A stretch of DNA of 64,000 nucleotides from Promethearchaeati archaeon. Its GTDB lineage: Archaea > Asgardarchaeota > Heimdallarchaeia > Heimdallarchaeales > Heimdallarchaeaceae. The stretch is taken from the NCBI GenBank assembly GCA_013166775.1, contig JABLTJ010000006.1:32001-96000 (forward strand), written 5' to 3'. The translations under genes were made by a program, and so were the position numbers. The notes under the pieces were generated by a model. That model had not been told where the DNA came from, made no database searches, and saw nothing but the letters and a program-made list of their open reading frames with translations. Positions 1-64,000 of this stretch are shown here, piece after piece. Each line of letters begins with the position of its first letter. Positions within the stretch are counted from its first letter, which is position 1.

Positions 1-112
1 GAGAATTATTAATCAAAAGAACTTCAATCGGAACTGAAGCAAGAAGAATATCTTTACAAGGCCACTGCAATAAATGTCAATCTCCTTTGAAGATAATAAT
101 GTCATAGGAGTA

Positions 113-433
113 CTAAATTATATTCTCAATGTCAAAATCTACAATTGTTATGTTAAGATGACTTTCTAGTGATTCTGTTACAAGATCAATAAATCTATTA
201 ATATCCTCAGAGCCATCTCTGAATGATACTCTAAATCGTAAAACTATTTCTAACCAATCCTCGTGAAAGTAATTAGTCTCTAAATGAGGTTGTCTTTTTG
301 GTTCTTTTTCATTAAGTTCTCTTTGAACAAGATTTAGGTGAATATCAAAATCTCCGAAATCTTCATACTGATCCTCATCATTTGGCTGAGCAGTGATTCC
401 ACAGTAATAATGGTAAAAACCAGCAGAAGTCAT
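113..433 (-). CDS. Hypothetical acidic protein (106 aa), probably co-transcribed with lonB
   Basis: ATG-started ORF 19 bp downstream of the lon stop on the same strand; no recognisable motif. Confidence 0.7.
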   Translation of the reverse strand: MTSAGFYHYYCGITAQPNDEDQYEDFGDFDIHLNLVQRELNEKEPKRQPHLETNYFHEDWLEIVLRFRVSFRDGSEDINRFIDLVTESLESHLNITIVDFDIENII

Positions 434-452
434 GATAACATCACTTTTAGTA

Positions 453-2411
453 TCACTTAGCTTTAGCTTTCTTAATCTTCTCTTTATTCCCTTTTGAAAT
501 AGAAGATTCTAAAGCAAGTGCCTCATATTTATCAGCAACATAACTATAATCAGGAGAAAGAGCCTCACGCAGAACTTCATGGAAATTTCGAACAGGAATA
601 ATCTCTACTTTACCTTTATACTTCTCTTCAATCTTTACATCTTCAATATTCTGAAAAGGAATTATAATGCGTTTGATTCCTGCTTCAGCAGCAGCTTCTA
701 TTTTGGCTGTAGCACCTCCAATAGGTATAACCACTCCTCTAACTGTTAAGCTTCCAGTCATTGCTGTATCTTGTCTTATTGGTGCATTTTCCATTGCTGA
801 AATTATTGCTGCAGCTATTGAAACAGATGCAGAATCACCTTCGACTCCTGCATAAGCACCTACAAATTGGATATGGTAATCGTAATCAGAAATATCTTTG
901 CCCACATACTTTTTGACTATAGCAGAAACATTTTGCACAGCTTCTCTAGCAACTATTCGCAGTTGACCAGTTGCAACAATTTTTCCTTCTCTTCTACTAA
1001 ATGCTGGTACAACTTCAGCTTCAATAGGCATGACTATACCAGATCGCTGATTTATGACTGCTAATCCATTTACTCTTCCTGCTAAAACATTTTCAGTTTC
1101 AAATATTTTGTAGAGTTTTCTATCATCTGCATAAGAATCACTTATTTGATTTTCAAGTGTTCTTGCGAGAGTTTTTGCTAATCTAACTGTTTCAACAGTA
1201 ACTAGAGGTTCATTCTTTTCTTTTGAAAGATCACCTGCTGCACGAATTAAACCTCCAAGTTCTCTTAACCTTAGAGTAAGCTGGTATTTTCTATCTGCTC
1301 TTCTTTGTGCTTCATAAATGATTTCCTCAACAGCTTCATATGTGAAATGAGGTATTCTTCTATCCTTGACAATCTCCTGTGCACAAAATCTTGCTAGCTT
1401 TCTTCTGTTTTCAAGAGTATCTGGCATTGTATCTTTCATATAAACTTCATAACCAGAGCCTTGGATTCTCGATCGCAAAGCTGGATGCATATTCCTGGTT
1501 GTTTCAATATTTCCAGCTGCGATTAAAACAAATTTGCATGGTACTGGTTCTGTTCTAACCATTGCCCCACTACTAAGTTCTGATTGACCTGTAATTTGTA
1601 ATTTTCCTTCTTGCATCGCAGTTAGAAGTTTTTGTTGAGTACGCATTTCAAGTGTTCCGATTTCATCAGAGTATAAGACTCCTAAATTTGATTTATGAAT
1701 TAATCCAGCTTCGACTCTTTCATGTGGAGGAGTACCTAGTCCCCCGCTTTGAAAGGGATCATGTCGAACATCACCTAACAATGCTCCCGCATGACTCCCT
1801 GTTGCATCATTAAATGGAGCTGTATCTTTCTTACTACTATCCACTAATAATTTAGGAATTAACATCTCAGTTCTCCCTCTTGATTGATTGAGCATGAAGA
1901 AGATAAAGAAACCTACAAACATCGCCATCAATAGGGTTTGAGGTTGCACAGCAGGATTTCCGGCTGTAGCGATTAATGCATATCCAATAATTGCCAGTAG
2001 TATTGCCAATGAAATAATAAATCGTTTATTTCCACTTTTTCTTGCAACCTCTGCATCCATTTCTACTTTTCTAGCTCCATGTCCTGCAGGTAATGTTGCA
2101 ACTCTAGGTTGATTAGGATATTTTGGATTAGGGATACATAAAACATCAACTAATTCTTCCTTAGGAAGAAGCTCAGCCATAGCTTGTCCAAGCATACTCT
2201 TTCCTGTTCCAGGCTCACCGATTAACAGAACATGACGGCGTTGTAGAGCAGCTTTCTTTATTATTTCCACAGAATTATCTTGACCAATAACTTGATCAAT
2301 TAAACGAGGAGGTACTGAGATTTCACTAGTATCATTAAACTCAATGTCTAATAATGAATCTCTTTTGGCTTTTTTTTTAGTAGCCTCTTTTGCTTCACCC
2401 ATGCCTACCAC
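453..2411 (-). CDS. lonB: Archaeal membrane-anchored ATP-dependent protease LonB
   Basis: DQVIGQ, Walker A GEPGTGKS, two TM helices inserted in the AAA+ domain, LLGDVRHDPFQSGG, catalytic Ser (GDSAS) and Lys (AKIEAA); alternative ATG start at 2402. Confidence 0.97.
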   Translation of the reverse strand: MVGMGEAKEATKKKAKRDSLLDIEFNDTSEISVPPRLIDQVIGQDNSVEIIKKAALQRRHVLLIGEPGTGKSMLGQAMAELLPKEELVDVLCIPNPKYPNQPRVATLPAGHGARKVEMDAEVARKSGNKRFIISLAILLAIIGYALIATAGNPAVQPQTLLMAMFVGFFIFFMLNQSRGRTEMLIPKLLVDSSKKDTAPFNDATGSHAGALLGDVRHDPFQSGGLGTPPHERVEAGLIHKSNLGVLYSDEIGTLEMRTQQKLLTAMQEGKLQITGQSELSSGAMVRTEPVPCKFVLIAAGNIETTRNMHPALRSRIQGSGYEVYMKDTMPDTLENRRKLARFCAQEIVKDRRIPHFTYEAVEEIIYEAQRRADRKYQLTLRLRELGGLIRAAGDLSKEKNEPLVTVETVRLAKTLARTLENQISDSYADDRKLYKIFETENVLAGRVNGLAVINQRSGIVMPIEAEVVPAFSRREGKIVATGQLRIVAREAVQNVSAIVKKYVGKDISDYDYHIQFVGAYAGVEGDSASVSIAAAIISAMENAPIRQDTAMTGSLTVRGVVIPIGGATAKIEAAAEAGIKRIIIPFQNIEDVKIEEKYKGKVEIIPVRNFHEVLREALSPDYSYVADKYEALALESSISKGNKEKIKKAKAK

Positions 2412-2563
2412 AAATAGAAATACTATATTTTCAATAGTTATGACATTTCTGCGTTAATAAAGATATGTTTTTGGTCAAATTTTTATCTGTTTTGATTATA
2501 AATTTTATATATTTGACATATAAAAAGTTTAAATTCTGAAAGATTTTATATGTATATGTAGAA

Positions 2564-3454
2564 ATGAAAATTCTTCCAGGACCAGCTTCAAAAGAACTAG
2601 GTGAAAGAATAGCTAAATTACTAAAATTACCTCTTCTAGATCTCAATTCTAAGTATTTCAGTGATGGGGAAACATACTTGCAGATTGTTGGTGATGTACT
2701 AAATGAAGAGATAGCTATAGTTCAAACTACAGCTCCACCTCAAGAGAAAAGGTTGATGGAAATTCTTCTACTAGCATCTACGCTAAAGGAGATGGGAGCT
2801 AGTAAAGTAATCGCAATTGTTCCATACTTGTGTTATGCAAGATCAGATAGAAGAAGAAAAGATGGTGAAGTTGTTTCTCATGAAATAACAATGAATCTTT
2901 TTTATAATTCTGGAATAGATACTCTAATAACTATAAATGCACATAATTCAGAAATATTTCTTGAAACTGCTCCTAATATGGAGAAATTTGATTTGAATAT
3001 AATTCCATTTTTAGCAAAGGAAATTAAGAAATATAAAGACAAAGAATGGCTAATAATAGGTCCTGATTCAGGAAGTATAAAAGATATAGAACTAACCTCA
3101 AGGATCCTAAATCTCCCCTATATAACATTAGAAAAATATCGCGATCCAGATACTCATAAAATTTCGATTAAAGATGCAGAGATTGATTGTAAAGACAAGG
3201 ATGTTCTTCTCCTAGACGATATAATCTCTTCAGGAGGTACTGCAATAGACGCTATTAAACTAATATTAAAAAATAAGCCTTCAAGCTTGATTTTCTTCTG
3301 CATTCACAATCTAGCATCAGAAGAAGTGATCAACGAAATTAAAGGATTAGGAGTAAATGAAATCATATCATCAAATACAGTTGAAAGGGATGATATTGAA
3401 ACTATAGATATTGCTAATTCTATTACAGATTTACTTGAGGAAAAATATCTATGA
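2564..3454 (+). CDS. prs: Ribose-phosphate pyrophosphokinase (PRPP synthase)
   Basis: FSDGE, PYLCYARSDRR, GPDSGS, PRPP-binding DDIISSGGT. Confidence 0.95.
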   Translation: MKILPGPASKELGERIAKLLKLPLLDLNSKYFSDGETYLQIVGDVLNEEIAIVQTTAPPQEKRLMEILLLASTLKEMGASKVIAIVPYLCYARSDRRRKDGEVVSHEITMNLFYNSGIDTLITINAHNSEIFLETAPNMEKFDLNIIPFLAKEIKKYKDKEWLIIGPDSGSIKDIELTSRILNLPYITLEKYRDPDTHKISIKDAEIDCKDKDVLLLDDIISSGGTAIDAIKLILKNKPSSLIFFCIHNLASEEVINEIKGLGVNEIISSNTVERDDIETIDIANSITDLLEEKYL

Positions 3455-4476
3455 ATAAATATCTAGCATACATTCGAGGTCAGTTTTTACCTTTAGGATA
3501 TGAAGAGTTTTTTGCTTGTATGGAAGCTGAGAATATAAAATATCGAACAGAATTCTCTGAAAATCAAATTATATTGTTAGAAAGTGCTGGTAATCCTTCA
3601 AAAGCTGCATCTAGGTGTGCATTTTTACACTCGTTATTGAAAGTTGTAGCTATAGGAAATGTAGATGAATCAATCTCTATCACAAATGATTATAGACTCG
3701 ATGAAATTGAAAAAAATAAATCCTTTTGTGTAAGAGCAAATCGAATAGGAAAAAAACAAACTCGGATTTCAAGAGTGGAAATTGAAAGAGATTTGGGTAG
3801 TCATATCTATAAGAAATTTGAAAACAAATATTTGAATGTAAATCTCACCAATCCTGATTATCAATTTTATGCGATTATTCATAACAAAAAATTCTATCTG
3901 GGTTTAAAGCTATGGAGTGTGGATAGAGAGACCTACCGAAAGAGAGAACCAAGTCAACGTCCATCATTTAGACCTGGTTCAATGAAAACAGATTTCGCTA
4001 GAGCTTTGGTGAACTTGTCGAGAGTAAGAGAAGGAGATATCTTCTACGATCCCTTTTGTGGTGGAGGAGGATTCCTTATTGAATCATCAATTCTAGGAGC
4101 TTATTCTCTGGGATCTGATATATCAGCAGAAGCAGTTTTGAGTGCTGCAAAAAACCTAAAAAAATTCTCTGAAGGGGATTTTGCTATTATCAGAAGTGAT
4201 TCAAGAAAATCCATAATTAGAAAAGCTGATGCAATAGCAACAGATCCACCTTATGCTATTCAATCCTCCACTCATGGAAAGCAAGTAAAAGATCTACTAC
4301 ATGATTTTCTACTCGAATCAAAAACAATATTAGAACCAGGAAGATACTTAGTATTTGGTTCTCCTAAGAGGATAGAACCTGAAAAAATAGTTAAAAAGGT
4401 AGGGTATGAGATAGTTTCTATGATTGATGCGAGGATTCATAAATCCCTAACTAGAAGAATTATGGTTGTAAAGTGA
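3451..4476 (+). CDS. trm11: THUMP-domain tRNA m2G10/m22G10 methyltransferase (Trm11 family)
   Basis: N-terminal THUMP region (FCVRANR...NLTNPD), SAM motif DPFCGGGG, TDPPY; 4-nt overlap with prs. Confidence 0.88.
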   Translation: MNKYLAYIRGQFLPLGYEEFFACMEAENIKYRTEFSENQIILLESAGNPSKAASRCAFLHSLLKVVAIGNVDESISITNDYRLDEIEKNKSFCVRANRIGKKQTRISRVEIERDLGSHIYKKFENKYLNVNLTNPDYQFYAIIHNKKFYLGLKLWSVDRETYRKREPSQRPSFRPGSMKTDFARALVNLSRVREGDIFYDPFCGGGGFLIESSILGAYSLGSDISAEAVLSAAKNLKKFSEGDFAIIRSDSRKSIIRKADAIATDPPYAIQSSTHGKQVKDLLHDFLLESKTILEPGRYLVFGSPKRIEPEKIVKKVGYEIVSMIDARIHKSLTRRIMVVK

Positions 4477-4480
4477 TGCA

Positions 4481-5404
4481 ATGTCAGATAAAATGATTAT
4501 TACCTTTTTAGGAACTTCATCTGCTCCACCCCAAGCAGATAGAAGTCAGAGCTCAATGTCCTTAAAATATAGAAGGCACAATCTTTTATTTGATGTTGGT
4601 GAAGGGACACAATTTCAAATGGTGAAGAATAAAATTAGTATGAAGAATCTGACAATATTACTCACACATTTGCACTCAGATCATACTTTAGGATTGATTG
4701 GATTACTAACAACAAGAGATTTCTATAGCATTTCTTCTCCTGTTACTATAATTGGACCTCCATGGACTAGCTCGTTTGTTTTCTTACAGCTTTTAGCTTA
4801 TAGGTTAGAACCAGATTATGAAATTAAAATAATAGAAACTGAGGGAGGAATAGTAACATCAAATGATGACTTTTACATAGAATCCTTTAAAGTATCTCAC
4901 TCAGAAAATAGTTTCGGCTATAAAATTGAAACCCATAAACCCTTAGGAGTATTCAATGTAGAAAAAGCTGAAGAGAAAGAAATTCAGAAAGGAAAGCTAT
5001 GGAACAGAATTCAAAACGGTTTTCCCATAGAGATAGATGGAAAAATAATCTACCCTTCGGAAATTATGGATGATTCTCAAGCTAAGCAATTTAAAGTTGT
5101 AATTACTGGAGATACTAATATCTGTCAAAGTGTAATTAATAAGGCTTCTGAGGCAGATTTGTTAATACATGATGCAACTTATCCTCATACTGAAGAAAGA
5201 AGAGCAAAAAAATATCTGCACTCTACCTGTGTTGATGCTGCAAGAGTTGCTAAATTTTCTAATGTAAAGAAATTGGTGATGACCCATATTTCTACTCTGC
5301 ACGAGAATTTGAATGAATCTTTAGAATCAACTCAAAAAATTTTTCCTAATTCAGTTTTCGCGGAAGATGGTTTAAGGATTATTTTAGATCCTAAAGATTA
5401 TTGA
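4481..5404 (+). CDS. rnz: Ribonuclease Z
   Basis: FLGTSS, DVGEGTQ, THLHSDH, exosite, GDT, HDAT, HST, THIS. Confidence 0.95.
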   Translation: MSDKMIITFLGTSSAPPQADRSQSSMSLKYRRHNLLFDVGEGTQFQMVKNKISMKNLTILLTHLHSDHTLGLIGLLTTRDFYSISSPVTIIGPPWTSSFVFLQLLAYRLEPDYEIKIIETEGGIVTSNDDFYIESFKVSHSENSFGYKIETHKPLGVFNVEKAEEKEIQKGKLWNRIQNGFPIEIDGKIIYPSEIMDDSQAKQFKVVITGDTNICQSVINKASEADLLIHDATYPHTEERRAKKYLHSTCVDAARVAKFSNVKKLVMTHISTLHENLNESLESTQKIFPNSVFAEDGLRIILDPKDY

Positions 5405-5840
5405 TTTCATTAAATTCTATTCTTCTTGTTTCTCTACCCTCTACTGTTTGGGGTGCAAGCCAATCTAGGATCTTTTCTGGATTTTTCCCCTTAATTGATA
5501 GTTCAACGTTTCCTAACGGAGATGATGTATCAGCTGTAATGACAGCAAATTTTTTTGCAAAAAGTGCTTGTTTATGAAAATTTAAAACAACGCTATTTCT
5601 TTTGAAATCTAATATTGCACAGTATCTAACAGCATCCAAGATTTCCACTTTCCTGATGTAGTTAAAGAACTTCTCAAGTCCAGATATAGGTAGATTTTGA
5701 GCTTCTAGTAAGGTGTTATTCAAGATTTTTCTTTCTTCGAATTCAGGAATTACACCAAGAAGATTGCTAATGCAAATCTTAATCTTCTCTTTATTTTCTG
5801 TTGAAAAAAGAGGAACTGAAATTGCTAAAGAAGCACACAT
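5391..5840 (-). CDS. UPF0201/DUF54-type archaeal RNA-binding protein
   Basis: STENKEKI...NL, ILDAVR, HKQA, SPLG, WLAPQT pattern; usual partner of UPF0200. Confidence 0.8.
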   Translation of the reverse strand: MCASLAISVPLFSTENKEKIKICISNLLGVIPEFEERKILNNTLLEAQNLPISGLEKFFNYIRKVEILDAVRYCAILDFKRNSVVLNFHKQALFAKKFAVITADTSSPLGNVELSIKGKNPEKILDWLAPQTVEGRETRRIEFNEINNL

Positions 5841-6418
5841 TATTCTTCACCTTTTTCTAATTCATTCAAAAGATCTAATGAAGAATCTCTAAATTCATCT
5901 AGAGTTCTATTATTAAGGATAATATAGTTTGAGAAGGCAATAGTCTCTCCTAATCCTAGTTTCAGTTCAGATTCATCTCTTTTCTTAAAATCCTCCTCTG
6001 TTTGTGGAGCGTCCTTTCTCCCCCTTAATCTCAATCTTTCATATCTCAAAGTGGGATCCACATGTATTGCTACTATAACAAATTCGTCATTAAGATGATT
6101 CTTAAAATGATCAACTTCAGCTTGACTTCTGATTCCATCAATAATTATTCGATGATTTTCCTCTTCTATCAATTTATCAGTTGCTTTGCAGGTTAGATGT
6201 GCGACTGCATCTTCACCCATTTTTTCTCTGACTTGAACCATTACTCTTTGAGTATTATTGGGAGTAGGTTCAAATCCTTCTTCAATAACCTTCGCTCGAA
6301 TTACATCTCCCATAATGACAGTTTTGTAGCCTTTTTGAGCAGCATACTGTGCAAATAAGCTTTTCCCAGAACCAGGCATACCTGTTACTCCAATCACTCT
6401 AGTAATTCGATTTGTCAT
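5840..6418 (-). CDS. UPF0200 P-loop nucleotide kinase (dephospho-CoA kinase-like)
   Basis: GVTGMPGSGKS, MGDVIR, IDGIRS, RGRKD, RDESEL; start moved to ATG 6418 because the longer ORF overlaps the divergent gene. Confidence 0.85.
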   Translation of the reverse strand: MTNRITRVIGVTGMPGSGKSLFAQYAAQKGYKTVIMGDVIRAKVIEEGFEPTPNNTQRVMVQVREKMGEDAVAHLTCKATDKLIEEENHRIIIDGIRSQAEVDHFKNHLNDEFVIVAIHVDPTLRYERLRLRGRKDAPQTEEDFKKRDESELKLGLGETIAFSNYIILNNRTLDEFRDSSLDLLNELEKGEE

Positions 6419-6521
6419 CAAGTTCAAAGAGGAAATGAAGATTACAGTTAAAAGTTTTGTTAATTGATTAATTTTCTTACATGAATAAAAATTTATAAAA
6501 TATGAAAAAAACCAATAAATA

Positions 6522-7082
6522 ATGGTTCGTGCATTTATCTCCGTGGATTTCACTGATAAGAGTATTAAAGAGAAAATAAAAGATTTACAGGATGAAATCA
6601 GTTCTTCTGGAGCACATTTGAGAATAGTTAATCCAAGTAATTTACACATTACTTTAGAATTTCTAGGAGATATTACTGAGGATCAAGTTGCAGTATTAAA
6701 AGAAATTCTTGAAGAGCTGGAATTTGATTTAATTAAACTGAATGTAAAAAATCCTAATGTACTACCTAATGAGAACCATATCAGAGTAATCTATTGTGAA
6801 CTAGACGGAGATATCGAACCACTCAAAGAAATACAGAAAATTCTTAGAGAGAAACTTCGAACAAACGGTTTCAGAGTTGATAATCGCTCCTTTAAACCAC
6901 ATTTAACAATAGCAAGGGTGAAATCTGCTAAGAATAGAAAAGAATTAATTAGAGTTATTAAACAACAATCTAAAGTATCTTGTGGAATTCAAGAAATAAA
7001 TACAATAAATTTAAAAAAATCTATATTAAAACCAGAAGGACCTCAATATACGAAATTGCATGAAATTCAGGCAAGAAAATAG
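6522..7082 (+). CDS. thpR: RNA 2',3'-cyclic phosphodiesterase (2H family, LigT/ThpR)
   Basis: RAFIS start, two HxT motifs (HITL, PHLTI), GPQY end. Confidence 0.93.
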   Translation: MVRAFISVDFTDKSIKEKIKDLQDEISSSGAHLRIVNPSNLHITLEFLGDITEDQVAVLKEILEELEFDLIKLNVKNPNVLPNENHIRVIYCELDGDIEPLKEIQKILREKLRTNGFRVDNRSFKPHLTIARVKSAKNRKELIRVIKQQSKVSCGIQEINTINLKKSILKPEGPQYTKLHEIQARK

Positions 7083-7100
7083 AATAAGAAAAGTGATAAA

Positions 7101-8612
7101 ATGAGCAAATCTAATACTTCAGATCTAACTAGAAAGAAAGAGGTTCTTAATCATGAAGAAGTAGAAAAAAAAGTACTTGAAGTAATTCAAGTTCAATGGG
7201 AACAGCATGAAATACAAAGAGAACTTTTGTCAATCCTAAGTGAAAAAATTCAGATGGATTTGAATTCTCTTGGTTATATCGGAAGAGTAGAAACTCAGGG
7301 CTCATTTATTCGTAAAACCTATCTAAGTGAAGACGAAACTTTTGATTTGCTTCTGATTCTATCAAGATCAGAGAAAGCAAAAGTCCATCAAATTTTAGAT
7401 GCTTTGGTTCAAAGACTGAGAAAAGATAGAGTTAAGAAGCAGTTAATCAGTGTTGAAAAACATACTGGTAAGATGCCATACTTACGGATTATAATTGATG
7501 ACGAATTCATTAATCTGTTTGTAGGATTTGAAGTATTGCCCGGAGAAGAAACCATTTCCATTTTCGATTTAATCCCAATGCACACACAATATATTCTAAC
7601 CCATATGAAAGAAGAAACAAGACAAGAAGTCCTCCTATTCAAGAAATTCGTAAAAGCGATAGGTGTATACAGGAGTGAAATTGGAGCCATTGGATTCAAC
7701 GGATATCTTTGTGAGTTATTGATAATCTTCTACGGTACTTTTATAAAAGCAATTGAAGCAATAAGAAATTGGAAACCTAGAACCATTATTGATCCTAAGA
7801 AAAATCAAGAAAAAACTGAGGACGTTGATTTTCTTACAAGTGAACTTCTAGTAGGATATTATCCATTGTATGTTTTAGATCCACTTAATCCAAAAGATAA
7901 TGTAGCTGCAAGTGTTTCAGTAGATCAATATAATTCAATTATTGCAGCTGCAAATATTTACTTCTACAATCCTTTAATCAGCTTTTTTGAGGATCAATTG
8001 TGCGAAGCTCCACCCTTTGATGAATTAGTACGAAAGATAATTAATTCAGGAAGAGAAATAGTAGTTTTAGTAATAAACAGAGATTTTAAAGAGTCTGAAG
8101 TGTGCTGGCAAAAAGCAATAAGTATAAGATCGTCATTTGAAACTGAATTAAGGAACAACAATTACTTGCTTGAGAGAATAAAGCCTTTTGTCTCCGATGA
8201 ATACTTTGGGGTCTTTGTAAGTTTAATGGCTGCTAATCCACAAATTTCTTTAAGAAGAGAAGGACCTGAAATTACATCAAGAGAATCACTAAGATTCCTT
8301 AGACGATATTCTAAACATGCAGATGTAGTAGCTGGACCTTTTATTGATAATGATAAGTGGGTTATTCACTTTACTAAAAAAGGTCAAATAATACGTGATT
8401 TCCTTCAAAATCTTGTAAAGAAGAATACATTTGTTCTAAATGTAGATTCCTTTCTTAAAATAGAAATTAAAGAAAAAATGTCTGTTTTAAGCTTAGATGA
8501 AAAGCTAAGAGAAATGTATGAAATAGATGAAACTTTCTCTGAAAATCTCTTCTTATTTATCGAACGGAAACCTCTGTGGATATGTAGTTTAAAGGATGCT
8601 GATATATTTTAA
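7101..8612 (+). CDS. cca: Archaeal class I CCA-adding enzyme homologue with a degenerate active site
   Basis: GS..RKTYL, FKKFVKAIGVY, GFNGYLCELLI, DP...NVAA, C-terminal GP motifs; next to thpR; catalytic residues altered (see findings). Confidence 0.85.
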   Translation: MSKSNTSDLTRKKEVLNHEEVEKKVLEVIQVQWEQHEIQRELLSILSEKIQMDLNSLGYIGRVETQGSFIRKTYLSEDETFDLLLILSRSEKAKVHQILDALVQRLRKDRVKKQLISVEKHTGKMPYLRIIIDDEFINLFVGFEVLPGEETISIFDLIPMHTQYILTHMKEETRQEVLLFKKFVKAIGVYRSEIGAIGFNGYLCELLIIFYGTFIKAIEAIRNWKPRTIIDPKKNQEKTEDVDFLTSELLVGYYPLYVLDPLNPKDNVAASVSVDQYNSIIAAANIYFYNPLISFFEDQLCEAPPFDELVRKIINSGREIVVLVINRDFKESEVCWQKAISIRSSFETELRNNNYLLERIKPFVSDEYFGVFVSLMAANPQISLRREGPEITSRESLRFLRRYSKHADVVAGPFIDNDKWVIHFTKKGQIIRDFLQNLVKKNTFVLNVDSFLKIEIKEKMSVLSLDEKLREMYEIDETFSENLFLFIERKPLWICSLKDADIF

Positions 8613-8638
8613 AAATAAAAAAAGAAAAAAGAATGAAA

Positions 8639-10153
8639 TTATTTCTTTCTGCGTAGATATACTATTGCAATAATTGGTGTTATTGAAGCTGTGATTATTA
8701 ATAAATCTGTAGCACTGAAACCTATTGTGAAAGTATTACCATTTCCTTCATCTGTTGGATTTTCACCTTCTTTCAGCAACTTAACTGGATGAATGACGAA
8801 ATATGGTTTTCCATCAATATCTTTCAAATCAAAATAATTAGGCCCATCTTCAGAGTTTTGAGCTAAAACCACAGTTATATACATATAGTCTCCTGCAGTG
8901 AAAACCCAATCTTTTCCAACTGAATCACCAGAATTTAGTGGTTTAGAAAATTCCACTTGTCTGTGAGTACTTGTATAGGTAACATTTGCTTGACCATCGT
9001 TCATACCGCCAACTGATTCATCAGCTGTTGGTTCACCAAGACCTCTAGGAATATAACCGTCAAGATAACCGTAGCTTCCCATCATCACGAAATCAGTTCC
9101 TTCTGAATAATTAAGCATATCAACTCCTTTACCTAGCACTAAACCTATCCAGTCTCCAGGTGACTCAAGTTCATCATATAAATCAAAGTAGAAATACATG
9201 TTAACTCCATCATGGCAAACTAACATTGTGATATTCCAAACTAGATTTGTGTCAATTATCCCAGTACTCCAATTTAGATAAGATAGTGTCAATTGATATT
9301 CCATCGCATCATTCCATGCTGCTTCATTAGCTTCACCATCTATTTCAATAGGTTTTACTATGTATGGAGCTTGATATTCAGAACCTTCAACAGATCCTGG
9401 ATACATGGGTCCTCCATATATGTCCAATTGATCTCCTAGATTATCTCCTATATCTAATCGAATGTAGCGGAATTCCTCAGGAATCATTGTACCAAAGTTT
9501 GGTCCATTATCTTCAGGTAAGATATTAATCCATGCTGCAATTTCAACTGCAATTGCTTGTCCATAGTCCAAGAATATATCTTTCCCTGCTGAGTCACCTG
9601 ATCTAAGAGGTTTACTTCCTTCAAAGAAAGAACCATACAAACTTGTGTAGTTTAAGTAGCAAAAGGCATCATTTGTACCACCATAATACTCATCTCCCAT
9701 TGGTGGTGATGGGTCTTCATCCCCATCCGGAAAAGCTAAGTCCATATAAGTATTATAATAAGCATACATGTGTACTCCATCATTCTGTCCTGGTTTACCA
9801 AAGAAATGAATATCTGCTGCTTTAACATGACCCAAATCAACTGGAATGTATAGAAACCAGAAAAGATGAGAATTGTTGTGAGCGAAATTTATGACTGTGG
9901 TTAGTGTGTCATATTCGCTTTGAAAAGTGGTAGTTGTTCCATCATCATAACCAAAGATATCAAAATATCCTTCGTTAGCCATATTCCAATCACCGTAATC
10001 TCCATCAACTAAGATACCAGGATTATATTCAGCAACTAAGGATAGAGTGGGTGCAATTGTATCTTGGGCAGCTGTGTCAATTACGCCTGTGCTCAGGATA
10101 CTTATTCCAAAAATTGTAATAACTACTATTGTTAGTGTTCTATAGACCTTCAT
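8639..10153 (-). CDS. Secreted, C-terminally anchored protein with two DOMON/CBM9-like domains
   Basis: Signal peptide; two copies of VDG..W / AHN..HLF / GGTND / EFSKPL.SGD..GKD; terminal TM plus LRRKK. Confidence 0.7.
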   Translation of the reverse strand: MKVYRTLTIVVITIFGISILSTGVIDTAAQDTIAPTLSLVAEYNPGILVDGDYGDWNMANEGYFDIFGYDDGTTTTFQSEYDTLTTVINFAHNNSHLFWFLYIPVDLGHVKAADIHFFGKPGQNDGVHMYAYYNTYMDLAFPDGDEDPSPPMGDEYYGGTNDAFCYLNYTSLYGSFFEGSKPLRSGDSAGKDIFLDYGQAIAVEIAAWINILPEDNGPNFGTMIPEEFRYIRLDIGDNLGDQLDIYGGPMYPGSVEGSEYQAPYIVKPIEIDGEANEAAWNDAMEYQLTLSYLNWSTGIIDTNLVWNITMLVCHDGVNMYFYFDLYDELESPGDWIGLVLGKGVDMLNYSEGTDFVMMGSYGYLDGYIPRGLGEPTADESVGGMNDGQANVTYTSTHRQVEFSKPLNSGDSVGKDWVFTAGDYMYITVVLAQNSEDGPNYFDLKDIDGKPYFVIHPVKLLKEGENPTDEGNGNTFTIGFSATDLLIITASITPIIAIVYLRRKK

Positions 10154-10351
10154 TTTGAACCCCCGTTCAAATGTTCTAATTATATTTATCCTTTTTTTAT
10201 ATATATACGATATGTTTGAGGAAAATGGAATTATGGGAGTTCGAGAAAAGTGGAGTTGTCTTCTTAAGAATTTTTGTCAGTATTTTAAATACATTTCAGT
10301 TTTTATAATGAAATCTATAACTGAAAATAACCTCATGGAGTAGAGATTATA

Positions 10352-11350
10352 TTGAAAATCTTAGCTACAGCAGATAGCCATTTTGGCTATGAATTTGGAA
10401 GAACTTCACAAGCTAAGAATCAATCTATTCAAAAGATGTTCGATGTTTATCAAGAAGTAATGAAACAAGCAAAATCAGAAAGAGTTGACCTAGTACTCCA
10501 TGGTGGAGATATGTTTAATCGATCTCAACCAAAGGAGAAAATAATCTCTGAAGCTTACAATATAATCAGGAACTTGGCAGAAGATGGAATCCCATTCATT
10601 GGAATACCTGGAAATCATGATAGATCAAAACTCCCTGAATCACTTCTAAATTTCATAAGCAAAGATATATATTTACTTAGTAAATTCTCTGCTATTGAAA
10701 TAGAAGATTTAGTAATACTTGGATTTCCGTTTATTGGTAAGGATCCAAGAGTAATTCTATCAAAAACATATAATCTAGCTAAGAGTTCTCCACAAAAATC
10801 TTTTCTTATTCTATGTCATCAACTCTTTGATGGTGCCATGTTTGGTCCCCACCAACATGTTTTCAAAAATAAATCTGATACGCTAGTGACTACAGATTTG
10901 CCAGAAAATGTTAGATTGATTTTATCAGGTCACATTCATAGAGCTCAATCTTTGCAAAACAGACGAGTATTTTATACAGGATCTTTAGAGAGAACTAGTT
11001 TTATGGAAATTGTTGAACCGAAGGGATATCTGTTGATCAATTTGGAAGATGATTACCTTGATGTAAAATTCCAGAAAATAGAGACATCGCCTATGGAAGT
11101 CAAAGAGCTGGATATAACTAATGTTAACCAAATCTCAAAGCTAATTGAACAACATTATCCAGATAATAGCATTAGAACGCAACTTCGATTTTTTGGAAGA
11201 AAACTAACAGAAGATGAAATTAAATTCCTTTGGAGTTACTTACCAGCAAAAGAATTTCCTCTCATTTCTTTCTCTCCAAAGAAACCTTCACACATTCTGA
11301 GGAAACTATATAACAACAAAAAAAAGAATTTTCAGTTTGAAGCGAGTTAA
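10352..11350 (+). CDS. Mre11/SbcD-family metallophosphoesterase (DNA repair exonuclease)
   Basis: ADSH, GGDMF, PGNHD, CHQ, SGHIH, YTGSLER motifs. Confidence 0.88.
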   Translation: MKILATADSHFGYEFGRTSQAKNQSIQKMFDVYQEVMKQAKSERVDLVLHGGDMFNRSQPKEKIISEAYNIIRNLAEDGIPFIGIPGNHDRSKLPESLLNFISKDIYLLSKFSAIEIEDLVILGFPFIGKDPRVILSKTYNLAKSSPQKSFLILCHQLFDGAMFGPHQHVFKNKSDTLVTTDLPENVRLILSGHIHRAQSLQNRRVFYTGSLERTSFMEIVEPKGYLLINLEDDYLDVKFQKIETSPMEVKELDITNVNQISKLIEQHYPDNSIRTQLRFFGRKLTEDEIKFLWSYLPAKEFPLISFSPKKPSHILRKLYNNKKKNFQFEAS

Positions 11351-11397
11351 TTTTGTAAATTTCTAAGGATTAAAAGAATAAAACCAGATATTATTTT

Positions 11398-11535
11398 ATG
11401 GAATTAAACGAAGTTATGGATGAGCTTGAGAGACAAGGAATTGCTCAGAATGTAAAAATTTACAAACATCATGGTTCTGGAGATAATGACTTTGAGGTAA
11501 GTTTTGCTAACCTAAAGGAGAAATTTCTAGTTTAA
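11398..11535 (+). pseudogene. N-terminal remnant of a DNA alkylation repair (AlkD-like) gene
   Basis: Hand translation MELNEVMDELERQGIAQNVKIYKHHGSGDNDFEVSFANLKEKFLV* resembles the usual AlkD-family N-terminus; truncated at 45 aa. Confidence 0.55.
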
Positions 11536-12147
11536 ATAGGGATTTTTTATTGAAAGGTAAATGTGACTTCAGTGTGCTATATTAAGAAAAAGAAAGAATT
11601 AGTAAACCTAAGCCGAGAAATCACAGAATTGTATTGTTTTAATAGTCGAAATCAAAGTTGGACTGCAATGTAACTCTAAGGAATAAAAAAACAGATATTC
11701 TATTTGAGAACATAAAATTTGGCTCTTTTTCTATTGTCGTCTATCAGTAACGATCAGCAATTAACTAGTCGCATACTAGAAACGACAAAAAATATGCCAG
11801 TCGATTTCTAAATGCAAGGTAGTGCTTGAAATCAAAAATAAGAAGTTGTTAATAAGTTTTTTAATATAATTGAAAATTGGAGAGCAATAATGGAGATTTT
11901 AATTCTAATTTATCTATAACTTTGAAATTCATTCCTTTGCTTAATGATCAAATCATAATTGCTTTCGATTCAATGTCTACAACATAAAAAGAATATACTA
12001 ATATTTTGTGAATTGTTTGTGAAAATAATAAATGATTTTTATAAAATATTGATTCTGCTTATTATTTCTGAATTGTTATACAAAAAATATATAAATATGA
12101 AAATTGGTAACTTAATGATTAACAAAATCATGAAGAGAGTAAGAAAA

Positions 12148-12537
12148 ATGAAGGTGAGAGACAATATACTAATAAGTTCTATTATTACTATACTAATTCT
12201 TGGAGGTCCTCTGATTGTTAGTGCTATAGAGTTAGATTCTGGAGGAGGAGAAGATTCTCCAACTCATGTTAACGTAGCTCTTGATATCACAAAAATCCAT
12301 CTTTGGGACGATGGTGATGCAATAGCAGTAGCACTTGCAAATAAACCACCAATAATACTTGCAGATGAACCAACAGGGAATATAGATGTGGAAAACTCTA
12401 GAGTTGTTTATGAACTATTATCTGAGATGTGCTATATCCACAATACAACCTTACTTTTAGCATCTCATGATCCTGATGCAGCAAATTTTGTTGATAGAGA
12501 AATTTTGTTATCAAAATTAAAATCAAAAGAATTATGA
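12148..12537 (+). pseudogene. Chimeric remnant: secreted-protein N-terminus fused in frame to the C-terminal third of a LolD-type ABC ATPase
   Basis: Signal peptide, then AIAVALANKPPIILADEPTGNID (Walker B/D-loop) and ASHD (H-loop); Walker A and signature motif absent. Confidence 0.75.
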
Positions 12538-12548
12538 CGCAAATTCAG

Positions 12549-13307
12549 CTAAAGCTCTTTGATTAAATAGCGATAACGATATTTCTCCTTGAACCCTACT
12601 TTTTTGTATAAATTTATTGCTGATGTATTTTCTGATTCTACTTGTAAGAAAACTCTGTCTACTAAATTAACATCCCCCCATTCTATCATATTAGCTAATA
12701 TCGTCTGTGCAATTCCTTTGCGTCTATAGTCTGGATGAGTAAACATACTGTAAATAACCATGTAATTCTCTTGGAGAACGGCAAGACCCACAGCTACAGT
12801 TTTTTTATTATCTCTAGCTACGAAATACCCTACATTGGATTGAGCAATTCTACTAATAATTTCTCTTCTTCCATCAATCTGTAGTTTATCTGTTTGATTG
12901 ATTAATTGCAGATCATTCAACCATTTATCTAATTGATTCTCCAGAAGGTGAAACTCATATTTTTCATTTTGATAAGGAAGGTTAATTTCATCAATATTAG
13001 CCATCATGACAATTGTTTCATCTACTATTTTGTAATCGAGTGATAGAAGTTTATCTTGTAGAGATACAGGTTCAAAGGTGTCGTGTAATTGAAATATTGA
13101 AGGAAGTCTATTGACTCGATAATAATTCTCAACTACTGAAATATCTTCAATTAAATTATTACCAGAATATTCCAATGGAGATACACTATTTGCTCTCTTA
13201 GTAATCCCCTCGGAAATCCGAATCTTCCAGCCATTTAGATTTAAAATCATCTTAGGTGGCCAAGTAAGAATCGATATCTCCTGCAATATTCTTATTTCAT
13301 TGCTCAT
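12549..13307 (-). CDS. GNAT family N-acetyltransferase
   Basis: GITKRANSV N-domain, YRRKGIA motif A, LQVESEN..AINLYKKVGF. Confidence 0.9.
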   Translation of the reverse strand: MSNEIRILQEISILTWPPKMILNLNGWKIRISEGITKRANSVSPLEYSGNNLIEDISVVENYYRVNRLPSIFQLHDTFEPVSLQDKLLSLDYKIVDETIVMMANIDEINLPYQNEKYEFHLLENQLDKWLNDLQLINQTDKLQIDGRREIISRIAQSNVGYFVARDNKKTVAVGLAVLQENYMVIYSMFTHPDYRRKGIAQTILANMIEWGDVNLVDRVFLQVESENTSAINLYKKVGFKEKYRYRYLIKEL

Positions 13308-13409
13308 ATCTCTATCTTCAGTCAGAAAGTTATAAAAATACTGCAACAGCAATAACACCTTGCAAAGGTGTGCATAAATTTAAAACAGTTTTTAATAATA
13401 AATATTCAA

Positions 13410-14219
13410 ATGAGGGTGATTCTTCGCAATCCTACTAAACAGGAGATAATTCGTGCGATTGAGGAAAATATATTTGAGTACAGAAAATGGTATTCAAAAA
13501 GAATCAAGGGGATTGAAATAATCGAAAATGATGAATATTATCTATTTAATTCTGGTTTGGAGTTTGGTTTTGCTAATTTTGTACTAAACGTTAGGATATC
13601 TGAAGAAATCGAACCAAAAATCAAACAACTATGTTCATATTTTCAAGAAAGAAATTTACCTTTTCATGTTTTAATTTCCCCAAATAGTAAGCCTGCTAAT
13701 ATTGAAGATAAGCTAACGAATTATGGATTAATCCTCCGTTTTCAAGAACCTGGAATGGCTTGTAATCTCAAGAATTTTGAAGAAAAACCTATTCAACCAG
13801 AAGGAATAGAAGCATCTCTCGTTTCAGATTTGAAAGGAATGAATGATTGGAACAAAATAAGAAAAATAGTTTATAATTTTCCTAAAGAGTTAGATGAAGA
13901 TTCTTTTCTATTTCATGTACATGAATTAGAAGGAAGAGCATATGTAGCTTATTCAAATAAAACACCTGTAGCTGTTTCTCTTTCATATTATGGATCTGGA
14001 GTAGCAGGAATATATTCGGTTGCTACCTTGCCAGATCATAGACAAAGAGGAATTGGAAAGTACTTGACTCTTCTTCTTCTTGAAGATGCTAAAAGAGCAG
14101 GATATGAATTAGTAATCCTACAATCTAGTACCATGGGTATCAATATCTATAGAAAACTTGGGTTCAAAAAATACTGCGATATGAGATTTTTTACTTGGAA
14201 GTTAGATGATATAAGCTAA
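13410..14219 (+). CDS. GNAT family N-acetyltransferase
   Basis: VATLPDHRQRGIG, LQSSTMG..IYRKLGF. Confidence 0.9.
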   Translation: MRVILRNPTKQEIIRAIEENIFEYRKWYSKRIKGIEIIENDEYYLFNSGLEFGFANFVLNVRISEEIEPKIKQLCSYFQERNLPFHVLISPNSKPANIEDKLTNYGLILRFQEPGMACNLKNFEEKPIQPEGIEASLVSDLKGMNDWNKIRKIVYNFPKELDEDSFLFHVHELEGRAYVAYSNKTPVAVSLSYYGSGVAGIYSVATLPDHRQRGIGKYLTLLLLEDAKRAGYELVILQSSTMGINIYRKLGFKKYCDMRFFTWKLDDIS

Positions 14220-14274
14220 TTCTTCTGGAATGTTTCAAGATTAATTTTATATAATTCTCAATTCATCTAGATTT

Positions 14275-15237
14275 ATGGTTTATGATCCTTTCCTAATTAT
14301 TAATCCTAATGCTGATTCAGGCAAAACAGGCAAAAAACTAAATAAACTTCTTCCTCAAATCAAAGAGCATTTTGGTGATATCAATTATGAAGTAACAACA
14401 AAACCAAGAGATGAGGTTTCAATTACAAAAAAAGCAGTTGAGAAAGGATACAAAACTATTCTGTCAATGGGAGGAGATGGAACCGCTTCAAACATTGGTG
14501 ATGTGTTAATAGATTACCCAGAAGTAAAACTAGGAATGTTATTAGCTGGGTCAATGAATGATTGGGCAAGAACTCATTCTTTACCTTTGAAATTTAAGGA
14601 AAACATGGAAGTTATATCTGAAGGTTACCATGAATCCTTTCCAGCTTTGAAATGCGTTGGGGACAGAACTCGTTACGCATTTGATCATGTCGATGGAGGT
14701 TTTGTAGCAGAAGCTGGAGCTGCAGCACAACATGAAGCGAAATGGATAAAGAATGGTTTCTTAAAATATACTTACCTTGCTCTAAAATATGTCATTAAGT
14801 TCAAGAATGTCCAAGTTGATATTCAGATTGATGATGGAGAGGTTCTTCGAGTAGATGATCTTTCTGCAAGTGTATTTGGTTTTAGTGATGAAATAGCGGG
14901 ATTCAAGATACTTCCAGGAAATTCATTTTTCTCAAGGAAGAATAATGATATTGGATTTGTTTTTGCTAGGGGATTAAAGGGAATAAGTAGATTGCAATTG
15001 TTACTCAAAACATCTTCAGGAAAACATGTAGATATGAAAGGTGTTTGGCTAGCTCGAGGAAAGAAAATCACAATAGAGTCTGAGAGAACTTTAGCATGGG
15101 AAGCAGAAGGGGAATTGTTCAACGAAATGGAAAAGAAAGTTTCTATTGAATACATAGAAAATGCACTAAATCTAATTGTTCCTAAACAAAGAGAATATTT
15201 AGAAAATTTTGATGAATCTAGATACTATAAAAGCTAA
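14275..15237 (+). CDS. Diacylglycerol kinase family (YegS/BmrU-like) lipid kinase
   Basis: IINPNADSG, GGDGT, GSMNDWAR, EGE. Confidence 0.88.
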   Translation: MVYDPFLIINPNADSGKTGKKLNKLLPQIKEHFGDINYEVTTKPRDEVSITKKAVEKGYKTILSMGGDGTASNIGDVLIDYPEVKLGMLLAGSMNDWARTHSLPLKFKENMEVISEGYHESFPALKCVGDRTRYAFDHVDGGFVAEAGAAAQHEAKWIKNGFLKYTYLALKYVIKFKNVQVDIQIDDGEVLRVDDLSASVFGFSDEIAGFKILPGNSFFSRKNNDIGFVFARGLKGISRLQLLLKTSSGKHVDMKGVWLARGKKITIESERTLAWEAEGELFNEMEKKVSIEYIENALNLIVPKQREYLENFDESRYYKS

Positions 15238-15310
15238 ACTATCCCAAGAGTTTATCCAAAAAATCCAATTTTAAACACTGGATGTATAAAAAGGAAGAAA
15301 CGACGTAAAT

Positions 15311-15844
15311 TTAGTCTTCTTCATAAGCGACCGAAACAATTTTCTTTTTTTCTTTCTCTTTTTCTTTTTTAAGCTTAGGATTGAAAGTCCATAAATCATT
15401 CCAAATAAAATTATTAATCATACCTACAAAAAAAGCGATGCTTGATGCAAGGTACTCATTAGCATGCAATAGCGTAAATAGGACATACATAACTCCTGTA
15501 TAGAAAGCAAGACCTGTCAATCCTATCAAAGTAAATTGAATAAATTGTTTGATTGTATTGGTTTGAACATCTTTTTCCAATTCTTTAAACGTCCAACTCT
15601 TATTCAATATGAAATTAAAAACCATTACAATAGCTATTGATATTAGAGATGCAACTAGAGCTTTTTCTATATCAAACCTCCAAATTTCAAAGAGAAGGTC
15701 ATTTTCAAAAAATCTATCTAACAAAAGGAGAAAGAGATATATTAAGAGTTCATTTAATCCCCACCCTATCAAACCAATCACAGCAAATTTAGCAAATCTT
15801 TTCCCTCTTTGTGTTGAAAAGAATTTATCTTTCTCCGTTTTCAT
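15311..15844 (-). CDS. GtrA family membrane protein
   Basis: KFAVIG, NFILNKSWTF, NNFIWNDLWTF; four TM segments. Confidence 0.88.
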   Translation of the reverse strand: MKTEKDKFFSTQRGKRFAKFAVIGLIGWGLNELLIYLFLLLLDRFFENDLLFEIWRFDIEKALVASLISIAIVMVFNFILNKSWTFKELEKDVQTNTIKQFIQFTLIGLTGLAFYTGVMYVLFTLLHANEYLASSIAFFVGMINNFIWNDLWTFNPKLKKEKEKEKKKIVSVAYEED

Positions 15845-15937
15845 GAAAATACCTGATAGATGAAATATCTTTTGTAGTTTTTAAAATTTGTATTGCTTTT
15901 TGATTCAGAAATAATGAAAAAAATAAAAAGGAAGAGA

Positions 15938-17173
15938 TTAGAAAATCTTTAGTTCTTTTCCTAGTTTCTCAAAAGTTCCCAAAGCTAAATTGAGATCGTC
16001 TTTGGTTAAACCAGCATTCATCATAACTCTGATTCTTGCTGTTCCTCTTGGTACCATTGGGAACATTATTGGTAAAGCAAATATGCCTTCTTCCATTAAT
16101 CTACTACTCATTTTAGTAGCTACTTCGTTCTCACCACAAATGATAGGCACAATAGCGGTAGGACATTCAGCAGAAGCTGAAGTAATTGGATGGTTGAAGC
16201 CTATATTTACAATCTCGTTCTTGAAGTAATTACAATTATCTAGAAGTTTCTCAACTACAGGAATGAAAAGCTCAGATTTTGGATCAAGAAGTTCTAATGA
16301 ACCAATTGCTGCACCAGCAACACCAGGTGGTTGAGAACCACTAAGTAAGTAAGAACGTCCAGTGTTTCTTAGAAAATTAACTAAATCTTGTGAACCAACA
16401 ATCGCTCCACCTACGACACCCATTGCTTTAGAGTATGTGTTCATTTCAACCTGAACTTTACCTTGAAGACCAAAATGATCAACGATACCTTTACCTTTCT
16501 TATCACGACCAAGAACACCGTCTCCATGAGCATCATCAACAAAGATCATTGCACCGTATTCTTCACTGAGTTTTTGAATCTCATCTAATGGAGACATATC
16601 TCCATCCATTGAGAAAACACCATCAGTGATAACAAGTATTCGCTTTTCTCCATTAGGATCAGCAGCATCTGCTTCTCTTAGTCTGTCTTCTAAGCTTCCC
16701 ATATCAACATGATCATAGATTGTTCTAACTGTTTTTGTTAATCTTACACCATCAATGATAGAACCATGATTTAACTGATCTGAGATTATGAAATCGTCTC
16801 TCCTTACTAAGGGAGGGATAGCACCTTCATTTGCAATAAATCCTGACATCCAAACAATTGAAGCTTCTTGTTCTTTGAAATCAGCATGCTTTCTTTCCCA
16901 CTCTTCATGTATAGCCATATTTCCTGCTATTGCTCTTACTGAACCTGAACCAGCACCATATTTCTCCACAGCTTCTATTGCTCTTTTCCTGAGATGGGGG
17001 TGGTTGCTAAGATTTAGGTAATTATTAGAACATAGCATCAAAAGTTCTTGACCATCAACAACAACTTGTGTTTCCGAAGGAGTTTCAAGTTTTCGATGTA
17101 CCCACTCTCTACCTTCAGCTTGAATTTTTTGATATTCTTCTTTTAAAAATGCGGTTGGATTTCTTTTTACCAT
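15938..17173 (-). CDS. kbl: Glycine C-acetyltransferase / AONS family PLP enzyme
   Basis: CSNNYLNL, NHGSIIDG, DGVFSMDGD, DDAHG, TYSKA (PLP Lys), ARIRV. Confidence 0.85.
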   Translation of the reverse strand: MVKRNPTAFLKEEYQKIQAEGREWVHRKLETPSETQVVVDGQELLMLCSNNYLNLSNHPHLRKRAIEAVEKYGAGSGSVRAIAGNMAIHEEWERKHADFKEQEASIVWMSGFIANEGAIPPLVRRDDFIISDQLNHGSIIDGVRLTKTVRTIYDHVDMGSLEDRLREADAADPNGEKRILVITDGVFSMDGDMSPLDEIQKLSEEYGAMIFVDDAHGDGVLGRDKKGKGIVDHFGLQGKVQVEMNTYSKAMGVVGGAIVGSQDLVNFLRNTGRSYLLSGSQPPGVAGAAIGSLELLDPKSELFIPVVEKLLDNCNYFKNEIVNIGFNHPITSASAECPTAIVPIICGENEVATKMSSRLMEEGIFALPIMFPMVPRGTARIRVMMNAGLTKDDLNLALGTFEKLGKELKIF

Positions 17174-17341
17174 ATTAGCACCTTTACAGTCTAGCTTCAT
17201 AACTTTTTGTCCCTTTTTATCTTTTATCGTCTGGATTATGCTTTATCCTTTCCAAAAAAAGCTGTTTTTCCCATTTTATCAGCAAAAAGATTTTTATGTG
17301 ATTTTTTTTAACAATTATCAAGCTATAAAGTGTTGAGAATA

Positions 17342-18547
17342 ATGGTCTCTGTTAAGTATGAAAAAATTGGATGCGCTTATGATGATTTTATAGTAGTACA
17401 AGATTTCGATTTAGAGATACCAGATGGAACTATTACTACCCTCTTAGGTCCTAGTGGTTGTGGAAAAACAACTGTTCTGAGAGCTCTTGCAGGTTTTGTT
17501 GAACCTTTTGAAGGTAAGGTTTTTCTAGGTGATAAGGATATAACCATCCTTCCTCCACAGAAACGAAATACTGCTATGATATTTCAAAACTATGCTCTCT
17601 GGCCACATTTAACCATTTTCAAAAATGTTGAATACGGGCTGAAAATGAGAGAACCTGAGGAATTAGCAAATCTAGAATCTCCATGGTACAGTAAGATATA
17701 CTTCTTCACAAAACCCTATTTCTGGATTAGAAATTTAATCAAAAGAAAAGATAAAATCAGCTATGATGATAAAAGAGCAGAATTTGATAAAAAGTTTGAA
17801 TACAGAAGAGAAAAGGTACTTGATGTATTATCATTGGTTCATTTAGAAGATCAAGCTTCGAAACTACCAACACAACTTTCAGGGGGGCAACAACAAAGAA
17901 TTGCTCTTTGTCGTGCAATTGTAACGCAACCTGATGTTCTATTATGTGATGAACCTTTGTCAAATCTTGATGCAAAATTGAGGAAAGAAATTAGGACAGA
18001 GATAAGATCTATTATAAAGAAAATTGGTATGACAGCAGTTTACGTAACACATGATCAAGAAGAAGCACTTGCTATCAGTGATAGGATTGCAATTCTACAT
18101 GAAGGTATAATTCAACAATATGGCACTCCATTAGAAGTTTTTACTGACCCTGCAACACTTTTCGTAGCACAATTTATAGGTACTTCAAGCACTCTAGTAG
18201 GAAAAGTAGTAAAACCAAATGTTGTGGAACTAAAAGGAGGAGAACAAATAAATACACAGATCAAGGAAAATATTCCTAATGATACTGAAGTTAATCTTGT
18301 TGTTCGTCCAGAACACGTAAGTCTTACAAGTGAAACTGAATGTCAAGTAGAATTTGTAATTAATACTATAGAATACCTAGGTACTGAAGTCAAGATGACT
18401 GGAACACTAAAAGATGAAACTATTTTACTTTTAGATGTAACTGAGCAACCTCATGAATTCGCAAAAATGAAAGTAGGCGACAACGTAACAGCATATGTTG
18501 ATCCAAAAGAAGTTTTTGTTTTCATTGGACAAGAAAGAAAATACTAA
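17342..18547 (+). CDS. ABC transporter ATP-binding subunit (PotA/FbpC/MalK type, TOBE C-terminus)
   Basis: GPSGCGKT, FQNYALWPHL, LSGGQQQR, DEPLSNLD, VTHDQEEA. Confidence 0.93.
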   Translation: MVSVKYEKIGCAYDDFIVVQDFDLEIPDGTITTLLGPSGCGKTTVLRALAGFVEPFEGKVFLGDKDITILPPQKRNTAMIFQNYALWPHLTIFKNVEYGLKMREPEELANLESPWYSKIYFFTKPYFWIRNLIKRKDKISYDDKRAEFDKKFEYRREKVLDVLSLVHLEDQASKLPTQLSGGQQQRIALCRAIVTQPDVLLCDEPLSNLDAKLRKEIRTEIRSIIKKIGMTAVYVTHDQEEALAISDRIAILHEGIIQQYGTPLEVFTDPATLFVAQFIGTSSTLVGKVVKPNVVELKGGEQINTQIKENIPNDTEVNLVVRPEHVSLTSETECQVEFVINTIEYLGTEVKMTGTLKDETILLLDVTEQPHEFAKMKVGDNVTAYVDPKEVFVFIGQERKY

Positions 18548-18612
18548 ATCTTCTTTTCTTTTTATTTTCTAAAATCTTTATATATGATTAATCTTTGATT
18601 TTAATGATTAAC

Positions 18613-19293
18613 ATGTTTGAATATGAAGGTATAAAGATACATTGGTTAGGACATGATGCATTCTGGATAGAAGCTAAAGATAAAAATATCTACTTGGATC
18701 CATTCAAGTTAGGAAAAACTGATTTACCCTCAGCTGATATTATAATAACTTCCCATGAGCATTTTGATCATTGCAATGCAGATGCAATCAATATGATAAG
18801 TGGTGAAAATTCTGTATTAATAGGACCAAAAATAACACAAGAGATTCTCAATAATCAAATTACAGTCAAAAAGGAAGTAAAAGAGTTAAATCCAGGAGAA
18901 ATGGTAGAGATTGAAGGAATCAAGATAAAAGCTATACCAGCTTATAATATACATAGATTCAGAGATCCTGAAACAAAGACACCTTTTCATCCAAAGGAAT
19001 CGGGTCATATTGGTCCGATTATTGATATTGATGGAATAACAATCTATCATGCTGGTGATGCTGATCTGATAAATGAGATGGTTGATTTGCAACCCACAAT
19101 TGCGTTAATACCAGTATCTGGAACATATGTCATGGATGTACCAGAAGCAGTTGAAGCTGCTAAATCTATCAAAGCTAAGATTACTATCCCTATGCATGTT
19201 GGAAGAGGAATCGGAGATCTTTCTTTCTTAGAAGATTTCAAAAACAGTCTTCCAGAATTCGAAATTGTTCTCCTAGAATTGGAAGAAGATTAA
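18613..19293 (+). CDS. MBL-fold metallo-hydrolase (UPF0173-like)
   Basis: WLGHD, TSHEHFDH, YHAGD, PVSG, IPMH. Confidence 0.88.
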   Translation: MFEYEGIKIHWLGHDAFWIEAKDKNIYLDPFKLGKTDLPSADIIITSHEHFDHCNADAINMISGENSVLIGPKITQEILNNQITVKKEVKELNPGEMVEIEGIKIKAIPAYNIHRFRDPETKTPFHPKESGHIGPIIDIDGITIYHAGDADLINEMVDLQPTIALIPVSGTYVMDVPEAVEAAKSIKAKITIPMHVGRGIGDLSFLEDFKNSLPEFEIVLLELEED

Positions 19294-19300
19294 AAGAGAA

Positions 19301-20431
19301 TTATTCTTCTTTATCCTCTTTTTTCTCATATTCCCAAGGCATGATAATGTCTACTGTATTCTTTGTTAGAAATGAAGCAATAGATCTGTTAGTATAACAC
19401 CGTATATCATCATAGAAAGCTAAGATAGTTCCATATTCAGGAGCAACTATTGTTTCTTTAACTTCCCCAAATATGTCGTGAACAACCGCTATAGGTTCAT
19501 TTTGTTTCACAATCTCGCCTGCTTTTACCAGAGGAATATAGAGTCCTGTTTCTTGGACTCTTATTGCTATCTCTCTCCAAATTTCTTTATTTATTTCTGG
19601 ATTTGTCTTTATAGATATTGGTTCTCCATCCAAATTATTTGCCCATTTTAGAACATTGAGAACGGCATTCTTTGCTGATTTAATTATATCCATTACAACT
19701 ATATCTGAAGCTCCAAGTTCCACAGTGAAACCAGGTTTTCTTTGCTTGTTTGTGAAACTACCAGTTGTGGATCGATGAAGATTTTGTCTAAAATAATGTC
19801 TTGGAGGATCTTCAAGAACAATTGGAAATCCAAAAGCCTTAGCCATATCTAGAGTTTTATCAAACAGTTTTTGCGATTCTTCTTTCTCTCCCTCTTTTTT
19901 CTCATCATAATAGACTCTATCAACATATGAGAATGGAAAAGAACGGACTGAATGACAATGAAGATCAATAAAATAATCTACATCAGAAAATATTTCCGCT
20001 AATTTTGTATAGAAAACCTCTTGGACACTAGGATATTCCAATGGATCAAGATTTTTATCATAAGGATCTTCATACTTCAATTTAGGTTCTTTCTTTGGTT
20101 TAGGATCTGGCCATAGTCTATTGGGATCAGAACGATCATAGAATGGTGATCTAGTTAGCGTGAGTAAACCAGCAGGATTTAAAGTTGGAATGATTATTAC
20201 TGTTCCTTTTACATCCTCAGGTTCAATTGCCTTGATTACCTCTTGAAGTGTGACGAGTCCATGTACTTCATTTCCATGTATGTTACCAGTTAGTAGAAAG
20301 ACAGGTTTTTCTTCTGTTCCTTGAACAATAACAATAGGCATCTTTTCCACTGTTCCATGAGGATATTCGAACATATCTACGAATTCGAAAATCTTTTTCC
20401 CAGGTACGCTTTCTATATCAAATATTTTCAT
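19301..20431 (-). CDS. Succinylglutamate desuccinylase/aspartoacylase family (M14) hydrolase
   Basis: HGNE, PNR, DLH, TVELG and C-terminal biotinyl-like domain. Confidence 0.88.
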   Translation of the reverse strand: MKIFDIESVPGKKIFEFVDMFEYPHGTVEKMPIVIVQGTEEKPVFLLTGNIHGNEVHGLVTLQEVIKAIEPEDVKGTVIIIPTLNPAGLLTLTRSPFYDRSDPNRLWPDPKPKKEPKLKYEDPYDKNLDPLEYPSVQEVFYTKLAEIFSDVDYFIDLHCHSVRSFPFSYVDRVYYDEKKEGEKEESQKLFDKTLDMAKAFGFPIVLEDPPRHYFRQNLHRSTTGSFTNKQRKPGFTVELGASDIVVMDIIKSAKNAVLNVLKWANNLDGEPISIKTNPEINKEIWREIAIRVQETGLYIPLVKAGEIVKQNEPIAVVHDIFGEVKETIVAPEYGTILAFYDDIRCYTNRSIASFLTKNTVDIIMPWEYEKKEDKEE

Positions 20432-20550
20432 TATAATCAAAAGAAAAATAATTAGTGAGTATAAAGATTTTTCTCATTTTCCTGTATTTCCTTCTACGAG
20501 TTTCAAACGAGTATTTATATATAACATGATGATTTGAAGGATAGATATAT

Positions 20551-22002
20551 ATGGATGAAAACGTTGGTACTATAGAGTTAGAAGCACAAAAAACAAGTTA
20601 TAGAAACGTATTTTTATGGTCAAGTTATGATGCAGCTGATACTCTTTTTAGTCAAGCAATCATAAGTATTGCTTTCCAACCCTTTATACTACTTCTTGCC
20701 TTGGAAAACGGAATCACTGATTATTGGACTGCATTTGCATTAATGTCCGTTTTTATGGCAGTTTCAAACTTACTAGTTGCTTTGTTAGGGCCTTTTATAG
20801 GGGCACTAAGCGATACTATAGGTAAAAGAAAACCTGCTGTTCTGATATCTGCATCAGTGATGTGTATTGCAACGTTTGGTTTCATGTTCTGGAAGAATGT
20901 TTGGTGGGCCTGTATCATGTTTGTCATAGCAAATTTCGGTTATCAAGTAGGTAGGATGTTTTATGACTCGATGATACCATTCATCTCTAAAACTGAAGAA
21001 AGAGGAAAAACATCTGGTATTTCAGGAGCCCTAAGCTTCCTTGGAACTTTCGCTGCAATAGGATTATCAATGTTAGCATATGAAATCTGGGATAAATATA
21101 GTGAACCCGGTATGGTATTTGCTGATCCTGTAACAAATCCTCCTGAATATAGAAGTATATACTATCTTTTCGGAATTGCAGTTGCTGCGATTATTTTATT
21201 CGCAATCCCATTCTTGTTTAGTAAGGAGAAAGAAAACCCAAATCTAAATGGATTCCGTCAAAATCTTAGCATAGCAAAAAAATCATTTAGAGAAACTTTG
21301 AGAGAAATTTTCGTTCATCGATATAAGAATGCTATTCTCTTTATATTAGCTTGGTTTTTCGTTACAGATGCAGCAAACACAACAATTCTATATATGCAAT
21401 TAGTCATGGTAGATGGAGCAGGTGCTAATCCAAGTCAAGCTCTGTATGTTATAGGAATTGGAGGAATCCTAGCAATGATTGGAGCAATTGGTGTCGGATT
21501 ATTACTAGATAGATGGGGACCAAAAAAGAATTTTATCATTAATGTTTTCGCTTGGTTTTTTGCAGTAATTATCTGTATTTTAGCTTGCATAAAAATCGAT
21601 GGAGTTCATATTCTCCCCTGGCAGATAATGTATGCAGTTGCTTTCTTTATAGGTCTTGGATTTGGTGGTCTTTGGTTAATAGGCAGACAATTTATTTTTG
21701 AAATTGCCCCACCTGATAAAGTAACTCAATATCAAGGATTCAAACAAATTGCTGGTAGAGTTAGTGCGATTGTCAGCCCCCTAATTTTCATGGGTTTTCT
21801 AGGACTAGGAAATGCTCTTGGTTATAATATCTCAAATCAATATGCACTTGCACTTGCACCTTTACTTGTTTTCTTTCTTATAGGATTTTTTATTTTGCTC
21901 AGATACAAGGATGTTCACAAAGCCTATTTAGTAGGGGAACGAGCTCCATACAAAAGATTAGAAAAGAAGATGCTTAAAGAAGATCGAGAACTAGAAGTAT
22001 AA
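20551..22002 (+). CDS. MFS transporter (UMF1/ATG22-like)
   Basis: W..YD.A, GALSDTIGKRK, FYDSMIP, DRWGPK; about 12 TM. Confidence 0.88.
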   Translation: MDENVGTIELEAQKTSYRNVFLWSSYDAADTLFSQAIISIAFQPFILLLALENGITDYWTAFALMSVFMAVSNLLVALLGPFIGALSDTIGKRKPAVLISASVMCIATFGFMFWKNVWWACIMFVIANFGYQVGRMFYDSMIPFISKTEERGKTSGISGALSFLGTFAAIGLSMLAYEIWDKYSEPGMVFADPVTNPPEYRSIYYLFGIAVAAIILFAIPFLFSKEKENPNLNGFRQNLSIAKKSFRETLREIFVHRYKNAILFILAWFFVTDAANTTILYMQLVMVDGAGANPSQALYVIGIGGILAMIGAIGVGLLLDRWGPKKNFIINVFAWFFAVIICILACIKIDGVHILPWQIMYAVAFFIGLGFGGLWLIGRQFIFEIAPPDKVTQYQGFKQIAGRVSAIVSPLIFMGFLGLGNALGYNISNQYALALAPLLVFFLIGFFILLRYKDVHKAYLVGERAPYKRLEKKMLKEDRELEV

Positions 22003-22029
22003 TCATGCTTCTTCTTTTTCTCTTATACT

Positions 22030-23328
22030 TTACTCATATTCTTTCATTACAAGTAATGTAGTAACATCTTCTATCCATGATAGTTTAGCAATCGATTTTT
22101 CAATAAGTCTGAAAGTTTTACCTATGCTTCTAATTTTAATATTGATTAATATATCATAGATCCCCGTAATAAAAGAGAAATCTTCAACTCCTTTTAACTT
22201 GGATAACTCCTCCGGAGAAATTTTCACTCCTTGTTTAACTTTAGCAAGCAAAATACTCCTTGTTTCGGATAAAGCTAGAGCAATTACTCCAATCAGTATC
22301 AGAATTGATCCTGAAATTTTCAGAACGATGTTTGTATTGCTCCAGAAATCTACACTTACTAAACCTGGTATACCTATTCCTGCGATAGCTAACATGGGAA
22401 GTGTTGATACTACACTTACACTTTTGAGAGCTCTCACAATAGACATCTTCCCCATTGTTAAAGCTCTTGTATAGAAAACTACTGCAATAAATACAAGCAG
22501 CATTGACAGAATAACTGGAAAAAGAGTAGGTTGCCAATATTCTCGTACAACAGCTAATCCACCATTTCGATAGGAGGGAATTGCAGCTAAACAGTGACCG
22601 ATAGTTATTATCATCATAGTCCAGATTCTTAAGTTAATAGAATCATATACCTTCCCTTCCTTATCCTTTGTAGTGAGAGCTTTTTTCTGAAAGAAAATGT
22701 AAAACGCAGAGCATAAAGAAAGTGGTCCTATAATTAAAAAAATATCAACTAGGAAGGAAGAAGAGCTTGAACTTGTTATATTATTAGAAACAGTAGCAAT
22801 AATTACACCAACAGCTATCATTGCCATTGATTGTAATTCAACTAATACAGGTTTTTGCTTTTCTGAAATAGAATCCCCTAATAATAAATAAATTAACACA
22901 AACTGACTGAAGGGCATGATGACAGAAGCATCATTTCTTTCTAGAAGAACATAATAAAGAATTGAAGAACCTGATGCAAAAAAACCTGCTAGTAAAGTAT
23001 AAATACCAATTCTTCCTTGAGGAAATCTTATTCTTCGAAAATTTCGATCAAAGAAATAACCTATATTGTAGAACCACTTTCCATCTAATTTTTTTCTGAT
23101 AGGAATGTGTAAAAGAGCTACTAAAACTAAAGATACTATTACACCAACAACCATCTCGTAAGCTCCAAGAATATATGGATCAGAAATATATATCTTGTTC
23201 ACATAATCATCTAGAATAACATACACACTTACTATAATTCCACTAATTAATGAAAGAGAATAAAATGTACTCTTCCTTCTAAATTTGCTAACTGGCCGGG
23301 ATTCTGGTGCTATCATTTTTTCACTCAA
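22030..23328 (-). CDS. EamA/DMT-like transporter fused to a C-terminal Lrp/AsnC (RAM) ligand-binding domain
   Basis: About 10 TM in two repeats (ASVIMP, MSIVRAL); tail ITGIYDILINI...IEDVTTLLV is RAM-like. Confidence 0.72.
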   Translation of the reverse strand: MSEKMIAPESRPVSKFRRKSTFYSLSLISGIIVSVYVILDDYVNKIYISDPYILGAYEMVVGVIVSLVLVALLHIPIRKKLDGKWFYNIGYFFDRNFRRIRFPQGRIGIYTLLAGFFASGSSILYYVLLERNDASVIMPFSQFVLIYLLLGDSISEKQKPVLVELQSMAMIAVGVIIATVSNNITSSSSSSFLVDIFLIIGPLSLCSAFYIFFQKKALTTKDKEGKVYDSINLRIWTMMIITIGHCLAAIPSYRNGGLAVVREYWQPTLFPVILSMLLVFIAVVFYTRALTMGKMSIVRALKSVSVVSTLPMLAIAGIGIPGLVSVDFWSNTNIVLKISGSILILIGVIALALSETRSILLAKVKQGVKISPEELSKLKGVEDFSFITGIYDILINIKIRSIGKTFRLIEKSIAKLSWIEDVTTLLVMKEYE

Positions 23329-23569
23329 TCAGAACTTCTTTTTCAACAACTGCTGTCTGAGTATCTTCAATTCCTTCTATCATGTGAATTCTCTGTGTAG
23401 CAATTTCATAGAGTTCTTCTAAATTTTCGACGATTACTTTAGCAATAACATCATATTCTCCAGTTACAACGGCAACACTAACAATCTCAGGAATCTTACG
23501 TAGTTGATCTATCACTTCTTGTGTCTTCCCTAATTTTATTATGAAGAAAATATACGCTGATACAGTCAT
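23321..23569 (-). CDS. Stand-alone Lrp/AsnC ligand-binding (RAM) domain protein
   Basis: AYIFF...VTGEYDVIAKV...IEGIEDTQTAVV; no HTH. Confidence 0.9.
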   Translation of the reverse strand: MTVSAYIFFIIKLGKTQEVIDQLRKIPEIVSVAVVTGEYDVIAKVIVENLEELYEIATQRIHMIEGIEDTQTAVVEKEVLIE

Positions 23570-23779
23570 AAAAATAGGTTTTAAAAGCTGTAAAAAAAGA
23601 TTTTCTACTGTGGTTAATATTGATGGAATCTTTTTTGTTTTTCTAAATGATTACATAAATAAATTATCTATTTAAATGACAAAATGAAAAAGCAAATTTT
23701 TTTTAAGTGCAATGTTCTAACCAATTTATATTATCTGAAATAATACACTAACAATCGACTAAATCCAGAGGAATTACTC

Positions 23780-24667
23780 ATGAATAAAGCTAAAGAATCT
23801 TTAGATAAAGAGGTTTTGGATTTAGAGGATTTTTTAAATCAGGCTACAGTTTCAAACATTGATGTTAAGGAACTTCAAGAAAGAAATAGGATTCTGTTAG
23901 AAGCACTTAGAAAAGTCAAATTACTTGTTGAACGATTATTAACTCAAAATAGGCAATTCAGAAGAAAAGTAGAGCAAATGGAGACAGAAACTAGTGAGCA
24001 GAATAAGCAAGGAGTAAAAATAGTTTCTGCAGCACGGTATAAGGAAATGCAAAACAATGCTGATGAACTTGGGAGAAGTCTTCCAAAATTAATTAAGTTG
24101 ATTAAACTCCTAAATCAAGAAAATAAACTGTTCAAAGATAAATATAACGCTCTCGAGAATGAATTTGAGGACATAATCAATGAGAGAGATGATCTAAAAG
24201 ATAAAATTGTTCATCTTAACGATCAAACACAGCAAGATAAAATCGCTGAACTGACAGAACTCTTTCCTATTGAAGAGTTAGCTGATAAAGTTGCAAAATC
24301 TATCAAAGCAACAACCGATTTATCAAAGCTAGTCGGGAATGATCTTGAACAAGATTCCAAAACAATTGCTCAAGCAACAAGTGATGCAGTTCCAAGCTTT
24401 GAAGAACGTGCAAGAACTGACTTACATCAAGTAAATGGTTTTAGCAATGAACAGATTTCCAAACTTGTTGATCTTGTTGTGGAAATTAACGATAAGATTG
24501 AAAATTTAAGTAGTACAATGGTAGTTGCATCCCCAGCTAGACGAAGAGGAAAAACAGTTTTAGATTTATCACAAGCTATCACAGATGGAGATTTAGAAGA
24601 ATTAGATGAACCTCCAGAAAGACCGGATTTAGAAGAGGTTTTAGATGATATTCTTATTTCAGGTTAA
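23780..24667 (+). CDS. Hypothetical coiled-coil protein
   Basis: Long heptad-rich helices, acidic C-terminus. Confidence 0.75.
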   Translation: MNKAKESLDKEVLDLEDFLNQATVSNIDVKELQERNRILLEALRKVKLLVERLLTQNRQFRRKVEQMETETSEQNKQGVKIVSAARYKEMQNNADELGRSLPKLIKLIKLLNQENKLFKDKYNALENEFEDIINERDDLKDKIVHLNDQTQQDKIAELTELFPIEELADKVAKSIKATTDLSKLVGNDLEQDSKTIAQATSDAVPSFEERARTDLHQVNGFSNEQISKLVDLVVEINDKIENLSSTMVVASPARRRGKTVLDLSQAITDGDLEELDEPPERPDLEEVLDDILISG

Positions 24668-24696
24668 TTTTTAGTTAATTTTAGGGTGTAATCGTA

Positions 24697-25134
24697 GTGT
24701 CAGAAACTAGTAATTTTGAATACGAAATTAAATTGGTTAAAAAGGACAATTATAAATTCGAAGTTGATTTTGGTGATGCAATACCTAAACTCTTGATGGA
24801 TGAATCAACTGATGTTCCTGGAGGAGAAGGAAAAGGGCCCACAGCTTCCTTTCTACTAGCGACAGCAGTTGGAAATTGCTTATCAGCTTCATTCACATTT
24901 TGCTTGTCGAAAAAAAAGGTTGCTTTGGTTAGTCTGAAAACAAAAGTTCGATTTAAGCGAGAAAGAAATGAACAAGGTTTTTGGAGAATATCAAAGATAG
25001 ATGTTGATTTATTCCCAGAAGTGGAAAATGAAAATGATAAGAACTTTGAAAGGTGCGTAGAGATTTTCAAGAATTACTGTATTGTCTCAATGAGCGTCGA
25101 ACAAGGAATAGATATAGAAGTTACTGTAAAATGA
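24697..25134 (+). CDS. OsmC family protein
   Basis: DE...GGEGKGP, GNCLSAS, second Cys YCIVSMSV. Confidence 0.88.
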   Translation: MSETSNFEYEIKLVKKDNYKFEVDFGDAIPKLLMDESTDVPGGEGKGPTASFLLATAVGNCLSASFTFCLSKKKVALVSLKTKVRFKRERNEQGFWRISKIDVDLFPEVENENDKNFERCVEIFKNYCIVSMSVEQGIDIEVTVK

Positions 25135-25148
25135 GCTATACTAGATTG

Positions 25149-25215
25149 TGAGAGTCTCAGACTGCATTCTTTCGCAATATTTAGCGACGTAGTGCATGGT
25201 CATCATCAACTCTCA
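25149..25215 (-). ncRNA. Box C/D guide sRNA (putative)
   Basis: Minus strand: TGAGAGTT-G-ATGATGA (box C)-CCATGCACTACGTCG-CTAA-ATATTGCGA-AAGAATGCAGT-CTGA (box D)-GACTCTCA; 8-bp terminal stem and 3-nt bulge give canonical K-turn geometry; intergenic. Confidence 0.7.
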
Positions 25216-25361
25216 TATGAAGAATAAAGAAATAACTAATATGCGTTTTGATTAAACATCAAACGCAGTCTAGAAAGATTTTCTTCAGATTCTCGAAGAT
25301 ATTTTATTTACAATGCAAAAGACATATATAATAATACAGAAGTAATACGCCTAGTGTATAG

Positions 25362-26219
25362 GTGATTAAAATTCCACCAAAGAAAAATGAAACGAGATCA
25401 TCAAATGTTTATACTATTAACATTCCATCGAATTTCAAGGATGGCGTTTTAGAGCATTCAAGGAAGTTTGGTGGTGCAAGTCAATTAATTACTATGTCTC
25501 TAGGAGATTTGGCATCTAGAATACACGGGATTCAAAATAAATTAGATATAATGCAGGAATTAAGGGATTATATCAAGTTGGAAATTCTTTTAATGCAAAG
25601 GTATGAAGAAGAATCAAAAGTAAAAAAGGATACAAAATTATCTTTTCGAATAAAAGATCAAATAAGCCATGAATGCTTAACTGCGATAAGGAAGAAAACT
25701 GGTTGGTCTACATCAAAATCTGTGAGAATTTCTCTCCTTTGGTACTTATATGCAAATTTTGATGAACTGGTATCATCAGACAGTTATGTTCCTTTATTAA
25801 CCTGTCCTAATTGTGATTTTAGAACTCATGATCAAAGAGCTTTAGGAGTTCATGCTCAAACTATTCATGCATCTACACAAACTTATGAGACTACCGTAAC
25901 ACCTTCTCAGACAACAATAGATCAATTTACTACTGAAGCAATTTCAGATATAGAACTAGATGAATCAAAATTGCTTCAAGAGCTCGGTCTAAAAGACCTA
26001 GGGACTCTACAACCAACCGAATTGGAACCTGAAACTATTTCTCTAGTTCCTGATACAATAGTAGATGTTACTGATAAAAGTGATTTGAAGGAAATAATCG
26101 AAGAAAGAATAAAAGAAAGAAGATCGAAAAAAGATAAAGATGAGAAGATAGATGAGTTGCAATCTGAGATTTCTGATATTCTTGAATCTTTGAGAGAAGA
26201 TGGGTTAATAGATGATTGA
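25362..26219 (+). CDS. Putative DNA-binding protein: RHH-like repeats, C2H2 zinc finger and acidic tail
   Basis: CPNC-x12-HAQTIH (C-x2-C-x12-H-x4-H); two beta-helix-helix segments; T/E/D-rich C-terminus. Confidence 0.6.
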   Translation: MIKIPPKKNETRSSNVYTINIPSNFKDGVLEHSRKFGGASQLITMSLGDLASRIHGIQNKLDIMQELRDYIKLEILLMQRYEEESKVKKDTKLSFRIKDQISHECLTAIRKKTGWSTSKSVRISLLWYLYANFDELVSSDSYVPLLTCPNCDFRTHDQRALGVHAQTIHASTQTYETTVTPSQTTIDQFTTEAISDIELDESKLLQELGLKDLGTLQPTELEPETISLVPDTIVDVTDKSDLKEIIEERIKERRSKKDKDEKIDELQSEISDILESLREDGLIDD

Positions 26220-26274
26220 CATTATGGTAAAGATAATATAAAGAAAGACAATATAATAGCTTGGAGTAATCTGG

Positions 26275-27129
26275 ATGGCCAATCCATTAAAAATTCTATT
26301 GTGTGAAGATGATACTGATATCGCCTTTTTAATCAAGATTAATATTATAAAGTCATATCCTGAAGCTGAGGTATTCATTACAAGAACAAAAGAAGAAACA
26401 CTCCAAACTCTTTTTGATGTAAAATACGACATCGATGTTATATTACTTGATTATCTTTTAGTAAATACTACTGGTCTGGAAATTTTGGAAGAAATAAGAC
26501 AGATTACTGAAATCCCTGTTATCATTATAACTGGGCAAGGTTCTGAGGAGGTAGCTGTCAACGCAATGAAACTTGGAGCTTCAGATTATATAGTAAAAAG
26601 AGGGAGATTTTTCAATCAAATTCCTGGTGTAATTGACAAAGTGACCAAAATTGAATCTAAATACGATTTAGATAAAATCTTTGTATCGTTTTATCGGTTT
26701 GGTGAATCCGGAACAGATCCGATCTATATCAACAAAATCCCAGCGGAATATGAAAAAGTCAAAGAAACTGTTATTCTAGCCTTGGGTGTTCTGTTGTTTA
26801 CCATTTATGGTATGGGAGAATTAGATATGCTTGAATCAGGTTCAATGATAACGGGTCCTGTGAAAATTCCAAAAATGAAACAATATAATGCAACAAGCTT
26901 TCTCTATGTAGTAAGTGATGAAAGTCAAAAAGATCCACGATTCAGAGGTAAAGATTACTGTATAGTTGCACTTGGATATCCAGCAGAATACTCTGATCTA
27001 GTTTATGGTATAGACAAAATAAGAAACATCCTCAACCTTTTCTTTGAAGAAGTCAATGATATTTCTGAAGTTGAAGATAAAGCTGAAGATGTTGAAGAAC
27101 AGGTTTACAACGTTATTCGTCGTTTCTAA
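26275..27129 (+). CDS. Response regulator: receiver domain plus uncharacterised alpha/beta output domain
   Basis: LLCEDD, LLDY (phospho-Asp), ITGQG, GASDYIVK. Confidence 0.85.
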   Translation: MANPLKILLCEDDTDIAFLIKINIIKSYPEAEVFITRTKEETLQTLFDVKYDIDVILLDYLLVNTTGLEILEEIRQITEIPVIIITGQGSEEVAVNAMKLGASDYIVKRGRFFNQIPGVIDKVTKIESKYDLDKIFVSFYRFGESGTDPIYINKIPAEYEKVKETVILALGVLLFTIYGMGELDMLESGSMITGPVKIPKMKQYNATSFLYVVSDESQKDPRFRGKDYCIVALGYPAEYSDLVYGIDKIRNILNLFFEEVNDISEVEDKAEDVEEQVYNVIRRF

Positions 27130-28286
27130 CCCTTATTACTGAAAGCTTCATTGTATATCTCTATTAATTTTTCCGCTTCAATTTCCCAGTTGAATTGTTT
27201 TTCATAATTTTCCTGAGCTTCAGTTTTCAATTTATCAAGCAATTCTTTGTCATTGTAAAGTTTGAAAATTTGATCTGCTATTTCTTGAGGAGCGGTTGGA
27301 TCAATAAGAAAACCTATTTTACTTGCATTCTTAATTGCTTTCTGAAGTCCTTCAAAGTTGGAACCAATAAATGGAACTCCTGCTGAACAATATTCAAACA
27401 GTCTATTTGGCATTCTAAGAAAATTGTTTTTTCCTGGTTGAAATAACACTAAACCCACATCACATGACCTGAGAATAGATAAGGCATCATAGTAGTTCAT
27501 CCATCCTGTTAGATTGAAATAGTCAGACAGTCCTTTAATCTTAATTAACTCCTTCATTGGTTCAAGAGCTGCCCCTGATCCCATAACAAGGAATTCAATT
27601 TCTGAAGATTTAATATTCTCCTTTAAAATTTCTGCAGTTTCCACTGTTTTATCGTATCCTAAATTACTATACATAACACCAAAATGAACCACTCTAAATT
27701 TATCAGTGGAATATTCATTTGGTATTTTCATCTTATGGGCTTGCTCTACATCCAATTTCGAAGGATAATTTGATACCCATGAGCTTTTTACTTTATACTT
27801 TCGATGAAGATTATCAGAATAAGTTTCCCCTGGAGTTAGTATTCCATCTACTAGTTTGATATACTTTCTTTCCATCCATGTATATACCCAGAGAGCTGGA
27901 AAACCAAATGTTTCAGACATTTGTTCAGGAAAATTTTCGTGACTATCATAAATCAGAATCTTACTATTTTTCTTTAATTTCGATGAAAGAGGAAGTACAT
28001 TAAGATCATGGAAATGTATTATATCGAATTTCTCATCCCCTACTAATTTCCTCACCTTTTTCCAGAATTCAAAGTATTTAAAAAATAGTTTCTTCTTTAT
28101 TGGAACTCTTTTAATTGTATATCCATCTCTTTTTTCTTCCTCAGCTAGACCACCAATCGGATTTGTTGCAATCACTGTAACTTGATTTCCCTTACTCGCT
28201 AGAAACCTAGCTTCCTTTTCCACTCTAACATCAGGAGCAACTGTACTTAAAACAACCATCAAGATTTTCCAAGATTTACTACTCAT
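27126..28286 (-). CDS. Glycosyltransferase family 4
   Basis: DVRVEKEA, HFHD, YDSHE, PNRLFEY. Confidence 0.9.
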   Translation of the reverse strand: MSSKSWKILMVVLSTVAPDVRVEKEARFLASKGNQVTVIATNPIGGLAEEEKRDGYTIKRVPIKKKLFFKYFEFWKKVRKLVGDEKFDIIHFHDLNVLPLSSKLKKNSKILIYDSHENFPEQMSETFGFPALWVYTWMERKYIKLVDGILTPGETYSDNLHRKYKVKSSWVSNYPSKLDVEQAHKMKIPNEYSTDKFRVVHFGVMYSNLGYDKTVETAEILKENIKSSEIEFLVMGSGAALEPMKELIKIKGLSDYFNLTGWMNYYDALSILRSCDVGLVLFQPGKNNFLRMPNRLFEYCSAGVPFIGSNFEGLQKAIKNASKIGFLIDPTAPQEIADQIFKLYNDKELLDKLKTEAQENYEKQFNWEIEAEKLIEIYNEAFSNKG

Positions 28287-28392
28287 TGATTTGAATAAAG
28301 TTAGTTAGTATATCAAATTTTTGAATGTAAGGTTATAAGGGTGAAAAGCATAATTCTACATATTTAAATAAGAAATAAGTAAGTCTCCAATA

Positions 28393-29682
28393 ATGAATAA
28401 GGATTTAGAATTTCCTGAAAATTTCCTCTGGGGAGCAGCTCAATCTGCATATCAAACAGAAGGTCATAATTATAATAATGATTGGTATAAATTTGAACAA
28501 ATAAAAGGAAAAATCAAAAACAATGATACTTGTGGTGCAGCTTGTGATCATTATAATCGCTTTGATTCTGATTTTGAACTTTTGAGCAATCTAAATCAGA
28601 ATGCTCATAGGACAGGCATTGAATGGAGTAGAATTGTTCCTGAAGAAAATGAAGTGAATCATGATGAAATAGAACATTATCATAAAGTATTTGAATCACT
28701 AAAGAAACACAATTTAACAAGTTTTGTAACAGTTCATCATTTTACGATCCCCCTCTGGTTTGAGAAGAAAGGAGGGTTTCTCAAAAGAAAGAATCTCAAG
28801 CACTTTGAGTACTATTGTGATATTTTAGCTAAGAATTTCCCAGAAGTAGAGTACTGGAACACAATAAATGAACCTGGAGTTTTGCCATTAATGGGTTATA
28901 TGTCAAAAGATTATCCTCCTGGAAGAAGCTCGTTTCTAGCATTTCTTAAGGTATACAATAATATTCTAAGAGCGCATGGAATCGCTTATCATAAAATAAA
29001 GGAAAAAAATCCTAAGAGTCAAGTTGGTATTGTTAAAAATGTTCCCTATTTTTATCAGAAATTTTATGGCAAATTTTGGAAAAAGAGAGTGGTATCTTTT
29101 TTTGATAATGTCTACAATCAGATTTTTTTTGATTTACTAAATAATGGCAGAGTCTCATTAAATCCACTAATAAGAGAAAAATGCTTGAAAGGAACATCTG
29201 ATTTCTTTGGAATAAATTATTATGATGCTCTATACTTTAAATTTAAACTTGGTATTCCTTATGGAATGGATTTTATGCTTCCTGAAGATACTAGATTTAC
29301 TCAAATGGGTTGGGGAATTTATCCAAGAGGATTATATGAAAATATTATGAGAGTTAAGAAAGAATTTAATGGACCAATATATATAACTGAAAATGGCATC
29401 GCAACTCTCGAAGATAAAGAGAGACAATCATTCATTTTGGAGCACCTTTTAGCAGTTCACAGAGCGATTAAGGAGGGTGCAGATGTTCGAGGATTTTTCT
29501 ACTGGTCTTCAATGGATAATTGGGAATGGGCAGAAGGATTCGAACCTCGTTTTGGATTAATAGGAATTGACTATGAGACACAAGAAAGACAAATCAGAGA
29601 GTCAGCTAAAATGTATGGAGAAATAGCTAAACAAAACAAAATCTCAGCAAACCTGTTAGAGAAGTTTAAATTAAATGCTTAA
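28393..29682 (+). CDS. Glycoside hydrolase family 1 (beta-glycosidase)
   Basis: FLWGAAQSAYQTEG, TINEP acid/base, ITENG nucleophile, DNWEW. Confidence 0.95.
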   Translation: MNKDLEFPENFLWGAAQSAYQTEGHNYNNDWYKFEQIKGKIKNNDTCGAACDHYNRFDSDFELLSNLNQNAHRTGIEWSRIVPEENEVNHDEIEHYHKVFESLKKHNLTSFVTVHHFTIPLWFEKKGGFLKRKNLKHFEYYCDILAKNFPEVEYWNTINEPGVLPLMGYMSKDYPPGRSSFLAFLKVYNNILRAHGIAYHKIKEKNPKSQVGIVKNVPYFYQKFYGKFWKKRVVSFFDNVYNQIFFDLLNNGRVSLNPLIREKCLKGTSDFFGINYYDALYFKFKLGIPYGMDFMLPEDTRFTQMGWGIYPRGLYENIMRVKKEFNGPIYITENGIATLEDKERQSFILEHLLAVHRAIKEGADVRGFFYWSSMDNWEWAEGFEPRFGLIGIDYETQERQIRESAKMYGEIAKQNKISANLLEKFKLNA

Positions 29683-29697
29683 GATATATATTATTAA

Positions 29698-30207
29698 ATG
29701 ATAAATTCTATCAAGATTCTCTATGATCCTAAAGTTGATGAAAAAGAAGTTCAAGCTATTAGTACAGTTATCGAAGAGATTTATCAGATAGAAGTTGCAA
29801 GTAGTACCATTTTCAAAATAAAAAAGGCAGCTTATAATAAAAAAAGAAAGCAATACAATGGTCAAAAGCTGTTAAATGAGTTAATAGATGAAGAAAATCT
29901 CGAGTTTTTTTTCTGGATTATAAAAGATGATATTTATGTACCTGTTATGAATTTTGTTTTTGGATTAGCAACACAGTTTTGTGGTGCAATAGTTTCATTC
30001 TACAGATTAGAATCTCTAGAGATGAAAATCAAAGAAAGTGTACATGAATGTGGACATATCCTTGGTTTAGGGCATTGTACCAATCTCTGTGTGATGCAAT
30101 ATTCACATAATCTCCAAGAAGCAATTGAAAAACCTTCTAGTTTATGTTCAGAATGTGAAAATAAAATAAAGGAAAACAAGAGAAATTTTGAACCAAACAA
30201 AGATTAA
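29698..30207 (+). CDS. amzA: Archaemetzincin family Zn protease
   Basis: QYNG, NFVFGLA, HECGHILGLGHC, CVM.YS, C..C. Confidence 0.88.
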   Translation: MINSIKILYDPKVDEKEVQAISTVIEEIYQIEVASSTIFKIKKAAYNKKRKQYNGQKLLNELIDEENLEFFFWIIKDDIYVPVMNFVFGLATQFCGAIVSFYRLESLEMKIKESVHECGHILGLGHCTNLCVMQYSHNLQEAIEKPSSLCSECENKIKENKRNFEPNKD

Positions 30208-30232
30208 ATAAATACCTTGCCTTCAGTACTAA

Positions 30233-30508
30233 ATGAAGTCAGGTGTCAATTGGTTGCATCAACGATTTGTTAGCTCCATAGTAGAAAGTTGTACAAAAGA
30301 CCAAAGCTATGTAATCATGTTAAAATGGGATGCAATAAATGAAGTTCATACGAAACTAAAACAGAAGTGTGAACTAGTACAACAAATAGGTGGTATTATA
30401 GAGAAATACCAATATAAGGATTTAAAAATATCCTTCTATAAAACAGGAAAACTGTTGCTAACAAATGTGAATCATATAGATGTTTTGCTGAAAGAACTAT
30501 TCAAGTGA
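30233..30508 (+). CDS. Small hypothetical protein coupled to iscS
   Basis: 4-nt overlap with the next ORF; ISFYKTGKLLL beta motif. Confidence 0.55.
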   Translation: MKSGVNWLHQRFVSSIVESCTKDQSYVIMLKWDAINEVHTKLKQKCELVQQIGGIIEKYQYKDLKISFYKTGKLLLTNVNHIDVLLKELFK

Positions 30509-31725
30509 TAACAATGTCTAACGTTGAAGATTTATTAAAACAACACGGAAAGGCAATCAAAGAAGTATATCTAGATTGGGAGAATGGTACAAGAATAGAA
30601 GAAGAAGTGCTTGAAGCAATGAAACCATTTTATTTAGAAAAACAATTTGGCAATCCTGCAATTACGCATAGAGTTGGTTGGGAGACGTATGATTTTTATG
30701 TAAAAGCAAAAACAACTCTAGCAAAACCTCTGAATGTTCAACCACAATCCATCGCGTTAACTCATAGCTTCACTGAATCCAATAATCTAGCTATCAAAGG
30801 TTTAGCGAAGATGAATAAAAAAAGAAAGAAAATTATTGTCTCTGAAGTAGAACATCTTAGTGTTATTCATACTGCCAAATCTATGTTCAGTGATGACTAC
30901 AAAGTAGTGATTTTACCTGTTTCAAATGATGGAACTGTGAATGTCGACATGCTTCAAGAGGAACTAGATAGTGAAACTTTGCTAGTTAGTTTACAATCTA
31001 TCAATCATGAAATTGGGACAATACAACCGGTAAGAGAAGCTTTGGAAATTGTAAAAGACTTCGATGAGAAAATATTCTTTCATACTGATGCTACTTCGGC
31101 TTTTGGAAGAATTCCTCTAGATCTGAGTAATTTAGATGTTGATTTAGCTTCCTTCAGTAGTAATAGAATACTTGGTCCAAAAGGGATTGCTGGGTTGTAT
31201 ATCAAGGAAGGGATAAAACTAAAATCAATTTATGAAGGGCAACTCAGTGTTGAAACTCTCTCACCAGATGTGGAAAATCCTGCATTACTTGCTGGTTTTG
31301 CGAAAGCAGTGGAATTGCAATTTAAGCAGTTTGAAGAAATAAGAGAACATACAATTAAACTTAGGGATAAATTGATGTATGGGTTGCATACAAGTATTGA
31401 GCGAACTGATATTAATGGTCCTGCAGGAAATAGAAGAGCACCTGACAATGTTAACATAAGTTTCCTTGGATGCGAAGGTGAAGCGTTAACAGTCGATTCT
31501 TCAATGAACGGCATTTATGCTTCAAGTGGAAGTGCTTGCACTAGTAGAGTATTAATGCCAAGTCATATACTTACAGCAATTGGTCGGAAACCTGAGGAAG
31601 CTCATGGAAGTTTATTGATGAAAGTCAATAGATTAAACACTGAAGAAGAAATAGATTACGTATTAGAAAAAATGCCTAAAATTATTGAGAGAATAAGATC
31701 AATAACGGGTGGAATACAAATTTAG
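30505..31725 (+). CDS. iscS: IscS/NifS-family protein lacking the PLP lysine
   Basis: FGNP, TESNN, VEH.SV, NHEIGTIQP, HTDA, GPKG, SSGSAC retained; SAHK replaced by SSNR. Confidence 0.85.
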   Translation: MITMSNVEDLLKQHGKAIKEVYLDWENGTRIEEEVLEAMKPFYLEKQFGNPAITHRVGWETYDFYVKAKTTLAKPLNVQPQSIALTHSFTESNNLAIKGLAKMNKKRKKIIVSEVEHLSVIHTAKSMFSDDYKVVILPVSNDGTVNVDMLQEELDSETLLVSLQSINHEIGTIQPVREALEIVKDFDEKIFFHTDATSAFGRIPLDLSNLDVDLASFSSNRILGPKGIAGLYIKEGIKLKSIYEGQLSVETLSPDVENPALLAGFAKAVELQFKQFEEIREHTIKLRDKLMYGLHTSIERTDINGPAGNRRAPDNVNISFLGCEGEALTVDSSMNGIYASSGSACTSRVLMPSHILTAIGRKPEEAHGSLLMKVNRLNTEEEIDYVLEKMPKIIERIRSITGGIQI

Positions 31726-31737
31726 AAGGAAAAGAAA

Positions 31738-32235
31738 ATGTCAAGTAGAATACCATTACCATATGCTCCAAGAGTCCTTGAGTTATTTCAAAATCCACAA
31801 AATTTAGGAAGAATGGAAAATGCTACTATTACTTCATCAGCTGGAAGTCCAGCTTGTGGTGATATGATCGCATTTTATCTTTTAATTGATGAAAAAAGTG
31901 AAGTAATAACTAAATCAAGCTTTGAAAGCTATGGTTGCGCAAGCAATATCGCAGCTGCAAGTCAACTAACAATTATGATAGAAAATAAAACTCTAGAGGA
32001 AGCTTGGGATTTCACATGGGCTGATGTATCTGAAGCTTTGGGAGGTTTACCAAGTGTTAAAACTCATTGTGGAAGCCTAGCTGTTGGTGCATTGAGAAGA
32101 GCAATCAGGGCTTATTATAAAGAGATAAAGAACAGCAAACCAGAATGGCTTCCTACAGATTTATCCAAAGATGAAAAACATGCATTGGAAGAAGAAGCGT
32201 TAGCTGACAAACTAAAGAAAAAGTACAAGCTTTAA
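31738..32235 (+). CDS. iscU: IscU/NifU Fe-S scaffold
   Basis: FQNPQNLG, GSPACGD, YGCAS, LGGLPSVKTHC. Confidence 0.93.
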   Translation: MSSRIPLPYAPRVLELFQNPQNLGRMENATITSSAGSPACGDMIAFYLLIDEKSEVITKSSFESYGCASNIAAASQLTIMIENKTLEEAWDFTWADVSEALGGLPSVKTHCGSLAVGALRRAIRAYYKEIKNSKPEWLPTDLSKDEKHALEEEALADKLKKKYKL

Positions 32236-32345
32236 TAGTTGCTTTGTATTACTCAATTTCATAGGTTTTCCTGTTATTTAGGCTTCTTAATATTCGTAAT
32301 CTGCTGTGAAAAAACTTTTTATAATTTCAGAAATCATCATGGAAT

Positions 32346-32564
32346 ATGGCAGGATATAGAATTATTTCATTAATCCAGTCAGTTTTTATTCTCTTTACAG
32401 CAATATCAGTTCTGGATGCAGCAGATAATATTGGAATGAATCTAGCTTTCTTTGGAAGTTCTACTTCGTTCTGGTGGAGTGCCTTTGCATTCTGGGCGTA
32501 TTGTTTTGCGATTGTTGCTATACTCCAAATTGTTAAAGCATTTACAGTACAAGAGAAAAACTGA
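32346..32564 (+). CDS. Small two-TM membrane protein (paralog 1)
   Basis: Two hydrophobic helices; similar to 32708-32947. Confidence 0.7.
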   Translation: MAGYRIISLIQSVFILFTAISVLDAADNIGMNLAFFGSSTSFWWSAFAFWAYCFAIVAILQIVKAFTVQEKN

Positions 32565-32707
32565 TTATAATTATATTGTGAGATTTGAAAACATTACAGA
32601 TCTCTCTTTTTTTTTATTCACTAAATTTTCACGTAATTTTATTTACAAATATTTTTAATGTTCAATCTCCAAATATAACCTACTTAATATAAAATAATGG
32701 TGAAAAT

Positions 32708-32947
32708 ATGGGATATAGAATATGGTCATTTATCCAAACGATTCTAGGACTCTTCGGTTGTTGGGTATTACTTGATTATGCATTAGTTGAAGCTGGAAGC
32801 ACATGGAATCTATTTATTGCAGAAGCTTTTAGCAACATGGGAGCAACTAACGCTCTGCTAGGTCCACTTGCAATACTAGCTTATGTACTTGCTGCAATAG
32901 TAATTCTTCAACTTGTAAAATCAATAGTAGTTGTTGTTAGAGATTAA
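32708..32947 (+). CDS. Small two-TM membrane protein (paralog 2)
   Basis: Shares GYRI.S.IQ, VLD/LLD and AY....I..LQ.VK with paralog 1. Confidence 0.7.
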   Translation: MGYRIWSFIQTILGLFGCWVLLDYALVEAGSTWNLFIAEAFSNMGATNALLGPLAILAYVLAAIVILQLVKSIVVVVRD

Positions 32948-33003
32948 AACTAATCTCTTAACCACTTTTTATTGGTAGTATGTCTTATTGGTCAAATTGA
33001 AAT

Positions 33004-33969
33004 TTACAATGATAATGAGAGTACTATTGAACCAACTACGATAAAAAATACTCCTATAAGCTGAGGTAAAGAAATCTTCTCTTTTAAGAAAAACCCACCT
33101 AATAACATCACTATAAAAGGTGAGATGGATGATAGAGGAGTACTAACACCAGCTCCAATATGTTTTACAGCAGTAAAGAAAGAGACACCTCCAGCTAGCC
33201 AAGCAATAGCTCCGCCCAAAGCTAGAATTCCAGTTTCCTTTTGCATCGGAAATAATTCTTTTATTACATTTCTTTTCTGAATAATGGCTCTGAAAACAAC
33301 TAAGAGTCCTGCTCCTGCGACCATTAAACCATTTCTAATTGCCATCATTGAAATAACTTCAACATTTGGATCTTCAAGTATCAATCTTGCAAAGAAAATT
33401 GTTCCTCCCCAGAAAATTGCTGCAAGGAAAGAGAGAACAATACCTAATGACATGTTCTTTTTCGAATCCTTCTTCGGATTTTCTTCTGCTCCTTCTAGTG
33501 GTGAATCATCTTTTTCATTTCTATTGGAATCTCTTTGAGAAAAATAAGAAATGCCAATGACTCCCCCTGCTATTACCAATGTTCCAACTATTATTTGCCA
33601 TGTTATCACTTCTATTTTAGCAAAAAGGAGAGCTATAGTTGTAAAAAGTGGATAAATAGCCGTAACTGGTTGTGCTATAGAAACATCTATTTTTGTTAAA
33701 GCAAACAAAGAGAAAAAATCACCAAGTGCAATACAAATTACTGCTAAAATTAACCATATATAGTTCGGATAGATGAAAAGTCTTGATAAAGAAGAAGTAC
33801 CATACAAACCCCACCCTAAGAGTACAAGAAGTGGAATTGCAATAAGACCTTTTAGATATGTAGCAGATAAAGGATCGGTTTTTTTCACGCCTACCTTAAA
33901 AACAACCATAGAGGAACCCCAAGCAATAGCTGCTGTAAATGATAGAATTATCCCTATGGCTAATGACAT
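33004..33969 (-). CDS. EamA/DMT family transporter
   Basis: Two EamA repeats (AIAWG, AIFWG; SISPF..LKEKIS). Confidence 0.92.
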   Translation of the reverse strand: MSLAIGIILSFTAAIAWGSSMVVFKVGVKKTDPLSATYLKGLIAIPLLVLLGWGLYGTSSLSRLFIYPNYIWLILAVICIALGDFFSLFALTKIDVSIAQPVTAIYPLFTTIALLFAKIEVITWQIIVGTLVIAGGVIGISYFSQRDSNRNEKDDSPLEGAEENPKKDSKKNMSLGIVLSFLAAIFWGGTIFFARLILEDPNVEVISMMAIRNGLMVAGAGLLVVFRAIIQKRNVIKELFPMQKETGILALGGAIAWLAGGVSFFTAVKHIGAGVSTPLSSISPFIVMLLGGFFLKEKISLPQLIGVFFIVVGSIVLSLSL

Positions 33970-34105
33970 TGGTTTTAGATTTTAAGGTAAATAAAAAAAG
34001 TTGTCGTATGTATGATTCAGTTTTACAGCTATTTCAAATGAACAAAACTAACTTATTTTAATCAATATATTTTTAATAGTTCTTAGTTCTATTTTTCTGA
34101 TATTA

Positions 34106-34444
34106 ATGAGCAGAAACATACCAATTAAAGTGGAAAGAAAAGAAGATGTGCCAGGTTTTTATGCAGAAAGTATTCAAATGGTTCATTCAATCGCAGGATT
34201 CAAAATGATAGTCTTCCGAGATAAAGCTGACTATGCAGTAGACCCAAGCATAGGTCCTGAGGCTTTAATACCTAGATCAATAATTAAAGAAATTATCGCT
34301 GAAGTCAGTTTTTCTCCTCACCAATTGAAAATTCTCTCTAAAGTAGTAAATGACCAATTGAAAGCATATGAGTCTAGATTCGGAGAAATCGCTCTTCCTG
34401 ATCAACCCAAAAAAGCTGATAATACCTCAGGTCACTACATCTAG
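34106..34444 (+). CDS. DUF3467-like protein
   Basis: FYA, SPHQLK and YESRFGEI pattern. Confidence 0.65.
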   Translation: MSRNIPIKVERKEDVPGFYAESIQMVHSIAGFKMIVFRDKADYAVDPSIGPEALIPRSIIKEIIAEVSFSPHQLKILSKVVNDQLKAYESRFGEIALPDQPKKADNTSGHYI

Positions 34445-34828
34445 ATTTTCATCAGATTTCTCTATTGTATCTATTGTGTTCAATAACTCTTCTAAGCTGA
34501 AAGGCTTTCTAAGAAAGTGAGGGATTCCTAAATCTCTTACTTGATCTTTTGTTATAGTATCATCAGCTGAAGCGATAATAATTTGATTTTTCAACAAAGG
34601 AGAAATCTCTATCAATCGTAAAGCAACATCTAGACCTGATTTTTCTGGAATTCTGTTGTCAATTAGAAAAACGATATCATGTAACTCTTCCTTGATAGCT
34701 TCTATTTCCTCGAGTGCTACTTTACCACTTGAGACAATTCTTTCTATTTCTATACCCTCTCTTTCGAAAAGTAACTTGTACAAATGGCTGATATCTTTCT
34801 CGTCTTCTATTATGTATATTCTTTTCAT
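34427..34828 (-). CDS. Stand-alone response regulator (receiver domain)
   Basis: IIEDE, LIDNRIP..SG, ASA, LRKPF. Confidence 0.9.
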   Translation of the reverse strand: MKRIYIIEDEKDISHLYKLLFEREGIEIERIVSSGKVALEEIEAIKEELHDIVFLIDNRIPEKSGLDVALRLIEISPLLKNQIIIASADDTITKDQVRDLGIPHFLRKPFSLEELLNTIDTIEKSDENLDVVT

Positions 34829-34973
34829 ATATGACCAACAGACCGTTAAAGCTTTTAATAAGGTTAAATTATAAATATTTCGTCAGTGTTACTCGAATTT
34901 GGATAAATAAAACTAAACAGTTTTTCGAGAATTAGCATAAGATATATTAATTACGAAAATAATCTTTTGATAC

Positions 34974-35483
34974 ATGAGATTGCTAAAATCCACTGTAACT
35001 ATGTTTATGATATGTGTAATTACTCTCTCAAATTTGTCAGCTGCAGCTAAAACCACTTATGGCATATGGGCAGAGGGAGGACAATATAGTTATGAAACAT
35101 TCAGGGTTAGTAAAAGTAATCTCTCCATAAAATTAAGAGTCCATGTTTCTGATGGTGGTCCTGTTTCTGTTTATATTATGGATGAACGAGCGTTTAACAT
35201 ATGGGATATAGATACTGTTGGTGTGCCTGCAGTTGTTGACGCATATATAGGTGCAAAAAATATTACAGACACAATTAGTCTGGCTGGTTATCTGGGACCT
35301 AGGATAAACAACGCAACAGGAACAGAACTGGTATATTATTTAATTGTAGATAATAGAGAAAATGGTTTTGGATCTTTTGTCGATATTGAGTTAATTCAGA
35401 CTCTTCCCGCACCGTCTGTTTTCTTATCTTTCTTAGCATTAATACCTTTAGCTTTATTAATTAGTAGAAAAAGAAAGCCTTAG
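34974..35483 (+). CDS. Secreted, C-terminally anchored beta protein
   Basis: Signal peptide, YYLIVDN, terminal LPAP-TM-RKRKP. Confidence 0.75.
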   Translation: MRLLKSTVTMFMICVITLSNLSAAAKTTYGIWAEGGQYSYETFRVSKSNLSIKLRVHVSDGGPVSVYIMDERAFNIWDIDTVGVPAVVDAYIGAKNITDTISLAGYLGPRINNATGTELVYYLIVDNRENGFGSFVDIELIQTLPAPSVFLSFLALIPLALLISRKRKP

Positions 35484-35627
35484 ACTATGCATTGCCGAGG
35501 ATTAACAGGATAGAAAATTGTGCTGATATTCTTAGATGAAACAGCTACTTTAATTGGTCTATCAATTCAAAACTAGCAAAAGTTAAAAATCAGCGTTCCA
35601 AATTTAATATAAATTTGATGTGATAAT

Positions 35628-35930
35628 ATGGTTAATGTTCCTGATGAAGAAGCTGTTAATTATAGATATGATGTTCAAAGTATGATTAAAAATCCCGAGC
35701 TCACAAGAGATGATAAGAACAGAATCAGAGATCATATTGAGAAGGATTGTGTTGGAGACTGTCTACTTGTTATTGGAATGCAAGGAATGATTAAAGTTCA
35801 TTTCCATACAGACGAACCAGAAGATCTAAGAAAAGTATTGGATCAATATGGTGAGTTTGAAAATTTTGAAATAGAGGATATGAAAGAACAGTATGAAGCT
35901 TTCAAAGCAAAAAAACAGCAAGAAGAGTAA
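35628..35930 (+). CDS. Stand-alone FakA/DAK2-associated middle-domain protein
   Basis: GDCLLVIG...IKVHFHTDEP...YG...IEDMKEQ. Confidence 0.75.
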   Translation: MVNVPDEEAVNYRYDVQSMIKNPELTRDDKNRIRDHIEKDCVGDCLLVIGMQGMIKVHFHTDEPEDLRKVLDQYGEFENFEIEDMKEQYEAFKAKKQQEE

Positions 35931-35938
35931 AAATCAGC

Positions 35939-36319
35939 ATGCCAAAACTACATTTAACAAGTTCTCTATGCAAAGATTGTGGTATTTGTTGTTATACCTG
36001 CGAACATCATAATTCAAAAACAGGATGTACAAATGATGAATATCGATTAAATTCTCGATGTACATCTTTTCCTCTCTTATATGGTGATTCTGAAAAAATG
36101 GGTCACATGAATTTTTGGAATGATTTTCACTGCTCATCCAATTCTGAAAGAAATTCAAAATGGTTTATTTTCAACCATGAACATTGCTTAATTCAACAAC
36201 ATGATATCCTATTCAACAATCTAAGATGGTTAATTGAAGAAATAAACAAAGGGAATGAAATTAACTTCTATGTGGTCAAATATCACGATATAGAGCTAAC
36301 CATAACTAAAGAAGAGTAA
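35939..36319 (+). CDS. Cys-cluster protein (YkgJ-like CxxCxxCC)
   Basis: CKDCGICC..C...GC...R...C.SFP. Confidence 0.6.
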   Translation: MPKLHLTSSLCKDCGICCYTCEHHNSKTGCTNDEYRLNSRCTSFPLLYGDSEKMGHMNFWNDFHCSSNSERNSKWFIFNHEHCLIQQHDILFNNLRWLIEEINKGNEINFYVVKYHDIELTITKEE

Positions 36320-36332
36320 ACTAATTTATTGT

Positions 36333-36632
36333 TTATTCTTCTTCTTTTCGTTTCTTATAATCTTGAACATCAGCTCTTAGGCCCTTAAATAAAGGCATTA
36401 TTACTATAATGACCAAAAAAAATGTAAATACAATACTGAAGATTACCCAAGGAGTTTCCAAAATTCCTTTCCCCGTCCAAATATCTCTTAATCCTAATCC
36501 TGCAGATACTCCCCAAATGATAATAACTGTAGCTCCTATCAACATTTTACCTATTTTTGCTAATTTTTCTCTGTTTTCAGTTGATTCTTCATCTTCCTCT
36601 AAATTTACAGTATCTTCTTGATTCTCTGACAT
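36333..36632 (-). CDS. Hypothetical two-TM membrane protein
   Basis: Acidic N-terminus, two hydrophobic helices. Confidence 0.7.
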   Translation of the reverse strand: MSENQEDTVNLEEDEESTENREKLAKIGKMLIGATVIIIWGVSAGLGLRDIWTGKGILETPWVIFSIVFTFFLVIIVIMPLFKGLRADVQDYKKRKEEE

Positions 36633-36745
36633 ATATCTGGATGAAAATTCAATAATTCTTAACTTTTTGGATTCATATTATTCAACAATCATGTCCAAGC
36701 TTAATCTTTAAAAGTCAAGAAAAAAGAAAATCAAAAGGTGATATT

Positions 36746-37804
36746 TTGCCAATAAATGAAGAATTTTTAAAAAAACTTGCAACAACCCCTAGAGCGACTG
36801 GTTATGAATTCGTTGCTCAGAAGCTGATTAAAGATTATCTAGAAAATGATGTAGATAAAGTAAAGAGCGATAAAGTAGGCAATGTATATGCGATTATTAA
36901 TCCCGAAAGTCCTTTTAAGATAATGTTAGCAGGACATATAGATCAAATTGGTTTTCAGATTTCGCATATTGATGATGATGGTTATCTATGGATTAGACCA
37001 TTAGGTGGATTTGATACCACAACATTACCAGGAAAAAGAGTAACTGTATGTGGCAAAAATGGTAACATCTTAGGTGTCATTGGTAAGAAAGCAATTCATT
37101 TGATGAAAGCTGAAGATCGAAAAAAGGCTCCAGAAATGGAAAAATTATTCATCGATATTGGTTGCAAAGATAAAGAAGAAGCATTAAAGAAAGTTGATGT
37201 TGCTGATTTTGCAGTCTTCGATTATGGATATGACAGATTAGGAGATAACAATTTTGCTGTTGCTTCTGGTTTTGATGATTCTATTGGATCATTTATAGTA
37301 GCAGAAATTATGAAAGAGCTAGCGAAGGATAAAAGCTTCTTTGCTAGCGTTTATGGTGTTTCTACTGTTCAAGAAGAAATAGGTATGAGAGGAGCACATG
37401 TTGCAGCTAAGGCAATTCTACCAGATATAGGAATAGCATTTGATGTAGGACATACAGCTGATGCACCAGAAATGGATAAGAAAATTGTTGGAGATACTAA
37501 ACTTGGAGGTGGTCCAATAATCTCGATAGGACCAAATCTCAATCCAATTGTTGTTAAGAAGTTGATGTCAATTGCTGAAGAAAATGACATTCCTTATCAA
37601 AAACATGCTGCTAATAGAGGAACAGGTACTGATGCTAATGCTCTACAACTAACAGGTGCAGCAACAGGTTTAGTTGGTATACCAAATCGCTATATGCACA
37701 CTGCAAGTGAAATTATCAGCTTAGACGACATTGAAAATATTGTAAAATTAGTTGTAATATTTATCAGATCTATAAAAGAAGGGGATTCATTCCTCCCCGT
37801 TTAA
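36746..37804 (+). CDS. M42 family metallo-aminopeptidase (TET-like)
   Basis: AGHIDQIG, FDD, QEEIG, FDVGH, GTDA, RYMHT. Confidence 0.93.
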   Translation: MPINEEFLKKLATTPRATGYEFVAQKLIKDYLENDVDKVKSDKVGNVYAIINPESPFKIMLAGHIDQIGFQISHIDDDGYLWIRPLGGFDTTTLPGKRVTVCGKNGNILGVIGKKAIHLMKAEDRKKAPEMEKLFIDIGCKDKEEALKKVDVADFAVFDYGYDRLGDNNFAVASGFDDSIGSFIVAEIMKELAKDKSFFASVYGVSTVQEEIGMRGAHVAAKAILPDIGIAFDVGHTADAPEMDKKIVGDTKLGGGPIISIGPNLNPIVVKKLMSIAEENDIPYQKHAANRGTGTDANALQLTGAATGLVGIPNRYMHTASEIISLDDIENIVKLVVIFIRSIKEGDSFLPV

Positions 37805-38268
37805 TTCTTTTTTAATTATAAAACTTAATCCCCTTTTCCGAAAACTCTCAAGATTTTTTTCTATTTTATTTGAATTCATTACGAATACGTATTATTTAAT
37901 TTTTACAACAGGGAATTCAATGATATTTTCTTCGGATTTAAAAATACAAGATTCTACTTCAAGTATAAGTTTTCATCCAAACTTCCTATTAAATGTGATT
38001 TCGTATTTTGTAAAATCATTCTGTAATAATTCATCCCTCTTTTCTTCCAGTACTGCTTACAATCAGTATCTACTAAATCACATATTGTCATATCCAGCAA
38101 TTCCTCCCTTAAAAATTCTAGAAGAATGCACAAAAAGTCTTTCATCTCAATAAAAATACTATGTGAAATATATTAAAGAAATTTTTCTATATTTTTCTAT
38201 TTTAATTTTTATATTCAATCAAATTCATAGAACTTCAACAAGCTTAATTTTCTTAAAAATTAATCTAT

Positions 38269-39120
38269 TCATTCAATTAACATTGTTAAATCGAAGTTTT
38301 TTACAGAATGAGTTAATGATCCTGAGGATATTAAATCTACACCTTCTAATGAGTACATATCTAGATTATTTAGATTGATATTCCCACTTAACTCAATTGA
38401 TATATTAGAATTGACTTCTCTTATTTTTGGGATGATAATTTTAGCTTGATCTGGAGTAAAATTATCAAGCATCACTATATCCGCACCAGCTTTAACTGCT
38501 TCTAAAGCCTCTTCCTCATTCTGAACCTCAACTTCTATTTTCTTACTGAAACTAGTTCTTTCCTTCGCTTTCTCTATTGCTTTTGTTATTGATTCAAACA
38601 TTCTAAGATGATTTTCTTTTAGTAAAATCATATCTGAAAGATTAAATCTATGAGTGTCCCCCCCACCTACAGTAACTGCAAATTTATCATATTTACTAAG
38701 CCCAGGAACAATCTTCCTTGTTGCACAAATTCTGATAGTTGAATTTACAGATTGAGCTTTTTCGAGCATAATTGCAGTTTGAGTAGCGATTCCTGACATT
38801 CTGCCAAGAAGATTCAGAGCTAAACGTTCTGCTTGAAGTAAAGAATGTATATTCCCCTTAACTGAAGCTATTTGAGTCTTCTTAGATACATGTTGTCCAT
38901 CTCCAACCGTTATTTCATACTCTGCTCCCATGAGCTCAAAAATCCTTTTCGCTATGAGAGTTCCTGCTATTACTCCCTCTTGTTTAGAATAAATTTTTCC
39001 TTTAACATTTTTCTGCGGCAGAAGAGCAGTTGTTATATCCCAATAAGAGATATCTTCAGAAAGCCAGTTTTTTATGTCCTCATCTAGTAATAGTTGTGGA
39101 ATCATGTTCAATTTCCCCAC
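38269..39120 (-). CDS. nadC: Quinolinate phosphoribosyltransferase
   Basis: ERLALN, SGIAT, TRK, HRFNLSD, KENH, EVEV, MLDN. Confidence 0.97.
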   Translation of the reverse strand: MGKLNMIPQLLLDEDIKNWLSEDISYWDITTALLPQKNVKGKIYSKQEGVIAGTLIAKRIFELMGAEYEITVGDGQHVSKKTQIASVKGNIHSLLQAERLALNLLGRMSGIATQTAIMLEKAQSVNSTIRICATRKIVPGLSKYDKFAVTVGGGDTHRFNLSDMILLKENHLRMFESITKAIEKAKERTSFSKKIEVEVQNEEEALEAVKAGADIVMLDNFTPDQAKIIIPKIREVNSNISIELSGNINLNNLDMYSLEGVDLISSGSLTHSVKNFDLTMLIE

Positions 39121-39123
39121 TTT

Positions 39124-40152
39124 TTAGTATTTTAGCATATTGTTTACAGCTTTGTAAGCTTTTAATCTAACTTCTTTATCTAATTCAATTATGTGTTCAG
39201 AAGTTGGATTTTCTATAGCTTTTAGTGTTGTGTAAAGGTCATTACTCTTCATACTTACACAGATCATGTGACTATCTTGAAAATTTAGGTGAGGATATTC
39301 AACTTTCATTCTATCTATGAATCCTTGCTCCGTAAGAAATAGAATCTTGTGGCCATTCTTCGATTCTTTAGCATATCTATGCATATCTCCAGTCCCCCCT
39401 ACTAAATCAACTCTACTAATAATTTCAGGTCTGCATTCAAGATGAGCAAAAGTTTTCACTTCTGAATCTTTGAAAATTTTATCAAACCTTCTTTCAGTAA
39501 AAGCATGATGAGTTCGGCAGAATCCCTTCTCCCATGTAATGATTTTCTTTCCAGTAATCTTAGCTAAGTTTACTCCCATGTTATGATCAGGAACAAAAAT
39601 TATTGTTTCATCTTCAAGTTGTTCAATAATTTTTTTTGCATTAGCAGAGGTGCAACAGATATCTGATTCTGCTTTAACTTCTGCAGTAGTATTAACATAA
39701 CAAACAACTGGAGCTCCTGGATATCGTTCTTTCAAAGCTTTAACATCTTCCCCTGTAATAGAATCTGCTAAAGTACAATCTCTACCTTTGAGAGGAACAT
39801 AAACAGTTTTTTCAGGATTAAGGATTTTAACTGTTTCAGCCATGAAATCAACACCACAGAACATGATTGTATCTTCTTCGATTTCTGTAGCTATTTTTGC
39901 TAATCCTAATGAATCACCCACTATATCAGCAATTCCAAAAATGATTTCTGGTGATTGATAAGAATGAGCTAAGATTTTAATTCCTTTCTCTTTCTTCAAC
40001 GTATTAATTCGTAGCGTGAAAGGTGCTAGTTGTTCACATACTTCCCTTGTCCAGCCCAGCTTACTTAGTTTAGAATAAAGACGCTCGATTTCATTATTCA
40101 GCTTTTGTTGATCCTGAGCTGGGATTTGTGGTGCGTCTTCTACTATAACCAT
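39124..40152 (-). CDS. nadA: Quinolinate synthase
   Basis: LAHSYQ, GDSL, FCGVDFMAE, YVNT, CTSANA, HLEC; three cluster Cys retained. Confidence 0.96.
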   Translation of the reverse strand: MVIVEDAPQIPAQDQQKLNNEIERLYSKLSKLGWTREVCEQLAPFTLRINTLKKEKGIKILAHSYQSPEIIFGIADIVGDSLGLAKIATEIEEDTIMFCGVDFMAETVKILNPEKTVYVPLKGRDCTLADSITGEDVKALKERYPGAPVVCYVNTTAEVKAESDICCTSANAKKIIEQLEDETIIFVPDHNMGVNLAKITGKKIITWEKGFCRTHHAFTERRFDKIFKDSEVKTFAHLECRPEIISRVDLVGGTGDMHRYAKESKNGHKILFLTEQGFIDRMKVEYPHLNFQDSHMICVSMKSNDLYTTLKAIENPTSEHIIELDKEVRLKAYKAVNNMLKY

Positions 40153-40354
40153 TACAATCGGGATGGTTTTTGTTGTGAAGTATTTAAAGAATGTTCGTTT
40201 AAGGTAAAAATTGAATGAAGATTAAATCAATATTTCTTTTAAGGCTCTGAAATGTGCGAATCCGATACTTACTATGAATAAATGAAGCAAATTTTGCCCA
40301 TATTTTCCTTCTAAATCTCCACATTTTCTCTTTAGAACTCCCCTAAGTGAATTT

Positions 40355-40373
40355 TATGTATTGACAATACATA
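40355..40373. promoter_or_regulatory. Perfect 19-bp palindrome, candidate operator between nadA and NADK-wHTH
   Basis: TATGTATTG-A-CAATACATA. Confidence 0.55.
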
Positions 40374-40489
40374 TTTTTAAAACCTAATGAAAAAATGATT
40401 TTTTTACTAAATTTTAAGCGAGAATTGGTACTCGCCAAATACTATTTAAATGAATTAACAGTAATATTTTTTTAGTAAAGAAACACAGA

Positions 40490-41545
40490 GTGGAAGAAAT
40501 GAAGATCGCTTTGTATGTAACTGAAGGTAAAAACTACGTTGAGTTTTCTGATACTATCAAAGAGATTATTCAAGAGTTAGCTCCCGAAACAGAAATAATA
40601 CCATTAAGAGATAAAGAGTTAAATCAGGAAAACTGGCAGAGTGAACTAAAAGATTTTTCACTTAATAATGCTGATTTAGTTATAACTGTTGGAGATGCAG
40701 GAACTTTTCTTCGAGCAATCTTTTTGAGTAGAAAGTCCATTCCTGTAGTAGCTGCTTCCTCTGAAAGGTTGAGTTTCTTTACAGAAATAGCTCCAAACAA
40801 TTTAAGAGAAAATCTTAACTTGATATTGAACAATAGATTCTTTATTGATGATTATAATAGAGTTGAAATTCAAGGAGTTTTCAATAAAATTCCAATACCT
40901 GCATTAAATGAAATTGCCATTTTTCCGAGAGATTCAGCGTTGCTCATGAATTACACTATTGTAGTGGATAACAATGTTCTCTACAGAGGACGAGCTGATG
41001 GGATTATTATTTCAACAGCTCTTGGAAGTACCGGATATGCTCTTTCATCCGGAGGTCCCATAGCTTTCGGTAATCCAAATATTTTAATCGCTGTTCCTGT
41101 TAATCCATTGAACAAAGAACATATCCCACTTGTGGTTCCTTTGGAATCTGAGATTAAAATTGTTAACATGAGATCAAGATCACCAATAGAAGCAGTCATT
41201 GATGGACAAATTCGATTGAAACTGGAAGAAGAAGTACTCATTAAGCAAGCAAGAACCGATGTGAAAATATTAAGGTTTCAATCAAGAAAAAATATTCTAG
41301 CAAAACTAAGAAATAGATTAGTTGAACTAGATTTGCGCCATTTAGAAGGGGTACCTCCTTCTGCAAAATATATTTTTAAACTGCTATTGACAGAAGGAGA
41401 AATGACACAAAAAGAACTTATAGAAAGTACGGGTTTGCCAAATAGAACTGTGAGAAACGCTTTGAATATCTTAAAAGAGAAGGGAGTTATTAGTCAAAGA
41501 CCACATTTAAGAGATGCGAGACAATCGATTTATTTCGCTTCATAA
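40490..41545 (+). CDS. NAD kinase-fold protein fused to a C-terminal MarR-like winged HTH (probable regulator)
   Basis: ALNE, ADG..ST..GSTGY.LSSGGP, IDGQ retained; GGDGT changed to GDAGT; C-terminal PPSAK...TQKEL..TGL..RTVR.AL..L....I...DARQ. Confidence 0.85.
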   Translation: MEEMKIALYVTEGKNYVEFSDTIKEIIQELAPETEIIPLRDKELNQENWQSELKDFSLNNADLVITVGDAGTFLRAIFLSRKSIPVVAASSERLSFFTEIAPNNLRENLNLILNNRFFIDDYNRVEIQGVFNKIPIPALNEIAIFPRDSALLMNYTIVVDNNVLYRGRADGIIISTALGSTGYALSSGGPIAFGNPNILIAVPVNPLNKEHIPLVVPLESEIKIVNMRSRSPIEAVIDGQIRLKLEEEVLIKQARTDVKILRFQSRKNILAKLRNRLVELDLRHLEGVPPSAKYIFKLLLTEGEMTQKELIESTGLPNRTVRNALNILKEKGVISQRPHLRDARQSIYFAS

Positions 41546-41782
41546 TTCCTTTGAATAATGTAACAAAATAATGCCTTACATTTCTTTTTTATCTAATTAA
41601 TGAACAAAGAGTGAAAAGCCTTGATTCATTAATTTTATTAGGTTTAAAGCCGAAATGTTAAAAATCTAATTGAATTTGTCGGGAAACACTTATATAAAAA
41701 TTTATCCTTCGAGTTAGTGAAATCTAGATAAGCAAGGGGTACAAGTTTTACTAGGTTTTAAACTTAAGGTAGTGAGAAATTT

Positions 41783-44700
41783 ATGTCAAGAAAAAAGCAG
41801 ATTATTACTTTTACAGCATTATGTCTTATACTTTTGAATTTTTCAATGGTATATACTCAAGGTCAGATTGTTGGTGACCAAACAGAAAGAATGTCTTTTA
41901 CAAATCCTGGTGATTTTTTGCCAAAACGTATAGCAATTCTTTATGATCCTATAAATCCAAACACAATCGAAACTGCAAGAGCAATTTATGAGACAATTAA
42001 ATATCTGTACTCAAATGTACAGATGATAGCTGTTTATACTCCCGATATGTTATATGATACATTCAAAGATGAGTATTGGATTCGTATTTATGTTTTCGAT
42101 ACTGATCTTACTGGTCTGGAAACAGCGGGAGGGACTATTCAATGGAGAAAAATAGGTCGATATTATGAGACCTATGAAAAAACACACCATATTGCAGTAT
42201 ATGGAAATGCATACAAAGTTGCAAAAATGGTTTCTAGTCCAAACTGTTATTTTGAAGAAAAGGAAAAAATGGATGTTCGAACTGGTTTTCTTCATGCAAT
42301 TTGGTCTCTATCAACGATTTTTTTGAGTCATAAAAAAGAAATCTATAAAGAGATTGGTGCAAATTTCCAAAAAGTAGCAATTCAATACTTTGCATCAGAA
42401 TTTGAAGCATTAACTTTAGCTGAATTTGATCCACAATATAGTTTGGGTGAAGAAGATCCCATTGAATCAGAGAAAAGAATTGCCAATTTTAAAGAAACGC
42501 ATCCAGATCAATTAGCAAAAATCCATCCAGAAACAGGAGAGTTTATAGAACCTACAGCGGAGATTCCAGGTTTTGATCCAGCTCTCAATCTAAAAACTAT
42601 GGTAAAAGCTCAAGAAGATAATGATATCATACTAACAGAATTTCCATTTCTATCCTCTCTTACTGGAGCTGCTGGGGATGTCATTCAATTGTTATTGGAA
42701 TTGATAGGAGCAGATATTCCTGATGGAGTTATTACGGTTGGACAAGAATTTGCGAATTCGATTAAAACTATAGTTGAGGAAATACCCAAGATTATCGGGC
42801 TTATAAAGGATCCTAGTGCTAGTAGTGCATTAGAATTGTTCTTTGATATTTTAAAATCTGCTTTTCCATCTTTAGAAAAATACAAACCTTATTTTGATAT
42901 TGCATCAAAAGCTATCTTTGCAATACAAGAAGGTCCTGCAGGTATTTTGGGATTAATGGATGATTTACTATTATTTTTGATTCCTGAAAGCGCTACAGGT
43001 TTTGTAACTGATATTGTTAATATGTTAAATCTCACTACTGAATTTTACGATGGTCTACTTGAAGCAGAAAAATGGTCAGACTACTTGATGAAACACCTGA
43101 ATAAGCAACTAATATATCAAATAATCTGGAAAGTTGCTAATCTAGTAGGTGGTGCTCTAAATAATACAAACACAGTAGATACAATAACTGAAATGTTTGT
43201 TATAGGAATTGAAATAATCTCAACCAGAAATTATACCTCAGTCGTTAGAGACATAATTCCATATCTGGGCATGAAGATTCTGGGTGTATCAGATGATGAT
43301 ACAGCAACACTATTTGAAATTCTTGGCATCCTATTGCAAATGGGATTAGGAGCTGCAGGTGTACTCGAGGTAGATTTTGATGACAGTGCTCAAGATTTAT
43401 TCGCAGCGTTGTTCCCAGATGTTGATTTCACACTGCAGGATGGAAAGGAAGCAATTCAAGATCTGATAGATGTAACGAAACAAATGGTTGAGGGAGAAAT
43501 AACTGATTATACTACAATTAGAAGTAACGTTGTTACTGTTATAGATGCAGTAGATACTTTGTCTTCGTTTGATTTATCTGCATCAAGAACAAATGTTATC
43601 GCAGAATGCATCACACTAGCTTACAAACTTCTTCAGAACGATTTTCAAATACCTAGTGAATTGGATTTTATCTCTTTGATTACTGATATTATAAATGAAT
43701 TTTATCCTTCAATGGATGCAGATAAAAAACAATTGATCAGTAAAGCACTTGAACTTGCATCTTCTCTAGTTGCTTTTGTAACTGATTCTGATAGTGCAAA
43801 GATTTTTATTAAAGGTTCAATTAATGATTTTATATCTGATATTGGAGAAAATCCCGGGGAATTGGTTAAATCTGTTCTTGGTGTAGTAATCCCATTAATT
43901 TCAGGAGAAACTCCAGATCAATCAATTCTTGATGGAGTTGGAACAGTTGTTTCTACTATTGTAGATATGCTTTCAGGGGGATTCGATTTCTCAATACAAA
44001 ATATATTACAAACAGTGGTTAGTATAGCAGGTGTAGGTTTATCCTTATTGGATCCAGATATACCAATGAACATCGTTACAGATATCTTCAATTTATTCTG
44101 GTCTGATAAGCCAGAATTCAATGATGTAGCAAAGGTTGTTGAAGATATTATTACAATCATTCAACCTTCAGTTTCTCCAACAGTTTTGAATATAGTAGAA
44201 GTTGTCCTTGTTTTTATTGGATCAGCTAAAGGAATTTTCAAGGACGGAACAAAATGGATAATGAACCAACTAGTAGGATGGGTATCAGGAAAGATTGCAG
44301 ATCTACTTAATATGCTTACTAGTAAATTAAATGATTTGATAATGAATATTGGTTCATTTCTTAGTTTCTCTGCAAACTTTACTGTAGGTTTCGGTAGTTT
44401 TTCAGCTTTTTATATGAGTGTATTCTTTAAACTTTCACCAGGTTTTTCAATTAACAAAGAAGCAGTAATCGATTTAGTAAATGATCTAGTCTTCCATGGT
44501 TCAACATTGCTTAGTTCGGGTAATCTTGGATATCTGTTTAAGAAAATACTGAGCGCAATATCAATAATACCACTTTTAGAAGCAGGATTAGAGGTTAGCT
44601 CAGGAACTACGGGTAAAGATAGTTTGACAAATAAATTGTTGGATAAACTAGGAGTTGAGCTTGCGTTTTCTGGTTCTGCAGGAGTGAAGCTGCAACTTAT

Positions 44701-47700
44701 GAAAATAGAAAATGGAAAGATAAGTACAAGTGATTTTTTGAAATTAATAGAATTCTTCTTTAAATTTGAAATCTCTCTATCGAAGACATTTCCACTTGCG
44801 GAATTCTTTTTTGGTCCTGCAGTATCAGTGTTAGCAAAGGTTGCTGAACATTTAGGATTGGGAGGAATATATCTAGAAATTACTTTCTTTATTTCAATAG
44901 AAATTGTGAAAAGGATAGATACGAAGTTCCAAAGCGCTGCTGAAATCTTAACGATTGTAATAGGTCTTACGGTAGCAATAATCATAGATCTCTCTCTAGT
45001 GATAGTAGGAATCACGATAACGTTTGGCTTTACAGTGACGTTAAGTTTTATACAAGATTTCTTAGCTGGGTCACCGCTACAAGTTGTTTTGGTGATAGTT
45101 ATTTTCATTTCAGTAAAAATTGTATTCCTATTCTGGGATTGGAGTAAAACCATTGAATTTGGTCCAGATCCAATATATCTAGCGGGAGGAAAGGATGACC
45201 CAGAGACGCGGGAGGAGATGACGGGATTGGATGAAGATGGAGATGGATTACCAGATTCTTATGAAGAAGAGATTCCAGGCTTGAAATTAGACTCTGACGA
45301 TTCAGATGGTGATGGATTATCGGATAAATTCGAAATTAGAAATAGTGGAACAGATCCAATAGTTAATGACACTGATGGGGATAGACTTCTTGATGGATAT
45401 GAGTACCAAGTTCTTCGAACCAATCCTTTGCAGTGTGATAGTGATTTTGATGGATTAACTGACTACGAAGAAGTAGTAATTTATGGAACAGATCCAAATT
45501 CAATAGACACAGATGGAGATCAATTAGATGATTATTACGAAGTAAATACTGCGTGGAATATCACAGGAATAAAAAGAAGCGTTCCATTTGTAATGATTGG
45601 AGGAGTAATGTATATTGATCATACAGATCCTCTAAATCCAGACACAGATGGTGATGGAATTCTAGATGGTCAAGAAGGACCTTTCGGTGCATATTATGGT
45701 CCTGATTTGTATGATGATGAAGATGATTCCTATTACCCAGATCAACCTCCAATTATATATAATGAAGGATATATTCATCCTCTAGATAATGACACAGATG
45801 ATGATAGTTATCGGCAATTATGTAATGGAACTATTGCTCCAGGGAACATGTTTTTAATCCCTATGACTGATAAAATTGAGATAGATGGACAATGGGTGAT
45901 ATTCATCGAGGATGATGAATTAATTCCAAGACTAGTAAGAACCAATCCAGTCAATCCTGACACAGATGGTGATACTGGAATAGACCCTTCATGGAGAGGA
46001 GATGCAGCTCCTATCAATATATTTCTAAAATCTGATGGATATGAATTGTGGTTAGACCCACCAACAGATCCTAATGATGCAGATACTGATGATGATGGCT
46101 TGATTGATGGTTTTGAAGGATGGGGAAATCCAACTGGAAATCATACTGATCCAAATAATGCGGATACCGACAATGATGGATTAGGTGATCTTCAAGATAT
46201 CTTACTTGGATGTGATCCTTTGGATCCCGATTCAGACGGAGATGGTGTTCTGGACGGAGAAGAATTCTTCAAATATGGTACAAATCCTGCATATGAAGAT
46301 ACAGATCATGATGGTTTACTCGATGGAGAAGAACTATATCTCTTCCATACAAATCCTCTTGCAGTTGATTCTGATGGTGATGGAATTGAAGATGGTTTAG
46401 AGGTTCTATATTATGACACTAATCCAATGGATGAAGATGAAGATAATGATGGATTAACAGATTGGGAAGAAATCTTCTATCATGGAACACTACCAAAGGT
46501 CTACGATTCAGATGGGGATGGATTGAGTGATTGGGAAGAAGTAGCTGTCTATTATACACATCCTCTCAAATGGGATACAGATAATGATACAATATGGTAT
46601 CCTAATGAAGTTGGAGAAATGACCTTCCCAATGTCCGATGGAGATGAAATCAAAGTATTTGGAACAAATCCTCTATCATCAGATTCAGATGTTGATGGTA
46701 TTTACGATTGTTTAGAATTATATTTGGGTTCAGGACTTATACCAGATTTCGCACCAATTCTACTTGATCCTATGTCTAATGATACAGATGGAGATGGGTT
46801 GCTAGATGCTCACGAATTAGTAGTTGCAAATGTAACTAATATTATCTATCCTTACAGAAGTTTTCTTTTTACAACTCCGTATAATACTTCAGTCGTTAAC
46901 CCAGATACAGACGGTGATGGTCTACTAGATGGAGATGAAGTTCTTGTTTATGGAACTCTTGCAAATACTACAGATTCTGATGGTGATGGAATAGATGATG
47001 GTAATGAAATATTTGCAACATTCACTAATCCACTAACTTCAGATACGGATGGAGACGCATTAACTGATTATGAAGAAATTTGGGGATATCCTGAATACGC
47101 TTTGGATCCGATGAATCCTGATGTTGATGGTGATATGCTTCCTGATGGTGCAGAAATACTCCTGTATGGTACCAATCCAAATAATCCAGATGAGGATGAT
47201 AACGGAGTTTTGGATGGTCTCGAGACGGACTTTGATTTTGATGGCTTAGAAGATGGTTATGAATTCTTTGTATATAAAACTCCAATGGTAGCAGGCGGAG
47301 GCGTTACACAACCGGATAGTGATAGAGATGGTCTGGGAGATGGAGCAGAAGTGTATCTTTATGGTACTAACTGTACTCTTTGGGATACTGATAATGATAC
47401 CTTCTCTGATGGTTTGGAAGTTATGGTTGGGACTGATCCTCTGACTTTTACAACGCTTGAAGAATTCCGTGATGCTATTCAAGCTTTTGAGAGAGGTGTA
47501 GTAGTTGTATCACCTGTTCAAGGAGGAATTTACTCACCTTCAAACTTTACATTCATTATCTATAATGCTTCACCAGTTCTAGATGTTACTTATCAAATGA
47601 GAAAAGGAAGCGACGATTTCAGTGATAATGTATCTATGCATTTCTCTATGGAAACAAGTACATGGATGAGTACGGGAGATTATATCAGCAGTGGAGATTA

Positions 47701-47917
47701 TGAAGTTAAATTCTACGTCCATCATCCAGATGATACGTATACAGTTGTAACTAGAACCTTCGTTGTTGAAGGGACGGCAGTTGTTTCATATGCGTGGGTA
47801 ATAGCAGGGGTTGGAGGAGGAATCGCTACGGGAGTAGCTGGTACGGCTATATTCTATTTAGCTCGAGCAGGAAAATTGTCATTCCTGAAGAGGTTGTTTG
47901 GAGGTGGTGGATCATGA
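41783..47917 (+). CDS. Giant surface protein (2044 aa) with helical region, hydrophobic beta region, TSP3-like Ca-binding repeats and C-terminal TM
   Basis: Signal peptide; about 26 DxDxDG..D..E/TNP motifs; Gly-rich TM anchor. Confidence 0.85.
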   Translation: MSRKKQIITFTALCLILLNFSMVYTQGQIVGDQTERMSFTNPGDFLPKRIAILYDPINPNTIETARAIYETIKYLYSNVQMIAVYTPDMLYDTFKDEYWIRIYVFDTDLTGLETAGGTIQWRKIGRYYETYEKTHHIAVYGNAYKVAKMVSSPNCYFEEKEKMDVRTGFLHAIWSLSTIFLSHKKEIYKEIGANFQKVAIQYFASEFEALTLAEFDPQYSLGEEDPIESEKRIANFKETHPDQLAKIHPETGEFIEPTAEIPGFDPALNLKTMVKAQEDNDIILTEFPFLSSLTGAAGDVIQLLLELIGADIPDGVITVGQEFANSIKTIVEEIPKIIGLIKDPSASSALELFFDILKSAFPSLEKYKPYFDIASKAIFAIQEGPAGILGLMDDLLLFLIPESATGFVTDIVNMLNLTTEFYDGLLEAEKWSDYLMKHLNKQLIYQIIWKVANLVGGALNNTNTVDTITEMFVIGIEIISTRNYTSVVRDIIPYLGMKILGVSDDDTATLFEILGILLQMGLGAAGVLEVDFDDSAQDLFAALFPDVDFTLQDGKEAIQDLIDVTKQMVEGEITDYTTIRSNVVTVIDAVDTLSSFDLSASRTNVIAECITLAYKLLQNDFQIPSELDFISLITDIINEFYPSMDADKKQLISKALELASSLVAFVTDSDSAKIFIKGSINDFISDIGENPGELVKSVLGVVIPLISGETPDQSILDGVGTVVSTIVDMLSGGFDFSIQNILQTVVSIAGVGLSLLDPDIPMNIVTDIFNLFWSDKPEFNDVAKVVEDIITIIQPSVSPTVLNIVEVVLVFIGSAKGIFKDGTKWIMNQLVGWVSGKIADLLNMLTSKLNDLIMNIGSFLSFSANFTVGFGSFSAFYMSVFFKLSPGFSINKEAVIDLVNDLVFHGSTLLSSGNLGYLFKKILSAISIIPLLEAGLEVSSGTTGKDSLTNKLLDKLGVELAFSGSAGVKLQLMKIENGKISTSDFLKLIEFFFKFEISLSKTFPLAEFFFGPAVSVLAKVAEHLGLGGIYLEITFFISIEIVKRIDTKFQSAAEILTIVIGLTVAIIIDLSLVIVGITITFGFTVTLSFIQDFLAGSPLQVVLVIVIFISVKIVFLFWDWSKTIEFGPDPIYLAGGKDDPETREEMTGLDEDGDGLPDSYEEEIPGLKLDSDDSDGDGLSDKFEIRNSGTDPIVNDTDGDRLLDGYEYQVLRTNPLQCDSDFDGLTDYEEVVIYGTDPNSIDTDGDQLDDYYEVNTAWNITGIKRSVPFVMIGGVMYIDHTDPLNPDTDGDGILDGQEGPFGAYYGPDLYDDEDDSYYPDQPPIIYNEGYIHPLDNDTDDDSYRQLCNGTIAPGNMFLIPMTDKIEIDGQWVIFIEDDELIPRLVRTNPVNPDTDGDTGIDPSWRGDAAPINIFLKSDGYELWLDPPTDPNDADTDDDGLIDGFEGWGNPTGNHTDPNNADTDNDGLGDLQDILLGCDPLDPDSDGDGVLDGEEFFKYGTNPAYEDTDHDGLLDGEELYLFHTNPLAVDSDGDGIEDGLEVLYYDTNPMDEDEDNDGLTDWEEIFYHGTLPKVYDSDGDGLSDWEEVAVYYTHPLKWDTDNDTIWYPNEVGEMTFPMSDGDEIKVFGTNPLSSDSDVDGIYDCLELYLGSGLIPDFAPILLDPMSNDTDGDGLLDAHELVVANVTNIIYPYRSFLFTTPYNTSVVNPDTDGDGLLDGDEVLVYGTLANTTDSDGDGIDDGNEIFATFTNPLTSDTDGDALTDYEEIWGYPEYALDPMNPDVDGDMLPDGAEILLYGTNPNNPDEDDNGVLDGLETDFDFDGLEDGYEFFVYKTPMVAGGGVTQPDSDRDGLGDGAEVYLYGTNCTLWDTDNDTFSDGLEVMVGTDPLTFTTLEEFRDAIQAFERGVVVVSPVQGGIYSPSNFTFIIYNASPVLDVTYQMRKGSDDFSDNVSMHFSMETSTWMSTGDYISSGDYEVKFYVHHPDDTYTVVTRTFVVEGTAVVSYAWVIAGVGGGIATGVAGTAIFYLARAGKLSFLKRLFGGGGS
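45225..47445 (+). repeat. Protein-level thrombospondin type-3-like Ca-binding repeat array
   Basis: About 26 DxDxD motifs counted by hand, most followed by GTNP/TDP. Confidence 0.85.
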
Positions 47918-50900
47918 GTAAGAACATTAAACCTATTAAAAATAAAATAATAACCGCCTTTGTAACTGCTATTTTTATCTTTTCAATGTTCACTGCAATA
48001 CCCTCACTACAATTATTAAATGCAGAGATTGCACCCCCAGATTCATATAATTTAGATGAAATTATGAGAATGTTAGAAGAACAACAAGAAGGAAACAGTA
48101 ATTTTGATCTATCAGGAGATACAGTGTATCCTGATGATATAGATTTAGCTTCTTACTTACGAGATTATTCTAATGACTATTCACAAATTTATCAACCTTG
48201 GAAGACTAAAGCTGCTGTTCGATGTATTGAGATATCTGATGATTATCAGTATATGATTGTAGGTGGTGGATATCTTTATGATAATGAGATTCACATTTAC
48301 CGTTGGAACGATCTTACAAATCAATACGCCAAAGTGTGGAATAGTGGAGATGACATAATAAAGGAAGATGTAATCGATGTCGATATTGCTGACACAGACC
48401 ACAACCAATTCTTGGAAATAGTCGCTGCATCAGCTGATGGCAGTTTCCACGTTTTTGAACAGATGCACATCTACGATCCTACTGCAAATACTGAAAACAT
48501 GTTTGAACATGTTTATTCTTCACCTTATATTGGTCAAGTATGGGGTGTAGAAATAAACGATACAGATTGGGATTATGATCCAGATATTATTGTTGTCAGC
48601 TGGGATCACAAAGTACATGTCTATGAATATTTCATACATTCAGGATATCCTTTTGCACCAGAGCACTGGATTGAATATGAAGAAAAATGGGTATCTCACA
48701 ATCTAGGCCAACATCCAACATCTCTAGTTGTTGGAGATACAAATGCAAATGGTCTTCCAGACTTTGTTGTAGGAACAAGAGAAGGTGGAATATTTATCTT
48801 TGAAAACAATGGTACATTACTTGATATCCATGGGCAACCATATCCTCTATGTCAAGATAATAGCTACAAATTGATCTATAGTGATATCAATTCCATTTGG
48901 AGACCAATCTATTCAATGGAAATAGGAGATCTTGATGGACAAATAGGAGATGAGGTTGTTATAGCTTCATTTGCATTTAATGCGTATGTTTTGAGATATA
49001 ACCAGCTAACAGAAACTTACTATCTCCAGAAATTAATCAAAGACTTTGAACCATGGACTCTGAAGGATTTCTATCCTGCTGATGATTGGGCAGATAATAT
49101 GACTGCAGGGCAAAATGTCTACTTTAATGATCCTAATGCAGGTTTAGGTACTACGGTTCCTGAACCAATTCCAATGACTGATCCATGGTTTGTGGATGGT
49201 AATTATCCATACAATTCAGGTTCAGTTCAAAACAATGATACTTGTTGGACACTCTTCAGATCAAGTTCTGATGAAGCTTATGCAATCTATGATTTTGGTG
49301 CAGATGAAGAAGGAACAGGAAATGGAAATGATAAAGCAGATTTCTCTATAGTGTTCAAAACACCTTATAGTTCAATAAATATAAACGATTTTGAACTTTC
49401 AATAAGTCAAGATTATGAACATTGGATGGCAGTAAATTCAACCTCAATCACAAAGGGATATTCCAGTGAAGGATATGCTTCTCTAAATATTGATGTTGAC
49501 ACTCTTCTTGTAAATAACAAATGGGATTTCTTCCAGTATGTTAATGTTACCGTTCTGCAAGGAAATCCTGACTACCACATATACAGATTAGAACTCCATT
49601 ATGTAAACGTGAGAGTTGATGATGCGCTTTCTGCAACAATTGGAACACTTGCTTCAAGCTATTATGAAGAAGATACAATGATGCAAGCTTTGATTGGAAC
49701 AGTGGATGGAAGGATTATTGCATTCAAGTACAATTCAACACTGGATGAGTTTGTGCTAACCTGGGATTCATGGGTTGATGATCGCTTTAGCATGGGGATG
49801 AACATTTGGGATCTTGAACAAGTTAAAACACTTGGTACTATGCCAATGATTTATGGTATAACAGATTTAGAAACTGATTATATTTTAAGATCTGATTACC
49901 TCTTTACGCGTCCTAAAGATCAAGTTCCAACGATTTATGATATCTATGATTATGACATAGAAAACATTGATGAAGATTTGTTCGGTGATGGAGACTTCAT
50001 TTTGAGTGATGGTAATGGAGATATTTACTTCTTTACTAATGGATTTGAATACTCAGTACCAGAAACTCTCAATTACTTCTCTAATATAAATGCTAATCCA
50101 AATTATGATGGAATGAATCTTTCTGTTTCCGCAGCTAACATCTATAACACTCCCTCTCTTCCAGGTTCAGAAATATTGATTGGTTGGTATGATGATTCTC
50201 TATCAAACATCTATGATGATTTTTATGATGATTCATCTACATCATTACCAGCTGATATCGAGTTCTGGTATCGAACAGGAGGAATGTTGTATGATAATCC
50301 AACTTCACTCACAGCTCTGGAACAAAGCGGTCAATTAGAAGAATTACTAAAAACGGCTCAATCCATCCCTTCAGCTGATGGAATAGATATTGATTCTGAT
50401 GGGGATATTGATTTAGTTGTTTGCATAGATAATCTCTACTTGCTTTGGAACATTGGTGACACTGTAAACCCACTTTATGCCTTAGACTCTGATTATTTCG
50501 AAGATATTAATGAAGTCCAAGGAAAAAGAAAGTACTTTAGTCCTCAATTCGTTGAATTTGATCATGATAATGATTATGATCTAACCATAGGGTATTCCAA
50601 CCGAGTAGGTGCAACTTATTTCGAAAATTATGGCTCTATTGCTGATCCTAGATGGGTAGAAAAGAAAGAATTACTAAACAATTTTGATGAAATGGCTACA
50701 ATTAATGTCTATAATCTAACAAGACCACTTTTCATTACATATCAAGATTTCAGTGTTTATGATGCTATTCAGTTGGAGTCAGCAACAGGAGAAGATTACT
50801 TAGATAAATACCTATTTTATACAATGTTCAATACCTATACTAATGATTTCTATGAATTTCTGATTAACTATGGTATCCAAACATCTTACATGGTAGCTAC

Positions 50901-53900
50901 TTATCCAATCATATCAAGAGTAGAAGTTAATTCCTTTAAATCAGATATATATGAGGAAATATATACGTGGCGTAATTTTGGATTCAGAGCAATTGAAAGT
51001 TGGTCAACACGATTAGATTTGTATAACTGGACTCTATCAGTAGAAACTGCTGATATAGACCAAGACGGTAAAGGTGAAATAATTGTTGGAGATTATGATA
51101 ATAACGTCTACATCTTTGAACATCTAACAAATAACACTTACAAAATAGCTTTTCGTTCCCCTGATATGTATCAAAACTATCCAACGGATCAATCACCTTA
51201 TGCTTGGGATCAATTTGGTAGTTTCACTGGAGAATTTAATCAAACTATCTGGAACCATGTCTCCCATATTCTAGTTGGAGTGGATCTTGATAGAAATGGC
51301 TATTTAGAACTTGTCGCATTGGCAGGAACGGTGTTATATGTCTTTGAAACCACGCATGATGAATTTAGTGGAAGAATAATAGATGACACATATACTCTTC
51401 TCTATCAATACGATTTACTGCTAAATATTGAAAGGGACTATCTAACTTCAAAATCCTATTTAGAATCTACGGGGTTGACTTGGGCCTATGACCTAGATTT
51501 AGATGGATACAGTGAAATCATTGTTGCATTTGAATCACAAGTGTTTGTATTCATACCTCGACTAGGTACAATCTACGAACTGTATGGTAATGTTCCCCCA
51601 AGCACAAATTCAGGTCATTATAATTTGCCTGGGAACAGTAAGGTATTCAATAACATAACTATATCTGGCGTGAAAGTTTTTGATACAAATAGAAATGGTT
51701 TGGAAGAAATTATTATCTATGGTGATATTGGACAGAGTGGATGGAATCATTTAGGATATCTTGTTATTATTGAATATAATTATCTGGGATATCAGATTAT
51801 TTGGGAACTACCTTCTTCTGCCTCAATTAATAATATGATCTACACCCTTGAAATAGCTGATCAAGATTTTGATGGTAACTGGGAACTTATCATAGGTGGA
51901 GAAAAAGGTATTGCAATTTGGGAATATGACAATCCAGACTATCAACAAGTAAGTGTTGTAACGGGTCATATGAATTATCCTTACATGGATTCCTACTCAA
52001 TGTTTGGTGAAAGCAATTATTATTCATCGGATAGTCAAATAAAACAACGTTCTCATGATATAATTCAACTGACCTATAGTGGTGCTAACCATTCTTATCT
52101 AGCAGTATGGACTGAATATAGCGTGGCATTATCACAATATGTTCTTTACCAATCTGTAAGCCATGATGGTGAAACTTGGTTATCAAATACTATGCTTCCT
52201 AGATACAAAATTTTCAATATGTACTTCCCTTCGCTTGTACAAATCTCAGATGGAACTATCTATCTGATCTGGTCTCAATTAGAACTTCAATTAGGACTAG
52301 GGATTTATGGTATTTTTATGATGAATTCTACAAACAATGGACAGGATTGGAGTGTACCTTATCCAATTCATACCGAGAATGGAATATCAGGTAATCCTTT
52401 CAGATCACCAACAGTGTTTTCTTATGGGACCGCTGGAATTGGTTTTGGATTTGTATTCAAGAATACAACTCATTCACTCCCCCAAATTGGGTTCTATAAT
52501 AAAAACTCAGGAGCTATAACCACTTCAGTTGAAATAGGAAGTTTGCGTGAAGATAATTTCTATGTAAATGGAATAGATGTTGTAGAAAATCCAAACAGCC
52601 CCCAGACTTATGCCTTAGCTATGAGTTGTCATAAAACAACAGAAAACAAAGATGATTATGACATCTGGTTCAGCGAACTCAATTCGTCTCTAGGGTATTC
52701 AATTGAACCTAGGAAACTAGTTGAAAGTGCTGCTGTTGAACATACTCCGAGTATAGCCTATGTTTATTCAGGAAATTACCCACTATTAATCACATATGAT
52801 GCTACAGGATACAAACAAGCCATAAGTACCTCCTATGGTTTAGTTTCGTCAGATTATCTGGAATGGTCAGAACCTGATATTCTCTCAGTTTATCCAGATT
52901 ATATTATTCTTAACTCAACCTATGATGTGTATCCAGAATTTAAAAACATCTTTCCATATGGCATAAATTCACATGGTTTCCGTAGTCCAAAAGTCGCTGC
53001 TACCTATGATGGAAGTTTTGTAGTTCTAACTAAATTTGATATTGATGGAGCTCAGATTGTCCCGTATCAACCATTATATTGGGAAGACTTGCTCTGTCAA
53101 GTTTATAGCTTGAATGTTACAAGTTTCACACCATTAGAAAAAGCAACGGATATAGCAGTGGGAGATACAGATGGAGATGGATTACAGGAAATTCTAGTAG
53201 CAGATGGCTATACTGCAAGGCTAGTAGAATTGTTTACAACACAAAAGGATTATCTAGGATTCCAAGCTAAATGGAAGAGTTATGACTATGAAAATTCAGT
53301 TTCAGATGTCTCCATTTATGATACTAATGGTAATGGATTCGGAGAACTAATTTTCAGCGTTCAAGGAGATGACGTTTATATCTTTGAAACAGATAATCTA
53401 AATGTAGCTAAAGTAAACCTAACTATTCCTATTCTTTCCTATACTGCATTTGATGCCAACTTAGATCTATATGAGTTATCACTTTCTGTAGATATAGAAG
53501 ATGATGGATATCCAGACTATGTTGTAATCATGGATAATGGAGATGTTTATGCTTTCATTGGTACAGATGGCGAGAATAGATGGAGTACTAGTACTTCTGG
53601 ATCATCAGCTCCTGTTCAATTACTTATAGAAGGGATTTACGAAGGAAATCTTGCTATATTCGTATTGTTTGATGATGGAGATGCCTTCTGGATAGATAAG
53701 AACGAAGGATCTATTCTACAAACATTTAATCTAGAAGGTACGGATTTCTATGATGATACTGGAATACTGTATGATATCAATGGAGATTCAATAGATGATA
53801 TAATAGTTCTTACAACAGGATTAGAATTACTAACGTATGATGGATCAGATGGTTCATCATTACCAGAATCTCAAGCATTAGGAACAGGAGTAAGAGGTAT

Positions 53901-55833
53901 TGATCTAGCTTATGAAGACTCAACTCCAAGTATCATCGTTGCTTTAAATAATGACTCTGTTGTTTCTTATGATATATCCTTAGCATTTCAATGGTCATTT
54001 GATATAACAACAGATAGTAATTCAAGAGTATTTGCTGAAGATCTCAATGGTGACAGTACGACTGAAGTCTTCATTACCTCTGAACCTTACATTCTAATTC
54101 ACCCTAATGGTACATGGTTGTGGAATGTTTCTATAATTTCTTATTCGAATACTGCATTCTTCTATGATATTAACAAAGACAATGTTTTAGATATTATAAC
54201 AAATGGTGGAAGTTCATCCTTCACAACTGCTTATGATGGATCAACTGGAGAAATTCTCTGGAATTATCAAACAGATCACATTTTTACTGGAGAGTTTACA
54301 ATGGGAACATATAACGGTGAAACCGCTATATTCTTTGCATATTTAGATATAACTGATTTAAGTTTAGGAGTAGGATCGCTCTCACCATATGGTACTCTAA
54401 GATGGATGATGAGAACAACATATGATATAACTGAAAACCCGAGTAATCTAAAACCAGTAGTAATAGATAATACACTAGGAGTTATCTATGGAAATCAAGG
54501 AGGAAAAGTTTCTGCTGTAGTTTCTGATCAATTAATTTATGAGATAGTACCTGAAAACCTGGATGTGATGCAATTATCTACTATCTATTCATCCAATGAT
54601 GATATTGCTGAAAAGACAGTAATCACTGATGATTTCTTAGGAGATGGTAATCCTTACTTGTTCTTTGTAGAAAAAGGAAATCGTGCTGTTTTATATGATC
54701 TGAAAAACAGTTTAATATACAGCTCTATCACCTTACTTGTATTTGGCAATGTAACTTGGGCAGTAGCTGCAGATATTAATATAGATGGCTATCCTACCTC
54801 AGTGTACTTCATTACAGATGCTTTTGAGATTGGGCTATTATCAGTTCAAGATATGACTCTTGAATTTCTCAAGGATGAATCTGGCTCGATAGATGAATTC
54901 TATTATATGATAGCTTACCCCCTCAAAGAAAACTACGACGCATTGATAATCAGTGTTAGACATAAAGCAGATTATGAGCTCAGAACATTGAATAAAGTTG
55001 GAGACAAAGTATGGGATACTATTGTGAATACTGCAAGTCCATATAAACAGCTTCTAGCAGGACATCTTCTACCTATGGCTACAAGTGAAGATGGAGATTT
55101 CTTAGTGCTAGTGCAAGACTCTCAATTGCTCTTCCACTTCGCATATAATGGAACATATTATCATGGGTATGATGGAATGGCCGGTTTAGTTGCCCTATCA
55201 AACAGAATGTCAACAGATTCCTACCAAAGTGTATACTTCCAGAATTATGATGATATAGCATGCTACGATCTAGATTTGAAGATTATTCAATGGACATATC
55301 AAGTAGGAACAGAAGAAATTCTAGATTTTGCATTCTTGGATTATAATAGTGATACTTACATTGATGTCTATGCTACACAAAATGGTACAGGAATCTACTT
55401 GATTCAAGATACAATGGCAGCTCAAACACTAATGTGGACACATATACATAATTCATTTGAAGCAAGATATGTAGAATTTCTGAAAAACACAGACGATAAA
55501 CCTGAACTATTAATTGGGGACTATCATAGGCTGTTCTTTGCAACACCAGGAGCAGGAAATATCGATACAGCTACAAGAAAGAACTTTGAACAGATTACAT
55601 ATCTTGATTTATGGCCAAGAGATGGTATGTCAAACAAAACAACAATAATTTTCTTAGCTGGTAGTACTATTTATTCCCATAATTTGAGTCTAATATTTGC
55701 AGGACAAGCAGAATTTATAGAGGAAAATATCATAGTCGATTTACCAAGACTCATAAGATTAGTTATACCTACTGGTATCATGTTTATTACTGTGCTAATT
55801 GCTATGGTAATTCTACTGAAGAAGAAAGAATGA
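47914..55833 (+). CDS. Giant surface protein (~2640 aa) with FG-GAP/VCBS-like, BNR and PQQ-like propeller repeats and C-terminal TM
   Basis: ATG overlaps the upstream stop (ATGA); signal peptide; many DxDxDG..EI motifs; SHDGETW and STNNGQDW BNR motifs; TM plus KKKE. Confidence 0.85.
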   Translation: MSKNIKPIKNKIITAFVTAIFIFSMFTAIPSLQLLNAEIAPPDSYNLDEIMRMLEEQQEGNSNFDLSGDTVYPDDIDLASYLRDYSNDYSQIYQPWKTKAAVRCIEISDDYQYMIVGGGYLYDNEIHIYRWNDLTNQYAKVWNSGDDIIKEDVIDVDIADTDHNQFLEIVAASADGSFHVFEQMHIYDPTANTENMFEHVYSSPYIGQVWGVEINDTDWDYDPDIIVVSWDHKVHVYEYFIHSGYPFAPEHWIEYEEKWVSHNLGQHPTSLVVGDTNANGLPDFVVGTREGGIFIFENNGTLLDIHGQPYPLCQDNSYKLIYSDINSIWRPIYSMEIGDLDGQIGDEVVIASFAFNAYVLRYNQLTETYYLQKLIKDFEPWTLKDFYPADDWADNMTAGQNVYFNDPNAGLGTTVPEPIPMTDPWFVDGNYPYNSGSVQNNDTCWTLFRSSSDEAYAIYDFGADEEGTGNGNDKADFSIVFKTPYSSININDFELSISQDYEHWMAVNSTSITKGYSSEGYASLNIDVDTLLVNNKWDFFQYVNVTVLQGNPDYHIYRLELHYVNVRVDDALSATIGTLASSYYEEDTMMQALIGTVDGRIIAFKYNSTLDEFVLTWDSWVDDRFSMGMNIWDLEQVKTLGTMPMIYGITDLETDYILRSDYLFTRPKDQVPTIYDIYDYDIENIDEDLFGDGDFILSDGNGDIYFFTNGFEYSVPETLNYFSNINANPNYDGMNLSVSAANIYNTPSLPGSEILIGWYDDSLSNIYDDFYDDSSTSLPADIEFWYRTGGMLYDNPTSLTALEQSGQLEELLKTAQSIPSADGIDIDSDGDIDLVVCIDNLYLLWNIGDTVNPLYALDSDYFEDINEVQGKRKYFSPQFVEFDHDNDYDLTIGYSNRVGATYFENYGSIADPRWVEKKELLNNFDEMATINVYNLTRPLFITYQDFSVYDAIQLESATGEDYLDKYLFYTMFNTYTNDFYEFLINYGIQTSYMVATYPIISRVEVNSFKSDIYEEIYTWRNFGFRAIESWSTRLDLYNWTLSVETADIDQDGKGEIIVGDYDNNVYIFEHLTNNTYKIAFRSPDMYQNYPTDQSPYAWDQFGSFTGEFNQTIWNHVSHILVGVDLDRNGYLELVALAGTVLYVFETTHDEFSGRIIDDTYTLLYQYDLLLNIERDYLTSKSYLESTGLTWAYDLDLDGYSEIIVAFESQVFVFIPRLGTIYELYGNVPPSTNSGHYNLPGNSKVFNNITISGVKVFDTNRNGLEEIIIYGDIGQSGWNHLGYLVIIEYNYLGYQIIWELPSSASINNMIYTLEIADQDFDGNWELIIGGEKGIAIWEYDNPDYQQVSVVTGHMNYPYMDSYSMFGESNYYSSDSQIKQRSHDIIQLTYSGANHSYLAVWTEYSVALSQYVLYQSVSHDGETWLSNTMLPRYKIFNMYFPSLVQISDGTIYLIWSQLELQLGLGIYGIFMMNSTNNGQDWSVPYPIHTENGISGNPFRSPTVFSYGTAGIGFGFVFKNTTHSLPQIGFYNKNSGAITTSVEIGSLREDNFYVNGIDVVENPNSPQTYALAMSCHKTTENKDDYDIWFSELNSSLGYSIEPRKLVESAAVEHTPSIAYVYSGNYPLLITYDATGYKQAISTSYGLVSSDYLEWSEPDILSVYPDYIILNSTYDVYPEFKNIFPYGINSHGFRSPKVAATYDGSFVVLTKFDIDGAQIVPYQPLYWEDLLCQVYSLNVTSFTPLEKATDIAVGDTDGDGLQEILVADGYTARLVELFTTQKDYLGFQAKWKSYDYENSVSDVSIYDTNGNGFGELIFSVQGDDVYIFETDNLNVAKVNLTIPILSYTAFDANLDLYELSLSVDIEDDGYPDYVVIMDNGDVYAFIGTDGENRWSTSTSGSSAPVQLLIEGIYEGNLAIFVLFDDGDAFWIDKNEGSILQTFNLEGTDFYDDTGILYDINGDSIDDIIVLTTGLELLTYDGSDGSSLPESQALGTGVRGIDLAYEDSTPSIIVALNNDSVVSYDISLAFQWSFDITTDSNSRVFAEDLNGDSTTEVFITSEPYILIHPNGTWLWNVSIISYSNTAFFYDINKDNVLDIITNGGSSSFTTAYDGSTGEILWNYQTDHIFTGEFTMGTYNGETAIFFAYLDITDLSLGVGSLSPYGTLRWMMRTTYDITENPSNLKPVVIDNTLGVIYGNQGGKVSAVVSDQLIYEIVPENLDVMQLSTIYSSNDDIAEKTVITDDFLGDGNPYLFFVEKGNRAVLYDLKNSLIYSSITLLVFGNVTWAVAADINIDGYPTSVYFITDAFEIGLLSVQDMTLEFLKDESGSIDEFYYMIAYPLKENYDALIISVRHKADYELRTLNKVGDKVWDTIVNTASPYKQLLAGHLLPMATSEDGDFLVLVQDSQLLFHFAYNGTYYHGYDGMAGLVALSNRMSTDSYQSVYFQNYDDIACYDLDLKIIQWTYQVGTEEILDFAFLDYNSDTYIDVYATQNGTGIYLIQDTMAAQTLMWTHIHNSFEARYVEFLKNTDDKPELLIGDYHRLFFATPGAGNIDTATRKNFEQITYLDLWPRDGMSNKTTIIFLAGSTIYSHNLSLIFAGQAEFIEENIIVDLPRLIRLVIPTGIMFITVLIAMVILLKKKE

Positions 55834-55971
55834 TTTCGTCGATAAACTCTTTTCTCTTTTTTTTACTATTTTACTTTCAGCATAGATAGATATCTTTCGT
55901 TTGTGAAATATATTATTAAATTTTTCAAACAAAGGATTCAACAAATCTTTAAGATTGCATAAAGAGTCTTT

Positions 55972-56680
55972 TTGAAAATAGGAGATGCTTCAAAGTTGTT
56001 AATTGAACCTCTAGCGATGAAAAAAATTACAATATTGGGAATAACGGGTTCAGGAAAAACAACTTTTCTGGAAGCTCTTTTTGGAGATATTGAGAAAAAT
56101 GATGTAGCAAGAAGAGTTTTCAAAGAAGTGAGCACTAATCTTGATTTTACTCCTTTAAATACAACAATTTTACTAATAGCACAACAACAATATCATTGAA
56201 TGTAGTTAATTCTGTTATAGTTTTAACAAGATTTAACAAAGTTATTTTAAGAAAATTTGCAGATAAAGAAACAATAGATTTTGAATCAATTGATGAAGCT
56301 TTTCAAGTAATTTTCAACGATCTAGCAGGACAAGAAAGATTTGATTTTATGCAAGAATTGCAATAAAAGGCTCGCATATAATAATTATTATGGCTGATGG
56401 ATCAAATACTGCATCTGTTGAAAAAATATCTCATTTTCTTGAAATGGTGAGGATGGAGGAACAACGATCTGGTAGAGATATACCTGTTTTAATATTCGTC
56501 AATAAATCAGATTTGAAAGAATATGGTGCTTTTTTAGGTAAAGATTATGCTGAAAGAGTTATTTTTTCAGCTTTACTAGATAGGGAATTACTCATCTACG
56601 AAACATCTAATTTTGAAGTTGAATCATATGAGATGCCTTTGACAATTATATTCAATTATCTCTCCATGCAAAGCTCCTAA
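55972..56680 (+). pseudogene. Small Ras-superfamily GTPase interrupted by two -1 frameshifts
   Basis: G1 GITGSGKTT (frame a); STTTISLN and G3 DLAGQERFDFM (frame b, ~56163-56360); G4 VNKSD and G5 ETS (frame c). Confidence 0.85.
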
Positions 56681-56750
56681 TTTGGCTTATATCCCACTCT
56701 AATACTAACTAAATGTTTATCTATTTTGGAACGAACTGAAATTTAGAGAA

Positions 56751-57119
56751 ATGAAGCAAATTAAGCAAATTACTTTTGATATAACACAGAGCAGAAGAAT
56801 AAAGAATTTTGCTCAGAAAAAGAATATTGAAGAAAAAGAAATACTTGCTAATTATCAAATGATTATGCATCTAATTTTCCAATCGTGGAAGAAAAACTAC
56901 CAAGATAGTGATGAAATTAGTTTTCGAAATTATTTTCTACAAATAATGAAATATGCAGAGTTTGTTTTTCGACTTCATCAGAGACAAGACGATATGATAA
57001 GAATAGTCGATCATGTAGAAATATTAAGAGATGCTTTAGAGGAATATGAAAGAGATTATGCAGATATTATAGAAATAGAAAATATCGTTAAGGAAATAAG
57101 TGGAGGGATTGATTTATGA
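56751..57119 (+). CDS. Hypothetical helical protein
   Basis: ATG ORF, overlaps the next gene by 4 nt. Confidence 0.7.
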   Translation: MKQIKQITFDITQSRRIKNFAQKKNIEEKEILANYQMIMHLIFQSWKKNYQDSDEISFRNYFLQIMKYAEFVFRLHQRQDDMIRIVDHVEILRDALEEYERDYADIIEIENIVKEISGGIDL

Positions 57120-57565
57120 AAATCGGTACAACAATGTTTACAGTAAAATTTAAAGATAAGATTCCTTGCGAAAACGAGTTAATCCTAGCAAGTGATTTGG
57201 CTTATTATCTCTATTATCTTCACGAAATTCCTGAAGAACTACCAAGATGGCAAATTGATGATTTGAATAAGAAACGACAAGAAGATGAAGAAGTATTTAC
57301 AGAATTGAGTAAAAAGTACTCTAATTTGTTCAAAGAATATGCCTTAATCAGACTCAAAGCAAATGAGCTATATGAGAGAAATAGAACTATAGCATTGACC
57401 ATAGGACTAGTTAGACTGAAGTTAATCAATATGAAAGAATCAGGAGTTGAAGCTCCACTAGATTTCGATATTGCGATTGCTAAGATCGAACATTTCATCT
57501 ACAGGTATCTTACAAAGCAGCAAGATAAGAGACTTGTAGAACAGATTGTTTTTGATGAAAAATAA
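57116..57565 (+). CDS. Hypothetical helical protein
   Basis: ATG ORF preceded by GGAGG. Confidence 0.7.
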   Translation: MKIGTTMFTVKFKDKIPCENELILASDLAYYLYYLHEIPEELPRWQIDDLNKKRQEDEEVFTELSKKYSNLFKEYALIRLKANELYERNRTIALTIGLVRLKLINMKESGVEAPLDFDIAIAKIEHFIYRYLTKQQDKRLVEQIVFDEK

Positions 57566-57632
57566 TTAAGAAAATATTCTCCGAGTATTACTACCTTTTA
57601 TTGAAGGTTACAACCTTCTTAACAAGGTTAAA

Positions 57633-58352
57633 ATGGTTCGCTGTGTTATTTATGTAAGAACGTCTACTGCAGACCAAGAATCTGGTTTGGAAACTCAGAT
57701 TGATGATGTTTCAGCAAGAATTTATCAGGTTGGGGAAAGAGAGATTGTTAAAATTATCAAGGATGAAGATACTCCTGGTGATAGTGATCCAGAATATAGA
57801 GAAGGATTCAAAGAAATTCTAGACATGGTAGAAAATGAAGAATTTGACGAATTATGGACTCAGTCTAGAGACAGATTATCACGAGATGTAGATATTCTTG
57901 GTTACATCCGAATTATTCTGAAAAAGAGAGAGATTCCAATAGTTTGCTTAGATGATGAGGATAACAAAGCCTTTGCAAGAATAAAAGATCTCTTTGGTGA
58001 GATGGAACTAGAAAAATACCGCGAGAAACGATATAAGGGTATGTTGAGACGAATAAAAGATCAAAAAGTGATGAGTCGACCCCCGTTCGGTTATGCTGTT
58101 GGTGAAAGTGGAGGATTAATGGTAGATGAATGTAAAAGAGGTTTAATTAGAAGGCTTTTTGGAGAGTTCGATAACCCATTTGCTTCGCTAAAAACATTAA
58201 GTATGAAATACAATATTCCTGTATCAACATTGAGAAATATACGCTCTAATCCTATCTATAGAACTGGAGAAGTTAGATGGGCTGGCAAAATCGCATATTA
58301 TGTTGAACCAGTTGTTCCAGAAAATAAAGATCAAATGCTAGAAATGGAATGA
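57633..58352 (+). CDS. Short serine recombinase (catalytic domain plus truncated recombinase DNA-binding domain)
   Basis: YVRTST (catalytic Ser), REGF, SRDRLSR, PPFGY, IRSNPIY; no zinc ribbon or coiled coil. Confidence 0.92.
   Translation: MVRCVIYVRTSTADQESGLETQIDDVSARIYQVGEREIVKIIKDEDTPGDSDPEYREGFKEILDMVENEEFDELWTQSRDRLSRDVDILGYIRIILKKREIPIVCLDDEDNKAFARIKDLFGEMELEKYREKRYKGMLRRIKDQKVMSRPPFGYAVGESGGLMVDECKRGLIRRLFGEFDNPFASLKTLSMKYNIPVSTLRNIRSNPIYRTGEVRWAGKIAYYVEPVVPENKDQMLEME
58244..58269. other. Candidate recombination site A (26-bp imperfect palindrome within the recombinase ORF)
   Basis: CTCTAATCCTAT-CT-ATAGAACTGGAG, 9 of 12 arm positions complementary; marks the start of homology with 62051-62150. 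Confidence 0.4.
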
Positions 58353-58457
58353 TTCTTCCTTCTTTTCTTGTTTTTCTTATATATGTAAGTTTTCACGAAA
58401 TATTTTTATTGCTTAGCGTTTCTTTTTATAAGATTAGCAAAGTTCCAAGTGTTCAAA

Positions 58458-61400
58458 ATGAGAAAAAATAAAATTAAATTTAAAGGAAGAATGATTGTTT
58501 TTATATTGTTATTTAGTCTTTTTGTGTTTTTATCACCTTTACAAAATGATACAACAGTAATACAAGCTGCATCCAGCACTTTCAATGAAGATTTCACTTC
58601 TACTACTTACATGGATGTTTCAAATACTAATGTTAGTGGTTGGGGAACAGGAAATATAGAAAATTCAAAGAAAAAACCTACACTTGTTGGTTCAATTAGT
58701 TCTTTTTTAATTGGCAATACCTTAGATGTTTTTGTTGACGGCAATTATGCCTATGTGACAAACCAAGGTGAGGGATTGAAAATTGTAAATATTACAGATC
58801 CTACCAATCCAGCAATTATAGGTTCTTATGATACTCCAAACATCGCTCAAAGTGTATATGTTGCAGGTGATTGTGCATTCATTGCCGATTATCAAGGAGA
58901 ATTTCCTGATTATGAGAATTTTCTTCTTGTAAATGTCACTGATCCAACGAATCCGACTGATCTAGGGAATTGTTCAACAATACTTGCACTAGGAGATGCT
59001 GCTCGTGATGTGATTGTTGCTGGAAATATAGCATTCATAGCTAATGATCAAGGTGGACTAAGTGTGGTTAATGTCACAGATACCAGTAATCCTATACGAA
59101 TAGGTGTAAGAGATACTCCTGGAACATCATCAAATTTAGTTGTTGCTGGTGATTATGTTTATCTAGCTGATGGAGAGAATGGATTAGTAGTGATTAACAT
59201 CGCTAATCCTCTGAATCCAACAATTGTTGCAACTTACAATGCAGACATTAGTTTTGTTGTGAATGTTGCTGTAGAAGGAAATTATGCCTACGCTATTGAT
59301 CTGAATAATGGCGTAATAGTGCTGGATATCACTGATATTACTACCCCTACATTTGTAGGATTGTGGAGTAAAAGTGGTGTTTCTGCTGCTTCAGTCTGTG
59401 GAGACTACCTTTATGTTACAGATATCAATGATGGACTTTCAGTGGTGAATATTGCTGATCCCACTACTCCAGTATTTATCAATACTCTCTCTCTCCCAGG
59501 TAATCCTTCAGCAATAGGTATTGAAGGTGATTATGCTTATTTCACATGTCAATCTGGTGGATTTCAGATTACTCAAATTAAAGATTTCGGTATTTCACTT
59601 GCTGGTTCTTATTATCATCCAGCGGGTTGTTTTGATGTATCTGTTTCTGGAGATTATGCGTATGTAGCGGATAGTGGTAGTTTAAAAATAATAGATATTA
59701 GTGCTCCTTCTGCTCCCACCCTTGTTGGTTCCTATAGTACTTTCCCATTCTTTGCTTGGGCTGTTTTTGTTTCTGGTGCTTATGCTTATGTAGGGGATGG
59801 AAGTGGTGGTATTGGTTTAATAATAATAGATATTAGTACTCCTTCTGCTCCCACTCTTGTCGGTTCGTATGATACTCCAGGGCTTGTATATGGTATTTTT
59901 GTTTCTGGAGACTATGCCTATGTAGCGGATGGTAGTAGTGGTTTGCTGGTTCTTGATATTAGTGCTCCTTCTGCTCCCACCCCTGTTGGTTCGTATGATA
60001 CTCCAGGGTTTGCTTGGGATGTTTTTGTTTCTGGTGCTTATGCCTATGTAGGGGATGAAAGTGATTTAATAATAATAGATATTAGTGCTCCTTCTACTCC
60101 CACCCTTGCTGGTTCGTATGACACACCAGGAAGAGCAGATGGTGTTTTTGTTTCTGAAGACTATGCCTATGTAGCGGATGTTAGTAGTGGTTTGCTGGTT
60201 CTTGATATTAGTGCTCCTTCTGCTCCCACTCTTGTTGGTTCGTATGATACTCCAGGGTCTGCTAGAAGTGTTTTTGTTTCTGGAGATTATGCGTGTGTAG
60301 CGGATGGTGGTAGTGGTTTAATAATAATAGATATTAGTGCTCCTTCTACTCCCACCCTTGCTGGTTCGTATGATACTCCAGAGCTTGCTAGAAATGTTTT
60401 TGTTTCTGGAGATTATTCGTATGTAGCGGATACTTATACTTTACAAATTATTGAATTAAAAAAGCATAGAGCTAGTCAATTTGTTTCTCCTTGTGTTGCT
60501 CAATCGACTATCGTTTTTACAGCTAATTCAGCAACTATTGTAAGTGCAACATTAGTAGAAAATAGTAATACTCCTGCTCCTACTTCTATCTCTTATTCTC
60601 TTTCTGCAGATAATGGGATTAATTGGGAACTAGTTACTCCTGGAACAAAAAATGATTTTGTTAATACTGGTAACCAGCTCAAATGGAAAGCTATTCTCAC
60701 TACTTCTGATGTTTTAGTGACTCCTATGCTTTATAGTCTTTCAATTACCTATAACACTATCTTGATTGTTCCTGCTCTGAACACACCTACTGAAGGTTAT
60801 CTTTCTGTAGATTATACGCCAACTTTCACGTGGTCAGGAATTAATGGGGAAACAGATTATCTCTTCCAACTTGCTACTTCAACGAGTTTTACTTCACCAT
60901 TATATAATACTACACTTCCTTCTTCAAGTTCAAGCTATACTATAAGTTCTCCCCTAGCTATAGATACCTATTATTGGCGAGTAGCAGGGATAGATACTGA
61001 AGGGGATTTGGGAAAATTCTCAGATTATAGAACTTTGTATATTATACAAGATACTAATTCCCCTATAATCGATCATCCCAGTGACATCTTCTATGAATTC
61101 GGTTCGACAGGTAACACTATTACTTGGTCTCCCACAGATTCTAATCCTTATTGGTACAATATTACTCTAAATGGTATCCTTACTAGTCATGATGATCCTT
61201 GGGTAGGCGGGAATATAGTTATGGACATAGATGGCTTATCATTAGGAATTCATACTGCTATATGTTATGTGTATGATTTAGAAGGATTTATGATTAGTGA
61301 CACTGTCGAAATTGAAGTGACATCTACAGCTCCTCCAACTATTGATGATGTTGCGAATTTTGAGTATGAAGAAGGAGATACGGGAAATTCAATTACTTGG

Positions 61401-64000: not shown

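What the first reader, a model, noticed from the sequence alone, without database searches (positions are those of the whole stretch)
7101..8612. Full-length CCA-adding enzyme homologue with an eroded catalytic centre
Seen, compared from memory with Archaeoglobus fulgidus CCA (E59/D61/D110, AEHPY, R224): the first carboxylate is Thr (SEDETFDLL), the third is Asn (EFINLFVG), AEHPY is GKMPY, DRTPFH is DLIPMH, and the RNVAA Arg is Asp (KDNVAA). The ORF is intact and sits in the usual thpR-cca position. Inference: a catalytically dead tRNA-binding pseudo-enzyme. CCA addition would then need another enzyme, and a class II (bacterial/eukaryote-type) replacement in an Asgard lineage would be evolutionarily notable.
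Basis: partly seen in the sequence, partly recalled or inferred. Interest (0 to 1): 0.7.

Follow-up and report, generated by a model that had tools for sequence, protein, structure and literature searches.

The report
Dead but conserved Asgard CCA enzyme
This Asgard archaeon keeps a catalytically broken copy of its own tRNA-tail enzyme while a borrowed bacterial-type enzyme does the job; a 2026 preprint already showed this swap, and what is still open is why the broken copy is conserved more tightly than the working one.

Summary
Observation confirmed. The 503-aa ORF is a class I CCA-enzyme homologue with AfCCA E59>T80, D110>N138, H97>M125, R129>L157 and R224>D266. These losses hold in all 31 family sequences; E59, R129 and R224 are kept or conservatively changed in 160 of 160 intact relatives. 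The organism is a Heimdallarchaeaceae member. Its genome has one intact class II CCA gene (contig C102) and no other class I gene found; 50 of 53 tRNA genes found encode CCA. The core story is published (bioRxiv 10.64898/2026.05.29.728689): the H. aukensis orthologue (54% identical) is inactive in vitro and its class II enzyme adds CCA. The scan also found this before on other genomes. Not in the preprint: the dead protein is under stronger purifying selection (dN/dS 0.03-0.11) than the class II enzyme (0.08-0.33) or four intact class I pairs (0.09-0.16), so it has a new job. Encoded CCA is shared with intact-enzyme families, so it does not explain the loss. Eukaryotes show the same pairing (class II enzyme plus dead class I homologue Utp22/NOL6), but the model is no closer to Utp22 than an intact control (Z 20.5 vs 20.6).

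The parts
7101..8612 (+). Inactive class I CCA-adding enzyme homologue, 503 aa, full four-domain fold
   Evidence: AlphaFold2 model pLDDT 88; best fold match AfCCA, Z 28.5, rmsd 4.7, 434 aligned
7299..7346 (+). Nucleotidyltransferase signature: G67-S68, R71, T73 and D82 kept; first carboxylate replaced by T80 (7338-7340)
7467..7514 (+). Beta-turn remodelled (G123-K124-M125) and third carboxylate replaced by N138 (7512-7514)
7566..7583 (+). DRTPFH motif with its Arg replaced by L157; D156 and H161 invariant
7896..7898 (+). D266 in place of the base-selecting R224
   Evidence: role of R224 from PMC3925840
6522..7082 (+). thpR, RNA 2',3'-cyclic phosphodiesterase; both HxT motifs intact; directly upstream on the same strand
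   Evidence: TIGR02258 138.7 bits, cut-off 65.7; synteny; alignment
5840..6418 (-). P-loop kinase (AAA_17/CoaE-like), divergent neighbour
5391..5840 (-). PF01877 (UPF0201-like) RNA-binding protein; weak match below the Pfam cut-off
4481..5404 (+). Probable RNase Z (metallo-beta-lactamase fold), same tRNA-processing cluster
3451..4476 (+). THUMP + methyltransferase protein (Trm11/TrmG10-like), same cluster

Best explanation
This is the vertically inherited archaeal class I CCA gene of Heimdallarchaeaceae, turned into a pseudo-enzyme with a new, non-polymerase job. (1) Shown: it lacks two of three metal carboxylates, the primer-monitoring beta-turn and R224 across the family. (2) Published for the orthologue, inferred here (about 0.93): it does not add CCA. 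The class II enzyme on contig C102 adds and repairs CCA and is needed at least for tRNA-Gln(CTG); most tRNAs carry an encoded CCA that RNase Z can expose. (3) Shown: after a burst of change on the family stem the protein became tightly constrained, so it is functional rather than decaying (about 0.9). (4) Inferred (about 0.45, my committed mechanism): it uses the retained class I clamp (tail and body plus the residual phosphate pocket S68/R71/D82/H161/K181/Y190) to hold a structured RNA, either a tRNA top half or a tRNA-like precursor element, as a chaperone or scaffold in RNA maturation without extending it. This would parallel Utp22/NOL6 by convergence.
For: Motif loss: (all five genera of the family). 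One clade, support 100, stem 1.51 changes per column, short crown branches. G045 has the exact length of H. aukensis PM71, 3,081,793 bp; its class I gene shows the R224>N change the preprint names and is 54% identical to ours. Class II gene with DxD, third-carboxylate Glu, flexible loop, RRD and EDxxR and no poly(A)-polymerase signature; it is 43% identical to the H. aukensis enzyme shown active. No second class I gene in a six-frame HMM search. dN/dS 0.047-0.114 in 22 unsaturated same-genus pairs against 0.08-0.33 for class II and 0.09-0.28 for ThpR; 0.032 against 0.104 in H. aukensis/endolithica; 0.09-0.16 in four intact class I pairs. Identity to relatives exceeds PRPP synthetase, Trm11, ThpR and mostly RNase Z. 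Whole fold kept. Precedent for a non-catalytic class I derivative: Utp22 (PMC3794860).
Against: No direct evidence for RNA binding. Several cleft columns conserved in intact enzymes are changed (R129, R149, D291>E, Q296>K, R299>S), and the family is mostly acidic where family f7 intact enzymes are basic (some other intact enzymes are acidic too). The in vitro negative is one orthologue, one substrate (yeast tRNA-Phe lacking CCA) and one unreviewed preprint. The genome is 88.7% complete, so a further gene could be unassembled; the two single-contig Heimdallarchaeum genomes show the same one-plus-one content. dN/dS is simple Nei-Gojobori, and the pairs share ancestry. Phosphate-contact roles of S47/R50/H133/K152/Y161 are from memory.
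Confidence: 0.7

Rival explanations
1. Nucleotide-binding or protein-scaffold pseudo-enzyme that no longer binds RNA, like MiD49/51, MAB21L1 or the NF45/NF90 DZF domains: the residual pocket binds an NTP and new surfaces bind a protein partner.
For: G67, S68, T73, D82, H161, K181 and Y190 are invariant while the base- and primer-reading residues are lost. New invariant patches: R105/D109, D241-V242-D243, Y253-Y254, D449/F451. Residues 427-495 are more conserved than in family f7 (58% vs 40%) and the pI is acidic. NF90-NF45, MiD49 and MAB21L1 are among the fold matches.
Against: The invariant pocket residues may be structural. The tRNA-elbow tail (G388-P389, F399, G412-P413) is kept. The gene stays in a tRNA-processing cluster. 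No partner is known.
Confidence: 0.25
2. Still an enzyme with a rebuilt metal site (D82 plus N/H138 and nearby D78/E79) that catalyses a different nucleotidyl transfer, missed by an assay for CCA addition.
For: D82 is invariant; column 138 is only N or H; an acidic run precedes the catalytic strand; selection is strong; 16 otherwise intact enzymes carry Asn at this column.
Against: An acid at column 78 is also common in intact enzymes (97 of 160), and column 79 is N or T in 3 of 31 family members, so neither looks like a new ligand. In the model T80, D82 and N138 lie on the catalytic strands and 77-79 in the preceding loop. The orthologue added nothing in vitro.
Confidence: 0.1
3. True orthologue or direct precursor of eukaryotic Utp22/NOL6: a dead class I CCA protein already recruited to pre-rRNA maturation in the archaeal lineage, freed by the same class II import.
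For: Same pairing as in eukaryotes. Utp22 is two degenerate class I modules with one conserved Asp. The preprint groups this family's class II enzyme with eukaryotic ones. Utp22 is the first non-AfCCA Foldseek hit (E 1.2e-12).
Against: The intact control P0066 matches Utp22 and NOL6 equally well: Z 20.6 and 20.2 against 20.5 and 19.8 for the dead protein, TM by query 0.47 against 0.48. No Nrap Pfam family is listed for the 33 family members at E<=5. The family profile finds no Utp22 chain in the PDB at E<=10. Single module, not tandem. The preprint's AU test could not fix the order of its three class II clades.
Confidence: 0.06
4. A relic that is decaying after replacement, kept by inertia or because it shares an operon with thpR.
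For: Catalytic residues are gone, a replacement exists and most tRNAs encode CCA. The preprint calls it intact but silenced.
Against: Found in 27 of 30 other family genomes, with open frames wherever the contig allows. dN/dS 0.03-0.11, lower than for the working enzyme. 94% identical between H. aukensis and H. endolithica, whose average amino-acid identity is 90%. Families f3 and f5 lack a full-length class I match in nearly all genomes searched yet keep thpR.
Confidence: 0.03

Closest known systems
Heimdallarchaeaceae ('Heim12') inactive CCA1, Ca. Heimdallarchaeum aukensis PM71 (Cassidy et al., bioRxiv 10.64898/2026.05.29.728689)
   Same: Orthologue: 54% identical, same clade, same thpR position, same loss of both carboxylates, the beta-turn and R224; same genome content of dead class I plus class II.
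   Different: Different genus; R224 is Asp here and Asn there. The preprint names only the Arg and indels. Its main text has no mention of encoded CCA, tRNA genes, thpR or Utp22, and no analysis of selection on the dead gene.
Archaeoglobus fulgidus class I CCA-adding enzyme (TIGR03671; PDB 1r89, 4x4n)
   Same: Same four-domain fold (Z 28.5, rmsd 4.7, 434 aligned); GS, D61, H133, K152, Y161, neck and tail motifs kept.
   Different: E59, D110, A95-E96-H97, R129, R149, S171, D221 and R224 replaced; about 65 residues longer, with an acidic neck insertion.
Utp22/NOL6 (Nrap family; PDB 4m5d; Lin et al. 2013, PMC3794860)
   Same: Catalytically dead class I CCA derivative in an organism that uses a class II enzyme; one active-site Asp kept.
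   Different: Utp22 is a tandem two-module protein of about 1,200 aa bound to Rrp7 with blocked RNA channels. No sequence link, and no more structural likeness than an intact class I control.

Membership tests
Class I CCA-adding enzyme (active) | Four-domain class I fold over the full length | tested here: met
Class I CCA-adding enzyme (active) | Three catalytic carboxylates E59/D61/D110 (PMC3925840) | tested here: not met
   T80, D82, N138; family-wide
Class I CCA-adding enzyme (active) | Base-selecting R224 | tested here: not met
   D266; Arg in 0 of 31 family members and 160 of 160 intact proteins
Class I CCA-adding enzyme (active) | Primer-monitoring beta-turn (AxHPY) and DR motif | tested here: not met
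   G123-K124-M125 and L157
Class I CCA-adding enzyme (active) | TIGR03671 score above 281.3 bits | tested here: not met
   237.5 bits; one intact-motif enzyme, G027, also falls just short at 277
Class I CCA-adding enzyme (active) | Adds CCA to tRNA | not testable with these tools
   Orthologue reported inactive in vitro
Heimdallarchaeaceae inactive CCA1 (Heim12) | Groups with the H. aukensis protein | tested here: met
   One clade, SH-aLRT 100; G045 identified by exact genome length
Heimdallarchaeaceae inactive CCA1 (Heim12) | Conserved Arg lost, and a class II enzyme in the same genome | tested here: met
Class II CCA-adding enzyme (gene on contig C102) | DxD, third carboxylate, RRD, EDxxR and flexible loop present; poly(A)-polymerase signature absent; no second class II gene | tested here: met
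   scores below all NCBIfam equivalog cut-offs
Class II CCA-adding enzyme (gene on contig C102) | Adds the full CCA | not testable with these tools
   43%-identical H. aukensis orthologue reported active
Utp22/NOL6 (Nrap) | Class I CCA fold with a degenerate active site | tested here: met
Utp22/NOL6 (Nrap) | Two tandem modules in one chain | tested here: not met
   Single 503-aa module; family members are about 495-515 aa
Utp22/NOL6 (Nrap) | Nrap Pfam domains | tested here: not met
   None listed for 33 members; PF03813 and PF17403 do not hit this gene in five genomes
Utp22/NOL6 (Nrap) | Structurally closer to Utp22 than intact class I enzymes are | tested here: inconclusive
   Z 20.5 against 20.6 for the control, a tie
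Utp22/NOL6 (Nrap) | Rrp7 partner | not tested
   No Rrp7 search was run
Utp22/NOL6 (Nrap) | Acts on pre-rRNA | not testable with these tools
   Needs CLIP or depletion

The most novel reading that the evidence does not exclude
After importing a class II CCA enzyme, Heimdallarchaeaceae redeployed their class I protein as a non-catalytic pre-rRNA or tRNA-like-RNA maturation factor, a living single-module version of the step proposed for the origin of eukaryotic Utp22/NOL6, whether by shared ancestry or in parallel.
Probability: 0.12. Interest if true: 0.85.

Novelty: already known. Interest (0 to 1): 0.35.

Why it matters
The swap of an archaeal for a bacterial-type CCA enzyme in an Asgard family bears on the origin of the eukaryotic enzyme, but that is already reported with biochemistry. 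What remains is the unknown function of the dead protein. It is more constrained than the working enzyme, it can be expressed (the preprint purified its orthologue), and it is the kind of intermediate Lin et al. 2013 imagined for Utp22/NOL6. That makes a standing question, how a tRNA enzyme became a ribosome assembly factor, testable in an Asgard protein.

Tried and rejected
(1) Encoded CCA as the reason for the loss: rejected. About 81-93% of T-arm matches are followed by CCA in families with intact class I enzymes too. (2) A specific Utp22/NOL6 link: nothing by Pfam, by PDB profile, or by fold against an intact control. (3) Complex prediction with ThpR: 'no answer', score 0.02; no evidence either way. 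ThpR persists in families without class I matches, so it does not need this protein. (4) RNA runs: no RNA holder was listed. (5) A second class I gene: only a short N-terminal-domain match on C97 (17-20 bits, profile positions about 19-98), not followed up. (6) The sigma-70 promoter scan was below chance and is unsuited to archaea. (7) The ESM Atlas returned only CCA-enzyme clusters. (8) Primary AfCCA structure papers were not held, so residue roles beyond E59, D61, D110, R224, the beta-turn and the tail rest on memory.

Full report
Observation. The ORF at 7101-8612 (+) encodes 503 residues with no internal stop and follows thpR (6522-7082) by 18 nt. It matches the archaeal class I model TIGR03671 over nearly its whole length at 237.5 bits, below the 281.3 cut-off. 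Against solved A. fulgidus CCA, E59 is T80, D61 is kept as D82, D110 is N138, the beta-turn reads GKMPY, R129 is L157 and R224 is D266. E59, D61 and D110 are the metal ligands, R224 reads the incoming base and the beta-turn monitors the tRNA end (PMC3925840).

It is a family trait, not an error. In 31 family sequences the first carboxylate column is T, S, V or I, the third is N or H, and R224 is never Arg. In 160 intact class I proteins the first column is always acidic and R224 is always Arg. All five genera of the family sampled carry the dead form, and it was found in 27 of 30 other family genomes; the three without it are 76-86% complete. Asn at the third column alone is not diagnostic, since 16 otherwise intact proteins have it. 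The AlphaFold2 model (pLDDT 88) keeps the full class I fold, with T80, D82 and N138 on the catalytic strands. The acidic run 77-79 lies in the preceding loop. Column 78 is often acidic in intact enzymes and column 79 is not invariant, so a substitute ligand is unlikely, though I could not measure distances.

Organism. Close homologues are labelled Heimdallarchaeota or Heimdallarchaeaceae. A same-family genome, G045, has the exact length of Ca. H. aukensis PM71, 3,081,793 bp.

Who adds CCA. The genome has one class II gene (contig C102, about 87,135-88,619) with DxD, a third-carboxylate Glu, the flexible loop, RRD and EDxxR, and without the poly(A)-polymerase signature. A six-frame HMM search found no second class I or class II gene; the assembly is 88.7% complete. 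Among 83 genomes of the class, class II was found in 26 of 30 of the own family and in 11 of 12 and 19 of 22 of families f3 and f5, which lack full-length class I matches apart from G047 and a partial G067. It was found in none of 18 genomes of f2, f4, f6 and f7; class I motifs are intact in the f2, f4 and f7 proteins inspected, and f6 was not inspected. ARAGORN gave 49 plausible tRNA genes, 47 ending in encoded CCA. Four more genes with T-loop introns were missed, three of them with CCA, giving 50 of 53. The only tRNA-Gln(CTG) found lacks CCA, so new CCA synthesis is still needed. Two methanogen RNase Z enzymes cut just after an encoded CCA (PMC7479834), and a probable RNase Z gene lies 1.7 kb upstream.

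Encoded CCA does not explain the loss. The share of T-arm matches followed by CCA is 90% in the own family, 83-93% in f2, f4 and f6, 81% in f7, but 8% and 14% in f3 and f5. It goes with having a class I protein of either kind. These are a few related lineages, so no statistic is claimed.

Already published. Cassidy et al. (bioRxiv 10.64898/2026.05.29.728689) report that Heimdallarchaeaceae encode both classes, that H. aukensis CCA1 is completely inactive on yeast tRNA-Phe, that its conserved Arg is replaced by Asn, and that its class II enzyme adds the full CCA. G045's class I protein shows that Asn and is 54% identical to ours; the class II proteins are 43% identical. The scan's earlier notes hold the same finding on other genomes.

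What the preprint does not cover. Its main text treats the protein as silenced and does not mention encoded CCA, thpR or Utp22. The dead proteins form one clade (support 100) on a long stem of 1.51 with short crown branches. dN/dS is 0.047-0.114 in 22 unsaturated same-genus pairs, against 0.08-0.33 for class II and 0.09-0.28 for ThpR, and is the lowest of the genes compared in every one of these pairs. It is 0.032 against 0.104 for the two Heimdallarchaeum species, and 0.09-0.16 in four intact class I pairs. Among its neighbours only Lon is clearly more conserved. A burst of change followed by tight constraint indicates a new function (inference).

Mechanism. Kept: the fold, G67-S68, R71, D82, H161, K181, Y190, the neck motifs and the tail motifs; the tail anchors the tRNA elbow in AfCCA. 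Lost: the residues that read the base and position the primer end. I commit to a non-catalytic RNA clamp in tRNA or tRNA-like RNA maturation (about 0.45). The main rival is a nucleotide-binding or protein scaffold (0.25), favoured by the acidic pI and new conserved acidic and C-terminal patches. An altered chemistry (0.1) is not excluded by one assay. A decaying relic (0.03) is contradicted by selection.

Utp22/NOL6. Eukaryotes pair a class II enzyme with a dead tandem class I derivative (PMC3794860). The parallel is real, but no special kinship was found. An intact close relative, P0066, folded the same way matches Utp22 and NOL6 as well as the dead protein does (Z 20.6 and 20.2 against 20.5 and 19.8), and there is no sequence link. 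It may work like Utp22; it fails membership on the tandem architecture and the Nrap signatures.

Verdict. Real and correctly read, but the headline is already known. Interest 0.35, carried by the unexplained strong conservation of the dead protein.

Noticed in passing
G000 contig C97 about 134,344-136,390; C22 14,925-15,035 and 36,036-36,145: Four tRNA genes (two Gln, Phe, Asn) carry hairpin introns in the T-loop and are missed by ARAGORN; Gln(CTG) and one Gln(TTG) lack encoded CCA.
   Followed up: partly
   Followed up: no
83 genomes of the class: The two families that rely on class II enzymes only (f3, f5) mostly do not encode CCA in tRNA genes (8-14%), while families with a class I protein mostly do (81-93%).
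   Followed up: partly
P0040, P0044 and others: 16 of 160 otherwise intact archaeal class I enzymes have Asn at the D110 column; they might be impaired in A76 addition (role of D110 recalled from memory).
   Followed up: no
L076 (G047 contig C101): Intact class I gene in a family f5 genome nests inside family f7, and the genome has two full thpR copies; probably bin contamination.
   Followed up: partly
L099/L100 (P0066; GCA_030666915.1): Closest intact relative of the dead clade (278 bits; sister with support 89), next to thpR and cdc6.
   Followed up: partly
P0207: PAP2-type phosphatase domain in one frame with a full class I CCA domain set, 695 aa; may be a fusion or a gene-call artefact.
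   Followed up: no
window 8639-10153 (-): 504-aa acidic protein with a hydrophobic N-terminus and C-terminal anchor and no Pfam match; present downstream of the gene in three of the related loci and absent in others.
   Followed up: no
L003 361-1167 (-): Membrane protein next to the class II gene with about eight copies of a six-residue His/Asp repeat, possibly metal binding.
   Followed up: no
L083 (G025, family f2): Intact class I protein has Arg in place of the Gly of the GS motif, the only such case among 160.
   Followed up: no

What the first reader, a model, noticed from the sequence alone, without database searches (positions are those of the whole stretch)
38269..41545. NAD kinase apparently repurposed as an NAD-sensing regulator of nadA-nadC
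Seen: the NADK-fold gene is divergent from nadA-nadC. It keeps the NAD-binding motifs (NE; DG..ST..GSTGY.LSSGGP), but the GGDGT motif reads GDAGT (40691-40705), so the conserved Asp position is Ala. It ends in a MarR-like wHTH. The shared intergenic region holds a perfect palindrome TATGTATTG-A-CAATACATA (40355-40373) and GCGAG-N8-CTCGC (40418-40435) next to a TATTTAAA box. Established: the GGDG Asp is essential for NADK catalysis, and known NAD regulators (NadR, NrtR, NiaR, NadQ) use other sensor folds. Inference: a distinct NAD(P)-responsive transcription factor built from a kinase fold.
Basis: partly seen in the sequence, partly recalled or inferred. Interest (0 to 1): 0.75.

Follow-up and report, generated by a model that had tools for sequence, protein, structure and literature searches.

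The report
Disabled NAD kinase turned NAD-gene regulator

Summary
Gene 40490-41545 (+) has an NAD-kinase fold plus a C-terminal winged helix, and lies divergent from nadA-nadC. GGDGT reads GDAGT; no ortholog in the Heimdall clade has Asp at the catalytic position. A second N-domain motif is also degenerate, while the NAD-site motifs and the recognition helix are invariant. The genome also has a canonical GGDGT NAD kinase.

Linkage to NAD genes holds across lineages: nadA in Heimdallarchaeaceae and Thorarchaeota, pncA/pncB/nadE in others. So the reading "NAD(P)-sensing transcription factor" is well supported, though not proven.

The operator assignment changes. A 13-bp palindrome, rGCAA-N3-TTGCy (window 40286-40298), lies 131-134 nt from the nadA start in 20 of 23 related intergenic regions. 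It is absent from 33 nadA upstream regions in families without the gene. It stays with nadA when the regulator has moved, and recurs beside NAD genes in Thorarchaeota.

However, it belongs to a family-wide motif (TAYGTAT-N5-ATAYRTA) that also precedes pgk, GAPDH and a small wHTH gene, and in fewer genomes FBPase and a hydrogenase. Its binder is unresolved. GCGAG-N8-CTCGC is not conserved.

This scan has reported the same protein family and the 13-bp palindrome in at least 13 other genomes. The second regulon appears to be new to the scan.

The parts
38269..39120 (-). nadC (quinolinate phosphoribosyltransferase), second gene of the target operon
   Evidence: TIGR00078 316 bits against a cut-off of 198; QRPTase_N and QRPTase_C
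39124..40152 (-). nadA (quinolinate synthase), first gene of the target operon
   Evidence: PF02445 321 bits; TIGR00550 285 bits against a cut-off of 263
40181..40189 (-). TATA-like box of nadA (TATTTAAAG on the + strand), about 33 nt from the nadA ATG
   Evidence: Conserved in at least 80% of 19 aligned intergenic regions; sequence. The promoter role is inferred.
40286..40298 (.). 13-bp palindrome AGCAA-ATT-TTGCC, the proposed operator of the NADK-wHTH regulator
   Evidence: Present in 20 of 23 family-f1 nadA upstream regions, against 0 of 24 (f5) and 0 of 9 (f4) in families lacking the regulator. The distance to nadA is fixed at 131-134 nt and the spacer varies freely. It stays with nadA when the regulator has moved. 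It recurs in Thorarchaeota nadA regions and before pncB in another lineage.
40355..40373 (.). 19-bp palindrome TATGTATTG-A-CAATACATA, a site of a separate family-wide motif TAYGTAT-N5-ATAYRTA
   Evidence: Perfect 9+1+9. Conserved in the intergenic alignment. The same motif sits upstream of pgk, GAPDH, a small wHTH gene and, in fewer genomes, a hydrogenase and FBPase. Enriched only in family f1: 105 strand-hits against 19 control.
40418..40435 (.). GCGAG-N8-CTCGC inverted repeat; not conserved and probably without function
   Evidence: Lies in a stretch that is missing from all other aligned intergenic regions
40443..40450 (+). TATA-like box of the regulator gene
   Evidence: Aligns with the conserved ATAAATATAAATA block about 35-45 nt before the start codons. 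The promoter role is inferred.
40490..41545 (+). NADK-fold / wHTH regulator (351 aa from GTG 40490; probably 348 aa from ATG 40499). NADK body is about aa 1-265, linker helix 269-285, wHTH 287-351.
   Evidence: Pfam domains. AF2 model pLDDT 86.5; best PDB matches are NAD kinases with TM about 0.8. About 75-80 clusters at 50% identity reach into the wHTH.
40691..40705 (+). Degenerate GGDGT motif (G68 D69 A70 G71 T72); the catalytic Asp position is Ala
   Evidence: The third position is T, A or S in all 37 Heimdall-clade sequences, and 8 have no Asp in the motif at all. The role of the Asp is from PMC8553519.
40751..40780 (+). Second degenerate N-domain motif: AASSERLSFF where canonical NADKs have GINxGxLGFL
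   Evidence: Alignments to 2AN1 and 1SUW; also degenerate in distant fused members
40997..41059 (+). Conserved region II of the NAD site (D170...G189-P190), intact
   Evidence: D170 G171 T176 G179 S180 Y183 S186 G189 P190 are invariant in 40 sequences of both clades
41348..41542 (+). C-terminal winged helix-turn-helix
   Evidence: HTH_24 is above its cut-off. K297, L299, L316, R319, T320, R322, D342 and R344 are invariant across both clades.

Best explanation
The gene encodes a transcription factor made from a duplicated NAD kinase.

- The kinase body has lost its phosphoryl-transfer site but keeps the NAD(P)-binding pocket, which in NAD kinases forms at the dimer interface. It therefore serves as a pyridine-nucleotide sensor.
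- The C-terminal winged helices of a dimer, or a dimer of dimers, bind the 13-bp palindrome rGCAA-N3-TTGCy (window 40286-40298) upstream of nadA-nadC.
- In this way de novo NAD synthesis is tuned to the NAD(P) pool.

Shown: the fold, motif loss and retention, the paralogue, synteny, and how the palindrome is distributed.

Inferred: DNA binding, the identity of the ligand, and the direction of control. My guess is that the ligand-bound form lowers nadA-nadC transcription.

The 19-bp palindrome in the same spacer is a second input from a separate regulon whose binder is unknown.
For: 1. Fold. The AF2 model has pLDDT 86.5, and the top PDB matches are all NAD kinases with TM about 0.8.
2. Catalytic site. 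The catalytic Asp position is T, A or S in all 37 Heimdall-clade sequences, and 8 have no Asp in the motif. GINxGxLGFL reads AASSERLSFF. The Asp is the catalytic base, and GGDGT is found in 124 of 127 archaeal NADKs (PMC8553519). No NCBIfam NADK model reaches its cut-off; the best scores 149 bits against 326.
3. Retained parts. The NE motif, region II and the recognition helix RTVR are invariant across two clades that share only 30-40% identity.
4. Paralogue. A canonical 284-aa NADK with GGDGT is in the same genome. Nearly all related genomes have one too, as do a Thorarchaeota genome and a Nitrososphaerales genome.
5. Synteny. The gene is next to nadA in 23 of 26 species genomes of the family, and the other flanking genes differ. 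Distant members sit beside nadA (Thorarchaeota and others) or beside pncA, pncB and nadE.
6. Palindrome. It is found in 20 of 23 nadA upstream regions where the regulator is present, against 0 of 33 where it is absent. Its distance to nadA is fixed and its spacer varies. It stays with nadA in G016 and G005, where the regulator has moved. GGCAACGCTTGCC and GGCAACATTTGCC lie in two Thorarchaeota nadA spacers, and GGCAAATTTTGCA lies before pncB in another lineage.
7. Homodimer model. Score 0.45, best of 3 controls 0.00. That mark was reached by 20 of 30 proteins solved as pairs of one chain and by 1 of 23 solved as single chains. The runs agree in at least 66% of contacts and partner pLDDT is at least 81. 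The interface is residues 159-220, that is region II. NADK dimers have been solved, so the pass may be from memory and shows likeness only.
Against: - There is no experimental evidence of DNA binding, ligand binding or lack of kinase activity.
- D69, next to the lost Asp position, could in principle substitute in most orthologues.
- In many distant members the Asp is kept while the glycines are lost, so loss of catalysis is not uniform across the family.
- The palindrome lies about 100 bp upstream of the nadA TATA-like box. That is neither a classic archaeal repressor position nor a classic activator position, unless a distal promoter is used.
- Marine Thaumarchaeota-type members are not next to NAD genes.
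- Other NAD genes of this genome (nadE and NMNAT candidates) carry neither motif nearby.
- Two loci of the distant clade (L013, L157) show no clean palindrome.
Confidence: 0.75

Rival explanations
1. One reading: the NADK-wHTH protein binds the 19-bp palindrome TAYGTAT-N5-ATAYRTA. It would then be a Rex-like global NAD(P)(H) sensor controlling nadA-nadC together with pgk, GAPDH, FBPase, a hydrogenase and a small wHTH gene.
For: - The motif lies in the regulator's own upstream region in about 14-17 of 23 genomes.
- It is enriched only in the family that carries the regulator: 105 strand-hits against 19 control in f1, but 24 against 19 elsewhere.
- The targets are NAD(P)-linked or redox enzymes.
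- A tetramer could in principle bridge two different sites.
Against: - The motif is absent beside the regulator in the distant clade, although the wHTH is highly conserved there.
- It is absent from the nadA-regulator spacer in genus g5, although pgk and GAPDH of g5 carry it.
- After rearrangement it is found neither at nadA nor at the regulator.
- One wHTH type seldom reads two unrelated palindromes, and the 13-bp one tracks the protein family.
- A small wHTH paralogue has the motif in its own upstream region in at least 16 genomes.
Confidence: 0.15
2. A bifunctional enzyme-regulator like RbkR or NadR: the protein is still an NAD kinase, with D69 or substrate-assisted catalysis standing in for the lost Asp, and it also regulates transcription.
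For: - The NAD site is fully conserved.
- Most orthologues have an Asp one position earlier in the motif.
- Distant members often keep the Asp.
- RbkR sets a precedent (PMC5397151).
Against: - Eight orthologues have no Asp in the motif.
- Two N-domain motifs are degenerate.
- A canonical paralogue is present in the same genomes.
- In RbkR, by contrast, the fusion is the only RibK in 96 of 119 genomes.
Confidence: 0.08
3. Not a transcription factor: the winged helix serves protein-protein contacts or binds RNA, and the linkage to NAD genes only reflects shared metabolism.
For: Winged helices have non-DNA roles in some proteins, and no binding data exist here.
Against: - The recognition helix and wing are invariant.
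- The palindrome co-occurs with the gene and stays at the target gene.
- The arrangement is divergent, with shared regulatory spacers, in several phyla.
Confidence: 0.03

Closest known systems
NrtR, the Nudix-related regulator of bacterial NAD metabolism (Rodionov et al. 2008, PMC2330246)
   Same: An enzyme-derived sensor with a perturbed catalytic signature and no expected activity, fused to a C-terminal wHTH. It sits beside NAD synthesis and salvage genes, whose upstream regions carry palindromic sites. The family was discovered by comparative genomics.
   Different: The sensor fold is Nudix and the effector is ADP-ribose; the family is bacterial. Here the sensor is an NAD-kinase fold, the ligand is unknown, and the hosts are archaea. 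The sequences are not related.
RbkR, the archaeal riboflavin kinase/regulator (Rodionova et al. 2017, PMC5397151)
   Same: An archaeal cofactor-pathway regulator built from a kinase of that pathway plus a MarR-like wHTH; the DNA sites are palindromes.
   Different: RbkR keeps its kinase activity and is usually the only RibK. Its wHTH is N-terminal and its kinase fold is different. Here the kinase site is degenerate and a canonical paralogue exists.
NAD kinase NadK/PpnK (EC 2.7.1.23; for example 1SUW, 1U0T, 7QVS)
   Same: The same two-domain fold, the NE/D motif and region II, and a predicted dimer through region II.
   Different: The catalytic Asp of GGDG and the GINxGxLGFL motif are lost, a wHTH of about 85 aa is added, and scores fall below every NCBIfam cut-off.
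NadR, NiaR and NadQ (bacterial NAD regulators)
   Same: The role: feedback control of nadA/nadB/nadC and salvage genes by NAD-related ligands. NadR also fuses a DNA-binding domain to NAD enzymes.
   Different: Unrelated folds, and bacterial only.
TrmBL1/Tgr and the Thermococcales glycolytic motif TATCAC-N5-GTGATA (PMC4706686). Relevant to the 19-bp palindrome only.
   Same: A palindrome with an N5 spacer in front of gapdh, pgk, fbp and por-type genes. Sites lie either upstream of the TATA box (here at GAPDH) or downstream of it (here at pgk), as in dual activator/repressor control.
   Different: The half-sites differ. No TrmB sugar-binding domain was found in this genome. The binder is unknown.

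Membership tests
NAD kinase (NadK/PpnK, EC 2.7.1.23) | Two-domain NADK fold | tested here: met
   Foldseek top hits are all NADKs, E about 1e-22, TM 0.75-0.85; Pfam N and C domains match
NAD kinase (NadK/PpnK, EC 2.7.1.23) | GGDG motif with the catalytic Asp | tested here: not met
   GDAGT here; the third position is T, A or S in all 37 clade members.
NAD kinase (NadK/PpnK, EC 2.7.1.23) | NE/D motif and conserved region II (NAD site) | tested here: met
   N140, D170, G171, T176, G179, S180, Y183, S186, G189 and P190 are invariant
NAD kinase (NadK/PpnK, EC 2.7.1.23) | Score above a curated equivalog cut-off | tested here: not met
   The best NCBIfam score is 148.7 bits against a cut-off of 326
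NAD kinase (NadK/PpnK, EC 2.7.1.23) | Phosphorylates NAD | not testable with these tools
   Needs an enzyme assay
NADK-fold/wHTH regulators of NAD genes (unnamed family; reported earlier by this scan) | NADK body with a remodelled GGDG motif plus a C-terminal wHTH (PPSAK...RTVR...LRDARQ) | tested here: met
NADK-fold/wHTH regulators of NAD genes (unnamed family; reported earlier by this scan) | Gene adjacent to NAD synthesis or salvage genes | tested here: met
NADK-fold/wHTH regulators of NAD genes (unnamed family; reported earlier by this scan) | 13-bp palindrome rGCAA-N3-TTGCy at the target genes | tested here: met
   Window 40286-40298
NADK-fold/wHTH regulators of NAD genes (unnamed family; reported earlier by this scan) | Sequence-specific DNA binding modulated by a pyridine nucleotide | not testable with these tools
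   Needs EMSA or ITC
NrtR | [quoted passage not shown] | tested here: not met
   No Nudix match; the domains are those of an NADK
RbkR | CTP-dependent riboflavin kinase domain with an N-terminal wHTH | tested here: not met
   The domains are NADK plus a C-terminal wHTH
MarR/TrmB-type winged helix | wHTH profile match above cut-off | tested here: met
   HTH_24 scores 25.9 against 21.9. MarR_2 (25.3 against 27) and TrmB (23.3 against 25.6) fall just below. The model shows three helices and a beta wing at 290-350.

The most novel reading that the evidence does not exclude
The protein would be the first pyridine-nucleotide-sensing transcription factor of Archaea. As a tetramer it would engage both conserved palindromes of the spacer, or share the 19-bp motif with its small wHTH paralogue. 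That would couple NAD synthesis to a Rex-like carbon and redox regulon (GAPDH, pgk, FBPase, NiFe-hydrogenase, POR) in the archaeal family often placed closest to eukaryotes.
Probability: 0.15. Interest if true: 0.85.

Novelty: new variant of a known kind. Interest (0 to 1): 0.7.

Why it matters
- None of my three literature searches found a described regulator of NAD metabolism in Archaea, nor any use of the NAD-kinase fold as a sensor domain.
- The family is sizeable: about 75-80 clusters at 50% identity, spanning Asgard groups, Nitrososphaerota and others. Public records mostly name it "NAD(+)/NADH kinase", so metabolic reconstructions may count a kinase that is really a regulator.
- It is a clean natural case of an enzyme paralogue becoming a pseudoenzyme sensor, parallel to bacterial NrtR.
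- The prediction is directly testable: a 13-bp site, a purifiable protein of about 350 aa, and a short list of ligands.
- The second motif found here is a first lead into control of central carbon and redox genes in Heimdallarchaeaceae, organisms with no genetic system.

Tried and rejected
- **Locus search swamped.** The search for related loci with an alignment of distant members was swamped by canonical NADKs. Only two useful loci came back, L163 and L164.
- **Genome not held.** The genome behind locus L012 is not held, so I could not test whether that Thaumarchaeota-type member is the only NADK there. A Nitrososphaerales genome did show a separate GGDG protein.
- **19-bp motif in the distant clade.** I looked for it in loci L012-L014 and in L009 and found none.
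- **13-bp palindrome elsewhere in this genome.** There are 11 intergenic sites, none beside a recognisable NAD gene. nadE and the NMNAT candidates lie on other contigs or far from any site.
- **A TrmB-type regulator as binder of the 19-bp motif.** No TrmB C-terminal domain is present. Two proteins have strong TrmB wHTH matches, but neither of their contigs (C1, C75) has a strict motif hit.
- **Small wHTH autoregulation.** A site lies in its upstream region in genera g1 and g4. It is degenerate in g5 and was not found in g2 and g3, so the binder is not settled.
- **First step of the pathway.** No aspartate dehydrogenase was found, and the best nadB-like match is below its cut-off. The first step of de novo synthesis in this 88.7%-complete genome stays open.
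- **GCGAG-N8-CTCGC as operator.** Rejected, because it is not conserved.
Full report
**What is there.** The window comes from a Heimdallarchaeaceae (Asgard) genome: the closest homologues carry that name in public records. It lies on contig C65 of a 3.85-Mb assembly that is 88.7% complete.
- nadC (38269-39120, -) and nadA (39124-40152, -) are unambiguous.
- The divergent ORF 40490-41545 (+) matches both Pfam NAD-kinase domains and a C-terminal winged helix. HTH_24 is above its cut-off; MarR_2 and TrmB fall just below.
- Every NCBIfam NAD-kinase model scores far below its cut-off; the best is 149 bits against 326.
- Homologues are 348 aa, so the true start is probably ATG 40499.

**The protein.**
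- An AlphaFold model built on 40 sequences has mean pLDDT 86.5. It shows the NADK body (about 1-265), a poorly placed linker helix (269-285) and a three-helix winged helix (290-350). Its best PDB matches are all NAD kinases, with TM about 0.8 normalised to the target.
- GGDGT reads G68-D69-A70-G71-T72. In all 37 sequences of the Heimdall clade the catalytic Asp position is T, A or S. Eight of them (GGTGT, GSTGT, GHTGT) have no Asp in the motif at all.
- The next N-domain motif, GINxGxLGFL in solved kinases, reads AASSERLSFF.
- The Asp is the catalytic base in LmNADK1. [quoted passage not shown] - Across two clades that share only 30-40% identity, the NE motif, region II (D170...P190) and the winged-helix residues K297, L299, L316, R319, T320, R322, D342 and R344 are invariant. 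Of GGDG only G68 is invariant.
- In 28 more distant fused representatives only 2 keep GGDG. Many keep the Asp but lose the glycines. The phosphoryl-donor site is therefore remodelled family-wide, while loss of the Asp is specific to the Heimdall clade.
- A homodimer model passed its controls: score 0.45, best of 3 controls 0.00. That mark was reached by 20 of 30 proteins solved as pairs of one chain and by 1 of 23 solved as single chains. The runs agree in at least 66% of contacts and partner pLDDT is at least 81. The interface is region II. NADK dimers have been solved, so this shows likeness rather than independent proof.

The genome holds four NADK-fold genes:
- a canonical 284-aa kinase with GGDGT on contig C51;
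- two proteins of 371-373 aa of another NADK-like type, both with GGDGT;
- the fusion itself.

Full-length orthologues of the fusion occur in 26 of 31 genomes of this family. The five without one are 72-88% complete. None occurs in 52 genomes of six sister families. Canonical-size NADK matches are found in nearly all of these genomes. A Thorarchaeota genome and a Nitrososphaerales genome that carry distant fusions also have a separate GGDG protein.

**Linkage to NAD genes.**
- In 23 of 26 species genomes of the family the fusion lies next to nadA, in one of them with an extra gene in between. The outer flanks differ between loci.
- Distant members (30-41% identity) lie as follows:
  - divergent from nadA in two Thorarchaeota loci and one further contig;
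  - beside NUDIX, pncB, pncA, nadE and a short NADK;
  - before pncB and pncA;
  - divergent from pncA.
- One marine Thaumarchaeota-type member has no NAD neighbour. A Nitrososphaerales member faces an MFS transporter.
- At 50% clustering, about 75-80 clusters reach into the winged helix.

**The operators.** Aligning 19 nadA-regulator spacers shows four conserved blocks:
- a TATA-like box about 33 nt from nadA;
- AAGCAA-N3-TTGCCTAT;
- a TATA-like box before the regulator.

The GCGAG repeat falls in a stretch unique to this genome.

The first palindrome, rGCAA-N3-TTGCy (window 40286-40298), behaves like the operator of this protein:
- It lies 131-134 nt from the nadA ATG in three genera. Its spacer varies freely, and its distance to the regulator start varies from 135 to 390 nt.
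- It occurs in 20 of 23 nadA upstream regions of this family, against 0 of 24 and 0 of 9 in two sister families that lack the fusion.
- In G016 and G005, where the regulator gene has moved away, it stays 135 and 146 nt upstream of nadA and is absent from the regulator's new upstream region.
- Two Thorarchaeota nadA spacers carry GGCAACGCTTGCC and GGCAACATTTGCC, each with a weaker second copy. Another lineage has GGCAAATTTTGCA and GGCAAATTGCC between the regulator and pncB.

I derived this palindrome before reading earlier notes of the scan. Those notes report the same 13-bp palindrome for the same family in at least 13 other genomes.

- Its strict consensus has only four sites in this genome, all intergenic:
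  - the nadA spacer;
  - 25 nt before pgk;
  - about 50 nt before GAPDH;
  - between a 90-aa wHTH gene and a small membrane-protein gene that is followed by an NADK-like 373-aa gene.
- Across 83 genomes of the class the motif is enriched only in this family: 105 strand-hits against 19 for the reversed control. Elsewhere the count is 24 against 19.
- The site before pgk is conserved at -42 to -46 in 14 genomes and at -62 in one more, across four genera in all. The site before GAPDH is conserved in four genera.
- Further conserved sites lie between the small wHTH gene and its divergent neighbour in at least 16 genomes, and between a NiFe-hydrogenase small-subunit-like gene and a ferredoxin-domain gene in 6 genomes. 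Single cases precede class V FBPase and a POR subunit.
- At GAPDH the site sits 12 nt upstream of a TATA-like box. At pgk it sits about 25 nt downstream of one. This geometry recalls TrmBL1 and its TGM motif (PMC4706686).
- The motif is absent beside the fusion in the distant clade and in genus g5.
- The small wHTH protein is a paralogue (about 40% identity) of the fusion's winged helix. Orthologues of at least 78% identity occur throughout this family. However, its own site is not found in every genus.
- I therefore treat the 19-bp palindrome as a functional site of a separate carbon and redox regulon. Its binder is unresolved: the small wHTH protein is the leading candidate, the fusion itself is a minority possibility, and another factor cannot be excluded. 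No TrmB sugar-binding domain was found.

**Mechanism.** The best-supported reading is a pseudo-kinase sensor.
- A dimer formed through region II binds a pyridine nucleotide in the retained pocket.
- That sets the geometry of the two winged helices on the 13-bp palindrome.
- nadA-nadC transcription changes as a result.

The direction is not settled. The site is about 100 bp upstream of the nadA TATA-like box here. A TATA-like run (AAATAAATAGG in relatives) directly precedes the palindrome in the nadA direction and could be a distal promoter, which would put the site in a repressor position. In Thorarchaeota the sites lie just upstream of both TATA-like boxes, which would suit either an activator or BRE occlusion. 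These promoter readings are inference.

**Comparison and novelty.** The design is that of NrtR (a degenerate enzyme sensor plus a C-terminal wHTH for NAD genes) and of RbkR (an archaeal kinase plus wHTH for a cofactor pathway). The sensor fold, the host domain and the DNA motif all differ. Three literature searches found no description of an NADK-wHTH regulator. It fails the defining catalytic-motif test for an NAD kinase, although public records name it one. I rate it a new variant of a known kind.

Noticed in passing
window 40355-40373; G000:C94:65500-65518; G000:C97:176865-176883; G000:C27:16691-16709: A family-wide motif, TAYGTAT-N5-ATAYRTA, sits upstream of pgk, GAPDH, a small wHTH gene and its divergent neighbour, a NiFe-hydrogenase-like pair, FBPase (one genome) and POR (one genome). 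It is enriched only in Heimdallarchaeaceae (105 strand-hits against 19 control). This is a candidate carbon and redox regulon whose binder is unknown.
   Followed up: partly
G000:C27:16252-16521 (-): A 90-aa stand-alone wHTH protein, 78-100% identical across the family, that is a paralogue of the fusion's winged helix. The 19-bp motif lies 140-170 nt upstream of it in at least 16 genomes. A 103-aa ORF and a Ras-like GTPase follow on the same strand.
   Followed up: partly
G000:C94:64219-65475 and G000:C7:34658-35902: Many genomes of the family have two phosphoglycerate kinase paralogues (57% identity). Only one of them carries the 19-bp site, and a subclade of the genus with a single pgk lacks the site.
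   Followed up: no
G000:C8:6070-6080 and 6330-6340: Two rGCAA-N3-TTGCy palindromes lie 260 bp apart in one spacer. Downstream are an unknown 337-aa gene and a 363-aa protein with a C-terminal DUF7343/wHTH domain. This may be another sensor-wHTH fusion with a related site.
   Followed up: no
L003 805-1920 and L004 802-1923 (G000 contigs C51 and C27): Two NADK-like proteins of 371-373 aa with an intact GGDGT. One lies downstream of the DUF4199-like membrane-protein gene that faces the small wHTH gene across a 19-bp site.
   Followed up: no
L032 (G016:C86) and L036 (G003:C152), upstream of the regulator: In two genomes where the regulator is no longer next to nadA, its upstream region holds similar sequence (GTGTGTTGAGC.GTGTG.GC.GG) that reads like the end of a mobile element. 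An insertion probably split the locus.
   Followed up: no
L290 (G003:C345), last 16 bases: The contig ends in AGATCGGAAGAGCGTC, an Illumina adapter-like string. Its nadA spacer resembles genus g1 rather than g2, so it is probably an assembly or binning artefact. I did not count it as evidence.
   Followed up: no
whole genome G000: No aspartate dehydrogenase (PF01958) was found, and the best nadB-like match (C102:92806-94383, 391 bits) is below the cut-off of 453 bits. The source of iminoaspartate for NadA is therefore unclear. A relative (L009) has an Asp_DH gene three genes beyond nadC (about 1.5 kb away).
   Followed up: partly
L164 1835-3229 (-): In a Nitrososphaerales genome the fusion is divergent from an MFS (Sugar_tr) transporter. 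This is the same superfamily as the niacin transporter NiaP (from memory), so it could be a salvage-uptake target.
   Followed up: no
L014 5811-6000: The spacer upstream of a distant regulator contains a tRNA-like sequence on the opposite strand. I read this by eye and did not run a tRNA finder.
   Followed up: no
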